A DNA stretch of 64,000 nucleotides from Paecilomyces variotii (taxonomy: Eukaryota), in the NCBI GenBank assembly GCA_004022145.1, contig RCNU01000014.1. One strand, 5' to 3'. A program made the translations under genes and the position numbers. Shown one piece after another: positions 1-64,000 of the stretch. Position 1 is the first letter of the stretch. Every line of letters begins with the position of its first letter. The notes beneath the pieces are model-generated. The model worked only from the letters and a program-made list of their open reading frames with translations, was not told the origin of the DNA and searched no databases.

Positions 1-814
1 AATGCGACATCGTGGCGACCTTCTTCCCATGTTTCGGAAAGCATTTTGCCTCTCGACGGATCGATATATTCAATCAAAAGGTAGGGTGTTCCCAGTCCGG
101 TTTGATCTTTGATCTGATGTTGAACATAGGGGGACGGAGTCGGGTAGTTTAACCAACTCAACAACCGACGGCGCAGATGCTGCATGATGCGGGTTATAAA
201 AGGCAGGTTATCGAGAACAGTGAACTAGAATTGTAAGCGGCAAGTCCTCTTGGAAGACATGTAAACGGAGGTCATACAGTTTGGCCAGTGGACAGCCCAT
301 ACCCATAAAGCTGTGGAATTGGGACAGTTGGACAATTCTCTTGGAGCCATGCGTAGGTGCCAACTTCACAGCGGACCTTCTCATCCGCATTGCCTGGGCA
401 GCATTCCTCTCCAATCCGGTAAGGCAAGGGAAACCGCATCATCAATTGTCTCCGGGGATCTCGTCCTTGGCCATCAACATCAACTCGGATGCAGACGTTG
501 AAGCTGCCATGGATCCAGTCCTCCACATCAACAGTACGACATGCATCCGCGGAACGGAGGCCGAGATGATGGGCGACGGTTCTTTCTATCAGCTTGCGAT
601 TTCGGTACAGATGGGTAAAATATCGAATCTTCTGATCCCTATATCCCAACTGATGCAGGATATTAGCGTCTTGTTCCTTTGCGGCGGCGTATGTGATCTC
701 TCCGCGAAGCAAGCGACGTTTCCGCAGAGCAAGCGAATCATGGTCCTGAGACATTCTTCGCGACCGATGCCTTTGAAGGATGGAGTGGGAGAAGCCAACT
801 AACAGCTGATACAA
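1..814 (-). CDS. APH/phosphotransferase-family kinase-like protein, 5' part (runs off the left edge)
   Basis: ORF 272-814 has GSFNVCIRV...MMRFPLPYRIGE...EKVRCEVGTYAWLQENCPTVPIPQLYGYG, the typical N-lobe of fungal APH-family proteins. A GTATGA...CTAG intron (about 277-225) leads to exon 2 (FTVLDNLPFITRIMQHLRRR...). The start may be 814 or the later MSQD Met. Confidence 0.8.
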
Positions 815-2514
815 TTGAGATGAACAGGGCGGTGACTGTCACCTCGGGTAAACAATCTTCCTGTTCGAGCGACCTTGTCGATAGTCCCTGTCGATACGGG
901 CTTTTGGCTGATCATCCCTGATGAGGGACGACAGTCCGTAGTCTAGACCAGTACGTAGAACTAAGTTGTGCTGGCTGTTCCCGTAGCCACATAATTATAA
1001 TTATAATGGCATCGATTAACTAACTAGCCATAGACAATAGAGTGACGAACTCACCCATTGAAGGTCAAGTAACCTAGTACTGTACTCATTCCCGTTGGAG
1101 CCTGCCTACAAGCCGGCCTCCCTGCTGTCAGTTTCTCTCACGCCTTCTAGCTACAGCAACAGAGATAAATAGGCTGAGCTAGTTGTTAGAGAATTCAAGC
1201 TCAGCGAGCTTGGCTCCAGAATTCCAGTTAGGTGAAATACTTACCCAGTTAGGCCAATACTCCAAAGGCACAGTCAGGAACCGTTCATTATTATTCACCA
1301 ACTACCGTCCACTCCACGATATTCGATGCCAGTACAACCGCCTTTGGGCGGCCTCCATTGTCCTTGCGGTCCAAAATTGGTTCCACCCCTAAGCCAGGGA
1401 GTGTGACGATGGTCTGGGCATGGGTTTCTGCTGTTCCCTAATCCCACTAGTTCAAAATGCTTCCTTTGAACTGGTATTGGAGCCTTTTGCTAGGTTTTAT
1501 ATCATTGGGCAGATTATTTTTATTTGCTCTTATAGTCCAAAACTTTGATTAGAATTTGCCTAAGAAAAAGGTTGTAAACCAGCCGCCTGGGTTCTCAGAG
1601 ACATTCATCACCTTATTAGGATTATTTCATAATCTATATCGACAGCCGTCGCCCTCAAATATCTCCTATTCCTTCTCTGTCTCCGGGGTGGATCAAGCTG
1701 GCCCCCGCCGTGTAAATAGAAGGCGCCTCGTCTGGAAACGATTCAACTCTTGGGCTCAGTGCGTATCTGCATTGCTCTCTAGATCATGGCGCATAAGTAT
1801 AAATGATGATAGGGCCCAGCGCAGCCAGTACAGTTGGTTGATATCTTTGATGTTATAGCTCTCTTCCTGATCGTCTGGGCCATCATATGGCTGATCACTT
1901 AGGAGCCTCCGAAGAGAAACTACGATATATATGTCGTTCAGCGACTCTGTCCATCCCGGGTATGACTCAATTGATCTTTGTAGTACCGTGTGCTCGAAGG
2001 AGATGTGGGAAGTGTCAGGATGGAAAAGAGGAAAACCGGAAGAGGGAAAGGGAATCTGATGGAGTACTATACTAACTATAACTAGTCACCGCAGACGGTG
2101 GGGGCTACATTCAGCGTGTACCAATTGTATGTTTATTCCAACCTATGTTTGTTCCCTTGGTATTATGTAGTCATCAAGACTGACAGTCTGAGAAGCGTGT
2201 GTTACTACATAAGTTAAAGAATCTGCTCAAGCCAATCCTCTAGTTAAACATAGAGGGTAGCATACCACAAGACTACCTAGGTAATCAATATTAAGCGGAC
2301 CGTGACTAGTATATCTTCAAACGGAGCATGGTATACGTACAGTAAGTAAATCCTCGGGAATAACTTACTTCACCCCATTCCTTCAAAGGAGAGGCCCCTG
2401 AGCCAGCTCCCTTATGTCTGACTCCGATATTGTAGAGTAGAATGTCCGAAGCTGCGTCGCTTTTGGAGTTCAATGATGGTCCAAAAGAAATCAGGATTTC
2501 TTGGTAACCGTTCC

Positions 2515-2549
2515 TGACTCATAGTTGATCATAACTTGTCCCTGACTCA
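2515..2549 (+). promoter_or_regulatory. Tandem Gcn4/CpcA (cross-pathway control) sites upstream of acetolactate synthase
   Basis: TGACTCA at 2515-2521 and 2543-2549, each within a repeated CCTGACTCATA(G/A)TTGA unit, about 110-140 bp upstream of the ATG. Another TGACTCA lies at 1963-1969. Confidence 0.7.
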
Positions 2550-2656
2550 TAATTGACCGGAGAATCTTTCCCCCTTTTCCTTTGTTTCTCTTACCGGTTT
2601 CCCAACGTCTCTTTGTTCAATCCAATCCCCTGTTTGCCATCATTGGGTGATTCAAG

Positions 2657-4810
2657 ATGTTTCGAGCCCGGCAGGTGACTTTGGCGGCCAACGCCCAGGC
2701 GACCACTGCTCACCATCCACGGACTCTCGTTTCCAGACCCCTGGATCACGTCCTGAGGAAACAAATTATTAGAGGAACCGCCTCTGCTGCGACACATTCA
2801 ATGTATTTTACATATCTCTATTGCTGTTTCGTGCTTTTGCTTATCTGTGTACAATTACAGACCAACCAACGTGGCAAACGCGCACACCACAGATGTCGCT
2901 GCTCCGAGTCATCGTGTGCTGCCGCCGGCGGTTGATGAATCGTATGAGAGATTCCTCCCTGTACCACAGTTCGTGATCGCTAATGTTTGATATAACCCAA
3001 CAGGTTCATCGGCATGACGGGAGGCCAGATTTTCCATGAGATGATGCGTAGACATAACGTGAAACACATCTTTGGGTACCCAGGCGGCACCATTCTCCCA
3101 GTCTTTGACGCTATCTACAATTCCAAATACTTCGAATTTATTCTCCCCAAGCATGAGCAGGGCGCAGGGCACATGGCGGAGGGATATGCGAGAGCCTCGG
3201 GCAAGCCAGGTGTTGTCCTCGTCACATCTGGACCTGGTGCCACGAACGTCATCACGCCTATACAAAATGCTCTCTGCGACGGAACCCCTCTGATTGTTTT
3301 CTGCGGCCAAGTGGCCACTTCGGCCATCGGCAGCGATGCGTTCCAAGAAGCTGACGTATTGGGAATCTCCCGCGCATGTACTAAGTGGAATGTCATGGTC
3401 AGACATACATCTGAGTTACCACAGAGGCTGAATGAAGCCTTTGAGATCGCCACGAGCGGAAGACCGGGTCCCGTCCTTGTGGATTTGCCCAAGGATGTCA
3501 CAGCTAGTGTACTCCGACAGGCGATCCCAACTACTTCCGCCTTGCCCAGTCTACCGTTGGCTGAGATGCAGCAAGCCGTCCCGATAAAGACCATTGCTCG
3601 TGTGGCAGATCTGATCAATGGGGCCAAGAGGCCAGTCATCTATGCCGGTCATGGTGTCTTGAGCTCCAAGGATGGGCCTAGACTGCTCAAAGAACTCGCG
3701 GACAAGGCATCGATACCCGTCACCACCACATTGCAAGGACTCGGCGCCTTCGATGAGCTCGATGAGAAAGCTCTGCATATGTTGGGAATGCACGGTGCAG
3801 CTTATGCCAACATGTCAATGCAAGAAGCTGATCTCATCATTGCCCTCGGCGCAAGATTCGATGATCGCGTGACTTTGAACATCCAGAAGTTCGCGCCTGC
3901 TGCGAAGAGGGCTGAGACTGAAGGCCGTGGTGGTATAGTGCATTTTGAAATTCTACCAAAGAACATCAACAAGGTTGTCCAAGCTACGGAGGCTGTGGTT
4001 GGTGATATCTCAAAAAATGTTACCCATCTCCTGCCTCTTGTAAAGAAGACCACCATGGCAGATCGTTACGAGTGGTTCGAGAAGATTAAAGAATGGAAGG
4101 CACGGTGGCCTCTCAATCTATACGAATCTTCTGAGGAACGGTCACACTTGATCAAGCCCCAATATATTATAGAAGAGCTCAGCAACCTCACCGCCGATCG
4201 CAAACACGAGACCATCATCACCACTGGCGTTGGCCAGCACCAAATGTGGACGGCGCAGCACTTCCGATGGCGCTACCCATATACTATGATTACATCAGGT
4301 GGACTGGGTACTATGGGCTATGGTCTTCCTGCCGCAATTGGAGCTAAGGTGGCTCGGCCAGAGGCCCTGGTTATTGACATTGATGGAGATGCATCCTTCG
4401 GGATGACTCTCACTGAGATGTCCACTGCTGCTCAATTCAATATTGGCGTGAAGGTCATTGTTCTGAATAACGAGGAACAAGGTATGGTTACACAATGGCA
4501 GAACCTCTTCTACGAAGACCGCTATGCACACTCCCACCAGCGTAATCCTGATTTTATGGCATTCGCTAGAGCAATGCGTGTTCATCACCGCCGCATCAGC
4601 AAGCCAGAGGAGGTCACCGACGCCCTGACATGGCTCATAAATACTGACGGACCAAGCCTGCTGGAGGTTATCACCGACAGAAAGGTTCCAGTTCTTCCCA
4701 TGGTGCCTGCTGGGTCGGGTCTCCATGAGTTTATTGTGTTTGATGCCGAACAGGACAAGCGGAGACGAGACCTAATGCGTCAAAGAACTGCTGGATCTCA
4801 TGGAGAGTAG
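2657..4810 (+). CDS. ILV2: Acetolactate synthase (AHAS) catalytic subunit with mitochondrial presequence, ILV2-like, possibly an extra copy
   Basis: Exons 2657-2802, 2861-2941 and 3004-4810 join in frame (…VDES|FIGMTGGQIF). Motifs: HEQGAGHMAEGYARASG, TSGPGATN, RFDDRV, ThDP motif GDASF…NNEEQGMVTQWQ. The N-terminus is Arg/Ala-rich and acid-poor. Confidence 0.95.
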
Positions 4811-5756
4811 GCGTTCGAGTAATCTTTTTCTTTCTTCATCTTTCTTTTTTTCTGGGGAAGCGTATAAAAGTTATTGATAGAATCCGCTGCTGGTGTCGCA
4901 CGGATGGACGAGAATAAACATTAATTTTCAATAATCACCACCTGCATATGTACTGTATATATAGTTAACTGCTATAGTTAATAGACCGAACTTCCTTAGG
5001 ACTACTCTTCCTTGGCTATCTATCTTCAGCTTAGTTGTCGTCCTATAAATCTGCAGAATACGACCGCTGGAAGTCACTAAATAGTGATTATATATTCCGC
5101 CAAATTATAACTTTTGTTCATACTCTCGTCAGTAGCTTAAGAGTCTTCGTGTCATCTAACTGCATGGGAGATGTCCCTCAATTGTTTAGGATAGTCTCTC
5201 CTTAGTGATTTCCTTCCTTTTCTATGATGATTGGCTGCAGAAGGACTTCTTATATAGTGAAATTCTAGGTGAGTAAAGAGATAATTTTTTTCCTAGATAG
5301 ATTATCTTACTCCACGCCTATTTGTGACTGGTGCTTTCGAAAGTATCGCAACGTATTTATTAGTTATACGACATACTATAAGTTGCAGATAACCAAACTG
5401 TTAAATAACCCTGTGGTGTCTAGTACCGCTATCCAATTGACCGTATGATATATTCTTTCTGAGTTCATAAGAAAGCTGTAATCTTAACGGATAATAGGAT
5501 GGATAATGTGGAAGCAATCCCATGGCAACCAAGCTGGTATATAAATGAGACCCATTATAGGTAGTATCGAGTTCTGCTCGCCTTATCTGGTCATGGGAGG
5601 AGTCACGCACCACTACTCAGTGGCCGTTATGGGCCCGCCACTGCTGTTTCCCGGATCACCTCGCGACCCTAGGCTTGGAATATCAAACCCGGGAAATAAG
5701 CCAGCCTTCTTATTCTTCTTCTTCTTCTTTTTTTTTTTAAATACTTGTAGTTTCCA

Positions 5757-7187
5757 CTATAGCTTCGCTGCACGCTCCAAGAGATGCTTCATCTCCGAGT
5801 TCGGATACTCCACGTTTTGGGACGAATCCGGTCGCTGTCGATCCCAAGCCCACTTCTCTGCCAATTCGGGCGCAAGCTCGCCTTCAAGCATCTGTGTGAC
5901 GTACTTACCAAGTACAGGGAAGAACTTGAAACCGTGGAACGAACCGCAAGTTGCGACGTAGAGACCCTTGGAGGCAGAGTGAGGAGAAATGATAAAGTCA
6001 GAGGTAGTGGTGAAGGCGTCCCTATTGAGTGTTACATCCCATCCCACTTGTCATGTTAAGCATTGACATTGACGAGGGTACTCACCAGCAAATTCGATGT
6101 TTCGTCATCTTCCAAGTCGCACTCTCGGGCCCATACCACAGATTCCTGGCCTCGACAATGTCCTGCTTGAGAGGCCCAGGGACCTTCCACTGGTTGTAGT
6201 CGTGTGTGGGTGGTGGTGAGGAGATATAACGACCAGGCAATACCTCTTGAGTGTTTGTGAAGATCTTGGATCCCCACCACTTGAGCTCTCTATCCTTGGT
6301 AGGGGGAAGGGTACCAATAAAGGGCTTGCCTGTTGACAGTTGGCGGGCATTCATGCACATATGTCAGGAAAAAACTTACCTTCCTCGGGTGTGTAACCCT
6401 GGAAGCCAACAGGCATGTCTTTGAACTTCTTGTACAGCTCATCATCGAGCTGTGCCATTCCTGTCGCGATACCAGCAGCCAGAATTCGCTCTCCGGCTCG
6501 GAGGCCAGTGTTGCCACTCGTTGCAGCACTCCATTCCAGCAATGTGGGCGTGAAAGCACCAGCAGCGACGATAACATGCGTGGCCGATAAGATCTCTCCG
6601 GATTTCGTCTTGACACCGGTGCACGAATTACGACCGTCGAATTCCAAAGTGGCGACCTCAGCCGTCACATACTTGACGCCCAATTCCAGGCACTTTTTCG
6701 TGACTGCTCGAAGAGCATCTCCAGCAGCAGCCCACCCACTGGCCCTGTTTATGAGAACCTCCTTGACGCCGGTGTAGTCAGCATTGTCAAAGATCCCATT
6801 GTAAAGCTTCCGGGCCTCAGCGACAGGTAGGGCAATGATATCGTCATTGCGGCCGAGCTCCTTGTGATGGGTGATCACATTTTGCGCGTAGTCGCTACGG
6901 CAGTTCCAGTAGACGCCAGTCTGGTGGAAATAAGGCTGCCACAGAGGATCCGCCTTGAAAATGTCCTGAGCCTCCAGGGCCAGTCTGCAGTAGATCTTGT
7001 CGTCGTAGTCGGCGCGAACAACCTTGTTCCAATCCCATGAGGCAGCCACACGAGACTCGGCATCGTATGCATCCCGATCAACCAGAGTCACCGATGCATT
7101 GGGGTATTTCTGGATGAGATGATAGGCCGTTGACACACCAAAGACACCAGCGCCGATAATGAGGTATGAGGGATTGCCTGAGGCCAT
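5757..7187 (-). CDS. FAD-dependent amino-acid oxidase (sarcosine/pipecolate/fructosyl-amino-acid oxidase family), peroxisomal
   Basis: GAGVFG dinucleotide-binding motif, AASWDWNKVVRADY, spliced CW|DAFT, GSFHGFKFFP. Three exons (about 7187-6380, 6323-6086, 6021-5757). C-terminal AKL is a PTS1. Confidence 0.85.
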
Positions 7188-7977
7188 CTTGAAAACGGAG
7201 CAAATGATTCTCGGCGGCTGTTCAATGTCAATGATATTCTACTTCCAGTTATTCCCTCGAGCGAACTGACGGTTTATCTGTCAATCGAGAATCAAGACTA
7301 TATATCAGTTGTTGTAGATGTCCCCGTGGGGAAGCCTCTCCGCGGGAAACGCCCGAAAGGTCAAAGATAGTAATAATAGTTAAGCATAGTTATAGGTAAC
7401 CCGCGGGTAAATCCCTTCGCCAAACAAGGCAAATAAATGAAGTGGATGACCTGATTAATTATTTATTGTGTTTTCCGAATTAGAGGAAATTTTTGCCTAC
7501 TTTGGCTAGTGGGCGATCTTAGGTTTTCGGCTGTGTGTTAATTATTTACGAATCAGAGTAATCGAAAGCTTGTAATCGGTAACTGGATAAATAATGATAA
7601 GTCAAAGACTCAGGAGGGTATTAACTAACTATCAGAATAAGAAATAATAGTTCGTTACTGCCAGTGGATGAGTTTGGAGGTGGAAAGTAGAGTATATTCT
7701 ATGAAGATGGTAATATCTAGTTAACAGCCTTAACAGCTTGCTCTATCTATATACTACAGATAAACTGCAGAGGCAAAGACTCTTGTCCTCTAACATTTTC
7801 GACCAGATGAATTAAACATGATTCCTGAAGTCTTTGTTCTTATGTATTCGAATAAGAGTATACCGACACCGCCACAGTTGGACTGTGGGGCAAAAGGGGT
7901 GAGCCACAAATGAGGGGGCGGCAGTTCAGCCACACCGCAGTCATTCTCTCCGCCGATAATAATTATAATTATTATTT

Positions 7978-7984
7978 TGACTCA
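7978..7984 (+). promoter_or_regulatory. Gcn4/CpcA site upstream of glutaminyl-tRNA synthetase
   Basis: TGACTCA about 70 bp upstream of the ATG. Aminoacyl-tRNA synthetases are established cross-pathway-control targets. Confidence 0.55.
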
Positions 7985-8052
7985 CGCGCCTCTCTTTTGT
8001 GTTCCTTTTCTCCCTTGATCACGGTCAATAGAGGGATAAATCCAGTCTCGCC

Positions 8053-10334
8053 ATGGCTGAAAACGTTGCGGATGCGGTGGCGAAGCTCCACCTGGACGAG
8101 GAGACCGGGGAGATGGTCTCCAAGAACGAGTTGAAGAAGCGAATGCAGAAAAGAGCAAAGAAGGCTGCAAGTGCACAGCGCGCCCAGGAAAATGAAGGCA
8201 AGCCGAAGAAGGAGGCCGCTCCTGCAAAGGAGAAACCGAAGCCCAAGGCCAGTGAGCCCGCGATCGATCCGGACGCCATGTTCAAGCAGGGCTTCCTCGC
8301 CGAAGTCTACAAAGAGCGGCCTTCAGAGCATGTTGTAACGCGTTTCCCACCCGAGCCGAACGGATATCTTCATTTGGGACATGCAAAGGCGATTGCGGTC
8401 AATTTTGGATTTGCTAGGTATCATGGGGGCAAAACGGTCAGTACACCTCTCGCCGTCAAAAGGATAACACGCCAACACCATAGCAGTTTCTTAGGTGTGC
8501 ATTTCCCGGACATCGATAAGCCAAGCGAAGCGGCGCTAACAGGACAAGATTTGACGACACGAATCCGGACGCTGAGGAGGCAGAATACTTTCAAGCAATC
8601 GAGGATATCGTTCGCTGGCTAGGTAAGCGAGGCTGGAGACGTCAACGGGGTAAATGCTCTTGCTGATCATCTGTCCAGGGTTCACCCCTCACGCGATCAC
8701 CTACTCGAGCGACAACTTCCAGAAACTCTACGATTTGGCTGAGAAGCTGATCCAACTGGAAAAGGCATATGTATGCCATTGCAACGAAACTGAGATCAAA
8801 CTGCAGCGTGGTGGTGAAGCTGGCTCCTCGCCGAGATATCGCTGCGCGCATGCAGAACAGGATGTGGAGACCAACCTTCAGAAGTTCCGTGATATGCGTG
8901 ATGGCAAGTACGAGCCTCAGACTGCTTTCCTGCGTATGAAGCAGGATATCACCAACGGAAACCCTCAGATGTGGGATCTCGCGGCGTATCGAATCCCGAA
9001 GGACCAGAGGCCTCACTTCCGGACGGGAACCCAGTGGAAGATCTATCCTACATACGACTTCACGCACTGTCTGTGCGATAGCTTCGAGGGTATCACTCAT
9101 AGTTTGTGTACTACTGAGTTCGTGTTGTCTAGGGAAAGCTACGATTGGTAAGAGCTGAAATCTGCTAGGATCTGCTGTACAGTCGTCTTATTGCTAACAT
9201 CACCTCAGGCTAGTGAAGTCACTGGGTGTATACGAGCCGATGCAGCGCGAATACGGTAAGTCTCTCATGTTTGCTTTTAGTTGCACAACACCCTTTTGAT
9301 TTCTTTCGGAGATTCCATAGCGAGGTTTAGAACATTAGCTAACAACGTGCTAGGCCGTCTGAATGTCACGGGGACAATCATGAGCAAGAGAGGTCTCAAA
9401 AAGCTGGTAGACGCAGGTATCGTTCGTGGTTGGGATGATCCGCGTCTGTACACATTGATCGCCATCCGCCGTCGTGGTGTGCCGCCGGGTGCAATCCTGT
9501 CTTTCATCAACGAACTCGGTGTCACGACATCCCAGAGTATCATCCAGATCGCACGCTTCGAACAGTCTATCCGTCGTTATCTAGAAACCTCAGTTCCGCG
9601 CCTCCAGCTTGTCCTTGACCCTGTTGCAGTGGTCATCGAAGACATCGGAGATCTCGAGGGACAGGAAGTCAACGTCCCCTTCTCGCCGAAGAACCCCGAA
9701 ATGGGCTCCTACAAGGTGCGCCTCACCAAGACAGTATACATCGAGCGGTCCGACTTCCGCGAGGTGGACTCTCCAGACTACTTCCGTCTTGCGCCAGGTA
9801 AGACGGTTGGTCTGCTGCAGGCTCCTCACCCTATCAAGGCTGTGTCCTTCACCAAGGACGAAGCCACGGGACAGGTCAAGGAGATCAAGGCGGTATTCGA
9901 CAAGGAAGGCAAGAAGCCCAAGGCCTTCATCCACTGGGTTCCCGATGGCTCTCGAAAAGTCACTGTCCGTATTCACGAGCGGCTTTTCAAGTCTGATGAC
10001 CCCAGTGCCGTCGAGGGAGGTTTCCTCAACGACATCAATCCTGACAGCGAGAAAGTCTACCCTAACGCCTTGGTGGATGCTGGTTTCGAGGAAGTGCGCC
10101 GCCAGGCTCCATGGCCTAAGGTCGAGGGCAACAACAGCCCCGCTGGTCCGGAGAGCGTGAGATTCCAGGGAATGCGGGTGGCATACTTTGTGAGTCGCCT
10201 TTCTTTATCCTGCAATGATAATTCAAAACGGCGCTAACAATTTTTTTTCCTAGGCAATGGACTCGGACAGCACTGAGGATAATGTCGTGCTCAACCGTAT
10301 TATCTCCCTGAAGGAAGATCCCGGCAAGAAATGA
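8053..10334 (+). CDS. GLN4: Glutaminyl-tRNA synthetase
   Basis: [18 protein letters not shown] (HIGH-type motif), [45 protein letters not shown]. Multi-exon, including an 8-nt microexon. The last exon ends LKEDPGKK*. Confidence 0.95.
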
Positions 10335-11011
10335 ACGGTTTAACTTACGAGGGGAGTAGATGGGGAGTATGTGGCGGTGTTTCGGGTAGAGTCTTTCTCT
10401 GAATATCAAATATTATCATGTTGATAAAGCATTTCACTGTTGTGGCTGTGATCATCAGTGTTCTTGAGCGGAGCGGTTTAGTATTGCGCAAAAAGGATAG
10501 TTAGCCGACCTTTCTGCAGGTGTTGTGCATATTCTAGGTATTCGTAAATCATGAAACCTGTTGCATTATCGTTTTCTGTTATCACTTTTGGTAAATAGAA
10601 TCAGTATCTATGCTCTACAGTATTCATCTTACCGTTTTCTCCGATACTCAAATAGTGGCACCAAATGGCCATGTTAGATGACTTCATAGTCCGTGGTAAA
10701 ATGAGCACAATGCCCTAAGCAGCATTAACAAAATGCATTTTCGAGACCTGGCGAGTTATGTCGAAGTAGCCAACTTGTCAGTTACCCAAAATCTACTTGC
10801 TGTTAAGATTGCTTACCTCGGCGGTCTTGGCGAGATTATCCAAGCGTTCCCGACGATCGCCTCCTGTTCGCGACTCTCCTTCTACCACCAACTGAGGGGA
10901 TGTCGCGCGCAGATCGCGCAGAGATAAATCTCCTACATTAAACGAAACCAAACAAAAAGAGAGGGATCCTTAACTCTCATCCGGAGAGCAGGACGCAGAG
11001 ACATCTCCATC

Positions 11012-12241
11012 ATGCGTCTCTCCGCCCTCATCCCGACTCTCCTCTCCCTACTACTCTCCATCACCACCCTTCCAGTGTCCGCAGAACACACCTCCAACTG
11101 GGCCGTGCTGGTCTCGACGTCTCGATTCTGGTTCAACTATCGCCATCTCGCAAATGTCCTCTCTCTCTACCGCACCGTCAAGCGTCTCGGCATCCCCGAT
11201 TCGCAAATCATCCTCATGCTTCCCGACGATATGGCCTGTAACCCGCGCAACGCATTCCCAGGGACAGTGTACAGTAACGCCGACCGCGCAGTCGATCTCT
11301 ACGGCGAGAACATCGAGGTGGATTATCGCGGATACGAAGTGACAGTTGAGAGTTTCATCCGTCTCCTCACGGATCGACTAGACGAGGACGTCCCGCGCAG
11401 TAAACGCCTCGGATCCGACGCGGGGAGTAACGTCCTCGTCTACATGACGGGCCACGGAGGCGATCGATTCCTGAAATTCCAGGACTCAGAGGAAATCGGC
11501 GCGTGGGATCTCGCCGACGCGTTTGGACAGATGTGGGAGAAGAAACGGTACCATGAGCTTCTCTTCATGATCGATACATGTCAGGCGAATACGATGTATA
11601 CGCATCTCTACTCGCCGAATATCATCGCTACGGGCTCCAGTGCGTTGGATCAGTCTTCGTATTCCCACCATGCCGATAACGACGTCGGTGTTGCGGTCAT
11701 TGATCGCTGGACGTATTACGTCCTCGAGTTCCTCGAGACGCAGGTCACGACGCCGAATTCGAAACTCACGCTAGGCGATCTCTTCGACTCGTACGACGAA
11801 TCGAAAATCCACTCACAACCGGGTGTGCGTTGGGATCTCTTCCCTGGCGGAGAACAGGAAGGTAGACTGCGCACGGTGGTTGATTTCTTCGGAAACGTGC
11901 AGAACGTCGAGGTCGAAGGGGCCAATTCGACGGGTCCGGGATCGCTGAAGGAGGATCTCGAGGAGATCGCCAAGTTGGTTGAGAAATGGCAACAGCGCGA
12001 TCGGGAGTATCTCGCCTCTCTTTCGCGCGCGGATAATAATAATAATACTACCACGATCAGCCATCCCTACGCTTCTGATGAAGAGAGAGATTCGACATCA
12101 TCATCCGAGCTGAAGAGACGAACGGCCGGCGCAACGAAGATGACCAATGAAGATACATGGGGGAAGCGTCTTGTCGGGTTTACTGTTCTAGGTGGCTTTG
12201 CTGCTCTGTGGGCGGCGGGGTCTTTCTTGGGTAAGGCTTAA
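11012..12241 (+). CDS. GPI8: GPI-anchor transamidase catalytic subunit (peptidase C13)
   Basis: Signal peptide, NWAVLVSTSRFWFNYRH, catalytic GHGG and DTCQA, C-terminal TM helix. Intronless ORF. Confidence 0.97.
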   Translation: MRLSALIPTLLSLLLSITTLPVSAEHTSNWAVLVSTSRFWFNYRHLANVLSLYRTVKRLGIPDSQIILMLPDDMACNPRNAFPGTVYSNADRAVDLYGENIEVDYRGYEVTVESFIRLLTDRLDEDVPRSKRLGSDAGSNVLVYMTGHGGDRFLKFQDSEEIGAWDLADAFGQMWEKKRYHELLFMIDTCQANTMYTHLYSPNIIATGSSALDQSSYSHHADNDVGVAVIDRWTYYVLEFLETQVTTPNSKLTLGDLFDSYDESKIHSQPGVRWDLFPGGEQEGRLRTVVDFFGNVQNVEVEGANSTGPGSLKEDLEEIAKLVEKWQQRDREYLASLSRADNNNNTTTISHPYASDEERDSTSSSELKRRTAGATKMTNEDTWGKRLVGFTVLGGFAALWAAGSFLGKA

Positions 12242-12331
12242 AGAAGCGCTGCTGTGGTTGCTGAGTTTGTTATTATCCTGCGAATTGTACTATAAGACTT
12301 TACAGTATGAATCTGCTCAGGATGCGGAGTG

Positions 12332-12360
12332 GCATAGCATAGCATAGCATAGCATAGCAT
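12332..12360. repeat. (GCATA)n microsatellite
   Basis: About six tandem GCATA units downstream of GPI8. Confidence 0.85.
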
Positions 12361-13267
12361 GGGACGGCGTCTTGGCGTTAATTGATGACATACCATAGAT
12401 ATCTCGATGGGAGAAACATTAGTTGTGTTTACTTACATGTTCGAGCTACTACTTACTATATCCGAACAAAGCTATCAATTAATACTTCTCGGGTATTGAC
12501 CTGGTATCTGCGTCTACTCTCATAAGATTACTTGTAAAGGAGCCATCTAGATTTTGAATAAGATCTACTAGTTAGTCAACCCGAACGCAGTCTGACGATG
12601 AATGGAATCAATGAATTTATATCCAACTCAATCCCTCACTAACTAGATCTGATCACAACACCTCTCAAACGCCTTTTGTACGCCATTCCTCGAAAAGTCG
12701 GGGGGGAATATGTCATGCAGATGTCAGTCAACGTCAAAAGAAGAAATGCTAACCATATCAAATCCAGGGGGTGTGGTGTGTGTGTGAGGCGTATAAAGAG
12801 GAGAAACAAACAATGAATGGCCCATTGTAGCGCTCGACAATGATCAATGCAACGCCTTTTTGCTTTGCGGAATCCGTCAAACAGAAAAACGCTGGGCAAT
12901 GTTGAGTGTTGGACTGTGAATGAACCGAGGTTGAAATGCCATATAAAGACGAATAATGCATCAACAGGAGAAGCGAGGAGTCTTTCTTGGAGACCCCTCT
13001 GTTTCTTATACCATGCGCCTAGAAGGGTACATCCGACCTTCTTCCCCCCCCCCCGTACCCTATCCTAACCGTCTTCCAAACCGTCCAGCCGTCCGTCCGT
13101 CCGTCCGCAAACCTATCCTTCAATGCTAAAACCTGGGGCAGGTCATAAAGGCAGAGCCGTCATGAAAAATGAAAAACACGCAAGAAAAAGGGGCGCCAGT
13201 CATGGGGTCATTAGGGAAAATAGAACAAAGTGAAAGTATACGCTGTCGAGAGAGATATGGGCCTGGA

Positions 13268-15869
13268 TCAGCCGACAACGCTGCGGAAGCTCAAGGCTTC
13301 CAAAAAGCCACCGAGGTCTTCCTTCTGCACCTCCACGACGCAGTGTTCAAAGCTATCGATCCGTACGCGCGCATTTGTCTCTTGGACAACCTCCTGGAAG
13401 GCGATACCGAAGCGGTTCCGAACGAGGTGTTTGTTCGCACTCGTGTCCAATTCCCCGTCGGAGTCTGAATCATCAGACGATGATGAATCCTCTTCTTCCG
13501 TTTCCTCGAGCTCATCGTCTTCATCTTCTCCCCTCCCAGCCCGCTCAGCTGCCCGCTTTGCGCGACGTTCCTCCTTCTCTTTGTTCTTCTTGTCTTTGGC
13601 TTCCTTCTTCTTGCGCCGATCTTCTTGCCGTTTAGCCATGGCAGCAAAATCTATCACGCCTCCGCCTCCACCAGTACCGACCACGACATAGACGCCTCTA
13701 TCCTCATCCAGACTTGCCAGGACCAAAGGAGTCCCCACTGCCCGCTTCTTCCCAATCTTGAAGCTGTCGCCCTTTTCTTTCTCCTGAACTTGGATCGCCT
13801 CTCCCACCCACAAAGCCAACTTGGTCAGTGCACCGGGGTTGGTGAACAGCTTCACGTCTGGACCATCCTTGACCACCGCAATACGGAAGGCACGCAGATG
13901 GCGGATAAGATGTTTTGACAGCAATGTCGTTCCTGTGCGGAGAATTGCGCGGTGCAGGTGCTGAGCCAGCTGAAGTGCCTCTAGCAGAAGAGTAGGTGAG
14001 TCTGAAGTGAGAGACAACGCATCATAAGCGGTCCAGAACCGAGGAAGTAGGTTAGACGGATCGGAGTTCTGAGCAGAGATATCATCCCTGTGGCGAGCAA
14101 GCTGTCCCGGCTGCCATGTCGCAGAAGGCTCGTGTGGTCCAACCTCGAGGATTGCACCGATGATAACACCAACATCCGTGGCGGATAGACAAGCTTTCCA
14201 CCCCCAGCTACGGACAAAACCCCAACCCTCTCGAGACCCGACGTGTCCAGATGCCACTGGGGGCACTAGGCCGTCGAGTCCATACATAGGTGCATACTTC
14301 AGCAACCTCTGCCGCAATACACGCTTTAGTTCCATGTCCATATGCGTGTAGTTCTGATGACACTGGCTCAGACTGACGCCCATCTTGGCCAACAGCTTGT
14401 GGAGTCGTTTCCGTCCATGTTCACTCCAGACATGAAGTCGCGCAGCGAGGTAAGGACTATGGAGCATGCTGTCGTAAAGGGACCAATGCCGTATGAGAAG
14501 GAACCGTGGCTCTGGGGAGAGACGAATGGAGGTGTCAGTTGGAGACCGGGCTGCGGTTGGGATAACGCCATTGATCTCTCCTCTTATATCACGATCCCGC
14601 TCAGAAGGATCAGGCGGGTTTAATCGATGAACTTCGTCTCGAAGGATCTGTCGGATGCGTTCACCTCGTTCTCCGCCCCAGCCTGCTGACCCTCCAGATT
14701 CTGACGCGCTGGAGATGCCAACTCCAGACATGGTACGGCCAGACAGTTCCAGACTCGACACACCCACAATGGCTAGCCATAGTAGGTCGTTGTCTTCTCG
14801 ACCCAGCTCCGATGCCAGAGAGTATAGTAGAGACGAGATCGGTTCCGAGTAGGATGTCCCCATAGAGTAGTATGAATGCAAAACATTCTCGTACTTTCTC
14901 CGCATACGGAGCAGCTTCCGTCTCAAAGCTCGTGCGGAGGATTGTCTCCGTACTACTGGTGATGGTGAATCAGAAGCTGGAGAAGGAGAACGGGACGAAT
15001 TGGACGAGTCGTGCCCAATCCGTGGACGCGCACTCGGAGATGAAGGGACAGGAGAACTCTGGACGAATTGTTAATTGAGTTTCGACACAAACTAGAGAAC
15101 GATAACGTACCGAATTGCTCCGTCTTCGTTGTCGCGGGGGCTCATCGTAATCTGATTCCTCGTCCTCTTCGCGTCCGGACCACGACTTTCGCTTCTTGCC
15201 CGATCCCGAATTATCGACCGTATCATTGTCACTGTCGGAGTCTGCGGCGTCATCTTCATCCTCGTCCACCTCTGGCATTTCCTCCAACGCGCAATATGCT
15301 TCGCGCTCCGCTCTGAGGTCCTCCTCGATGTCCCCGTCATCAAACACGATAATACCACCGCTCCCCGTCCTGTACGCCTGAGTAATGCAGCCTTTCTCGA
15401 CGCCTGGGACCTTTGGTCGCGTAATCGGGTCTCCATCTTGTAGTGCTTGCTGAGTCCATGCTTGTCCACCAAAAACATTGCCCAGATTCCACGGTCGTCT
15501 CGCGTCTATCACCCAGACCTCTACCCCGCCCATGTCCTCGACTTCTCCTTCGACCGTGAGACATAGAATGTCACTGAGATCTACCAGACCGCCCACACCC
15601 ATACAGACGACTACTCCGCCGCTGCCCCCCTCGGTGGTCCGCATTGGCCGGACCAACTCTTCCCCAGCACGCGCCAAGTCGCCATATCCCGCGACGGGTT
15701 GGATCTTATGTGGAATATAATCGCGTTTCAGCAGAGCCGTCAGAATTCGACAAGCACACAGGGCATCGGGTTCGAGCGCGACGAGAATCAACACGGGCGG
15801 AGAGAGCGGGTGGTGTGTTCGGAGGAGTTGGAGGTAGAGATGAGAGATGAGGTTACGCGGTAGATACAT
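13268..15869 (-). CDS. CDC45: DNA replication initiation factor Cdc45
   Basis: LEPDALCACRIL, HKIQPVAGY, IDARRPWNL, LIRHWSLYDSM, NRFGIAF. One intron 15110-15059 (GTACGT…CAG) joins the two ORFs. Confidence 0.95.
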
Positions 15870-15934
15870 GGCATGGAGTCAGATGTATAGATAAGAAAAA
15901 AGGGACGAAAGGAGAAAAGGAATCTGGCAGAAAC

Positions 15935-16086
15935 ACGCGTCAAACAAAAGCCCGGACAGGCTTCAGTCAAGAAACAGAAACCCGGATATCAATAACAGCA
16001 GGGCAATGGTTCTCATGGTCCTTCATCTGGCGAACAAGCAAAAGGCGCGAGATGCCCTGTTCGCTTCCCGTTTCTGTCCGACGCGT
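15935..16086. promoter_or_regulatory. MCB (MluI cell-cycle box) elements upstream of CDC45
   Basis: ACGCGT at 15935-15940 and 16081-16086. CDC45 is an established MBF/G1-S target. Confidence 0.6.
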
Positions 16087-16602
16087 CGAGAATGGCCGCT
16101 ACGCCGCTTACGGTTAGTTAGTATCTCCAGGACAGTACAGTATTCAACTTATGTACAGTACAATATGTACAGTTATCAAGCCTCAAAAAGGATTCGATCA
16201 AGGATTTCTAAATATTAGGTTGATCGCTGGTTTTACATTATGATGGACTTTTGTGTCGTGTCGCTGGCATACTTACTTACTTGGCCACCACCAGTGACGC
16301 CGCGCAATCTAGGGGAAGGCTTCAGAGACCTGTATCATTAAAACTGCAAAGCATTGAGATAATAATATTAGCACACTTGACTATATACCTCAAAAAGCTT
16401 GCAATTCCATCCATCTATCCCATCACCACGGTTGTGAACGTCGGGGGTACCTAATAGTAATCCATCTTCCCCGCAATCTAGTAACCTCGGCGTTTAAGTA
16501 CCGCGATGCTCTACTTAAGTACCTAAGTTACCATATGATATCAACTTGGATACCTCCAAACATTACCATATAACCAACTCCCTCAATTCAAACCATACCA
16601 CA

Positions 16603-17580
16603 ATGCCAGGCCTATCACTCCACCTCCTCTCTCTCAACGCAAACACAAATGCAAAGTCCTTCATCAACACTCTCCGGAACTCCCCCGGAATCCGCATAAT
16701 CGTGGCATCTCGTCCACGACACTTCGTAATCCGCCCAACCACAATAGACAGCACACCACTCACGACGCAGAAATGGGATCTACTCATCCTACTAGATTCT
16801 CCCAGCAAACGCATCCCAGAACATCTACAACCCGCCATCCGCGACGAGTACCGCGTCTTCGTTGGCGTCCCGTCCAAATTACTAGCGACCTATCCTGAAC
16901 GAGACGCGAAGTTGAAACGTGATGCTTCCTCGATCCCATTAACGGGGTCTCTGGATAAGGCGCAGGGAAAAGAGACGTCGCAGAATCTAGAACTTTCTCC
17001 TGACCTGTTGGATTTCATGGATCGTTTATCCAGGGACTATGATGGGCCGGTGACAATGCTTAATCTGTTGCATTTCGTCCCGGGTGGGAAGAAAAGTTAT
17101 TTCAAATATGGTCAGGTATAGTCCCTGATCCAGGCAAATAGCAAATATTACTGTCCAAATCTGTTCATTAAGAAGGAAGACAATGCTTATGTGTATATTA
17201 ATAATAGGCATTCATCCCCGTCGCTGGCAAACGCGGCGGAGACGCCAAGATCGTAGGAAACGTGGTCAAGCCCCCTGCTGGCGTCAGTGATTCGAGAGGA
17301 TATTCCAATCGTCCTGAAGAAGAGTGGTGGAATGAAGTCTCCATCGTGCATTATCCGTCCATTAGACACTTCTGTGATATGTTGGCGGGAGATGATTATC
17401 AGGCGATTAATGAGAAGTATAGGTTGGCGGTATGTATATTTTATTAACATGGGGGAATGATGGGTATTAGGAAAAACTAGTGGCTGATTATATTATACTT
17501 GGATCTAGGCACTGCGAGATACGTTGCTTCTATGTACGACGGAGCTTGATGTGGAGGAATCCAGAGCGGCCAAGTTGTAG
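16603..17580 (+). CDS. Conserved fungal DUF1330-like protein with PTS1
   Basis: Three exons (about 16603-17115, 17208-17429, 17509-17580). PVTMLNLL…Y…YG, WNEVSIVHYPS…F.DML…DYQ resembles the DUF1330 fold. Ends SRAAKL*. Confidence 0.7.
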
Positions 17581-18154
17581 TGGAAGAGTGGAGATTTCTA
17601 TCTACTATCAAGAACTGAACATGCCACCATCATTCTTCATGATGAGACTCTTCGTCTCATCTCGTCATCGGGTCATTAGTTTTTATATCAAAGTGAAGTT
17701 AGCACATGAAATATATCCTATCGTGGAGCTACTTGACAGCCTATGCTCTTGGTTGTAACATACTCTCTTCTTTTCATAGGGTTGGACGCCAATTCTATCA
17801 AACAAATAGCTTTTATTTATGTAGTCAGCGACTTTCATAGTAGATTGACTTCCTGCTCATTGATTAACGCAAATGGTAATATTATATCACGCGAGCTAAT
17901 TTGAAAACAGACGGGTGTTTAGTTGAAAACTACAAACTAAGTACATTTGCTGCATCTATGCATCAGATTTCTCCAGGAATGATTTCAACTGCAGTTGTCT
18001 ATTAAACACTAGTTAATACGACGAGAATATATACTGAACCGTTTAGCCATCCTAGCACTGCTGTATCCTATCGATAGCAGGGCCCGATGGAACGAACATG
18101 GGATGGCCTAGGTAATGATTCGCATTAAGAAAAATCATTAAGAATAAAGTTACT

Positions 18155-19864
18155 TTACGCCACAGCAGCAACCTTGATTGGATGCGCCTCGGTATTGAAG
18201 ACCCATTCATTTTTGCCGTCGGCGTTGACTTGCCATTCGTCCTCTAATCATACGAGTCAGTTAAAGAATCTATGCTGAATGGTTTGAAGTGCATCTTACC
18301 GCCAGCCTGAATCAAGTAAGAGTATTTCATGACCTCAGCAAACAGGAAACTTTCCTGGTTGTCGTCCTTTGAGCCGCCCCCAACGGCATTGACATTTGTA
18401 ATGCCTGAGAAACCGGAATTGGCGCGGCATGTCGCGTTGATGTGGACAAATGCATCCCACGCCCAGTCACGGTACTACTCGCCTCAGTTCATGTAGAGAA
18501 CATATGGTGAGAAGGTCAACTTACTTTGTGATCGCCTGTAATGCGATAAGCGTAGTAGTAGCTTTCAATAACTTCAGGTCTGAGAATGTAGGCCCCGCTC
18601 TCAATGTAGAAGCCTGCCCTTTCATAGAACTGTTGCTGGTCCGCGGGGACAGAGTTCGCATCCCAGCCAAACTGCTCGGGGCCAATCCTTGTAGCTGTCT
18701 CGATATATGTATCGTGACATCCATTAACAAGTTCCAGGCCAAAATCAATGAAGTCTGGGATTCCCAGGACGTCACCTCCCAGCAGGAAGTTGCCGCCATC
18801 GAAACACGTGAGATGTTGAGAGTTCAGACCCAAGGTGCCGTTGCTGTAGGTCGCTACGAATGTGAGATCTGGACGGGAAGAGGGCGACGATTTCAGATGC
18901 TGCATGGTGGACTGAGCCGCAGCAACCCATCGGTCCTTGTATGTCGAGAACCTGTTTGGATCATAGACGTACATTTTGATCAGATACTCGTAGAACGAGT
19001 CATCGCCGCCGCCCCAGCTGACATCGCCGTCAGCGAAGAGCCCCGTGTCGATGTTGACGTTGCTACCGACCAACCCGGGGAAGGGCTCTGCTGATGGAGG
19101 CTCTGGATTCAGGAGGTATGATTCTCCTTTCTGGCTGAGCTCCGCATATTGGTGGTCGCCAGTCAAGTCCGAGAGATGTGTCCACTCCAGCACGAGACTG
19201 CCGATGGTCGCAAGACCATTAGTGGTCTCGCCATCGTTTCCCTTGGAAGTAATGTTGATATTATTATAGGGAATTCCGGTAGGGCTGTCGAACGCAAACT
19301 TCAAGACATCCGCCAGGTTTTTCGATTGGGTCAGAAGAGCCTCTACAGCATCAGGATTGGTCGCCAGATCGGATAGCGGTCCCTTGAGAAGGTCATATCC
19401 AGACAGCATGCCAGCCAGGTATCTAATCGTGGTTTCGAAGAGGCTAACCTCTTGCGACGTCGTCGAGTAGTCAATGGTCGGCACATAGTTCAGAATATCG
19501 TCAACTACATCGGGAAGACGCATCACCAGCGCCGTGGAGAGTGCATCAATTGCAGATGCGCCCCACCCGTTTCTGAACTTGGTTACATTCTGTTTCAATG
19601 GTCTGGTCTGGCTTCTGATGGGACATACCTCGAGTCGCCATAGCCGTTCGTCACCGGATGAAGTTCGTCATGAGGGAAGGCATATCTATAATATCCGTTC
19701 CATGCGAACTGAAAGGCCTCCCTTACTGCTTCAGCCCTCTGGCTAGCTTGAGCATCTTGGCGACGTTGAACCTGTCCCTCCTGCTGCGCATAATAAGGGT
19801 GCGCAACAGCTGTGCCCAACAGGGACAAGCCCGTCAGAGAAAACGACAGACTGGAAATACGCAT
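18155..19864 (-). CDS. Secreted class I alpha-1,2-mannosidase (GH47, MsdS-like)
   Basis: Signal peptide, [46 protein letters not shown]. Four exons. Confidence 0.93.
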
Positions 19865-21537
19865 CCTGAACGAATGACCGGGCACCGGAAGTAACAATGC
19901 GCCGCCTGAAAGAGAGGAAGGTGATCCCGAGAGGGATCAGCCGGCTATATAAATGGGACGCGACGCGATCTAGCAGAGGAATGATGGAGTAATGCTAGAA
20001 CGCGTGACGACCGAGCCCATACTTAGTATCACACCGCATACTGCGGAAGATTGCAAGTTTGCAACCCTGCGCCTTCCTATCAATGGGCAGGAAGTTTAGT
20101 GCCACTTGGAATATTGTGCGGGGACATCGTAGTAGTACTGCGTAGTGTCTCTCGACTTCTCTCTCCATCTCTGGCCGAAAACTTAGTGCTTGTAGTGGCT
20201 GAATGTCCATTCTAGAACTGGAACAGCGTGGAAGTGATGGGTCCATGGGGTTGCAATCCCGCGAGGGGCTCAGGAACAGACTTAACTGAGAGTCTGAGAT
20301 CCCCAAGTCTGGGGAAGGACGATGCGCGGCACCTAGGCGACCATCCAAGTAAATCGCCGCTCAAAAAGCTTGACATTATTTTGTGTTTCATTCTGTTGGC
20401 TTCAGCTTCTGACGGAGATCTCCATGCGAACAAACACTGCCAGTTGAAGTCCTTACTGCTCCTTATCCTGGCAAGGATAGCCAGGGGCCGACAGAAGAAT
20501 GCATTGTTGTCCAGGGCATTCCCGGCAGCCCATGCCAGCCTTAGTTTTGTCTATTAAAGTGTAAGCTGGCTTAGTTTCCCCTAGCAAGGACAAGGTGCTG
20601 GAGAACTCCACGAATGGACGCAAAAGGTGTCGCGCTAAGTTCTGGAGTGATCTGCAAGGTTCCGCTCGCAACAATCAGAGCTCTCGCACGGTCTTTGATT
20701 TGGAATCCCTCGATGAAGCACTAACAAGTCGATCGCGTGGGTAAGACCAAGATATAGCTGGCTTGGAAGCCAAGTTTGGAGGTCACGCAGACAAACACCG
20801 TGGACTACTCCGTATATTCCGTCCATGGCGATGCGATGTGATGTGTTGTTGCCTTTGCGAGTTCTTCAGAGAGACACGAACGGTGCGGGGAGCATTTCAC
20901 ACCCTATCGAGCACGGTGCTCTGTGCAGTCCTTGTGACTTCATTCTCTGCATACCCACTTAACTGTCGTGCGACTTTTTAGAAGGCTTATTGCAGGGCTC
21001 TGGACCTCCTGATGCCTGTCATAGGATTTATCGAGGCAGATGAGCAGGTCGAAAATTCCTCGTGATACTGAGACACAAATCTTGCGCGATAAATGCTCCC
21101 AGGCTCGTGCAATTAGTTAGGCCATCCGCGCAACTGAATGTATTCCAACGCGCGACACAAAGTCTTCAGTTTGGATCATATTTCATAAACTGAACGAACT
21201 GATTAATATTGTCCAGGCAGTCGCGTCCCAAATGATATCCCCGTACTTTAAATCGAATGATATTCAGACGTCACGCCTATCTTCCGACCACAAGAGATTC
21301 AATTTCGAATCTGTTACGGGTGTAACAAGGCCAGCTCTATTAACGATATATAGCATGCGACTGAGAGAGGTACGTCACGTCATTTATGCGTGTTTTCCAA
21401 GCAGACAAAAGAAAAATAACCCTACGGATCCTGGAGTGAATACAGCTGCGATAGTAGAAGCGTAGAATGCAAGACTGTCCATTCTGAGAATATGTGGAAA
21501 GCCAGCACATGCTGATGGCACTATGGGGTTGGCGCTT

Positions 21538-23778
21538 TCAATTAATAAAGGTCATTGGGAACACGCCGTCCGCTAAATTAGAATCAAGTGACCAAGGCCA
21601 GTCTTCCAGTAGCTCCGGTGGTAATTGAAACTGGGATAGTTGGTCGTCAAACCCAGTTGGGGCTGCAGCTGTTGACTCAATGTTGTTTTGGTGATTTACT
21701 GACAAGTCAAAACGGCCTTGGATGTCGTCCACCTCAGAGATAGGTATTTGCTGTAGACCAGGAAGGAAGTTGGAACATCCCTGGGTGCGCATGTACTCGT
21801 CAATTCGACCTACCTGCGCCTTCAGACGTTCGCTGGTACCGGTAGAGCGGCGTAGCCCTGATTCCAACCGATGGAGAAGCTCGGCCATCTCCAATCTAAT
21901 CGACAGTCAACCTCTCTGTTTGAATGCATGCTCGTAGTTGACCTGCATAACGTGACTTACAGAAGCGCGCGGACCCGTTGATAGGATGACCCTGACAGCC
22001 TTCCTTCCATAACCGATCCGAGCATATAGCCAATGCCGCCCAAGTGATGTAGCTTCATTAATCAGCCGTCAGATCCTAAGAAAGCCGAAGGGACAAAGAA
22101 GTTCCAGGACATCTAGCATACCAACGGGGAACTGATGGCTTTCAGATATTCAACCGGCACTTTGGAAAACACGCTTAGCACTTGACCTGCGACGTCACAT
22201 TTTTCATCCACGCCTTGTTCTTCGTTTGAGGAAATGACCATGCGCAGAAGCTGAAGTGTAGCCTGTATGTTGGCCGACTGGAAGCCGACAATATCGTAAG
22301 TTGGATCGCCAGTAACTGGCCGGATTTCTCGAAACTGAGAAGGCAGTTCAGAGTACATTGCTAGCACCTGCTTCATTACCGATGATCCCGCCTTCTGAGT
22401 TGGGAAGAATAAAGACCAGAAATCCGCCGTCCCGTTGTTTGGGGGCGAGCGTCGTCGCTGGCAATCAACAGCATGTTCGAGAATTCTATAGAGGTCGGTG
22501 GTGAAGTTCCAACCCAGCATCCAATTAGCCAGCTTCTCATTTCCACCATGAACATCACCATGGCTCACAGCCGTTGGCGAAATAGCGTGACTATTGTCGG
22601 AGAAAGAGTCGTCGTCCAGCTCACCAGGGTAACGTACATTCGACTGGGCTTCTCGGTAGCGTATAACTCCACCCCACACAATGGATGAATATACATCTAA
22701 AGTATACATGGACCAGAACTAAAGCAATCGTTAGACATTTCGATAGATACTGTGAAAGCCGATAACGAATAGAATATGAGATCAACGTACCATTCTCCGC
22801 CGAACCTCAACAATCTTATGGTTTAAGTCTCTGGGCCATAGCCTCTCATCGTACAGCCCTTCCATTCCACTTAAAGTATGGTAGATTCCAGAATACTGTT
22901 GCATGGAGTGAATCTGACCATTCTGGATGCTGGCAATACTAAGAATGGCGCATGCTCTCATGTATTCCGTTCCTTTAGCGGCTGCCAGATCTCGAGGAAT
23001 AGATTCCTTTGCCGCTGCCAAAAAGACTTCGGAAGGAGGATTTGCCAGCTGGGAGAGGTTCCAGCGGTTCGAATATAAGGCTCCATCGCGAGCCCGCGCA
23101 GACGCCAGAGCACACATGGCCATTGTAGAAGCGAATAACCCCTGGTCCTGAAGGTGCTCGCTGTTCTCGAGTTGCTTCAGGAACGAGGATCGATGAAATA
23201 AAGGAAATCTATGAGTGAGAAGGGCGTTTCAATCAGTTTCGAGTTTCCCTAGCATTTGTTTGGGAGACAAATACATGGGATATACGATCTCGAAATAGAC
23301 CTGGGCGAGATCCATAATGGTGCTCTGACAAGCAATAGCAAATGCTTTCCAAGAATTCGGTAGAATGCCATCATTACCACTTGTGACGGCTACAGTACAT
23401 GCGGGATTCAACATATCCCATGACGGGTCAGCTAAATGAGATCGAAAGAGAGAGTCTTGACGAGCTGGACGAGAGGAAGATGATCCAGCGCCATCACCCG
23501 AGGCGGCGGGTAGTATGGGCTGGCTACCCGCAGGACTGGCATCTTTTCGGGCGCCTCGTCGCTTGGTAGGACGATCATATGTGCATCGTACACCGAAGTC
23601 CTCGCAGTTCTGACAGGGAGCGAGAGGGCCGTTGTTCTTATTGCATTTGATGCTACGTCGATTGCAGAAGTCACCTGTAGAATTGTTAGGGCAACTGCAG
23701 TGTCGATCTCTCCAGGAAGTAAGTATGTAACGAACAGGCTTTCGAAGCACGCTGAAGTTTTCGCGAACGCTGCGACAT
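21538..23778 (-). CDS. Zn(II)2Cys6 transcription factor with fungal-specific TF domain
   Basis: Spliced N-terminus MSQRSRKLQRASKAC|DFCNRRSIKC…PCQNCEDFGVRC supplies all six Cys. Middle homology region (YFEIVYP, EVRRRM…WSMYTLDVYSS) and an acidic C-terminal tail. Several introns. Confidence 0.9.
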
Positions 23779-24898
23779 CGTATGTTCCTACAAAGCGGAC
23801 TGGATGAAACGAAATATCGAAACTGACTCCTTGCTGCAAAAGTCACATGGCATTCACAGCCTGCTTGACTTGCTGAAGCAAGCCTGCAAAGATGGTAAAA
23901 TATGCTTGAACAGTTTGCCTGGAAAGTGAAGGAAGCAGTTAAAACAGTTAAAAGCTTGCTTATTGGATCTGGCAGTGTAGTTAATGTCGTCCTTCACAGA
24001 TGACTAAGCAGACTTGTGCTGGAGAGAGTACCATAGTTACGCAGGTCACTTGACTTTTCACTTAGGGGCGCGAAAACTATGGTACCTACTTAGGTACTTA
24101 CTTAGTTAATAATTTACAACTGCTTAGTAAATACTTTAGAACTGCTTAATAACTGCTAGGGAAATTCAGCGTAACTATGGTATAACTTGAAGAAATAGAA
24201 ATTACCATAGAGTCTAGACAATAATCTTCAAGTGGGTCCATCAAACTCGGAAAACTCTCGCTATCACGTGCAAATAGCTGTGGGTCTCGAGGGGTCAGAT
24301 GATCCGGGGAGATGGATTGACTCTCCACGCGACAATCATGTGACTGCCAAGGCTGTTAGTAAGCGGTTCCGCGTCTCGACGCTAAAACCGAAGCTTGGAA
24401 CCCCAAGAAACAACAGGGCCAAGACAACAGTAAAAAAATTCTTTCGGAACTTTCAATTAACTGGTTAACTAGTTAAGTTAACTTGGAAGTTAACTAACAT
24501 GTCACACCAAGCTGAATAAGCGGAATCCCGAATTGGGGTAACTAACTACAGTATACGATGATGCTTTCTTGTTGACAAGGAAGTGGACAAGCCGGCCACC
24601 TCTGATTTGCTCCAGGCCTCAAGGCTCATGCTGTGTTGATGTATCAACCAGTGGCCACAAAGGAGACTGATTCCGGATAGCGCTAACGTCATCTAGTGAT
24701 GGTTTCTTTGCACTGACATTCAGTTTTGACTATTTGACTTGGATGACATCTCATGTAAGTACTGTACATTCTGACTCCTGGAACTGATGGCGAATTTACA
24801 ACTTTTGTGAGCGCTACAGATATTTTCGTTAAATGCTTTTAATTAACAATTGTTGAGTACAAGCTAAACCGTGAATAATCATGTGCAACATCATGGTA

Positions 24899-26357
24899 TC
24901 ACCACTTATTATCAAAGACTTTACCGTTAACATAATTGACCATTTCGTTGACGGGGGAAAGATGGTCTCGTCCGGCCCCGAAAAGCATGCCTTGGCGCAT
25001 CACTTTCCGATAGTTCTTGCCGGGCGACACCTTGCCCAGAACGTATTCCTGGCGAGTCTCGACACGGGTTGGGACGGGAATGGAGCGGCCGACAATGGCC
25101 TCCATACCTTGCCAGGCGAAGGTGATGGCCTCTTTGGCTCCGGCAGGAATGCCCGCCTCGTCGAGCATAAGGATCTTCGTGGTCGGGTAGTTTTCTTGGA
25201 TATACTTTGTGATGTTGGGGTTGTACGCGCCACCTCCACACATGAAGATCTCGTCAATGTGTAGGTCTTTGGGCGCATAGCGACGGTAGTGGTCCACGAT
25301 TGCCTGAGCTGTGATGCGGGTGATACTGGCAACCACATCGTCAGGAGTGAGGCCCTTAGCCTCTGCTTTAGAGATAAATTCGAACGCCAGGGTGTCCCGG
25401 AAAACCTCACGACCAGTGGTCTTGGGCGGGTCCAGGCGGAAGTATGGGTGGTTCTGGAGGAAGTCGTCCACGAGTTCCTGGTCGACTTTTCCGCGGGCGC
25501 CCATCTCGCCATTTTTATCGTACTCTTGCTCGCCGTTGGTGTAGTGACGAACCACAGCATCAATGAACACGTTGCCTGGGCCGGTATCGAAGTCATAGCA
25601 GGCATCGATGCCGCCGTGGGAGTCGGGCGGGATGAAACATACGTTGGCGATACCGCCAATGTTTTGACAGGCACGCAGCTTCGTTGGGTGGTGCAGAACC
25701 AAAGCATCGAAGAAAGCGATGAGCGGCGCACCCTGACGGCCGGCCGCCTGGTCACTGACACGGAAGTCCGTGACCGTTGTGATGCCGGTGCGAGCGGCGA
25801 GGAATGAACCCTCGGCCATTGTGAGGGCGCTGCGCACTTCTCCAGGCTCGGGCATGGAAAGGAGCCAAATGGTCTGACCGTGAGATCCTAGGACATCGAT
25901 GGTCGAGATGTCCACGTTGTAGTCCTGGCAGAACTGCTTGACAGCGGCCGCAAATGTCTCTCCCAGAATAACGTTGACTTCCGATAGCTCCGAGGGGGAA
26001 GTCTTATTGTGAAGGATGATGTTCATAACACGCTTCTTGATTGTCTGCTCGAGAGGGATTTCTCCGTACTGAAATTAAGGTCGCGCTATGTCAGTCTGTT
26101 CGCTCAGCAGAACAAAAATAGACCTTGGTCACGACCACCCGACGTACCTTAACCAGTTCAAAATGCATGGGAGATTCGGGAGTCTCCTGTCGGAAATGGC
26201 ACAGAGCGCAATCAATTCCATCCTGCAAGTATGTGAGCCCTCATTCTGCTTCCCGCATCATCGACCTTGAGCGTTGACTTACCATTGATGTGCCACTGTT
26301 CAAGCCCAGGACCATCAGGTCCAGGGGCTGGTTGGAGAGATTACCGTTGGCGGCCAT
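24899..26357 (-). CDS. lgk: Levoglucosan kinase (AnmK/anhydro-sugar kinase family)
   Basis: [77 protein letters not shown]. As recalled, these are near-identical to Lipomyces levoglucosan kinase. Two 5' introns. Confidence 0.88.
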
Positions 26358-26511
26358 AGTGCTTAACTGTCCTTGACTAAAAGTTCGCTGAATTGCTCAC
26401 TCGCCGACGAAAGTGAGAGACTCGACAACCTTTATACCGCCACGGCCGTGTTCGGTTCCAAAAGTTACCACACACCTGGAAAGTTCTCGGACAAACGTGC
26501 TAGATTAGAAA

Positions 26512-26647
26512 TTTAGCCGCCTCCGGTATATTAATAAAAAATTTAATTACCGCAGATGAGCAAGCCTTTCGCTGAGGCAAGACGTCAAGTTCGTCAAGTT
26601 CGCCAAGTGGTTGACCTTCTAAACGGCTAAACGCTTAAACGGCTAAA
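26512..26647. promoter_or_regulatory. Three CGGCTAAA boxes in the lgk/transporter divergent promoter
   Basis: TTTAGCCG at 26512-26519, CGGCTAAA at 26624-26631 and 26640-26647. These match the CGGNTAAW/GGCTAA consensus of XlnR/AraR-type Zn2Cys6 factors. Confidence 0.6.
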
Positions 26648-26999
26648 CGCCTAACCGGCCGAACACTCCCCCGGTCCTCCACATTTTCTTCTCCACGGCA
26701 TCTCTCGACGGAGTCGACACTTTCTCTGGCGCAGACCAACGGCCTCCGCAATCATGAGGTTTGGTTAGCTCGTGGAAATCCGGATCTCCGGAGGCCTAGC
26801 ATACGCGCGCGTGCTCTATGCGTGGGTTCGGCCGGGAGTTTTTCTAAGGTGGCAAACCAGAACGTACGATCTACTAAAATATTTAAACGAATGTCAACCC
26901 CGGACTTTGCATACCGGCACTATTCTGAGCTTGGACGGTCTGTGGATGACCGTTGGGCAGTTTTCTTATCAATTTCTGTTTCTTAGCAGTTAAAGAAAC

Positions 27000-28861
27000 A
27001 TGGGCTACACAACGGTATGGAGACGCCTGTCTCCCGCTCAACTCAATGTGGCCATTCAGGCTTTCTCCCTGCTTTGCATATTCTTCGAGGGATATGACCA
27101 AGGTGTGATGGGAGGAGTCAACAGCTCGCCGAGATACGTCGTGGAGGTTGGCATTGGCAAACCTGACGGCACCGTCACCGACACTACCCATCAGGGTGGC
27201 ATTGTCAGCGTCTACTATCTCGGATGTATCTTTGGCTGCTTTGCGGGAGGTTGGCTGGCCGACCGCATTGGACGTATCAACGGTCTTTTCATTGGCTCTA
27301 TATTTGCGCTCATTGGAGGTGCTCTGCAGGCTGCCATTCAAAGCTCCGATTTCATGTTGGTCGCTAGAGTCGTGACCGGTGTTGGTACTGGAGGTAGGAA
27401 CATATTATTCGATCGAATCAAACGTGTGGATTTTGTTTTGGCTGACATGGAAATTACTAGCATTGACTGGTATCACGCCGGTGTTTGTGTCAGAGACTTC
27501 TTCGGCTGAGCATCGCGGTGGCTTCTTGGGATACGTCTTCATTGCAAACTGTAAATCTACCCTTCTTGACTCTACGAGTGTGGTAGTGGGAAATATGTGC
27601 TGATGTCTTTCAGATCTCGGTATTTCTGTGGCCTACTGGATGTCCTTCGGCCTTGCCTTTATCAACAATGGCTATTCTGATATCCGCTGGCGCTTTTTGC
27701 TTGCCTTCCAATGCATTCCTGCCCTGCTGCTGGTGATTTTCATCAAGATGCTACCGGATAGCCCACGTTTTCTTGCATCGGTTGGCCGTAACGAGGAGGC
27801 TCTGGATCTGCTCACCAGGATCCGAGCCCATAAGGCGACTCCGTTGGAGATTAATCGCGAGTACTCGGAGATTGTTGCTGCTGCTAAAGACAGCCAGCCC
27901 AGTTCTCCTCTTCAATTCGTCAAGATCTTGGTTGGCAAGGGCGGCAAACCTGGCAGCAATCTGGGCCGACGTGCTTGGCTTTGCGTGTGGCTTCAGATCA
28001 TGGCCTCCTGGACTGGTATTACGGTATGTTTCAAGGATCAAGGTCTGGGTAGGAATAGCTACTGACTTGCAACTATTCAGGCTGTCACGGCATACTCTCC
28101 TGTCCTTCTCAGTCAAGCTGGTTATAGTACGGTTACCCAAAACGGTCTTGCTGGAGGACTGAACACAATCGGTATTCTGGGTACCCTCATCAGTACGCAG
28201 ATCGTAGATCGACTTGGTAGGAGGATGTGTCTGATGCTAGGCTCCGCGGTTCTGTTCGCCGTTGAACTAGTGGTAAGTTTGCATAATCCGTATGCCATCT
28301 CCGAACGTTTGGAGGGACTAACGTAGATATTTGCAGGCGGGCGGCGTCTATGAAGGCTCCCTTCAACACCCCGAGAAGGCCGCGCAGTTTGCACCAGCTG
28401 CCGTGGCTATGCTCTTCCTCTTTAACTTGGGATACGCTGCGACTTGGGGAACGGTAGCCTTCCTTATCCCGACAGAGATCTTCCCATCGGATCTGCGGGC
28501 CCAAGGAAACGGTTTTGGCGTCACTGGATGGGCTATCGGAGTGGGTATGACCACACTCGTCAACCCCGTCATGTTTGGAAGTCTGAAAAGCCGCAGCTAC
28601 TTCCTGCTGGCTGGCTTGAACCTTCTTTGGATCCCTATTGTGTATCTGTTCTACCCGGAAACTCGCAACCGGTCATTGGAATCCATTGACCTGTTGTTCT
28701 CCACCCCAGAGCCATTCTATTGGAACATGGAGCGGGCTTATCGCATGCATATAGATGCGCTTGGAGACGGAGAGACTGGGAAGGCCACCGACGAGGGCAG
28801 CAACAAACTCGCTGCAGACCAAGAAATCACCCACCAAGAATTCTGTGAGACAGTTGTGTGA
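27000..28861 (+). CDS. MFS sugar porter
   Basis: EGYDQGVMGG, ADRIGR, ARVVTG, PDSPRFL, VDRLGRR, PTEIFP, YPETRNRSLESID. Four introns. Divergent from lgk. Confidence 0.93.
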
Positions 28862-29295
28862 TTACAGATTATGCCATCTGTCTTATCTAGAAGTGTGATA
28901 GTTCGATTGATGTTTCTTTTGTTCTTCGTGATGGGCTTGGGGATCTGTGTACAGTACATACATACAAAACGCTCCAGTCAGTCAGCTTACACTAAGGCCG
29001 AAATTTACGGCAGGGAGTAGATAAATGGAAAAAGAAAACTCTCCATATGTTGAAATCCAATGACTGTGTTGATTATTTCAAGGGGGCAAGAATAAGTTAA
29101 TGCAGAGTCCATTCAATACAGTAGAGAAGCTAGATATGGTGATATCCAATAATTCCTTAACAATGATCGGATGTTCATTAGATAAAGAATGCACCCAATT
29201 CCGGCTTCCGCCGCGGGGCAGAAAAAAAGTCTCGGGCGGTGACACATCGGACGGCGGGGGCCATTGAAACGGTCCGTATTTGAGCAGACATCAAT

Positions 29296-29302
29296 TGACT
29301 CA
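29296..29302 (+). promoter_or_regulatory. Gcn4/CpcA site upstream of HIS4
   Basis: TGACTCA about 95 bp upstream of the ATG of a classic cross-pathway-control target. Confidence 0.65.
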
Positions 29303-29393
29303 TCGTCGCTGCAGGAAGAGAGCATTCAAGACCTCCTCTCTCTTTTTATTTTCATATCCTTTGGCGTACAGCTAGCCAGCAAGGCCTGCGAAA

Positions 29394-32104
29394 ATGGCTA
29401 CGCCACTTCTCGTTTCCTTCGACCCCTCCTCCCCCGCCGAGGGGCTCTCTCTTCAGCAGATCTCGTACTTTGGTCGCGTTCTGATCAAAGCTAAGAGTCT
29501 GTCGCAAGCCTCTGAGTTTATCAGCAAGAACTTCCCCCTTCTCGATGTCTACGTTGACGCCACGGAGATCGCCTCTGTCGGAGACATCGTCGACATTCTG
29601 AACGCCGGTGCCGCAAAAGCATTCGTTTCGCTGGAGCAATTGGAGGCCCTGTCGAAGGAGCAGGATGTTTCCTCGACACGACTGGTCGTTTATGCCCCAT
29701 CTAGCAAAGAAGTACAGACTGTCAAGAGTTGGATTGCTGAGAATGAGGAGAGGAAGGAAATTGGTGTCTTCACCAACCCCGCCGAAGTGAAGAACGTTGC
29801 GGAAACACTCAACATTGATCTTGAGGCGCAGAGGCTTTACGCATCGTTTGTCGGACAGTCTGTGACGGAGGATTCTGTGAAGGCTTCTTTGGGACAAGGC
29901 GCCGTCAGCATTGTACCATCGCAGGCATTGACCTTTGAAAAGGAGGCGGGAAACAAGATCTCCGCTGGCAAGCTGGTGGCTGCGCGTGGAGTCGCGGACC
30001 AGAACTCGGGTCTCTATGCTACAACGGTCACGGATGAGAGAGGCATTCTGCTTGGATTTGTCTGGAGCAGCGACGAGAGCATTGCGGAGGCTTTGAGGAC
30101 GGGGACTGGAGTCTACCAGAGCAGAAAGCGAGGATTGTGGTACAAGGGACAGTCCAGCGGGGACACCCAGGAACTTATCAGGATTGGCTTCGACTGCGAC
30201 AGCGATTGCTTGGTTTTCGTCGTGAAGCAGAAAGGCAGAGGTATGTGGCTACGCTCTTTCCGCGATGCGCCAGCACTAAACTATCTGTATAGGATTCTGT
30301 CACCTTGGCACGGCCAGCTGCTTCGGGCCATCTGCAGGTCTCTCTCACCTCCAGAAGACATTGGAAGCTCGCAAACAAGATGCACCCGCCGGATCGTATA
30401 CCGCCAGGCTTTTCAACGACCCCAAGCTTGTGCAGGCTAAAATCATGGAGGAGGCGGAGGAGCTGTGCCAGGCGAAGACGAAGGAGGAGATCGCTTTTGA
30501 GGCTGCAGACCTGCTGTACTTCGCTCTCACGAAGTGCACCGCTGCTGGAGTTAGCCTGAAGGATATTGAAAGAAATCTTGACCTGAAGAGCTTGAAGGTC
30601 AAGAGGAGAAAGGGCGACGCCAAGGGTCCCTGGGCCGAAAAGCTCGGCCTTACGAAGCCCGCAGAGACAAAGACGGCGACTCCTGCTCCCAAGGAGCAGC
30701 CTGCGGCCAGTGATAACAGTGGTCGTATCGAGATGAAGCGTATTGTCACTGCTTCTACCCCAGCCAACGTGGTGAAGGATGCTCTCAAGCGCCCGTCCCA
30801 GAAGTCCAATGAGGCCATTCTCGGTTTGGTCCGCCCTATTGTCCAAGATGTCCATGACAATGGAGATGCCGCTGTCCTCAAGTACACCCACAAGTTCGAG
30901 AAGGCTACGTCACTGACATCGCCGGTTCTCCGTGCGCCGTTCCCTGAAAGTCTGATGCAGCTGTCTCCTGAGACTATCAAGGCCATCGATGTCAGCTTTG
31001 ACAACATCAAACGCTTCCACAGCGCCCAGCAAGACAAACCACTTGTGTTGGAGACCATGCCAGGAGTAGTCTGCTCGCGCTTTTCGCGACCAATTGAAAG
31101 AGTTGGACTCTACATCCCCGGTGGAACCGCTGTTCTTCCTTCAACTGCCCTGATGCTGGGAGTACCAGCAATGGTGGCAGGATGCAAGAAGATCGTTTTT
31201 GCCACTCCTCCTCGATCTGACGGCAGCGTATCCCCCGAGATTGTTTACGTTGCGCACAAGGTCGGCGCAGAGAGCATTGTGCTGGCTGGTGGCGCGCAGG
31301 CCGTTGCTGCGCTAGCCTATGGTACGGAGAGCATCACCAAGGTCGACAAGATCCTGGGTCCGGGTAACCAGTTTGTGACTGCAGCCAAGATGATGGTATC
31401 CAACGATACTTCTGCAGGTGTCAGTATCGACATGCCAGCCGGGCCCAGTGAAGTCTTGGTTGTGGCAGACAAGCAGGCTAACCCGGCCTTCGTTGCTTCT
31501 GACCTGCTGAGCCAGGCCGAGCACGGTGTGGATTCTCAGGTGATCCTCATCGCAGTTGATCTCAACGAGCAGGAACTGGCAGCCATTGAAGACGAGGTTG
31601 ATAAGCAGGCCAATGCCCTGCCACGTGTTGATATTGTGAAGGGATCCATCGCTCACTCGGTTACCTTTGTGGTTAAGGATATTAAGGAGGCCATGGAGCT
31701 CAGCAATGACTACGCCCCTGAGCACTTGATCCTTCAGGTGCAAGACGCCGAAAAGGTCGTTGATCTGGTGGAGAACGCCGGAAGTGTGTTTATCGGTCCC
31801 TGGACACCCGAGAGTGTGGGCGACTACTCTGCTGGTGTCAACCACTCTTTGCGTAAGTTTTCTTTTGCTTTCATTTTGAAACATACCGCTGACTTCCCTT
31901 CCAGCAACGTACGGCTACGCCAAGCAGTACTCTGGTGTGAACCTGGGCTCGTTCGTCAAGCACATCACCAGCTCCAACCTTACTGCTGACGGTCTGTACG
32001 GTCTGTCCTCGACCGTGGAGTGCCTCGCCGCTGTGGAGGGTCTGGATGCGCACAAGAGGGCCGTCAGCATCAGAGTTGCTGCTATGAAGAAAAGCCAGGC
32101 ATAG
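29394..32104 (+). CDS. HIS4: Trifunctional histidine biosynthesis protein (PR-AMP cyclohydrolase / PR-ATP pyrophosphatase / histidinol dehydrogenase)
   Basis: YQSRKRGLWYKG, DCDSDCL, KIMEEAEE, GLYIPGG, GPGNQFV, DMPAGPSE, SQAEHG, APEHL, GDYSAGVNH. Two introns (about 30242-30292 and 31853-31904). Confidence 0.97.
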
Positions 32105-32640
32105 GCTATTATCGCATGAATGATGTCTGTTGGTTTGATTTTCCGAAAGTATGACCTCTTTGCCTCACCTTATCTATTATCTGTAAATGTTACGATTATA
32201 TGCCTTGGCCTGGAATTATAGAATGAACGCCGGATCAGAAAAAGTTATTGTACTCTACATCTAATCTAACCTCTCGGTTGTATCTCTTGACTGGAGAAGG
32301 ACGCTGCTGCATATCGAAGTCATGACAAAAGCTGTCTGATCCCGCTATACTGGAAATATAGTCCCAAGACAAACTTTTGATGGTATCATTGTAGAATCGC
32401 TACCTACAGTCTATATGTACAGTACAACCCAACACCATGCGCCCTTTTTTTGGCCTAAAAACTCCGAGCCAGAGACTTCGCCGTATAAAACCCATAAGAA
32501 GGAAAATATGAGTTGACAGAGAGCCATTATCTCCCATCTTCTCTCGACACGAGGATGTAAATGCACCGCACATGCCTATCATCATTCATAAGCAGGAAAA
32601 TGCACCGGACCAAGAAACGTATATTCGATATCAGATCAGA

Positions 32641-33666
32641 TCACTTCTTCCGCTCCCTGATCTTCCACTTGACGCCATTCTTGTTCTTTCCTCCAACTGC
32701 GTTGTCCATTCGTCCACGCTGCCATTCCAGCTCTCGCTCCGCGGCGGTAATCTCAGCATATTGCTTCTTCAGAGCTTTCAGCTTGTTGTGTCGCGCTTCA
32801 GCGGCTCGCTTCTTTGCCTTGCGCGCGGCGCGCAGTTCACGGAACGCTTGCATTTCCGCCTCAAGCTGCTTTTTGGATTTTTTCTGGTTCTGATTGGGCT
32901 TCTTGGATAATTGTCCGAAAGAGTCATCATCATCTTCGTCCATTTCGTCGCTGTCTTGGTCGAGTTCTCGACCGAGTTCCCTCTGCTCCTCACGGCTCTC
33001 TGCAAAAACAACCTTCTTCGGCTTACCATCATCCTCTTCCTCTTCGAAATCGAAAAAGTCGTCCTCCTCATCCGCATTCTTCTGTTTCGTCGTCTGACCC
33101 TCGCCCAGAACTTCCTGGATTCCATCCTGCATCTTCACCTCTTGCTCTAACCGCTCCATCTCGCGACGGATCCGCTCCCCAACCGTACGGAGGTATCCCG
33201 CATCCTGCGTCTTGAGCAATTTCGCAGCTTCGTTACTGAGTGATTGGCCCGATTCGCGCGCTCCGTGTTTACCCTGCTTGGCAGCTCGGTCGGAAAGCAT
33301 CCCAAAGGCGAATTCATCGGGGTTGCGATCGCGCGCCTTTTCGCGAAGACGTTGTAGTTTGGCCTTTTTGACATTGTAGTCTTTTGCGCGGAGGGAGTAG
33401 TCCTATTTATTTAAAGAAGATTATTTTATCAGTTATATATTCATTTATATGATGTTTCTGTATCCAGAAGGGGAAAAAAAAGTTTCATAGTAGTAGCGTC
33501 TGGATTCTACTGCTAGAGAAACGCAGAAAATGCCACCACAAACAACCAACGAGGAGGAATAGAATCTCACCTTGTGTTTCTCGAGAATACCCCATTTCTC
33601 GCGACCTTCGAGCTGACCACGCTCGCGGTGCTGCCGTCGTTGGACGGCGTTTCGCATAGACGACAT
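32641..33666 (-). CDS. UTP11: U3 snoRNP / SSU processome protein Utp11
   Basis: HRERGQ…GILEKHK|DYSLRAKDY, RNPDEFAFGM, LLKTQDAGY, KWKIRERKK. One intron 33570-33403. Confidence 0.93.
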
Positions 33667-34229
33667 TCTGTGCAGATAGTTTCCTTCTCAACCTGCTCTT
33701 TGCTGGTCCGAAAACGAAGCGATAGGTATGTAAAGGTAGTCCCGGTATGAACGAGAACTGAAAAAGGAAACCTAAGCCCCACAGGTCTTCCCCTTCGAAA
33801 GCAAAGAAAGAATAGCTCAGAGAGATGGGGTGGTGTTTTGCTGATCGGCAGAAAAACGAAGAGGTGGTTTGAGTTGATTTTTGGACTTTGGCAGCTAAAA
33901 AAATGGATGGGGTTTGCGGATCGGGAAGCGGAGCAAAACCGTCGGCCGAAGTTGATTTGCGTTTGCGCGGCTGTTCAATTCAACAGAACAACCTCGTTGA
34001 CTTTTGACTCGTGGGGGAGGTTCGTGATCTTGAAGGGTCTTGAGCAAATTACTGTTTATGGTTTTCTAAAGTCTTCGTTTCTTGCGGAGCTATCGATTGT
34101 TGCTTGGTTGGAGAGAAGAAGTCAACTCCGCCAGGTCCCGTTTTCCTCAGCTTGAGACGAATCGACAGCAGAAACAAATCCCCCGGGGAGCTTCGCGTGT
34201 CTATTATTCTGTTCTATTTACCTCTCACA

Positions 34230-34733
34230 ATGGCTACCGCTTCAGCATCGCAGGGCACGACCCCTAATGCCCCAGGACCGCAACTCAATCTCCGCAACCC
34301 CGTCCCCCTCTCCGCGGCGCAGGAACAACAAGTCAAAGAGCTGTACCATAAGCGAGTGAGGGGATACTGCGCGAAGGAAATCAAGGGTATAGACATTGCC
34401 GCTTTTTTGTTTTTTCTTTCCAATCGAACAAAGCTTGCTAACTATACTTCCGCAGAATTCGCCCAGTGCGCCGTCAACCGCACCGTGACTGCAACATGGG
34501 TCTGTCGCCAACAACGCCTCGCCATGAACGCCTGCATGCTCGAGCACGCGAAGCCTGAAGAGGAAGATCGCGCGAGAGAAGAGTGGTTCTTGAAAAGGGA
34601 GGAACGACGTCGTGAGAAAGAGCAGGAGCTGGCTGCGGTCGAGAAGAGACGTCTAGAGGTCATTCAGATGATGAGGGAGGATCAGGAAAGGAGGAGGAAG
34701 TTGAGAGAGCAGGAATTGCAGCAGAAGAGATGA
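34230..34733 (+). CDS. CMC1: COX assembly protein, twin CX9C (Cmc1 family)
   Basis: YC AKEIK|EFAQC…WVCRQQRLAMNAC gives a twin-CX9C pattern after removing the intron at about 34387-34455. Confidence 0.82.
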   Translation: MATASASQGTTPNAPGPQLNLRNPVPLSAAQEQQVKELYHKRVRGYCAKEIKGIDIAAFLFFLSNRTKLANYTSAEFAQCAVNRTVTATWVCRQQRLAMNACMLEHAKPEEEDRAREEWFLKREERRREKEQELAAVEKRRLEVIQMMREDQERRRKLREQELQQKR

Positions 34734-35428
34734 GATGATTGATCGCGAGACTCGTCTTTGTTGCTTCGGTCGGGGGGAAGTATGCTGGTTGAACGCAGAA
34801 GTTCAAGGCATACGTAAACGGATGGTTCGTCAGGGAGGAGCTGGTCATGGCTCTACAAGCTGCCACTGTCGACCAATGTCTTCTCGCTTCGAGACATGGA
34901 CGTCCTGGTCCTCAGGGGCCATGTTTGGCTCTCAATGTCGAGCTGCTATGTGTCAGACCGAGCACCAACACGCCTGGTGCACGGTGTATATATGTGGACG
35001 TATGTGGACGGCGGGATGGACGACCTTGCATGGAACGATGGGGTTCAGTGGCGTTATTTCTTTACTTCTACTTCAGGTGTATGGAGTTGTGTGTGCTCTC
35101 CCAACTTTGTCTGTTGCTGGGATTATCTATGTACACTATAGTCACCTCCACCGGCTTAAATATTTTGGTGTCATGCCTAAAAAGGTATCAAATAAACCCC
35201 CTTCCATTGAGAAAATAGTTCCTTCTCCCTCAAAAAAAAAGATATATCCTTATACATGATGGGTAGGTACATCCTGCCTTGCGCCTCAAACTCCACTGTT
35301 CCTGCTTCTGGTTTCAATTCATAACCCAGCAATCCAGTCCCGATCAGTCCAAGTGTGCTCGTTCGAAGAAGAAAAAAAGACCCGGGGAGGTTTGGATGTG
35401 CGCCAAAAGAAGATGTTCTAAACGGAAA

Positions 35429-36277
35429 TCAAACGTCCGTCATGGTCTTATCTTCCTCTCCACCTTCGCCCATGGCCGTGTCTTCTCCGAAAATGTCCTC
35501 CATCTTGCCATCGCCTTCGTCTTCCCCTTCACCCTCTTCTCCCTCTCTCTCAGCAGCATTCGCTTCCGCGTTCTGGGCCGCTGTTGCTTCTTCCACCTCC
35601 TCTTCTCCTTCGCTTTCCCATGAATCCTTCAAGTTCCATCCCGTGCCCGACAGACAGAACCTCTCAGGTGGCAGCCTCATTCCACCCATCATGACGCTCG
35701 AATAGGCGTTCTGCCGATTTGCGGTAGCATTTGTATCATATCCTCTCTGTGCGCCGGGAAGCGCGATCCGATTCCTCTCCGCTGCGACGTCCATGAGGAA
35801 CTCCTTCGGTAGCGCCGGTTGAAATTGATAGTGTAATCGGGAGGCGATGCTCAGTCGCAGTGCAGGTAGAGAGACGGACTGGATCTCCGCGCCAGCACGG
35901 GGTGCCGCTCCAGAACCCGATTCTCCCGGCGCCGTGATGGCACCTGCATATCCTTCGGTAGCTAGGTGGACTGCATCTTGCAGCACACTCGAGGTATAAC
36001 GGTATGCGAAATCGAGGAGCTGGAGCGGGACCCGTTCCTGGTATGCCGTTACTCCTTGGGATGCAAGCAACATGTGGATGAGTCGCGCATCCCGTGGCCG
36101 GCGCGATTTTCCCGTATCCTGTAGGGAAGTTGCCGGTACCTGCGCTGGCTGGCCCATAGACTGACTAGATGAGGCTGTCGCGTTGGCTTGTGAAGTGGCG
36201 TTGGTTGGAGGGTCAGCAGGCGGCGTCAACGGTTGTGTCGCTGGACCCGATCCTTGTGTTTGACTGGGAGAAGCCAT
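35429..36277 (-). CDS. TAF9: TFIID/SAGA subunit Taf9
   Basis: PRDARLIHMLL…YQERVPLQLLDFAYRYT histone fold, LPKEFL…RNRIALP, RLPPERFCL. Confidence 0.93.
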   Translation of the reverse strand: MASPSQTQGSGPATQPLTPPADPPTNATSQANATASSSQSMGQPAQVPATSLQDTGKSRRPRDARLIHMLLASQGVTAYQERVPLQLLDFAYRYTSSVLQDAVHLATEGYAGAITAPGESGSGAAPRAGAEIQSVSLPALRLSIASRLHYQFQPALPKEFLMDVAAERNRIALPGAQRGYDTNATANRQNAYSSVMMGGMRLPPERFCLSGTGWNLKDSWESEGEEEVEEATAAQNAEANAAEREGEEGEGEDEGDGKMEDIFGEDTAMGEGGEEDKTMTDV

Positions 36278-36604
36278 CTTGGGCAGAGAAAGGGAGCTGC
36301 AGGTGCCGAATTGAGGTCTCAAATATATCAGAGAAGCGACAGGTTATCGATACCGCATGGCGCTGCGACGACGCGCGCAAGGGTTAATGAGTCTCGTCCA
36401 GCGTAAATAGAGGAGAGACGGCGAAAGTGCGTCAATGAGGGAATATACCTCCGCTGATTTAGACTGAAGGCCTGCTATGTTAGTGTTCCTCCGGACAGTC
36501 TGCGCTATTATTCGGATCAAAGAGCTGGTGTTCACTGAAAGTCGGAGAGAGCTCGCCGTCAATGCGCTATTCCACTTTGGGAAACTACATCTCTCTGCAC
36601 GCGC

Positions 36605-36657
36605 AATAATAATAATAATAACAGATAATAATAATAAATGAATAGGAATAAATAATA
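36605..36657. repeat. Imperfect (AAT)n tract
   Basis: AATAATAATAATAATAACAGATAATAATAATAAATGAATAGGAATAAATAATA. Confidence 0.65.
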
Positions 36658-36943
36658 TCGTTTAAAAATCTGCGAATTGCTCATTCTAGCCTCACCCACA
36701 CATTGCTGCTTTATCAGGGTGAGCTGGGTGAGTCAGGTGATCTCCTCACCAACCTCATTTACACCTACTCAGCCTACGGTCAACTACACTCCCTCCATTA
36801 ACTAGCTCACTTGCACCGTGTCCTGGGCCTGTTGACGTCCAACTTCTTGAAATGAATACCATTTAGACAATTTTGTTGATTACAGAGATGTGGAGATGTC
36901 CACCCGAATATAAACTCTCTGCAAAGTGCTCGTCGTGCTCACC

Positions 36944-38854
36944 ATGCTGGGAGCTACTGTCCGAAAGAATTGTCACTTGTTTCATTTTACCCATCAGTTA
37001 GATCTATTTCTCCTCCCCACCCCCCAGAAGTCCTTCAATTCATTATCAACTCACTTTATACGCCGGCGGAGGACCTGCTCTTTCCAAACCAGCTCATCCT
37101 CAAGGTGTCTATCAACCACGGTTACTCCCGCGAACTCGACACCCAGACAAGATTTGTTTTCTTACACATCTGGGCGCTATCTCTACAATGAGAATCTCCG
37201 TTTTGCAGAACGATATGTCGAATTCAACGTTGAAGCGCTCAAAACCATCGCGGCTAGAAGTGTTGGTCGGAAAAATGTCACTCATATAAGAAAGCTTGCG
37301 GAGGGTGGTTTCAATAGGGTTTTTCTTCTTACCATGGAAGACGGACTTGAGGTTATAGCCAAAATCCCGTATCTACTTACTGTTCCAAAAACTTTCACGA
37401 CTGAAAGTGAGGTTGCGACTCTGGATTTCTTACATTCGAGAGGGATCCCAGTCCCCCGGGTTTATACTTATTCTTCAAAATCCGACAACCCAGTAGGTAC
37501 TGAATACATAATAATGCAGAAAGCCCCTGGGAGGCCGTTGGAGGAGCGTTGGTTTGATCTTACGCCTCAAGAACGCGTTCGTTTGGTAATGAGTTACGTT
37601 GAAATCGAGCGAAAACTTTTCTCCATTCCTTTCGGATCCTATGGCAGCTTATACTATAGGGACAGCCTACCCTCACACGCCCGAGCCGACCTTTATGCGT
37701 CGCCACATGGAGCATATGAGGGTGATGATGAAAACCGGTTTTGCATTGGGCCTTCTGCAGACTACATGTTCTGGCGAGGCAAACGCGCACTATTTGAAGT
37801 GGACCGTGGACCTTGTCAGTACTCTGTTTACAGAATAGTTAAAGGGACTGGGAATTACTAACTGTGCGTAGGGAAAGACCCTCGCGACTATGTTCGTTCC
37901 GTCGGTCAACGGGAATTAGAATGGACTCGCAAATTCGGGAAACCGCAACAGAATGACTTTCCTCATAACAATTTCCTTAAAGGAGACATCTCCCCTACAG
38001 GTTATATCGACCTACTAGAACAGTATATCTCTCTGTCACCTTATATCTTGCCCAGAGACCGTGAGAATTCCTTGAACAAGCCTACCTTGCGCCATCCAGG
38101 TAAAGTCTCAATAGAATTAACTCGACCTAGCCGCTGATAATGGTCAGATCTTAACCCGCCCAACGTTTTCATATCGGACTCTTGTGGAGTTTCATGCATT
38201 GTTGATTGGCAGCATTCGTCTATCCTTCCATTATTGCTTACCGCCGGTAACCCACCACTATTCGAAAATCCTGATTCCGAGCCTCCCAAAGGCCTTGAGA
38301 AACCGTGCCTTCCAGAAGATTATGCGTCATTGAGTCCAGAAGAGAAATCTCACGCCAATGAACTCCATCGACGAAGGGCGCTATTCTATTTGTACATGGT
38401 TCTCAATGGTAGGGATAACAAAGCTCATCTCGATGCACTTCGTTACCCGCTTTTGTTGCTCCGACAGCATGCAGTAGACAGCGCTGGCCGGCAATGGAGC
38501 GGCAATATAATTACGCTAAAAGGAGCACTCCTTAGACTTGCAACTCACTGGGGCCAGCTCGTAGACGGAAACCAGGAGCAAATTCAATGCCCAGTTCATT
38601 TCGACCCGAAGGAAGCAGAGGAGTTCTTGCTTATTGAGGATAACTGGTTCACAGCAACCATCTTACTCGAGCATTGGCGATCTATCTTGGACTATCTTGA
38701 CCAAGATGGATGGGTTAGACATGAATCATACGAAGATGTCGTGGAAAAAAATCACCAACTTAAGAAAGAGTGGTTAGCTGCAGCAGACGATGAAGACGAC
38801 TTTATCTCAGTTGATCGGTTCTGGCCGTTTCAAGATCATGAAGAGCTCGATTAA
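36944..38854 (+). CDS. APH-family phosphotransferase (Aim9-like)
   Basis: YTSGRYL, KLAEGGFNRVF, SEVATLDFL, NPVGTEYIIM, spliced catalytic HP|DLNPPN and IVDWQ. Introns at about 37815-37871 and 38100-38147. The start codon is uncertain. Confidence 0.85.
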
Positions 38855-39368
38855 CCCTCACCTTGATCGCGCGACTTCAAAGCAGCGATGCTCACCTACT
38901 GAAACAAGAAGGGCAAGCGCCAGGGTGCTCATAAACTTTTGATCGGTAGGAACAATATCTAAGACCACCTGGAGTCATAATGTATCATTGGTGAAGTTGA
39001 CGTGTTTAATGTGCATATTTAGTCCTTTTTTTTCTTGGAGGGCCTCATTTATACATGATACATGCCCGTTCATATTGTTGCTCATAATCCAGAACCCAAA
39101 CACCAGTCACGCTCACAAGATGCATTCAAATCCAAATTCAGGAACAGGCAGTGTAAATAATTGTATGTAAACGCCGGCTATGCAATTATCAGGGCAACTT
39201 CCTGATACTAGGCGTTGACAGAAATATGCAGAAATGTAAGCAGTGTCTCGAAACCCAAACTAGAAGCACGCGGCCATGTACAAATCCGACACAGGCACGC
39301 ATCTATTGAAGACAGTTGAGACTGCTTGGGGTATAAGTCTGGTGGGAAATAAATCCACGTAGGAAAGG

Positions 39369-41848
39369 CTAGCGGAGAGGGAGGTTAACATCAGATGCAT
39401 GCTTGACAGACGTGTTAAGCGTAACACCGCCATCACCAGTCATGTCTTCATCCTCCGATTCCTCTTCCGCATCTGTGTCATAAACGTCTTCATCTGCAAC
39501 CGATCCGGCAAACTGGGAGTCATCGAGAGATGGCCGCGACACGTAACTCTCACCGCCATCCTCGGCCCGTTCTTCATCTTCCATGTCACTTGCTTCTTCC
39601 TCGTATTCGTCCTCTTCTTCTTCCTCAAGCTCATCCTCCTCATCCTCAGTGTCCGTTGAGGAGAAATCTTCGAGCTCGGGGGGAGGTTCACGCCAGTAGG
39701 TGAAATCTGTACATTCCTCCCCACCTTCCTGGACAAGCATGGTGACCGGAGGGAAGAAGTGATCGACCAGCTCTCTCATTGTGACATAACTGCTCTTGTA
39801 CTTGTTTAAACTGAGGAGGTCGAGGGAAACTTCTGCATTAGAGTTGATAGTGAAAATTCTGCTTGACGGAATGTTCACAGATCGGTAACTCAAAGCGTCC
39901 GTGAGTCGGTTTCCGAATCCTGCATAGAAAGGATTCCGTTTCCCCGGGAACAAACTGAGGATATCTCGGAGACAGGCCATCTTGAAGACTTCGGGCTTCC
40001 TCAGGTAGATCTCACGTCTCAACGCTGCAATTGTCCGATCAGGGCTCATGATGACAGGGCCTTTCGGCAGTCGATACCCTTCTTGGCAAACGCCGTTAAG
40101 ATAGGTTCGTGTTATATCTGCCTGTCCGGTGGACCGACTGGTGAGATACATGATGTTGTACCCGTTGTTGACAATATCGGTGTACAACTTTGCGACACCC
40201 AGATGGGTCCAGTCGCGTCCGATCATGTTCAAAACGTGCCCTAGGGCATCGGACCTGCCAATAACAGTTAGTAGAGAAGGGAAAGCGGTTTTGTAACGCA
40301 AGTCACTCACTTCGTAATTGTACCATCAATATCGGAGATGACGATTGGTGTCTTGTAGTTCCAGAGATACATGGTCGCAGGGCAGATAGCCTTGTTGACA
40401 CTGAATGATATGGGGTTGGCACCTGGCTTGAGATCCAGGGCCTTCAGTTGATCGCTGGTGAGACGTAAGGTCTTTGCATAGTTGCGATTTTGCTCCCCCG
40501 CAGAGGGGTCCTGTGTGGGAGTATGAGGGGGGGTTGGAAATCCAGGCTGGACGTCCGACTGGGTACGATGATGTCTCGTCGTAGGTGCAGGATCCGTAAG
40601 GCTCCTATCACTGTCACTGTGATATCCTGGATCCGACACGGCGTCATCGCTCATTCCCGCGCTCGACCGGAACGGTCCCATAGTGGCCTGACGCGTGGCC
40701 GCCTGTCTCGCTTCTTTTGCTTCTTCGCTGCTGTAGATCCACAGGTTGCCCTTCTCATCTGCCCCAATAAGAGCACCAATATCATAGTTCCCCTCCAGCT
40801 CCTCTGCAAGGATCTTGCGCGCAATGATCTCCGCTCGGAGGGCATCCTCCTCACTGCTCTTGTATCCGGTCATGTCGAGCATCAGATCACCTGTTTCCGT
40901 GACATGGGTGGGTATGTTTGACGTCGATAGTTTCTTTGACAGGGCCATTGCTCGCGAAAAGGCCTCCTTGGCTGACAAAGGCGGAGGACTCTGGGAGCGG
41001 ATGGACCGAGGAGAGCCCTCCTCAGCGCCCTCTTCCCTCTGAAAGGTTCCGTGGACGCTAGCATCTTGCAAGGAAGTCGTCGCCGTAAGAACATCCTCGG
41101 ACATCGCACGCCTAGTGGGTTGAATAGCGTCTTCCCCCAATGTAGTAGAACGAGTCCTACCCGAAACAGCGGCGTCTGGTGATGCTGACGGAGGCGTAAC
41201 CAGGCCTACTAATGGTTAGCCAAAAAATCAAAAAGGCATGCATCCCATGGACAAACTTACCTATATCAGTAGACGCCCGCATACTGCCCGATAGATGCGG
41301 AGGCATTCCGAGGGCCCTCTTCGAATCGATCTTACCCAGACTGGTACTTGATTTGTCCAGGTCCAGGAATTCCGGCTCCTGGAGTGAGGATGGTTCTCCA
41401 GCTTGTGGCTTGGGACTCCCTGTGGGAGATACCAGAGGGGACGTCTGCAACGATTCGGGTACGTCATCCTTTGTTTCGAATACGAAGAAGGCCTCTCCCC
41501 CTTCTCCCAATTTCATGGCATAATTTTGCCTGACTCCATTGACACGGAACTCGACCTTAGAATGTTGTCAGCCATGCTAAGGCCAGAAGACAACCTATCC
41601 AACCGTACCTTTTTCTCGTAGGGCCGCAGTAACGAGAACTTGCCGAAGCGAACGTGGAACGGCGAACAAGCTAACGTCCCTATCGCAGGTCAGTACCTAT
41701 CTATTCCAGCAACGTGGCTTAGATCGTGATATTGCCTACCATCTTCCTGCTCGATGACTATCACGTCAATGGCTCCGCTCAAGGTGGCTGGATTGATCGA
41801 GTTCCAGGTCTTGGACACGGAACCACTGATACTCCGCACGTACTGCAT
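39369..41848 (-). CDS. PAH1: Lipin / phosphatidate phosphatase (Pah1/Ned1/Smp2)
   Basis: NLIP domain (INPATLSGAIDV, SPFHVRFGK, MKLGEGGEAFF) and HAD motif DIDGT followed by SDALGH. Four introns. Confidence 0.95.
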
Positions 41849-42619
41849 CCTGAGACAGACGAACGGTTGGCACCGTTAACACACTGGAATCAGGACCAAC
41901 AGAGTATCTGATCGAAAAGATGTCGCCCGGAATCGATGGTCAGAAGGATATCTAGTAGTAGAGGAAACGAGCGGAAGTGGATGAGGCAGCCGACAAGGGC
42001 GCATGTGACACTATCGGACGGAGATCGACGGCTGTCTCATAGCCAAACAGCCAGCAGGGTTAAAACCAGGCTGGAAGGATGACCATAGATAGAGATAGAA
42101 GCAAGGAAGAATAGTAGGAGTCACAAAGAACACAAAGAATGGTTGGGGATGGGCAACAGTAGTAGTTAGAACTCCCCGCAATATGAGACTGACGGCGTTG
42201 ACGACTGACTTGGAGCTGTTGGGTTCGTCGCTTCCCTCAACGCCCAACGCCCTCCGCGCCTTCCTGCCTCGGCGACTGCCATTCTCGGCGGGGCAGCCGG
42301 GACCACGCTAGGCCCAGACGGGCTAGCACGTGACGTCGATCTGGCCGCCCCGGATCCGCCCGGAGAAAGAGAAAGTCCGCTGGTCCCGTGACCGACAAGC
42401 CCGCCCGCCAAGCCTTTCCTTCTCTCTGGCGGCGCAACAGCCAGAAGCACCAAGTCCAAAGCCGAGCGGAGGAAGCGCATTCCTCTGGCGCAAACACTCT
42501 TCACCCTGGCTGCAATCCACCTGGACGGATGGACCCTCGACGCTGGGATGTATGAGCCGCTGTATCTGTCCTTTGACACCTATCCCAGCGTGGTCCCGCG
42601 TGTGAGGGTGCGAGGTGTC

Positions 42620-45600
42620 ATGGCTCTTTTCCTGGCGGCTACTATCCTGTGGGCGCTGGTCTGGTGAGTTGCTCGACTGCTCGACTACTTGACTACTTGA
42701 CTACTTGACATGGAGCAGACGTGCTAACCCTACTATCTTAGGCTGCTCTACCGGGCCTGGCAGGTCTGTCAGACCTCGAATGAGGTCCTCGTCGACAAGC
42801 TGGGTCTGGATATCCCACCGGCCCCGGAAGTAACGCTCGAAGAGATTTCCGCCCGTGAGATACGAATTGCCTGGAAACAGCCCGATTTCCATAACTCGAT
42901 ACACAAGCACATCATTCAAATCAATGGGGCCAAAGGTGAGAGCACGAAAATTCAGATAGCATGGGAATCATCAGCAGCTGACCGCAAGCAGCGGGAGAGA
43001 CCAAAAGAGCGGAGACGGTCGTGACGATATCGAACCTGATACCCGGAAATATTTACCACATTTGCGTCTTTGCAGTCAGCGCAGCGAATTTCCAGACCGC
43101 GAGCGCCATCCTTCATGTCCGCACGAAGCCGGTGCCTCTGTCGCAGAGAGAACAAAATGGTACTACGGGAGGCCCGACAATCCGAGCGGCGATCCCTAGA
43201 TCGACTGCGGCCTTGGCTGCACCTTCTGCGCCCGTTATGTCACGCGAACACAGTGGTGGTCTACAGTCAAAACGCATTGCTGGTGGACGGAAGCTCTCAC
43301 CCGCAGCTACGAGCGCCGATACGGCCCATGTTCAAGCGGATGACCTGCAGAGGACCCCGGCAAACGATGATACCGACGAGACCCTTGAACAGCTCGCGGA
43401 ACGGCTGAAGACTCTACAGCATGAGAACGAAAATCTAGAAAAACAGATTGCCGACGAGGAAGAGGAACACACGGCGTCATTGAAAGAACTTGAAAGGCAG
43501 AGGGACGAGTTGAAACAGCGGGTGAAAGAGAAGGATGAGGCTAGTGGTGATCTCAAGAAGCACGTCAACAAACTCGAGAGCGTAAACCGCACCGTCCAGA
43601 GCGAAAAGACCAAGCGTGAGCGGTTATTGCAGCAGAAAGAAGCGGAGCGCAAGAAACGCAAGGACGACATCGTCAGGTGGCAAGAACAGATGGTGCAAAT
43701 GGGCAAGGATATCAACCGTGCTAGGGAAGACAAGTCTCGTGTGGAAGAGGCAGCTGCTAAACGGGCTTCTGAAATTCGGGGAAAGATCTCCAACGAGCAG
43801 ACGGAAATGAAGGGACTCGACGACGAGATACAGGAGAAGGGTGGTCGGATTAAGAAGCTAGAGGAAGAGAGAAAGAAGCTCCAGGGTGGTGATAGTGAGG
43901 ACGGAAAGGAATTGGACCGCATCGACACTGAACGCGCACGACAATGGGAGATCAGGCTGGGCAATCTTCATGCGCGATACGCCGCTCTGGTCAGCCTCCA
44001 TGCTCAGGTAAGACTTCGATTCTTTCACTTCCGTAAGGAGCTCTGCTGACCCCTCCAAGGCCCAGCAACAATATCAGGAAGCCCAGGAGCGCCTGAAATG
44101 GCTGACAAGCCAACGACCTAACGGCTCCGGTCCTTTCGCTCCTTTGCCGCCACTGGAATTAGATATGTCCCACGCTGCTGCTATGCGTCGTCCACGCCAT
44201 CGCAGTTCGCTTAAGAGCAATGTTTCATCTCCGGTGACCTTCCCGGCCCTCGATCCATCTTTTTCGAGCGCAGTCAATTACCATCCTCCCACGACGAGCT
44301 CGCCTACCTTCCCTCCCAGCTCTGCATTCTTCAACATCAACAATGGAATGACTATCTCTGGTCTGACTGACCAGTCGGATACCGTTCGTGCAGATTCAGA
44401 TATATCGCTTAGCAACCCACCCATGAGCCCTCGTGCCGATGCCTTGCTGCCATCGGATCTTCTAGGGGATGAAGAGTCCCCAGAACTTCTCGGTGAACCA
44501 AAGCATCCCCGTTTCCCGGACATTGAGCCCGTCGGATCTCACTTAGAGGATACGCATAGAAGATCTCCTTCGTCGGGTTCTACAGAGGATAAGCCTGCGG
44601 TAATGTTCCCTAGTTCACATGAAAACCTGGATGGCTCCCATGAGAACGATGGTCAACCCAGCACAGATGCTGAGGACGGGCCTCATGCTGGCGTGCAGAG
44701 CGCTTCGCGTAGGCTCTCCGGGTTGTTCGGGTTCCATCGCCAGCGTGGAAAGACGTTGGCAGATGGGCCACCTGCACTTGGGAGTCTGAAACAAGGTCAA
44801 AGTCAGTCGTTCCCCCGAGACGTGGATGAGATAGATCCTATCGGGTCTAGACGCCGCAGATTGAGCTACACAGGTAACTGGCCGAATCCAATCTCTCTGC
44901 TTCCCCGGAGTAGCACGGCAAACGTTACCGCGGACAGTTCGTCAGACTATCTGCCTTCCCGCCGGGCTGCGTTCACGAATCTCTTCTCTTCCTCCGGCAA
45001 ACTAGGAGCAGGTGAACGCTCTGATGCCAACACTGGATACAACCAATTCAGTCCCACTCACGATCCAATTGACCCGTCCTCTATTCTTGGAACTGTGCGA
45101 CGCGGGTCCTTATCCCCTCGACCATCCTCCACATTCTCGTTCGACAACCAGTTCCCGCACCCATCAACAGATAATAGACATTTTGGCTGGCCCACTACGG
45201 AGAAAGTCAGTCACAGAATAAGCCCTCTCGGTTTCGGATGGGCATCACCTACGACGTGGTCGAGGACACAGTCTCGGAGACCTTCAACTCAGTATGGTTC
45301 TTCGAGTCAGCTACCCCTGAGTCTCACAGGGGAACCCGATTTCTTACAGAGCTCTTTTGACAAACATCGTCCTTTGCAGGCGCCTATTGGGACTCGACCG
45401 TCATCCTCTCATAGACCGGTCACTCCGAAGCTGAACCCAGCGGCGCCGTCCTTCAAAACACTCTTCAGCAAAAGGTCGGATAAAGAAAAGGACAAGGATC
45501 CTGCTCCAGAGGTACCTGTCGATTTCAACCCGGATGATGGATCTCCTTCAGAACCTCGCCGTTCGAGAGATGGCCGATCAATAGCCAACTCCGCGACTGA

Positions 45601-45985
45601 ATCTTACGAGTCCCTTGAGCGCACGCCATCGGGGACTCCGTCTGATACGACGAATTCGAAAGAATCCTTTATCCAGAAGATCACGCGGAAAAGCAGCTCC
45701 AGCAAGTTCAATCTCTCGTGGAAAGACCGCTCCGGTCTCTTCTCGAAGAAGGGCGATACCTCTCAAGGTGACATTGATGAGGATGCTGGCAGCGAGGCCC
45801 AGCTTGGGAAGAGCGTTGACAGCATATCCTCTAGCATCCATTCAGTCGACAAGTCTTCCAGGAGCAGCCTGGGCTTTTTTAGCAGAAAGTCCAAGAAACC
45901 CGAAAAGTCTGTCGGCGAGGAGGGTGAGAAGACGGGAGAGACGGGTGATGAGACATATGTCGAGGAGCTGTCGACATCTGCGTAG
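42620..45985 (+). CDS. Membrane-anchored fibronectin type III / coiled-coil protein
   Basis: Hydrophobic N-terminus, FN3-like segment (IAWKQP…ISNLIPGNIYHICVFAVS), long coiled coil, Ser/Pro-rich tail with a PAM2-like KLNPAAPSF. Three introns. Confidence 0.75.
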
Positions 45986-46555
45986 GTGGGCGAGGATCGT
46001 CTGCCTAACTCGGTACTTTGCATCTGTAGGAGTCTCGATCAGCATTTGTTTGCCGGTGTTCTTAGTGTCCTTTGTCAGGCAATTAGCATTTAGCACGGTT
46101 GCATGGAAACGAATTCGGGTTGTCATTTCCTGCCAAGCTTCTTTAAGCCTCGTAGGGAACATAGGATACGGCTGTTCCACATCGTATGAGTCTTCATCGT
46201 CAGAAAAGATTCGTAATTTCAACTCCTTGTTCACCCCGCGCTTAGGAATACGACGTGCTGGTGTGGCTTCTTTATGAACCGAATATCTTACACATTACAC
46301 GAGTAGACTCTTTCGTCTTCGGTCATCGGATAAAATTAATTTGCAGGAGATGTCCACTTAGCTTTGGTGCGTTTGACATCTATATAATGCATCTATGGTG
46401 GCGCCGAGGTGGGAAGCGAGGATACTTATTCCACCATGAATCCCGCGCGAGTCACTAGCCACATCCACCTAGCATCAAATCGCATCGCATACTCTACAGA
46501 GCCTGCATCCAATCCTCTATGTCATTCAACGATGCATAGAAATCAGTAAACAGAC

Positions 46556-48255
46556 ATGGCTAATTCGAAGTATATCACACTATCTTGAAGTCACAATTCT
46601 CGGGGCTATTTCCGTGATGGATTTTGCTGACGATTTTCATCCAGATATGAGTACGTCAAGCAGTTCGAGCAGCCGGACGCGTTACTTCCGAATGCTTGGA
46701 TAGTCGTCAGAATTGATGGGAGGGGATTCCATAAGTCAGTTTCCCTTTTTTTTGGTTCATTGAACTTTCTGGTCCTTTTGAGGAATTTTTCTCTTGTTGT
46801 AAGCTTGCGTTTTGCTGGTGATTTTCATTTTCGGTTTTTTGAGATCCGTTGCCCCTCATACCTAGAGTTTCTGTTTCGTATCTTGACTGCTTATCAAGTA
46901 TTTTGCCAGTCATTGATATAGCGGATTAACATTCATCTGGGTTCTTGAGTTCGATCATGGTCTGTGTGAATGTTCCTTTCGTGTTGGTTTATTTATTTCT
47001 TTTTGCATTGCTGCGCGCTCAGAATCTAAATTCCAACCCATCTGACTATCCCACCACAGGCTATCCGATAAATATGGCTTTCGAAAACCCAACGATCGCC
47101 GGGCACTGGACCTCATGAATGCTGCTGCTGTAGAGGTCATGAAAGACCTTACGGATCTGGTTATTGCCTATGGTGTTAGTGACGAGTACAGGTATGGAGA
47201 ACTGGAATTTTACGTCTAGATCTTAGATGCTGGATATATCCATTGCTAATTTCCTGCCAGCTTTGTATTCCATCCGACGTGTCAATTATTCGAGAGGAGA
47301 TGCGGGTAAGGCTCAGCTATTTCCTCTTTTCAAATTGCTCCATGGATTCTAATCAGTATCCTACTAGAAAACTCGTCACGACCATCGTATCGACCTTTAC
47401 GGCGCACTATATTTTCAAGTGGCCCACTTTCTTCCCTGATACCCCTCTTGAACCATCGTCACTGCCGAGTTTCGATGGGAGGGCTGTTCTGTATCCGACT
47501 ACGGCCAATCTGAGAGATTATATGAGCTGGAGACAGGTTGATTGTACGTCTGATGCCGACAGGATGAGCTCTTGTTGATACTTTGTCTTTTTTATTATCG
47601 AGAGTTGTTTTACAAAGGACCTATACTCATGAGCATTGGGAGAGACAGGCCACATCAACAATCTTTATAATACCACTTTCTGGACCATGGTTCAGAAAGG
47701 TGGGATGACCAACACAGATGCAGAGAGGGAATTGAAGGTATGAATGCTTTGTCGCTTATTTCCTCATTCTACTATGAGCTTAAATATCTCTTATGTCCTG
47801 TCGTAAATGGCACAAGAAAAACTGAAATAAAATAAAACTAACATCTCTCGCAGGGCACCGTATCATCTGACAAGAACGAGATCCTGTTCACACGATTCGG
47901 AATCAACTATAACAACGAGCCGGAAATATATAAGAAAGGAAGCGTCGTCTATCGCCAGGTATGTCTATCAAATATGCAACAGAAAGAAATAAGCACTAGA
48001 TCCCTGACTCCTTCCGAACCGCAGTACGAATTAGAAGATCCGAATTCTGCAGAAGCGACAAATGAACCGAAACAGGAAGACGCCAGCTCGGCTCTACAGA
48101 AAGATATTTCAAAGACTCAGCAGGAGAAAATCAGGAAGCTACGACGGAAAGCGAGAGTGGTTGTTGATCATGTTGATATCATCAAGGATGATTTCTGGCA
48201 GAGACGGCCGTGGATACTTTCGAATAAGCCTGGGAAGCTCCCGACGGAGGAGTAA
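46556..48255 (+). CDS. THG1: tRNA(His) guanylyltransferase
   Basis: [69 protein letters not shown]. About seven introns. Confidence 0.93.
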
Positions 48256-48471
48256 TGCTTTTTCTTTGGCTGAGTTACGTTCTACATAAAACGAATTATG
48301 TTTCGTGTTTCATGCGAATGATTGAATGAAAAGAAATATGCTTTTCTAGGAAGTTGCTGAAAATGGGGTATCTAAATTTCTATCCATGTACGGCCAGTCC
48401 AGTGCGATGTAGCGTATATATAGATTGGATGTCTAGACAAGTGCATTGGAAATCCTGCCGTGACATCAAAC

Positions 48472-49434
48472 TTAATTCGAAGACTTTTCTTCTTTCTTGC
48501 GCTTTTTTGATTTCTCCTTTTTCACCTCGTCGCCGGCGCTGTCGGTCTTGGACCGCTTCTTTTCCTTTTTCTCCTTCTTGTCCTTCTTGTTTTTCTCCTT
48601 TGACTCTTTCTTCTCTTTCTTCAGCTTAGATGATGCTTTCTCATCGTCTGCTGAACCATCTGCGCTTGATTCTTCTGTCGAAAGTGGTGTAGGATAATCC
48701 TGCTCCGCTGTTGTTATGTCCTTCTTTCGTTTCTTATCCTTCTTCCGCTCCTCGCGCGATGGCCCTGTCCGGTCATCATCTTCTTTGTCTTCCCTGGAGA
48801 GCTTCTTCTCCTTTTTGTCTTTCTTCTCCTTCTTCTCGCGCTTCTTTCGCTCCCGTCGCTCCTCCTTGGTCTCGATAGATGATGTCGCATCCTGATTCCG
48901 GGTCGATTCAGCATCCTCCTTCATCTTTCTCTTCTTCCTTCTCTCTTCCTTCCTGAGAGCCCGCGCCTGCTTTGGATCTTCATCCTCGTCGTCGTCACGC
49001 TTCCTCTTCGATTTCGACTTTTTCTTTTCCTCAGAAGAATCTTCACTCGTCTTCTTCTTCTCCTTCTTCTTCTCTTCCTTCAACCTATTCGCATTCTCTT
49101 CAATAGTCCCCTTCAGACCCTCCCCTCTGACAAAGAACTTATAAAGCTCACTTCCATTCCGAATGAGCGAACTGCCCTGCTGTCCAACCCCGGACTCGTT
49201 GGCAGTTCCATCGTCCCCGACGCCGCGCAATGCTTCCTCAAATCCACGCAGCCACCACTGGTTCGAGTGGTCTTTGGTCGTTTTCCGACCCACGCCATCT
49301 TTGTTCGATTTCCGTGCGACGAGAATGGGGCGCGTCAGGCCCAGTCCGCCGTGAGGACCAGGTCGGCGGTTCGGGTTCAGAGGGTTACCGGGGCCGTCCC
49401 AGCCAAGGCGCATGAGGTAGGCTTGAGCGTCCAT
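48472..49434 (-). CDS. TMA23: Tma23-like nucleolar protein (G-patch-like N-terminus, KKE-rich tail)
   Basis: MDAQAYLMRLGW…GLTRPILV…GVG…QWWLRGF followed by Lys/Glu-rich low-complexity sequence. Confidence 0.75.
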   Translation of the reverse strand: MDAQAYLMRLGWDGPGNPLNPNRRPGPHGGLGLTRPILVARKSNKDGVGRKTTKDHSNQWWLRGFEEALRGVGDDGTANESGVGQQGSSLIRNGSELYKFFVRGEGLKGTIEENANRLKEEKKKEKKKTSEDSSEEKKKSKSKRKRDDDEDEDPKQARALRKEERRKKRKMKEDAESTRNQDATSSIETKEERRERKKREKKEKKDKKEKKLSREDKEDDDRTGPSREERKKDKKRKKDITTAEQDYPTPLSTEESSADGSADDEKASSKLKKEKKESKEKNKKDKKEKKEKKRSKTDSAGDEVKKEKSKKRKKEEKSSN

Positions 49435-50142
49435 TGTGGTATGTTGTAGAAGGGTGTTTAGTTATTTTGTAGAAGGCACAGATACCGGCGGGGAGGGGAG
49501 GTATCTGGCGTGTCGAAGCGCTCAGCGGTTTTGCCTCGTCGCTGAGGCAGGCGTGGTGGATGGGGATTCGTGGAGAAAATGTCCTCAGCTCAGCATCTCT
49601 GGAGTTTTTTCTTTCTTTTTTTCTTACAGACACCGGTAAAGTAGGAGTGTCTGTGATAATGAGAGATTAAAAGAAAATAATTTTGTATGTGACAGTGGCC
49701 AACTGCAATGACAACTGCCAGCCCGTTTGGAGAAGAACCAAAATTTCGAGTGAGAAAAAAGTGCCGCTGATCTTATCGCGGGCGGTGAGAGAGCCTGATC
49801 CGCCGGTGCTGAAGTATCCGATTTACATTATCTGTCGAAACGGCACTTAAATCAGTGAAAGTAAGCATAGGTTTGATTTTCCCATAAAATATATGCAATA
49901 TCTAATGTTCTAACGTTTATTGATCTTGCCACATAAAGTCCAGCTTTCTAAGTTTTGACCTCCTAACACTGTGTACAGTACATACCGAAACTGACCGGGC
50001 AGTTCCTTCGCTATTCACGGCATGTAAGTGCGTACTGTATGTATCTGTTTATCTGCACTGCTTGTCGTAAATCATGGCATCATCAGTTTCATTATTCCAT
50101 GCCGCAAGCAGCATCACAGGAAAGAAATCATGGTATTTGACA

Positions 50143-53074
50143 TTAACAGTCAATGTTCATTGCGGTGTCGGCTGGGTTCAATCCTTCGTTCAATCGACTA
50201 GCCTGGTGTCGCTGTGCCCTGTGCCAGCGCCGTAAGGACTGCCTTCGAGAAGTATGGTTCATCTCGAATGCTGTCCCGGGTGCGGACTGCATTTGCGACG
50301 GTATCTGCGGCTGCGTCACTTGCGAGGACTTGTCCGAGGCTTGCTGCGACAAGGGGTCCTCCTCGGTCTTTGTATCGGCCAGCTTGTTCAGACCAGAGCG
50401 TGTATGTCGAGTAAAGTCAGAAAGTGTTCTAACTCGTTTGGCATACAGGTCCTCTTCTTCGGTCAATTGTCGTCGTGGTGCCTTCTTCGGTTGTGCGAAA
50501 GCAAATCCAAGCCAGCGGAAAGGGAGGATGAAGATTGTGACGGTGGGATTTTGAGGATCCTGGGGTGCGAGACTCCAGATGCTTATTGTCGGTCTCGCTG
50601 GCCGGCGGGAGTCATTCCCCCGCTTACCGTCCTCTCCCACAAAGGTCTCTTCGTCTTCCTCCGGGTTTCCGAATAAAGAAGTCGGAGGCGATATGAAGAA
50701 CCAGCAGAGAAGAAGACCATACTCTAACATGACCAGTGGGATCCAGATGACTAAAAGAATTGTCCGCATAGTTGCCACGGCTATTTTGGACAGATGGACA
50801 ATCAGTCGGACAAATAGCTTCAACGGATGGAAATGGCGTATAGACGACTGTTTATTTCGTCTCTTCTCGGCCTCTTTGGCGTACTTCACTTTCTGGGCTC
50901 TCGACAGCGTGGCAGCCTCTTCGCCTTCTGGTATACCGGCAGTTTCTTGCAACAGGTACGGATCTGCGGACGGCTGACTGAACAGAGATCGGATCCTGCG
51001 ATAGGCATTCTCGATCTCGGAAACCGGAAACGAAACGGTAATCGCTTCGAGTACGAAAAGCGCGTACACCCAGTGGCTACTCTGGGGCTTCGTCCTCTTG
51101 ACGGGGGGTTGGCGAGCTATCCGGTCCACATGGAGTGCGTTCGCAGTATCTCTCCAATCCTGTCGGTTGTGGCTCTTCATAAGCTCGCGCATGCTCCGAG
51201 TGATATCGGACCCAAACTTCTCAAACGCGTCCATGATGGTCTGCAGGTTGAAAACTAGTAGGACCGTGAAGACGGTGATCGAAGGCATAGTGATCGCAAA
51301 CGCACTCATAGGAAGAGTGTGAGGGATCAGTGTCTGCATGCCGAAGATGCTAGTACAGAAAGAAAGTGGGAGGAACAGCAACGTGATGTAGGTCAACAGC
51401 CGGATATTATCACCCTGCCGGACTGTTGTGCGGCTGTCGAAGAGGGAAGAAGCACCAAATAGGCCGTCGCGCAAGTCTCTGACCTCGATGCTCTTCTTTC
51501 TTATCCATAGAAGCTTCTCCTGGAGCTTCTCAACCGCATGGTCGATAGATCTGATGGAATCCTCCCAGTCTTTCGCAGGCATACGCCCGTCATTGAGACA
51601 GTGTAGAGAGTTTTGCCGGAAATCAAACCAAGTGTCTATCGTCGCTGTTAATGCCTCGTCAAACATTTTATACGCTTGAAGTGCCCAGAAGTAAGTCTTT
51701 GAGCGCGAGAATTGCGGATCATCCGACAATAAATCTGGGTTTTCTTCGGAAAAGATGATCTGCGAAGGCGAGTCGATCTGTGCATCCACGGCATCGATAG
51801 CCATCTGCCACCGCAGTTGCACATGGTGCATGGCGACCATAATCCACGAGAGGAAAATGGATGCCGGCGTCCAACTACCCAGCCTGCGTCCGTCGGGGTT
51901 AACAAAGAGCGTGCTTCGTCCAGTGCCGGTGATATAAGGACCAGCAAAGTACTTTTCGGCAAGCTGATAGCACGTATAGACGTCATTCCCCACTCCCACC
52001 AGGATGAATGATAGTTGTTCTTCGTAGATGTACCGATTGCGTTTGTTCAGGGCCGGCCCGAACGCAGCAGAGCGTCTTAGCCCACGAAAGTCCTTCACAA
52101 CAAGCTCCCTATCCATTGCTGTCTGCGGGACGAAGTAGAAAGCTAGGTGATATTCGAAGAGATAGGAATTGGCAGTCTAGAATGAACTGTTAGCAATTGT
52201 GTCTGCTCTGCCTCTGAAGTCGGGTCCGGAACTGCCATACTTTACTGCGGATCCCGAACAAACTGGCCTTTCCATAGTTTGAGAAGCTGAGATATCTCTC
52301 TAAGAAGAGTGCAATCTTCGAGAGATTTACTCTGCGTAGTAGGTTAATTAGGATGTCGAAACAAAAACATCCCGTGACACTTACCTGGGCGTCGAACCCA
52401 GCAGGACTGAAGTTACAATAGGCGATAGATCAACTATCCGGAGTATACGCGAAAATGCATCAGAGGCATTAACGGTTAGCTCAGAGTCGGGATTCTTCTC
52501 ATCGGGGCATGTTCCGATGGCTGACCACATAGAAGCATGGTTCAATATGCCTTCAGTCGACTGCCATCGCGACACTAGCCCGCGCTCATTAAAATCCTCG
52601 CAGAGGACTTGCGATTTTGAAGCCTCATTCAACGAGACACTCGAAAGGAATGGATAGGTTTGGATAGGCCGCATGGTAGGACCACGTATTCCATGGTCGG
52701 TTTGGACTCAGCAGGTCCTCCAACGTTAAGCCTTTACGCCATATAAAGGACCGGAGCAACTGCTCATCCCGACACGGCAAAATCTCCTCCTGCCAAATGC
52801 GCTTCTGCTCTTCTTCCACGGACACAGGATTCGATTGAGGCTGCAGTGCTGACACTGTAGACATCCGCCGCAATGGCGGCTGTGGCGAATGTTGTGTTGA
52901 GCTCTTGAGAAGCTCCAGCTCGCGCTTCTGTGCCAGTAGCAGTTCGGTCTGGCCGTTGAGGAGACCTAGCAGCGCTGATGGGTCGGATAAGTCTGCAGGC
53001 CCAGGCGGCGCAGAAGCCCCCGGTTCCTGGAAGCTGCGGCTGCGGTAGAAGAACGGATGAAGTCGATCGTCCAT
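50143..53074 (-). CDS. CorA-like Mg2+ transporter-domain membrane protein (accessory fungal family)
   Basis: GDNIRLLTYITLLFLPLSFCTSIFGM (CorA TM1 with a GMN-like GMQ) plus further TM segments. The 5' exon structure is unresolved near 52600-52740. Confidence 0.65.
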
Positions 53075-53979
53075 CGTCTGCTCTCGCTATCACATCGAAA
53101 TCTTACATGGGCGGTCGAACACGATACAAACACAAAGCAAAAAAAGTAAAAAAAAAAAGACACAAGCTTGTTTTTGACATCTGAGCTCTGTGAAAGATCT
53201 GGATTCGTCAACGCCCATCTCGATTCTCGCGTCCTGCGAGACGCCCCAGTTGGGCGCGTCTTTGCCTGCTTCAGTTAGATCAAATCAGTAATCTGAACGT
53301 CCATCATCGAGGGTGTCCACAGCCTACGCTTCTCATTTTCTTCCCTGGCACCAGTCCGGGCGCTGAGCTGTCGAAACCCCGGCCTCATCCTTCATCGCGG
53401 TGGCCGCGCCGTCTTCGCACTGTCCGGCTTGGTGGCCTTGGCAAAGCAAGGCCAGCACCACTTGTCAGATCACCAGCGGTGTATATATACATCACGTGGG
53501 ATATATCGCAGGAATCTTTTGTCGAAGTGAGAGATAGACTGTATCTTTTGTGTCTGCTTACTGAAATCACTATCCACAAACAGTCGATGTGTACACAGGC
53601 AAAGTTCTGTCATGTACACCAACTCCGCAATATACTTAATTCTTCGACACACTAATCAATCGACTTATCCATCACTTACCCCTAGACCTGCTACCACTGG
53701 TAAGTTCTTTTTTTCTAGCGGTTTATAGTTTTCACCTTGGCAAGAGAATAATTAAAATTTTCATTTGAGTACACTTCTAATGAGGTCAGAACGATACTGT
53801 AGACCCGGTTACTGGAATCAGCAATGGGAATCATCACAATACATCACCAGGGCATTCCCGTCACCAAAACGAAGGTGGTTTTTGGGGCCTCGAAAATACC
53901 TGATATGCACTGATATATATACTTATGCATGCATACCTCTGCGAATGATCGATAATATGTACTCAAAAAGGAAATGAGT

Positions 53980-55675
53980 CTATGACGACGGCATGCCGTT
54001 CCGCAAGTTATCGTACTCGGAAGCTGGGTAGCTGAGTTCATTTTCGGTCTGGTCGAGAGCGCTGATACCGCCAAAGGCGTTGACCACCTGTGATGATTAT
54101 TAGCATTCTTTCCGTTGCTTGACACACCGTTGAATAAAACAGTTAGGAGGATGCATACAGTTGCGACCAAACTCTCATCGCCTGTCTTATCGCTACTACT
54201 CTCCCACCACATACCACCTCCAAGGCCCTTGGATTTGATATATGCTGCCTTAGTACTTGCAATATCCGGCGTGTCGTAGCTGATCATGATTCGCTGGGAT
54301 GAGTCGTAACTGTACGATGCCACCGGCTGGTCGAGAGTGTACACCTGCGCACCGCTCTGCGGAAGGGCCTTGTAATCCCAGACACCATCTTCCCAGCTAC
54401 CACTGCCGACGCCGCTGAAGTTGGTTCCGGGTCCGTCGGTGTTGGTAAACGATCGTCCGTAGAGGGGCATACCCATGACGATCTTGTTAGCTGCAACTCC
54501 ATGGGAAGTGTAATAGGAAATGGCTTGATCCGTGTTGAAGGGCGTGCTAGCCGGATCGGATGTCGAGTTGTACAAATTCGCGTTATGTCCGGAAATAGTG
54601 TCCCAGCTTCCGGCGTAATCATACGCCATCAAATTCCAGAAGTCCAGGTATTGATCCATGCCGGCCATATCTAGGACTTCGTAATTTGACGGGCCTATAC
54701 AACATTATGGTTAGGGCACATATTCAGGAATACCTTCTCCAGCAAGTACGGGAGATAGATATGGGGTAGACTAACCAGCTGGGGAGGCGACAGTAAGGTA
54801 ATAGTGCTGTCCTGGAGTGTTCTTATCGGCATAGTCGTCCAAAGCCTGCGGCGAATATTACTTAGCGCCGTAGATTTTACCAGACAGCAATTACAACATC
54901 ACATAAACTCACCGATCTGACTGTCTTCAACAGCTCTACCATATCACTTGCCTGTGACGAATTGGCAGGATACTAATTCTAGTCAGTGACATACATTCTA
55001 AGAGCCTATCTGCAGGATATAGAGAAACACTTACCTCCCAATCAATGTCCAGACCATCAAATCCCAGATCCTGCAACAACTGCACGGCTGAAGAAGCAAA
55101 TTCCGAACGTCCAGAATCCGTACTGGTCCAGGCGCCAAAATTCTCCGAATAAGTCCATCCGCCAATGGAAAGGAGGGTCTTTAGCTTGCGGTTCTTCTGC
55201 TTAATCAAGTAGAACTGCTTAACGCAGCCGTAGACGTTGGTACCATTGTCGTTCCAGGAGTCAGTCGGGTAGTGCTTCTCGATGTCTGCATAGGTGTCTG
55301 AAAGGTAGACTTCGCCGGTGTCCGCGTGGACGTTGGCAAACGCATAGAGAATGTGCGTGTATTGGTCCGCGGTGAGGTTCTGAGGTTGGAAGTTGCGGCC
55401 GTAGATGGCCTAATGCATATGCAGCAAATATTATAGTAAGTAAATGGGACTATGAAGAGTCTCATGGAGACTTCTATGACGAAGAATAGATGAAAATGAT
55501 ATCAGAAAAAGTAACTGCATACCCAGTTTACGAAATATGCCACTGAACGATAGCCCGTAGGATCATCACGAGTCTCAAGACTGTTGACTGATCTCTCGAC
55601 TGTAGAAGGAAGGACTACTGCATTAGCCAGCCAGTTCGAGGCCAGCAATATAGCGAGAGAGAGAAAACGCATCAT
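53980..55675 (-). CDS. Secreted GH18 chitinase (subgroup A, no CBM)
   Basis: Signal peptide, [17 protein letters not shown], catalytic [23 protein letters not shown]. Several introns. Confidence 0.93.
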
Positions 55676-57819
55676 GGCTGAAGGAACGACTCGAACAGAA
55701 GGAAGGATAACTATTACAACGCGTCTGAAAAGACAGAGGCAGACACCATTCTTATTAAAATTCAGGGGGGGATTGTGCTCCTATATGAATGGAGCGTTAT
55801 ACTGCTCAGCCGGACGGTTACGGTCTAGGCTACCTCCTTGGAATGTGGCAGCAGTTCAGAATGGCTTCATCATAACATGTAACGGTTTGCTTACAGGCTT
55901 GCACGGATCACTGATGTTACCTTGACAGTAGCTTCTTTTCCCGTTTGGGGATGCAGTAGAGGTTTGGTGATCTTCCCCATGGTAGTCACTTCGACATGGA
56001 TGACAGGAGCAGCATGGGAGATCGACCCTTGGCAACGCGCTACGATCCGCTCATAGATACAGTAGACAAGCCTCGGGGGAGAGATAGCATCATGTCAAGA
56101 ACAGAAAGGATCTACAATATGTATTGTCTTTGGTGCAGCAGCAGAAAATGCGAGCAAGCCGTAAGACCCGGCTGGTCATCCGAAGGACAATGACCATTCC
56201 GAGATAGGGCTAGGACTATGAGATGAGAAGGGGCACGAGCACGCGAAAGAATGTGAATAAGCTTTAGGGTAGAGAGCCACGCTAGCAAGAATCTTCACAT
56301 AACTATATTTCACAAGGCCTGATGAGTTCAGGAACTAGAGTGTGACATTGCCGTCCGTACCGTGTCTCTCGTTCTATGTATACACACTGTAGAGAAACTC
56401 CTTGCGTCGACGCGGCTGGTCAACGGTGGCGGAAGCTTCCCTAGACCAAGTTCCTGCAGAAAAGCCTAACTATGCATAGAAATTTCGAGTACTTGTAGTA
56501 GCGAAAGGATAGTAGTATTCTTTCGAATCATATTCTTAGGGCGACTGGTTCCTCCTGGATGACATCCTTATTGGTCCCGCAGGATAGAGACAACGGGATA
56601 CTTTACCGTTTCGTCGACGCAAGAGACGTTTCGAGGGTCGATAATTGTTGGTCATTTGGACAAATACGAGATTCCGAATATAAGAAGCTGTCCTGTGCCT
56701 TTTGACATGCGACTCCTCCAGGATCAGAAGAGTCCCAAGTCCTACAGAGGCCATACTCGAGAATCCCGACGAATGGTCCAGCGTCAGGCCTTTTCCGTGC
56801 CAAATATCATTTAGGATGGTAACTACGACCGAAGGGGCAGCCTTCTGTTCGTCAAATTCGGCATTAGCGTTCATATTCATAGGTGTTTATGGAAACCATA
56901 GCTACAGTATTATTACATGGCAGTCCGGCGCGAGGACGGGATGTCCATTTCGGGCTTAAGCAGATAGATAACGTTCAAAGCGTCCAGCAGATCACTTGCA
57001 GTAGGAACCCGTAACAATGGCTTTGTCCCTGCTAGCCCAGCTGGGTGGAAATTATTAACTTGGGGGTACAACGCAACGTTCCCCGGTTGAGATCGAATTA
57101 GAGGTTCGATCTAAACAATCGGGAGACACCAGGGCCTGGTTAGCCTTATCGCGTGAACTAGCGGGAAGCCTCATGACACATCCAACGGATGACATCTCTA
57201 TAGGAATAGCTGCCTTGCGATCCCGGCAAATCATAGTGAATAACAGCAGAAAAATAATATAGCGCTGGCCTGTATAATAGACAGATGAGTTAGTTTTGCA
57301 GAATGCGAGAGCGGATGGCCACCCATCCAGTGGGCGTTCTGATGGTAGTTCCAGAAGTCGAGATAAGGTAATTAGGTGACATCCCGACTCCACGATGGAG
57401 CAATGTAACGCGCCAGAGATAGTCAAGCAGGCAAGACGCAGTACCACCTTGAACGGCTTACTTGTCATGCGGCCCGATCAGGGGCTCCAGGAGCCAGAAA
57501 AGGGAAAGCAAAAATGCAGCGGAACTGTTGATAACGGTGATACTACTAAGTTGCACTCGAAAGTGCTGGGTGGGCAAATCTGATGGAGAGTCAACTTCAA
57601 CCCTCGTGACTATCCCTTCCCCCTCACGAGCACAGAATCAGGATGATAACGCACCTTATCCTTATTTGATTGCTTCCTCGTGCTGCAAGAAGACACGCGA
57701 GCACGGTCATCAATCATGCCGCTGCAGAACACTGCTCGCAAGTGTCGTAGTATGTATACATTGCCGTCCACTTCGTCAAGTGGCATGGCCAATGACACAT
57801 TGGTACGTATTGATACAGC

Positions 57820-58800
57820 TCAATCCTTGATCCATCTCTGGTTGACCTTGTCGAACCCGATCGTGTCCAAGTCGATATTCATGCTTTTCAGCATCATGTC
57901 CATCGTGAATGACTGCGCATCACAGATAAAAACATCTCAGCATGGCCGCCAGACCGCGTAGTCCGCAGAATGCATGTCGACAAAAATAATTAGGACTGCA
58001 GAAGAAAGATAACACACCTCTTCATCATTATCGTCCTCCTCGTCCTCTCTCCCTCCATCGCGCTCCACCTTGGAATCGATGTCGATGTCGAGGGAATCAA
58101 GCATCTCCGCTTTCCTCCTCTCCCGTTCATTCTCATCAAGATCATGGCCCCAGTTGTCTAGGCTCCCTTCCCCATCATCCCATCTCTCCCTGCTCTTCTT
58201 TGCCCTCTCCTTCCAGGCACGTACCCCGCCCATGCGGAATACTTTGTCTCTCGCGGATGCAAAAAGTTCTTCTGCTGCATCTTGACTCGCCGCTCTCCAT
58301 TTTAGTATCAGCGCTTCCAACTCCTCGTCCCGAGAGGATGATTCAATCCGCAAAGCCTGCTGTGTGGTATCGAGCTCCGCGCGGAGAGCAGAGAGCCGCG
58401 CCTGCAGAGCCGTATGTTGTTTCTGAAGCGCAGAGACGGCTGGGTCCGGAGAAAGAGACGTAAATGATGATGGGAAAGACTTGCGTTTACGCAGTGACGA
58501 GAGAGGTGTTCTCTGTTGTGACGTTTTAGTTGGGGTTGTGGTAGGTGTAGGCCTTGAAGGTTCTCCTGTAGCCTCTATCTCTTCCTTTGGGCCCTGCTGC
58601 CGTGACTGTTCTGCTGTGTCATTCGTCGCCTCGACATCCTCTTCTGGCTCGATCTGAGCTGAAAATCGAAGAGGGGATGGACTGGCTGTTTGGTCGGATT
58701 TCTGAGCTGGAGTGCGCAGAGGAGACTTGAACGGCTTAGAGAGCGTGGACGCCGCCTGGTCCAGCCTGCGGCGCTTCGAGTTGTGGGAGAGGTGAGCCAT
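57820..58800 (-). CDS. SFR1: Swi5-dependent recombination repair protein Sfr1/Mei5
   Basis: LSKPFKSPL, coiled coil, ELEALILKWRAASQDAAEELF, RMGG. The spliced last exon is FTMDMMLKSMNIDLDTIGFD. Confidence 0.8.
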
Positions 58801-59247
58801 TGGTATTCCTCCTGGTCGTCCTTCGTAGTTCACATATCTTGATAGACTGCCAAATACATGACAGTGGCGAGTGGAGAAAGTTGAAGGAGGGTTTGGCTGA
58901 TGGATGATGAGGTTCGCTGTGGGAACGCGAAGAGCTTCTTCGCTCGGCGCGTTTACTTATCGATAAGCCCAGGACGATCCGGGACAGCTTAACCGACTTA
59001 CCTCCAAGTTGCCAACAATAAGTCTTGGGTTAAGTCAACACGCTTTTAATTATTGAGTTAGTCAGATGCTGTTACTTTTCTGGGAAATCTAGTTACACAT
59101 TTTTTACTGATACGAGTTGTCATGACACCGTGTATGTAGTCAATAGTTATGCTCTCTACTTAAGTCGTAATGAAACAAGTGCAATCACTCGGGATATTTG
59201 CAATGGTCAACACAAAGTTCAAATGCAGAATGGTATCCAAGTTAGTT

Positions 59248-61976
59248 TCAATGCCCTACGCCGCCCGCTACCCACTGCGCGAATTCCGGTTGCCCTGGCT
59301 GGGGGAACATCCCTCGATCACCACCACCAGGTGGTACTCGGGGGACTCCGGCGCCAGCTCCTGCGTTCTCTCTCTGCCGATTCCTTTGCTGTCTAACATA
59401 CACGAGAATCAACAAGGTCGCGGCTAGGGCAACGATAATGAGGCCTTCGAGGAAGCTCTCATCGATGTCAAGGTCCAGCTCATCATAGAACCCGTCTTCT
59501 CGGTCAGCATCGCGACGCAAATCAGCGCCGGATGAGAGAATGCCATCCTCATCCTCGCCTCGTTGATACAGCTGCGCACGGTAATGAGCTTCTTCCTCCT
59601 CATCGTTTTCAATGAAGGCCGAGATCCACTCCCGGAACGTCCTAGGAGGTTTGGATTCTGTGTATACACGTCAGCATTGTCTGGAGTTGAAATAATACAG
59701 AATGCTGCTTACCTGGTTCTTCCTGGATTGGTTTGACCTTGCCGTTGGTGATCCGGCTCCAGAAACTCCTGATCCGTAATTTGATGAGACTGAGCTTAAC
59801 AGGGAAATATGCCTCCCGATTTGTAATTAGAGCGAGATCGTAATATCTCTTCGCCATGTGGAAATCCTGTTCGACAGCAACTCCATTCTCATGCATCCAT
59901 CCAAGGTCCCAGTATGCTTGAGCGCTATGGTGGGCCTCAGCAGCAGTGTGGTAGCAAGTAGAAGCCTTTTCCGGGTCCGCTTCTGCGCCAATTCCGGCGA
60001 GATAGTAATCGCCCATCTTGACAAGGGAGTCCGTGTTTGCCTGTCTCGCAGAGCGAGTCCAGTAGATCAAAGCGAGCGCTGCATTCCGTAACAGCGAAGG
60101 GCGCTTATTCTTACCCCAGGGAAGAAGGGAGTCCAGCGAGAACACGGAACGTTGCTCGTCCAGAAGATACGCGACGTTAGATTGCGCGCTCTCATAGCCT
60201 TGTTCAGCAGCCATCATTGCTGCGACCAGCGCTGTTTCTTTATCGCCATCCTCGTAAGCCGAATTGGCTTCTTCGAACGACGAGTGGATAGGTTCGGCCC
60301 TTTCAGCTACCAGCTTATAGTATGCAGAAGCTATGCCACAGTGTCGTTCTCGCCCGATTCCATTGTCCGCAATCTCAGCAAGGTAGTAGAAAGCCTCCAT
60401 CCAGCCCCAGCGAGCAGCCAATTCGAAGTATCGCGTAGCCGTCTGGACGTCGCCTTGGTCGAGGAAGAGAGCTCCTAGTCTTGTCTCTGAGGCTGGGAAA
60501 TCTTGTTCTGAAGCAGCCTTGAAGTAGGAAGCTGCCCGGTACGCGTCTTGTGGAACGCCATACCCATGCAGGTACATCAACCCGATTTCATGCTGGCAAA
60601 GGGGGTCACCGTTGACTACTCCTCGTTTGAACCATGCCAAAGCCGTTGCAAAATTCTGTTCCACGCCCTCTCCTCGCAGGTACATCAGTCCAATATGACC
60701 TGCTGCTTTAGCCGCCAGCTTCTCGATTCCGACCGGATGGTTTGCGTTGACACTGCCGTCCTTGTTCCAATAACGTTTTGTAACTAGCTTGAAGTAACGC
60801 ATAGCTCTCCGGAAGTTCCTGGGTAGTTTCCGCGTGCCATCATAATGCATCTTTCCAAGACTGAAGGTCGCCTTGAGCTCCCCTTTCTTGGACATGAGGT
60901 CCAGGTACTCTAGAACGTCGTCAAGGCTAGCGTCTGAGCTCGAGTGCGGTCCGTCTCTTTGCGCGTTTGGTCCCGAGCTGACTACGCTCGCCCCTTCGCC
61001 ATAGACGCCTCCTTCCTGGTCTGCCCACCGATAAGAATTCCGCGGCATACTGTGGCCACCCGGAGGCCCCGATCTGTAGTATGCAATAGCCTTATCTGCC
61101 ACCCTCTTGTAATAGTATGTTGCCTGGTCACAGTCCCTCGGGGCTCCAATACCGACATGGCTTCGAAACGCAACTGTCATTTCCGATCTGGTGTTTCCAG
61201 CCTCTGCAGCGAAAGTATGATATAACAATGCCTTCGCCTGGTCACGCTCTACAGCGTCACCGATCCCTGTCCCGTACATGAATCCGAGCATATACTGTGC
61301 CGTGCTATTCCCGGTCAGAGACGCCAGCTTCTGGTACCACTGGAAGGCTTTCTTGAAGTGTCGTGGATGCGTAAAATTCCCATAGAAATTCATCTCCGCC
61401 AGAAGAAACATCGCGTCAGGATTCTGCGCCTCTTCCGCGGCCAGTGTCAATTCCTTCACGGCTTTTGCTAGTATCGGGCTCAGCTTCTGCTTTTGCGACC
61501 TCGACTCTGCATATTGATCCGGTGGTGGGCCATTCATGAAAAGGAGGTAAAAGATCTCCTTCGTGTAGTACATCGTGTGTCCCAGAAAGCCCGAAGGCTT
61601 CTCCCGCTTGACGACCGTGATTTTGGGATCCTGCAACGACTGCAGGGCAGAGGCAACCAAGTCTATCAAGCGACACATCATCGAATCAGCAATATCCACG
61701 GGGACAAGGAAGACGATAACACTCACCACTTCCATCCCAGAACCCCGTGTCGCCATCCCCGCTACCCGCCGCGTGGTCACCATACTGATATGTATTACCT
61801 GCGATACCGGTCGATCTCGAGTTGTCGCCTGATAGAGTCCGGGCATCTACCGCGAACACCTGTAGGAATACTGGAGTAGTTCCAGGTCAGTCGATCTCTC
61901 TAGAAGTTGTGCTATGTCCGGAGCTCTACTTACCAAGCGCGCACGGCAGGATACGCCATAACCCCAGCTCCTTCAT
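59248..61976 (-). CDS. HRD3: ERAD-associated Sel1-repeat protein Hrd3/Sel1L
   Basis: Spliced signal peptide (MKELGLWRILPCAL|VFLQVFA), many Sel1 repeats (AQYMLGFMY, AEQGYESAQSNVAYLL, KMGDYY), C-terminal TM and GGVGH tail. Confidence 0.92.
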
Positions 61977-63050
61977 CGTGCCTGCATAAATGGGGTAGTT
62001 CTTATGGACAAGAGACGCATTGCGACCGTATATCTCAAGAATACATCACCGATTTCCCCTGGCGAATCGGGATGGACAGAAAGCGATGGAGTGGACGATA
62101 ATGAAGCTCCAAACTGTCCTGATGGACGGGCCACCTTGCGCGGAGCTTCATTTCCCCGACCTTCTCCGCAGAGCTTCGACGCGCTCCGGCCACAAGCAGC
62201 AGCTGGACAGGTCTGTTACCCCAAGCTACCAGAAAAGATCTTGGGATATTCTTACGTCTAGTAACGTTCAGATGAATTCATGGGTACTCTGGCTGCCATA
62301 TCATACCTAACGATGCCCTGGAATGTACAAATGCAACACCTCCGTCCAACACAAAAATATATATATATATATACATTTGTACAGTACATCATATTGCCCT
62401 TGGGTACTCCTACAATTGGACATTAACTGGTAACGGTCAAGAATCATGTATGGACAAAATTTTTGATTGTAGTCTACGGGGATCTTGTATGCTTCGAATA
62501 ATATTCTATCCTATTGACGGACCAGCTACACATGACGCATTATGTATTTCATGCATTTTCTGTCTTCCTGTTCGGCTTACTACCTAAGCTGTGTACATGA
62601 ACCGAAGAACGGGAACAGCAAGACATCTAGCAATAACACTTGCATGCGGAGACATCAGGTAAAACAACGCCATTGGAGAGGGAAAAAAAGAAATGCCTCT
62701 CGTAACTCCGTGCTATTATGCGCGCAGGGGCGTCTGGAATCGGAAAGAAAAGGTGCTCGGGTAGCTTATCTTTTTCAATAGAAAACACGCACAACCAGCC
62801 CGGAATTGCTCACAATTTTTGAAGGGGGCGGCTCAGAATTGGTAAAAGAGAAAACAGCTCAAACCTCTTCAGGCGGAATGTGGAAAGATACATGGACCGA
62901 GGCATTAGGATGCCTGAGATCATGAAAGAAAATAACCAAACAATTCCGAGACCTAAGATGCAATATGGTTCTTTTGTGTGGTTTATGTGAACAAGGGCAT
63001 GGTGGTACATCAGCGTGGAAAGGGCCGTAAAGAGACAGTAAAATCTAAAA

Positions 63051-64000
63051 TCACTGGCGCGGAGACCTGGAAGAGGCTATCAGCAAATGGGTGTTGATCA
63101 TGGAGCAGGCAGAAAACACTCACGTCGGGTTAAAAGCCGGAGAGGTTGGGCTGTAGCCTGGAGATGTAGGTCCACCAGGAGACGTCGGCGAGCCAGCGAA
63201 GTTGGGAGAGGTAGGAGAGTAAGTCTGAGGACTTGTTGGGGACCAACCAGGCGAAGTAGGTGTGTACTTCGGCGAGGTTGGAGAAGTGGGAGAATGACCA
63301 CGGCCAGTAGCTCCCCCAATGGCAGGGCTGGTGGGGCTGTAGCTTGGGGACGTCGGGCTGAATGCCGGAGAAGCTGGACTGAAGCTTGGCGACGTAGGGC
63401 TGTAGTTGGGCGAGGTGGGAGAAAATCCCGGAGAGGTAGGAGAGTAGGAGGGAGACGTCGGTGACGCTTGGCCGTAGGCTGGCGAGGTAGGAGAATAAGC
63501 TGGCGAGGTCGGCGCGAACGACGGACTGGCCGGCGAGAAACCAGGAGATGTCATGAAACGAGGGCTGGTAATAGCCATGCCAGGAGACGTAGGCGAGTAG
63601 CTCGACGACGGTGAGTACCGCGGAGACGTCGGACTGGTATTGAAGGGGCTGGTCGGAGAATAACCTGGGCTTCTGGGAGCAGGACTGAAGCCACCTTCGA
63701 AACCAGGGCGATAATCCGTGGCGAAACCTCCAGGAGTCTCGGCGCCGGTTTGGCGAATAGGAGAGAACTTGGAGTCGGGATCGGGTGTTCCGATATACAC
63801 ACTCTCCTGCATGGGCGAACCAGTATCGTATTGCGTCGCTGCTCCATCGCTGATGATAGCATCCTTCGCGCCGATAGCACCCATCAGGCCAAATCTCGCG
63901 TTGTTGGAAACGACTGTGTTCAACATGTTCTGATCCAGGTACATGTCGAACTCTCCAGTTCCTGCGGGCGCCATCTGTCCGAGAATCAAGTTCTCAGACA
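63051..64000 (-). CDS. RPB1: RNA polymerase II largest subunit, 3' end with CTD (partial)
   Basis: [11 protein letters not shown] (conserved domain H) followed by YSPTSP-type heptads. A final intron leads to a short SPRQ* exon. Confidence 0.97.

What the first reader, a model, noticed from the sequence alone, without database searches (positions are those of the whole stretch)
3089..3316. Acetolactate synthase with substitutions at two classic inhibitor-resistance sites
Seen: GYPGGTILP (Thr, ACC at 3089-3091) where fungal AHAS normally has GYPGGAILP, and GQVATSAIG (Ala, GCC at 3314-3316) where yeast has GQVPTSAIG. Established: these align with plant Ala122 and Pro197 (yeast Ala117/Pro192) in the herbicide-binding tunnel, and A122T and P197A are known imidazolinone and sulfonylurea resistance alleles. 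The W574- and D376-equivalent residues are unchanged. Inference: a naturally inhibitor-insensitive AHAS. Caveat: I recall the Pro position varies in some filamentous fungi, so the Thr is the more unusual change.
Basis: partly seen in the sequence, partly recalled or inferred. Interest (0 to 1): 0.75.

Follow-up and report, generated by a model that had tools for sequence, protein, structure and literature searches.

The report
Acquired spare acetolactate synthase gene
The mould Paecilomyces variotii carries, besides its normal gene for the first enzyme of branched-chain amino-acid synthesis, a second and apparently horizontally acquired copy with changes at two inhibitor-contact positions, which may let it keep growing when rival fungi poison the normal enzyme, although resistance has not been measured.

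Summary
Both residues are real (yeast A117T, P192A), but the gene is not the housekeeping AHAS. The genome (Paecilomyces variotii by named homologues) has an ordinary Ala/Pro copy on another contig. The window gene is an intact, spliced, CpcA-box-bearing second copy from a patchy Eurotiales clade ('B'). It was probably gained horizontally: 92.6% identity to the Aspergillus glaucus B protein versus 83.8% for the housekeeping pair, and vertical descent is rejected by an AU test. No biosynthetic core gene was found within about 70 kb upstream or in the window downstream, so it is not a clustered self-resistance gene. P192A is unremarkable: the site is non-Pro in 148 of 232 housekeeping-type representatives, and is already linked in print to natural-inhibitor resistance. 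Thr117 is rare (1 of 228). It recurs in housekeeping-type enzymes of Hypoxylon strains that carry an ALS-inhibitor cluster, and of A. cristatus. Within B it could still be drift (19 departures at 353 conserved columns). Best reading: an accessory, starvation-inducible, less inhibitor-sensitive backup enzyme (about 0.5); the main rival is a relaxed isozyme. Resistance is unmeasured. The scan's earlier notes that I searched held nothing on this gene.

The parts
2657..2802 (+). AHAS-B exon 1 (start codon; basic N-terminal extension, likely mitochondrial transit peptide)
   Evidence: Gene model gives 677 aa identical to P0182; 7 R/K and 1 D/E in the first 45 aa; targeting inferred
2803..2860 (+). 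Intron 1 (GT..AG, 58 nt)
   Evidence: Skipped in the contig of run X1
2861..2941 (+). AHAS-B exon 2
2942..3003 (+). Intron 2 (GT..AG, 62 nt); same codon position (DS|F) as an intron of the housekeeping copy
   Evidence: sequence of L002 read
3004..4810 (+). AHAS-B exon 3: whole catalytic core, lacking the two downstream introns of the housekeeping copy
   Evidence: Pfam TPP_enzyme_N/M/C; TIGR00118 755 bits vs cut-off 538
3089..3091 (+). Thr at yeast A117 / plant A122 (residue 105 of the precursor)
3155..3157 (+). Catalytic Glu (yeast E139), intact
   Evidence: role recalled
3314..3316 (+). Ala at yeast P192 / plant P197 (residue 180 of the precursor)
3491..3493 (+). Lys at yeast K251, the residue that HB-35018 modifies covalently; unchanged
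3863..3868 (+). Asp-Arg at yeast D379-R380 / plant D376-R377; unchanged
4385..4471 (+). ThDP/Mg-binding motif GDA...NN, intact
   Evidence: invariant columns; motif meaning recalled
4496..4498 (+). Trp at yeast W586 / plant W574; unchanged
2515..2521 (+). TGACTCA, CpcA/Gcn4-type box (first of a 19-nt direct repeat pair spaced 28 nt apart)
   Evidence: CpcA consensus TGACTC in PMC10817288; binding not shown
2543..2549 (+). TGACTCA, second proximal CpcA/Gcn4-type box
1963..1969 (+). TGACTCA, distal CpcA/Gcn4-type box
6351..7187 (-). Neighbouring FAD-dependent oxidoreductase exon; context only, not shown to belong to the same unit
   Evidence: Pfam DAO; 88% to a Penicillium arizonense protein
272..754 (-). 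First exon of the left neighbour (522-aa protein, no family found); context only

Best explanation
The gene is an accessory mitochondrial biosynthetic AHAS catalytic subunit ('copy B') kept beside a normal housekeeping copy. SHOWN: it is intact and spliced, has its catalytic residues, lies outside any detected biosynthetic cluster, and belongs to a patchy Eurotiales clade of separate origin. STRONGLY INFERRED: P. variotii gained it horizontally from the Aspergillus section Aspergillus lineage. INFERRED mechanism: when a tunnel-binding inhibitor blocks copy A, Ile/Val starvation activates CpcA, which induces copy B through its TGACTCA boxes. Candidate inhibitors are natural ones made by competing fungi, such as the pterrespiramide/HB-35018 or chlorflavonin type. 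Thr117 narrows, and Ala192 loosens, the substrate/inhibitor tunnel, so B binds such compounds less well and keeps the pathway running. Thr117 probably costs some catalytic efficiency, which would explain why copy A keeps Ala. This is target-bypass defence, not self-resistance and not herbicide adaptation.
For: Second copy, 75% identical, with Ala/Pro on contig C1. TIGR00118 above cut-off. Spliced contig in X1. 23 synonymous vs 8 non-synonymous codons among the 32 coding differences that one search listed (40 of 76 differences were shown). Ala117 and Pro192 line the inhibitor tunnel: Ala-122 and Pro-197 are among eight plant resistance sites, and A122S/N are reported to give sulfonylurea resistance in yeast (PMC6843678 passages). 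P192 changes made up 75% of HB-35018-resistant yeast clones (PMC12947280 text). Its peer-review file says resistant species carry Val/Ala there, and that SdtC and A. terreus ALS carry Ala. C. neoformans AHAS has Ala192, and a cited paper title says it confers sulfometuron resistance (title only). Thr117 recurs in housekeeping-type enzymes: Hypoxylon CO27-5, EC38 and NC0597, the first two being listed carriers of the ALS-inhibitor pts cluster, where it is 1 of only 3 departures from conserved columns; and A. cristatus. Across clade B the tunnel sites carry T/S117, A/S/V192 and G/V200. 3 of the window's 7 TGACTCA lie in this promoter (P about 2e-4 to 7e-4). Transfer: B 92.6% vs A 83.8% to A. glaucus; AU p = 0.0008 and 0.0002 against the two vertical-descent constraints. 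An A. flavus AHAS deletion still grows on minimal medium (PMC11003189), whereas A. fumigatus ilv2-delta needs very high BCAA. That fits a working second copy in A. flavus.
Against: No assay of this enzyme or any clade-B member was found. Copy B is broadly relaxed (18-35 departures at 353 conserved columns in 11 B proteins vs median 1), so one classic site being hit has a 24% chance. The uniseriate Nigri B subclade has Ala117 (3 of 19 representatives, 7 of 32 members). Non-Pro at 192 does not give general resistance: harzianic acid inhibits F. oxysporum ALS, which has Val there; M. oryzae needs an edited allele for chlorimuron selection, and the Pyricularia protein has Val. Yeast P192S shifted HB-35018 potency only 4-fold, and K251, its covalent target, is unchanged. 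A117V strongly lowers yeast AHAS activity because A117 lines an O2 pocket (PMC5298238), so Thr may act on catalysis instead. CpcA control is normal for AHAS genes, and copy A also has a TGACTCA, so the boxes do not discriminate. Which copy AFLA_000930 is could not be determined. No inhibitor-producing competitor is identified.
Confidence: 0.5

Rival explanations
1. An ordinary accessory isozyme kept for extra flux or different regulation (dosage under amino-acid starvation, altered feedback by the single small subunit, altered O2 side reaction). The two residues are clade legacies of relaxed constraint and any inhibitor tolerance is incidental.
For: 19 departures at conserved columns, most away from the tunnel. 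Ala192-type variation is common. Thr is absent from one B subclade. A117 shapes the O2 pocket. CpcA boxes fit any amino-acid gene. One small-subunit locus was found.
Against: Thr117 recurs in otherwise conserved housekeeping enzymes, including those of ALS-inhibitor producers. Patchy retention and a cross-family transfer suit an ecological defence gene better than a dosage duplicate, although GCN to ACN is a single easy transition.
Confidence: 0.33
2. Self-resistance gene for an AHAS inhibitor that P. variotii itself makes from an unlinked cluster, as in Trichoderma, where the resistant ALS is encoded outside the harzianic acid cluster.
For: Precedent in the Figure 1 legend of PMC12616698. The genome has PKS-NRPS-like loci on other contigs, and the species has an aspterric-acid-type cluster aimed at the same pathway.
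Against: None of the 42 acetolactate rows in that paper's Data S3 is a Paecilomyces or a named clade-B carrier (single-genus families were excluded there). B is shared by unrelated species with different neighbours (RTA1-like in A. flavus, CAP10-like in A. fischeri, inferred from adjacent accessions). No AHAS inhibitor from this species turned up in my searches.
Confidence: 0.1
3. A weak or inactive enzyme that is decaying; Thr117 is a damaging change tolerated because copy A does the work.
For: A117V costs much activity in yeast. Many departures from conserved columns. Four same-species runs guessed to be RNA hold next to none of its words (no proof of absence).
Against: Intact frame in many strains at 98-100%, mostly synonymous variation, spliced transcript, all catalytic residues kept. 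Thr117 also occurs in housekeeping-type enzymes.
Confidence: 0.07

Closest known systems
Fungal biosynthetic AHAS catalytic subunit Ilv2 (S. cerevisiae 1jsc/1n0h, A. fumigatus 9yjz, PDB 7egv; TIGR00118)
   Same: Three ThDP-enzyme domains, catalytic and cofactor residues, N-terminal extension; best PDB matches at E <= 1e-258; above the TIGR00118 cut-off.
   Different: Second copy, 75% identical to the host's own Ilv2; groups with Sordariomycete rather than Eurotiomycete enzymes; Thr117/Ala192; two introns instead of four.
Cluster-encoded self-resistance ALS: PtsB/SdtC (pterrespiramide A = HB-35018), the chlorflavonin-cluster ALS, the harzianic-acid-associated ALS (PMC12616698, PMC12947280)
   Same: Duplicate ALS in a genome that has a housekeeping copy; Ala at 192 as in SdtC (peer-review file).
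   Different: No biosynthetic cluster around it; not among the 42 ALS rows of Data S3; resistance untested. PtsB, SdtC and CfoL sequences were not identified among my hits, so their relation to clade B is unknown.
Naturally variant housekeeping AHAS: C. neoformans Ilv2 (Ala192), A. terreus (Ala192), A. nidulans and Fusarium (Val192)
   Same: Non-proline at 192.
   Different: Those are housekeeping enzymes, and the two whose sequences I saw (C. neoformans, Fusarium) keep Ala117; here Thr117 is added, in a spare copy.
Target-site herbicide-resistance alleles at plant ALS Ala122 and Pro197
   Same: Same two columns; both are listed resistance sites. The specific alleles A122T and P197A are recalled, not seen in a call.
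   Different: Fixed across the P. variotii strains seen and shared with Aspergillus sections that diverged long ago, so not selected by herbicides; fungal context differs.

Membership tests
Biosynthetic AHAS large subunit (Ilv2, TIGR00118) | TPP_enzyme N, M and C domains and family score | tested here: met
   Pfam; 755.2 bits vs cut-off 538.35
Biosynthetic AHAS large subunit (Ilv2, TIGR00118) | Catalytic Glu, Gln202, Lys251, Asp379-Arg380, Met582, Trp586 and GDx...NN motif | tested here: met
Biosynthetic AHAS large subunit (Ilv2, TIGR00118) | Acetolactate-forming activity, mitochondrial import, small-subunit regulation | not testable with these tools
   Only a basic N-terminal extension was seen
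Housekeeping Eurotiomycete ILV2 orthologue | Groups with Eurotiomycete ILV2 and follows the species tree | tested here: not met
   AU p = 0.00017 against a B + Eurotiomycete-A clade; the orthologue is on contig C1
Cluster-encoded self-resistance ALS (PtsB/SdtC/CfoL type) | Duplicate of a housekeeping target gene | tested here: met
Cluster-encoded self-resistance ALS (PtsB/SdtC/CfoL type) | Lies in a biosynthetic gene cluster with a core enzyme | tested here: not met
   Nearest ketosynthase domains at C6:411.7 kb and 421.6 kb, more than 70 kb away across housekeeping-type genes; none of 30 condensation-domain matches on C6; no core-enzyme-like ORF seen in 60 kb upstream or in the window. Terpene cyclase, DMATS and NRPS-like models were not searched.
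Cluster-encoded self-resistance ALS (PtsB/SdtC/CfoL type) | Confers resistance to the cognate compound | not testable with these tools
   Needs an assay
Starship cargo gene | DUF3435 captain at the element's edge and terminal repeats | tested here: not met
   The 2 DUF3435 matches are on C45, none on C6 (lower bound); no convincing flanking repeats within C6:493-505 kb

The most novel reading that the evidence does not exclude
Clade B is a cluster-free, horizontally mobile 'alternative target' gene of Eurotiales moulds (Paecilomyces; Aspergillus sections Aspergillus, Flavi, Fumigati, uniseriate Nigri). It would give non-producers inducible resistance to competitors' natural AHAS inhibitors, like the acquired insensitive target genes of bacteria. 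Thr117 would be a convergent determinant that also arose in the housekeeping AHAS of inhibitor-producing Hypoxylon. It would predict species-specific intrinsic tolerance to AHAS-directed antifungals, and it flags Thr117 as a marker for finding producers of unknown AHAS inhibitors (for example A. cristatus).
Probability: 0.35. Interest if true: 0.7.

Novelty: new variant of a known kind. Interest (0 to 1): 0.45.

Why it matters
AHAS is being developed as an antifungal target, and fungi make at least three natural inhibitors of it (PMC12947280). Known resistant copies are tied to their producers' clusters. A spare, transferable, starvation-wired copy in non-producers would be the defensive side of that arms race. 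It would also matter for target validation, because named B members occur in A. flavus, A. lentulus, A. fischeri and A. fumigatiaffinis, while no A. fumigatus B protein appeared in my hit lists. It could explain why an A. flavus AHAS deletion still grows on minimal medium. If B is only a relaxed isozyme, the finding is a tidy case of fungal gene transfer and little more.

Tried and rejected
(1) 'Two herbicide alleles in the housekeeping enzyme': rejected; the housekeeping copy is Ala/Pro. (2) Clustered self-resistance: no core enzyme nearby. (3) Starship cargo: no captain on this contig and no flanking repeats. (4) The degenerate Thr-motif scan of metagenome contigs found 0 stretches, so no neighbourhoods of relatives could be read; synteny rests only on adjacent accession numbers. 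(5) GC3 of B (0.55) lies within the 0.54-0.70 range of 8 window genes and copy A: uninformative about transfer. (6) Other striking-looking changes were dropped: Lys in PKHEQ is also in yeast, and Leu at RVTL is the Sordariomycete norm, 107 of 113. (7) Runs X2 and X3 are RNA libraries, but their contigs are unspliced, so they count as DNA, not expression; X6 covers 9 of 30 bins and no intron; X21-X24 hold none of the words, which is no proof of silence. (8) The first constrained trees were run in fast mode and were redone with a fuller search; both rejected the constraints. (9) In one search my label put plant D376 one residue early; both Asp residues are invariant. (10) Paper searches for A117T/P192A in ILV2 and for A122T kinetics gave nothing relevant; Kingsbury 2004 is not held. 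(11) No structure or complex was predicted, since solved homologues align almost without gaps and a model could not show inhibitor binding. (12) Earlier-findings look-ups by sequence, place and words gave nothing on this gene.

Full report
OBSERVATION. The codons are as described: ACC at 3089-3091 and GCC at 3314-3316, in GYPGGTILP and GQVATSAIG. The alignment to yeast AHAS is ungapped over the first 160 residues, with Ala and Pro at these columns. The yeast peptide S239-K251 printed in PMC12947280 gives an offset of 87, hence yeast 117 and 192; the plant numbers 122 and 197 follow by the same spacing (offset recalled). E139, Q202, K251, M354, D379, R380, M582, W586 and F590 are unchanged.

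THE GENE. Exons 2657-2802, 2861-2941 and 3004-4810 give 677 aa, identical to a deposited protein named acetolactate synthase of Paecilomyces variotii. A contig of run X1 skips both introns exactly and spans 2553-4940, so the gene is transcribed in at least that run. It scores 755 bits on TIGR00118 (cut-off 538). Among the 32 coding differences that one search listed for runs X2/X3 (40 of 76 differences were shown), 23 codons change silently and 8 change the residue; neither focal codon changes. Three of the window's seven TGACTCA lie in its promoter (1963, 2515, 2543; P about 2e-4 to 7e-4). TGACTC is the CpcA consensus, and A. nidulans acetolactate synthase genes are CpcA-dependent (PMC10817288 passages). 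Copy A has one such heptamer too.

IT IS THE SECOND COPY. The genome has another AHAS, 75% identical, at C1:1376745-1378430, with Ala117 and Pro192 and four introns. That copy groups with Eurotiomycete ILV2. The window copy belongs to a small clade, B. A profile search put 18 clade-B cluster representatives above all other hits among the 120 listed of 8000 scored. Named members come from P. variotii, A. glaucus, A. ruber, A. hancockii, section Flavi, section Fumigati and uniseriate Nigri. In a 29-sequence, 574-column LG+G4 tree, B is one clade (98) on the Sordariomycete side of the tree (100), and P. variotii joins A. glaucus and A. ruber (100). Forcing B with Eurotiomycete housekeeping enzymes is rejected (AU p = 0.00017), and so is a clade of Aspergillus B without P. 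variotii (p = 0.00076). P. variotii and A. glaucus are 92.6% identical in B but 83.8% in A, although B diverges faster than A between Aspergillus sections (69-82% vs about 88%). No named B protein of P. lecythidis or P. variotii No. 5 appeared, whereas their A copies did. I infer a transfer from the section Aspergillus lineage into P. variotii. The older origin of B is open between an ancient transfer and an old paralogue, because no Leotiomycete or Dothideomycete sequence was in the tree.

NO CLUSTER. The nearest ketosynthase domains are at C6:411.7 and 421.6 kb, more than 70 kb away across housekeeping-type genes. None of 30 condensation-domain matches is on C6. These searches are lower bounds, and terpene, DMATS and NRPS-like models were not run. 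In Data S3 of PMC12616698, none of the 42 acetolactate rows is a Paecilomyces or a named B carrier, and none of the 9 Paecilomyces rows has ALS; that table excludes single-genus families. No Starship captain match lies on C6.

HOW UNUSUAL ARE THE RESIDUES. Of 319 proteins fetched by then, 283 passed a length and motif filter; the other 36 (too short, too long or lacking the motifs) were dropped. These are top hits of three searches, not a random sample. Position 192: Val 94, Pro 14, Thr 5 of 113 Sordariomycete-type; Pro 70, Val 43, Ala 6 of 119 Eurotiomycete-type. C. neoformans has Ala. Position 117: Ala in 227 and Thr in 1 of the 228 housekeeping-type representatives with a residue there; Thr 16 and Ala 3 of 19 in clade B (7 of the 19 are near-identical P. 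variotii proteins, 99-100% plus one at 98%, and one more unnamed at 99%). So Thr is a clade trait, not a peculiarity of this genome. On its own it is not beyond drift: this copy departs at 19 of 353 near-invariant columns against a median of 1, which gives a 24% chance of hitting one of five conserved classic sites. The better argument is recurrence. The one housekeeping exception is Hypoxylon CO27-5, where Thr117 is one of 3 departures. It is shared by EC38 and NC0597 but not by Hypomontagnella, and CO27-5 and EC38 carry the pts inhibitor cluster. That this protein is the housekeeping rather than the cluster copy is inferred from its tree position, its Pro192 and its contig length. A. cristatus shows a third occurrence. 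Cluster representatives hide such cases, so the 1 of 228 count understates them.

WHAT THE PAPERS SAY. PMC12947280 (main text parts 1-4 and part 3 of the peer-review file read; the main SI not held): 23 of 24 resistant yeast clones had ILV2 changes, 75% at Pro192, yet P192S shifted HB-35018 only 4-fold against at least 100-fold for four herbicides. The authors' reply states that resistant species have Val or Ala at 192, as do SdtC and A. terreus ALS; I did not see that passage in the Discussion served. PMC12616698 (parts 1-3 and Data S3): PtsB confers resistance in yeast, and the resistant harzianic-acid ALS lies outside its cluster. PMC6843678 (passages): Ala-122 and Pro-197 are resistance sites; A122T and P197A as such are recalled. 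PMC5298238 (passages): A117 lines an O2 pocket and A117V loses much activity. Against general resistance: harzianic acid acts on F. oxysporum ALS (PMC10755756 passages), and M. oryzae needs an edited ILV2 for chlorimuron selection (PMC6156577 passages); Fusarium and Pyricularia proteins have Val192. PMC9188596 (passages): plant P197L/T keep near-normal kinetics. PMC11003189 (Results part 1): an A. flavus AHAS deletion still grows on minimal medium, unlike A. fumigatus ilv2-delta; which copy was deleted is unknown. Searches listed no paper that describes this clade or the P. variotii gene; I saw only listings for most hits. Subscription papers (harzianic acid, chlorflavonin CfoL, C. neoformans ILV2, yeast mutagenesis) and two main supplements were out of reach and may bear on this.

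MECHANISM. Most likely (0.5), B is a working backup. Inhibition of copy A starves the cell of Ile/Val, CpcA turns B up, and its reshaped tunnel binds natural inhibitors less well, at some catalytic cost from Thr117. Gene structure, expression, conservation and position are shown; the transfer is strongly inferred; induction, activity, insensitivity and the ecological driver are inferred. Rivals: a relaxed isozyme with incidental residues (0.33), unlinked self-resistance (0.10), a decaying copy (0.07). I put the chance that B is measurably less sensitive than A to at least one tunnel inhibitor at about 0.7, higher than the chance that this is why it is kept.

VERDICT. A member of the biosynthetic AHAS family; not the housekeeping orthologue; works perhaps like PtsB/SdtC but fails their defining test of cluster location. 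New variant of a known kind. What remains is a spare, transferred copy and a recurring Thr117 with a cheap decisive test. Interest 0.45.

Noticed in passing
P0197, P0320, P0322 (Hypoxylon spp.): The housekeeping-type AHAS of three Hypoxylon strains has Thr117 with Pro192; two of them are listed carriers of the pts ALS-inhibitor cluster. Hypomontagnella, in the same 90% cluster, has Ala.
   Followed up: partly
P0372 (Aspergillus cristatus): The housekeeping-type AHAS has Thr117 where A. chevalieri, A. glaucus and A. ruber have Ala; A. cristatus is not among the 42 ALS-cluster rows.
   Followed up: partly
window 6351-7187 (-): The FAD-dependent oxidoreductase exon is 88% identical to a Penicillium arizonense protein, high for that distance; the stretch between the conserved flanks may be an island of acquired genes.
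   Followed up: partly
G000:C6:406000-428000 (L019-L021): Two adjacent polyketide synthase genes (one reducing-type, one non-reducing-type by my reading) with a Zn-cluster-like regulator and an MFS-like transporter, more than 70 kb from the AHAS gene.
   Followed up: no
window 7978 and 29296: Two of the other four TGACTCA boxes sit just upstream of a Glu/Gln-tRNA synthetase ORF (Pfam) and a His4-like ORF (my reading, not scanned), as expected for CpcA targets.
   Followed up: no
PMC11003189: An A. flavus AHAS deletion mutant still grows on glucose minimal medium; the paper does not mention a second copy in the passages I read, and A. flavus has a clade-B gene.
   Followed up: partly
P0323 vs P0174; P0374 vs P0217: A. 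glaucus and A. ruber are 99.3% identical in copy A but only 92.0% in copy B, so B evolves much faster or has moved within the section as well.
   Followed up: no
PMC12616698 Data S3: P. variotii is listed with an aspterric-acid-type cluster carrying a duplicate dihydroxy-acid dehydratase, two steps further along the same pathway.
   Followed up: no

Follow-up and report, generated by a model that had tools for sequence, protein, structure and literature searches.

A probable levoglucosan regulon in Paecilomyces variotii: a kinase of the levoglucosan kinase type, a divergent sugar porter and an adjacent Zn2Cys6 factor

The window, a 64,000-nucleotide stretch of Paecilomyces variotii contig RCNU01000014.1, carries three adjacent genes encoding a Zn2Cys6 transcription factor, an anhydro-sugar kinase of the levoglucosan kinase (LGK) type and a sugar porter (Table 1), flanked on the left by a GH47 mannosidase and on the right by a trifunctional HIS4 and UTP11. 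The trio claimed in an earlier note is real: all three gene models are intact, every intron being GT-AG and no stop codon interrupting the reading frames, and their exons match database proteins of the same length at 98–99%. Kinase and porter lie head-to-head, the interval between their start codons agreeing with the roughly 640 bp reported previously. RNA contigs skip all 11 predicted introns of the trio in run X2 and 10 of the 11 in run X1. Contigs of run X6 over the trio are unspliced and DNA-like, and run X22 yielded no contig anywhere on the locus, HIS4 included, which makes it unusable as a control. Transcripts of all three genes occur in two studies of unrecorded conditions, so that strict induction by levoglucosan can only be proposed.

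Table 1. Features of the regulator–kinase–porter locus (positions in the window)
Feature	Position	Strand	Details
Zn2Cys6 transcription factor gene	23778..21538	-	635 aa, 6 exons
Zn2Cys6 factor exons	23778-23736, 23674-23275, 23208-22791, 22718-22122, 22052-21961, 21895-21538	-	
Levoglucosan-kinase-type anhydro-sugar kinase gene	26357..24899	-	439 aa, 3 exons
Kinase exons	26357-26283, 26222-26148, 26068-24899	-	
Bidirectional promoter, kinase/porter	26358..26999	.	642 bp between start codons
Tandem array, five head-to-tail 8-bp units	26620..26659	+	putative binding sites of the Zn2Cys6 factor
Sugar porter gene	27000..28861	+	536 aa, 5 exons
Porter exons	27000-27393, 27461-27550, 27614-28023, 28081-28272, 28337-28861	+	

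The kinase belongs to the AnmK family, its full-length database protein scoring 281 bits against PF03702 (cut-off 24) with a domain that spans the whole protein. Within this family it is, as the earlier note proposed, of the LGK type and not a bacterial AnmK, with an E-value of 1.3e-225 against Lipomyces LGK versus 3.7e-51 and about 9e-39 against bacterial AnmKs. The reaction of the LGK family is established as the ATP-dependent conversion of levoglucosan to glucose-6-phosphate, and the active-site segments of this kinase match those of the characterized LGK. Lipomyces starkeyi LGK (PDB 4YH5, 4ZLU, 5TKR) is about 76% identical to it over the full length (about 330 of 432 columns, counted by eye) and shares its catalytic and metal-binding residues. 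Asp26, Asp211 and Glu363 align with LGK Asp26, Asp212 and Glu362, the P. aeruginosa AnmK equivalents including Asp182 and Glu326; the catalytic and metal-binding roles of these residues, with Asp26 binding Mg, are described in PMC10570956. Levoglucosan use by fungi is reported to proceed through LGK (PMC10066097), and this kinase is the sole member of its family found in the genome. Its A. niger orthologue, An05g02500 (CAK44911), lies between the other two genes of the trio in that species; yeast extracts containing it gave 1.89 U/mg against 1.25 for the empty vector, a point against the levoglucosan reading, albeit one blunted by Lipomyces LGK being no higher, at 1.67 (PMC9476349).

Membership in the AnmK family, together with the database names, could also be taken to mean that the cluster scavenges the bacterial cell-wall sugar 1,6-anhydro-MurNAc, a reading that we regard as very improbable. 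Bacterial AnmK (PDB 3QBW, 8BRE, 3CQY) has in common with this enzyme the family, a ring-opening phosphorylation and the conserved catalytic Asp and Glu, and the positions of AnmK Thr97 and Arg129, which we take to be lactyl-binding residues, are kept in the kinase. These positions were considered as a discriminator between LGK and AnmK and rejected, since LGK carries the same residues. Such a role for fungal AnmK-like kinases also figures as a speculation cited in PMC10570956. However, similarity to the bacterial enzymes is far lower than to LGK, and the kinase falls below the cut-off of all 14 matching NCBIfam AnmK models, which were built from prokaryotes (best 368 versus 387). Nor was the MurQ etherase partner, which would process a muramic-acid product, found in an exon-wise search of the genome, which might miss a fragmented gene (TIGR00274 best 24 bits, cut-off 302); the sole match to that model is, in our own reading, a glucosamine-6-phosphate-synthase-like frame. 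Moreover, no amino-sugar gene family stands out among the recurring neighbors, and a second fungal clade in the kinase tree, unlinked to the cluster, could be the 'anhydroMur' type. This is a quick tree of 60 rows chosen from 80 loci plus 8 named proteins and was not used for the order of events.

The porter exceeds the cut-offs of Sugar_tr (299.8 versus 22.3) and TIGR00879 (242.9 versus 237.8) and lacks the Gln-Gln...Asn of helix 7 and the Trp of helix 10 that mark glucose-type hexose transporters (GLUT/STP/Hxt-like). Aligned with STP10, its sugar site has Ala292, Ser293, Thr298 and Phe404 in place of the usual Gln, Gln, Asn and Trp. Among 123 porter homologues, the position of Gal2 Gln341 is Ala, Gly or Ser in 122 and that of Gal2 Trp455 is Phe in 122; the combination of a small residue with a non-Trp residue is not unique, being present by eye in 3 of the 28 control porters that could be read in this genome. 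Asp33 in helix 1 is kept in 117 of the 123 homologues (the other 6 are gapped) and Arg123 in helix 4 aligns with the STP10 Arg, residues that we take to be those of proton coupling in sugar porters. Engineered Saccharomyces Gal2 Q341A/W455A has the same sugar-porter fold, with side chains likewise reduced in size at these two sites, and either mutation raised levoglucosan consumption in yeast about tenfold, while also improving growth on glucose (PMC9476349). Whereas those variants were made in the laboratory from a hexose carrier, the porter has both changes naturally and has in addition lost the second Gln and the Asn that comes after it. From these features we infer that it would import levoglucosan (1,6-anhydro-beta-D-glucopyranose), probably with a proton. 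Its A. niger orthologue is An05g02510. The A. fumigatus numbers Afu6g14500 and Afu4g14610 were dropped, as no search tied them to the porter, and so was an AlphaFold model predicted from the porter sequence alone, whose mean pLDDT was 37.7.

The tandem array in the promoter common to kinase and porter is new in this work; its unit has the consensus TAAACGGC. This promoter contains 34 CGG/CCG triplets, against a mean of 17.7 for the window and 23.2 for shuffles. With a matrix of the array derived from the window only and a threshold of 12 bits or more, 18 of 25 related promoters (non-redundant set) score as matches and the other 7 are missed, versus 1 match among 89 other window tiles. In the 30 Mb genome the three-unit form of the repeat is confined to this promoter, and the two-unit pattern has four matches, two of them here. 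The remaining two (L082 and L085), one next to an SDR/amidohydrolase pair and the other upstream of a frame resembling a disulfide isomerase, were rejected as cluster sites, having no link to the cluster. The regulator carries an N-terminal Cys6 cluster, with both of its domains above cut-off (Zn_clus, 32 bits against 21; Fungal_trans, 53 bits against 23), and its orthologues are A. niger An05g02490 and A. nidulans AN3501. An ESM Atlas search with the regulator returned generic Zn2Cys6 clusters only, and the motif was not found near its two distant paralogues on contig C67. The 'xylanolytic activator domain' label returned in searches with the regulator is an automatic domain name. We infer that the factor would bind the array and drive kinase and porter, with levoglucosan as the likely inducer.

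Read in another phase, the repeat contains GGCTAA/GGCTGA and CGGNTAAW, reported as XlnR sites (PMC6323846), which lends some weight to control of kinase and porter by XlnR (or AraR) in plant-biomass use, the adjacent factor being employed otherwise, for example in secondary metabolism. On the latter point, AN3501 has been assigned by prediction to the inp cluster, and its over-expression gave extracts with antibacterial and cytotoxic activity (PMC12511407). We nevertheless consider such an arrangement very unlikely. The two-unit matches outside this promoter are not beside xylanolytic genes, the array stays in the promoters of cluster genes across reshuffled gene orders, and in one clade the recognition loop of the regulator and the repeat unit have both shifted, albeit as a single event. 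In addition, the lasting partners of the regulator are kinase and porter and not biosynthetic genes. The predicted regulon offers an alternative reading for AN3501, presently filed as a secondary-metabolism regulator.

A single adjacency might be due to chance in a genome this rich in porters (84 exon-level matches), but the genes are linked again and again elsewhere among the fungi. The three genes have consecutive accessions in A. niger (An05g02490-02510), A. similis, A. falconensis and A. fruticulosus. Judged by locus tags, kinase and porter are adjacent in seven of the nine genomes in which both are visible, three apart in one and far apart in one, and porter and regulator lie within two tags of each other in 12 of 14. 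LGK-type kinases were found in 71 metagenomic loci, of which 37 extend at least 1.5 kb upstream; 31 of these 37 have a divergent porter, and they span several ascomycete classes. All three genes are present in 12 of 14 long metagenomic loci, the regulator being missing from the other two, and no gene family outside the trio recurs in more than six loci. The synteny across ascomycetes on which the earlier note had made its proposal depend is therefore conserved across classes, and a second cluster look-up added no further named linkage outside the Eurotiales. That the genes are functionally unrelated and together only through inherited synteny is extremely improbable: members do lie apart under the N7541, N7454 and AbraIFM66951 tags and in Coniochaeta ligniaria, but the three genes stay together in at least four distinct orders amid changing flanks, and the common promoter motif is conserved.

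In two other lineages (L039 and L060), kinase and regulator belong to a six-gene cluster with three oxidoreductases, namely a Gfo/Idh/MocA protein, an SDR and a GMC (HMF-oxidase-like) flavoenzyme, and with a different porter in which both Gln residues are kept. Since the same kinase type and regulator are combined there with a Gln-keeping porter and three oxidoreductases, more than one sugar may feed the kinase. The six-gene and three-gene cluster types interleave in the kinase tree. With the levoglucosan dehydrogenase (LGDH) model NF052479, whose cut-off is 650 bits, the Gfo/Idh/MocA proteins of the two lineages reach no more than 37 and 31 bits, and the present genome has no close relative of this protein (best 36–38%) or of the GMC enzyme (best full-length match 32%). 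The GMC gene of locus L019 looks like a different type.

These lineages bring into consideration a regulon of like chemistry whose natural substrate or inducer is another 1,6-anhydro sugar (one of biogenic origin, or mannosan, galactosan or anhydro-GlcNAc), levoglucosan being a secondary substrate; we hold this to be unlikely. Homologues of regulator or porter also occur in fungi with no tie to fire, among them lichen-forming, root-associated and rock-dwelling fungi, so that the module is no fire-specialist trait and the relevance to fire ecology suggested in the earlier note becomes its weakest claim. The Km of LGK for levoglucosan is likewise high, at 75 mM (PMC3962213), leaving room for another anhydrosugar as substrate. 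On the other side stand the match of the active-site segments to LGK, the reported fungal use of LGK and the single copy of the kinase, as well as the three-gene form itself, which has no further enzyme and fits a product going straight into glycolysis.

The LGK-type kinase, the conserved linkage and the conserved promoter site support the interpretation of the locus as a levoglucosan cluster, as originally put forward. In our judgment, the trio is probably a regulon on the pattern of the maltose clusters, serving the import and phosphorylation of a 1,6-anhydrohexose, for which levoglucosan is the likeliest candidate. Proton-coupled import, as proposed, would concentrate levoglucosan for the low-affinity kinase, which would then phosphorylate O6 while opening the 1,6-anhydro ring, giving glucose-6-phosphate in one step. 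In MAL-type clusters (the yeast MAL loci; A. oryzae malP-malT-malR), a permease is divergent from the first catabolic enzyme and a Zn2Cys6 activator is adjacent. The trio resembles them in its divergent permease and enzyme, adjacent Zn2Cys6 factor, conserved linkage and common upstream candidate site, and differs in having an anhydro-sugar kinase instead of a glycosidase, another porter sugar site and a candidate site that is a period-8 direct repeat. The bacterial LGDH pathway (LgdA-LgdB1-LgdB2-LgdC, with ABC or MFS importers; PMC10066097) also clusters importer, enzymes and regulator, but it is a four-step redox route, whereas the trio has one kinase step and contains no LgdA dehydrogenase, eliminase or dehydratase.

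A wider reading, which we offer tentatively and would sooner doubt than assert, is that an undescribed regulon for heat-derived sugars, with the trio at its core, extends across the ascomycetes. Its members would include a symporter dedicated to levoglucosan and protons, and a Zn2Cys6 factor that senses anhydrosugars and, with Ser replacing the usual CGG-reading Lys, binds the period-8 direct repeat. The six-gene lineages would add the Gfo/Idh/MocA dehydrogenase, the SDR and the HMF-oxidase-like flavoenzyme, funneling other pyrolysis products (mannosan, galactosan, furans) to the kinase. If true, this would be a second, redox-assisted fungal route, the literature having fungi use the kinase alone.

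The published work found on Lipomyces LGK and CAK44911 concerns the kinase by itself and leaves a linked transporter, regulator or promoter element unmentioned. Our literature search found no fungal levoglucosan transporter or regulator, in agreement with the earlier statement that none had been characterized. Uptake is a stated bottleneck for yeast fermentation of pyrolysis sugar, remedied to date by mutating a galactose carrier (PMC9476349). In two model molds the predicted genes can be named: An05g02490-02510 in A. niger and AN3498, AN3499 and AN3501 in A. nidulans. Two published A. nidulans strains already bear on the prediction, namely blA1, in which a deletion takes out AN3498 and AN3499 (PMC8762651), and the strain over-expressing AN3501 (PMC12511407). 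A natural importer with an inducible switch would be of direct use, and the fungal levoglucosan pathway, known to date from its kinase alone, would then be complete.

The Zn2Cys6 factor, anhydro-sugar kinase and sugar porter are intact, transcribed genes flanked by GH47 mannosidase, HIS4 and UTP11 genes, and their closest named proteins are from Paecilomyces variotii (98-99%). When the window was spliced by coordinates, the three frames had zero internal stops and every intron was GT-AG, and the start codons of kinase and porter were separated by 642 bp. This bears out the earlier note, which had described three adjacent genes with kinase and porter head-to-head across about 640 bp. Four of 24 listed RNA runs were checked (X1, X2, X6 and X22): contigs from two studies skipped 11 of 11 predicted introns in X2 and 10 of 11 in X1, X6 contigs aligned unspliced, and X22 gave no aligned contigs.

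Coordinates of the trio, the promoter array and the six-gene form
Feature	Position	Strand	Remark
Zn2Cys6 factor	23778..21538	minus	635 aa, spliced by coordinates
Kinase	26357..24899	minus	439 aa, spliced by coordinates
Sugar porter	27000..28861	plus	536 aa, spliced by coordinates
Five tandem copies of 8-bp unit	26620-26659		in kinase/porter divergent gap
Six-gene form	L039:9866-21058		
Six-gene form	L060:6-11176		

Spliced RNA contigs from two studies span the entire divergent gap unbroken (26282-27391), which may reflect overlapping 5' ends or read-through, alternatives that contigs cannot discriminate. A single X2 contig (19629-21895) joins the regulator 3' end, a 2-kb gap and the GH47 gene. 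At 2996-4810, a 604-aa acetolactate-synthase-like frame, judged by eye only, has no apparent introns and adjoins a broken kinase-like frame.

The kinase belongs to the levoglucosan kinase (LGK) group on every sequence test performed. In a search of solved structures it was far closer to the Lipomyces LGK (E 1.3e-225; by visual count, identical residues in about 330 of 432 columns) than to bacterial anhydro-N-acetylmuramic acid kinases (AnmK; E 3.7e-51 or weaker), in line with the identity that the earlier note had proposed. Its Asp26, Asp211 and Glu363 line up with the metal-binding and catalytic residues given in an excerpt of PMC10570956. It is the sole family match in the 30-Mb genome and scored below the threshold of each of the 14 matching NCBIfam AnmK models, while a MurQ search of the genome returned a single 24-bit match against a cut-off of 302, in a frame that we read as glucosamine-6-phosphate synthase. 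Scavenging of muramic acid by the trio is very unlikely, even though AnmK positions Thr97 and Arg129, which we take to be the lactyl-binding ones, are retained in LGK and in the window kinase. In addition, the Km of LGK for levoglucosan is given as 75 mM (excerpt of PMC3962213), and activity in yeast extract was 1.89 U/mg for the A. niger orthologue CAK44911, 1.25 for the empty vector and 1.67 for the Lipomyces LGK (excerpt of PMC9476349). On these three points the assignment is less than clean. The main rival explanation, that the true substrate is another anhydrosugar, is possible but doubtful. P0041, a kinase whose record names the basidiomycete Lyophyllum shimeji, is 85% identical and clusters with Eurotiales, which may reflect contamination or transfer.

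The porter exceeds sugar-porter cut-offs and retains Asp33 and Arg123, presumably the usual proton-coupling pair of such porters. Judged from its residues, its sugar site differs from the glucose type: plant STP10 has Gln, Gln and Asn at the positions of Ala292, Ser293 and Thr298, and Trp at that of Phe404. The residue spacing in the excerpt of PMC9476349 places Ala292 and Phe404 at the positions of Gal2 Gln341 and Trp455. In that source, Ala at the first of these Gal2 sites increased levoglucosan consumption 10.4-fold and at the second 10.7-fold; the double mutant was weaker than each single, and both singles also showed improved growth on glucose. Whereas engineered Gal2 carries mutant Ala at these positions, the window porter has Ala292 and Phe404 there naturally. 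Of 123 homologues, 106 have Ala at the first position, 15 Gly, 1 Ser and 1 a gap; at the second, 122 have Phe and 1 Leu. As a control, 43 other porter stretches of the genome were aligned; among the 28 with both segments readable, scored by eye, the first position was occupied by a small residue in 8 and the second by a residue other than Trp in 9, with both features present in 3. Both Gln were absent in 1, and both Gln together with Trp in 0. Since control porters share parts of the pattern, the likeness to engineered Gal2 is suggestive rather than diagnostic.

The trio is a conserved module, and the synteny across ascomycetes that the earlier note had proposed to test was recovered. Consecutive accessions cover the whole trio in A. 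niger (CAK44910-12, An05g02490-02510), A. similis, A. falconensis and A. fruticulosus. Within the best 120 matches per search, kinase and porter tags were adjacent in 7 of 9 genomes with ordered tags for both, three apart on one contig in 1 and far apart in 1; porter and regulator tags lay within two tags in 12 of 14 genomes and far apart in 2. Porter and regulator matches are far apart in Coniochaeta ligniaria. For A. nidulans, an excerpt of PMC8762651 gives the order AN3498 (MFS), AN3499 (AnmK) and AN3500 (retropepsin); the next gene, AN3501, is the regulator counterpart by sequence, and AN3498 is the porter counterpart from position and annotation only. The retroelement gene AN3500 separates kinase from regulator there, and an older gene model joins it to the latter. 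Zymoseptoria tritici, likened by type alone, has genes of these three types under successive tags, listed without a role in a table of PMC7317419. Among the best 80 of 111 metagenomic loci, near-duplicates included, 71 carry an LGK-type kinase. Of these, 37 extend 1.5 kb or more upstream, and 31 of the 37 have a divergent porter, with an identity of 50% or higher in 29; the 14 long loci have the porter in every case and all three genes in 12. Their nearest named regulators include those of Penicillium, Hyaloscypha (up to 75%), Aureobasidium (79-80%) and Exophiala. Gene order differs between loci, and no other neighbour family recurs in more than six, off-frame copies of trio genes aside; that the trio stays together by inherited synteny is extremely improbable. 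In Aspergillus section Fumigati, annotations P0255, P0394 and P0432 merge kinase and regulator into single models of about 1,000 aa; gene calling has probably joined two neighbours there. In Penicillium, genomes with locus tags N7533 and N7482 seem to have cluster genes in duplicate (porters 005439 and 011599; regulators 004218 and 007169).

A second fungal anhydro-sugar kinase clade (L073-L081, nine of the same 80 loci) is 52-54% identical and differs in its active-site segments, with a divergent porter in 0 of 6 informative loci and a regulator in 0 of 9. An ARMT1-like damage-control phosphatase family recurs next to these kinases.

The 8-bp unit of the array is the most enriched word across 33 promoters, with tandem pairs in 28. 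With a scoring matrix made solely from the window's five units, a score of 12 bits or more was reached by 18 of 25 non-redundant promoters and by 1 of 89 other tiles of the window. Elsewhere in the loci it was reached by 36 of 880 tiles, and many of those 36 are cluster promoters uncalled as such. Genome-wide, a two-unit pattern gave four matches, two of them inside the kinase/porter promoter, which was the sole match to a three-unit pattern with one mismatch allowed. The unit overlaps XlnR sites reported in an excerpt of PMC6323846, so XlnR may bind. In an excerpt of PMC12511407, AN3501 is predicted as the inp-cluster regulator, and its over-expression, in a study without RNA-seq, yielded antibacterial and cytotoxic extracts. 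Against XlnR control, the array is found in cluster-gene promoters irrespective of gene order. The loop position of the Gal4 Lys, which we take to read CGG, is Ser in 68 of 70 regulator homologues, which would fit a site tolerating CGG, CGC and TGG, and in one clade regulator loop and repeat unit both diverge from the remainder, as a single event. These three observations favour the linked factor as the array's binder, and XlnR control with an unrelated neighbouring factor is very unlikely. In metagenomic loci L013 and L019, kinase and porter retain the array, yet a regulator gene is absent from the roughly 10 kb around them; the factor may therefore act from another locus.

A six-gene form occurs in L039, L042 and L061 (Dothideomycete-like) and L060 (Exophiala-like), comprising kinase, regulator, Gfo/Idh/MocA oxidoreductase, SDR, GMC flavoenzyme and a paralogous, more distant porter (34-37%) that retains both Gln. 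The motif lies in every gap of the three divergent gene pairs of L060, and in L039 upstream of the kinase, Gfo/Idh/MocA gene, SDR/GMC pair and porter. These kinases have the same active-site segments as the three-gene kinases, the top solved relative of the GMC enzyme is HMF oxidase (E 5e-58), and the Gfo/Idh/MocA genes are far removed from bacterial levoglucosan dehydrogenase. Our guess is that the oxidoreductases funnel epimeric anhydrosugars or furans; neither the Gfo/Idh/MocA nor the GMC gene has a close relative in the window's genome.

The trio is a fungal sugar cluster of familiar layout, presumably that of the yeast and Aspergillus maltose clusters. It is probable that the porter would bring levoglucosan into the cell, the kinase would convert it to glucose-6-phosphate, and the Zn2Cys6 factor, acting at the array, would switch on both genes; muramic-acid scavenging, XlnR control and inherited synteny fit less well. 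Fungi appear to rely exclusively on the kinase route, according to an excerpt of PMC10066097. The literature searched, mostly non-subscription and with supplements excluded, describes neither this cluster nor such a transporter or regulator, and the trio provides named, readily testable candidates for the missing transporter and regulator.
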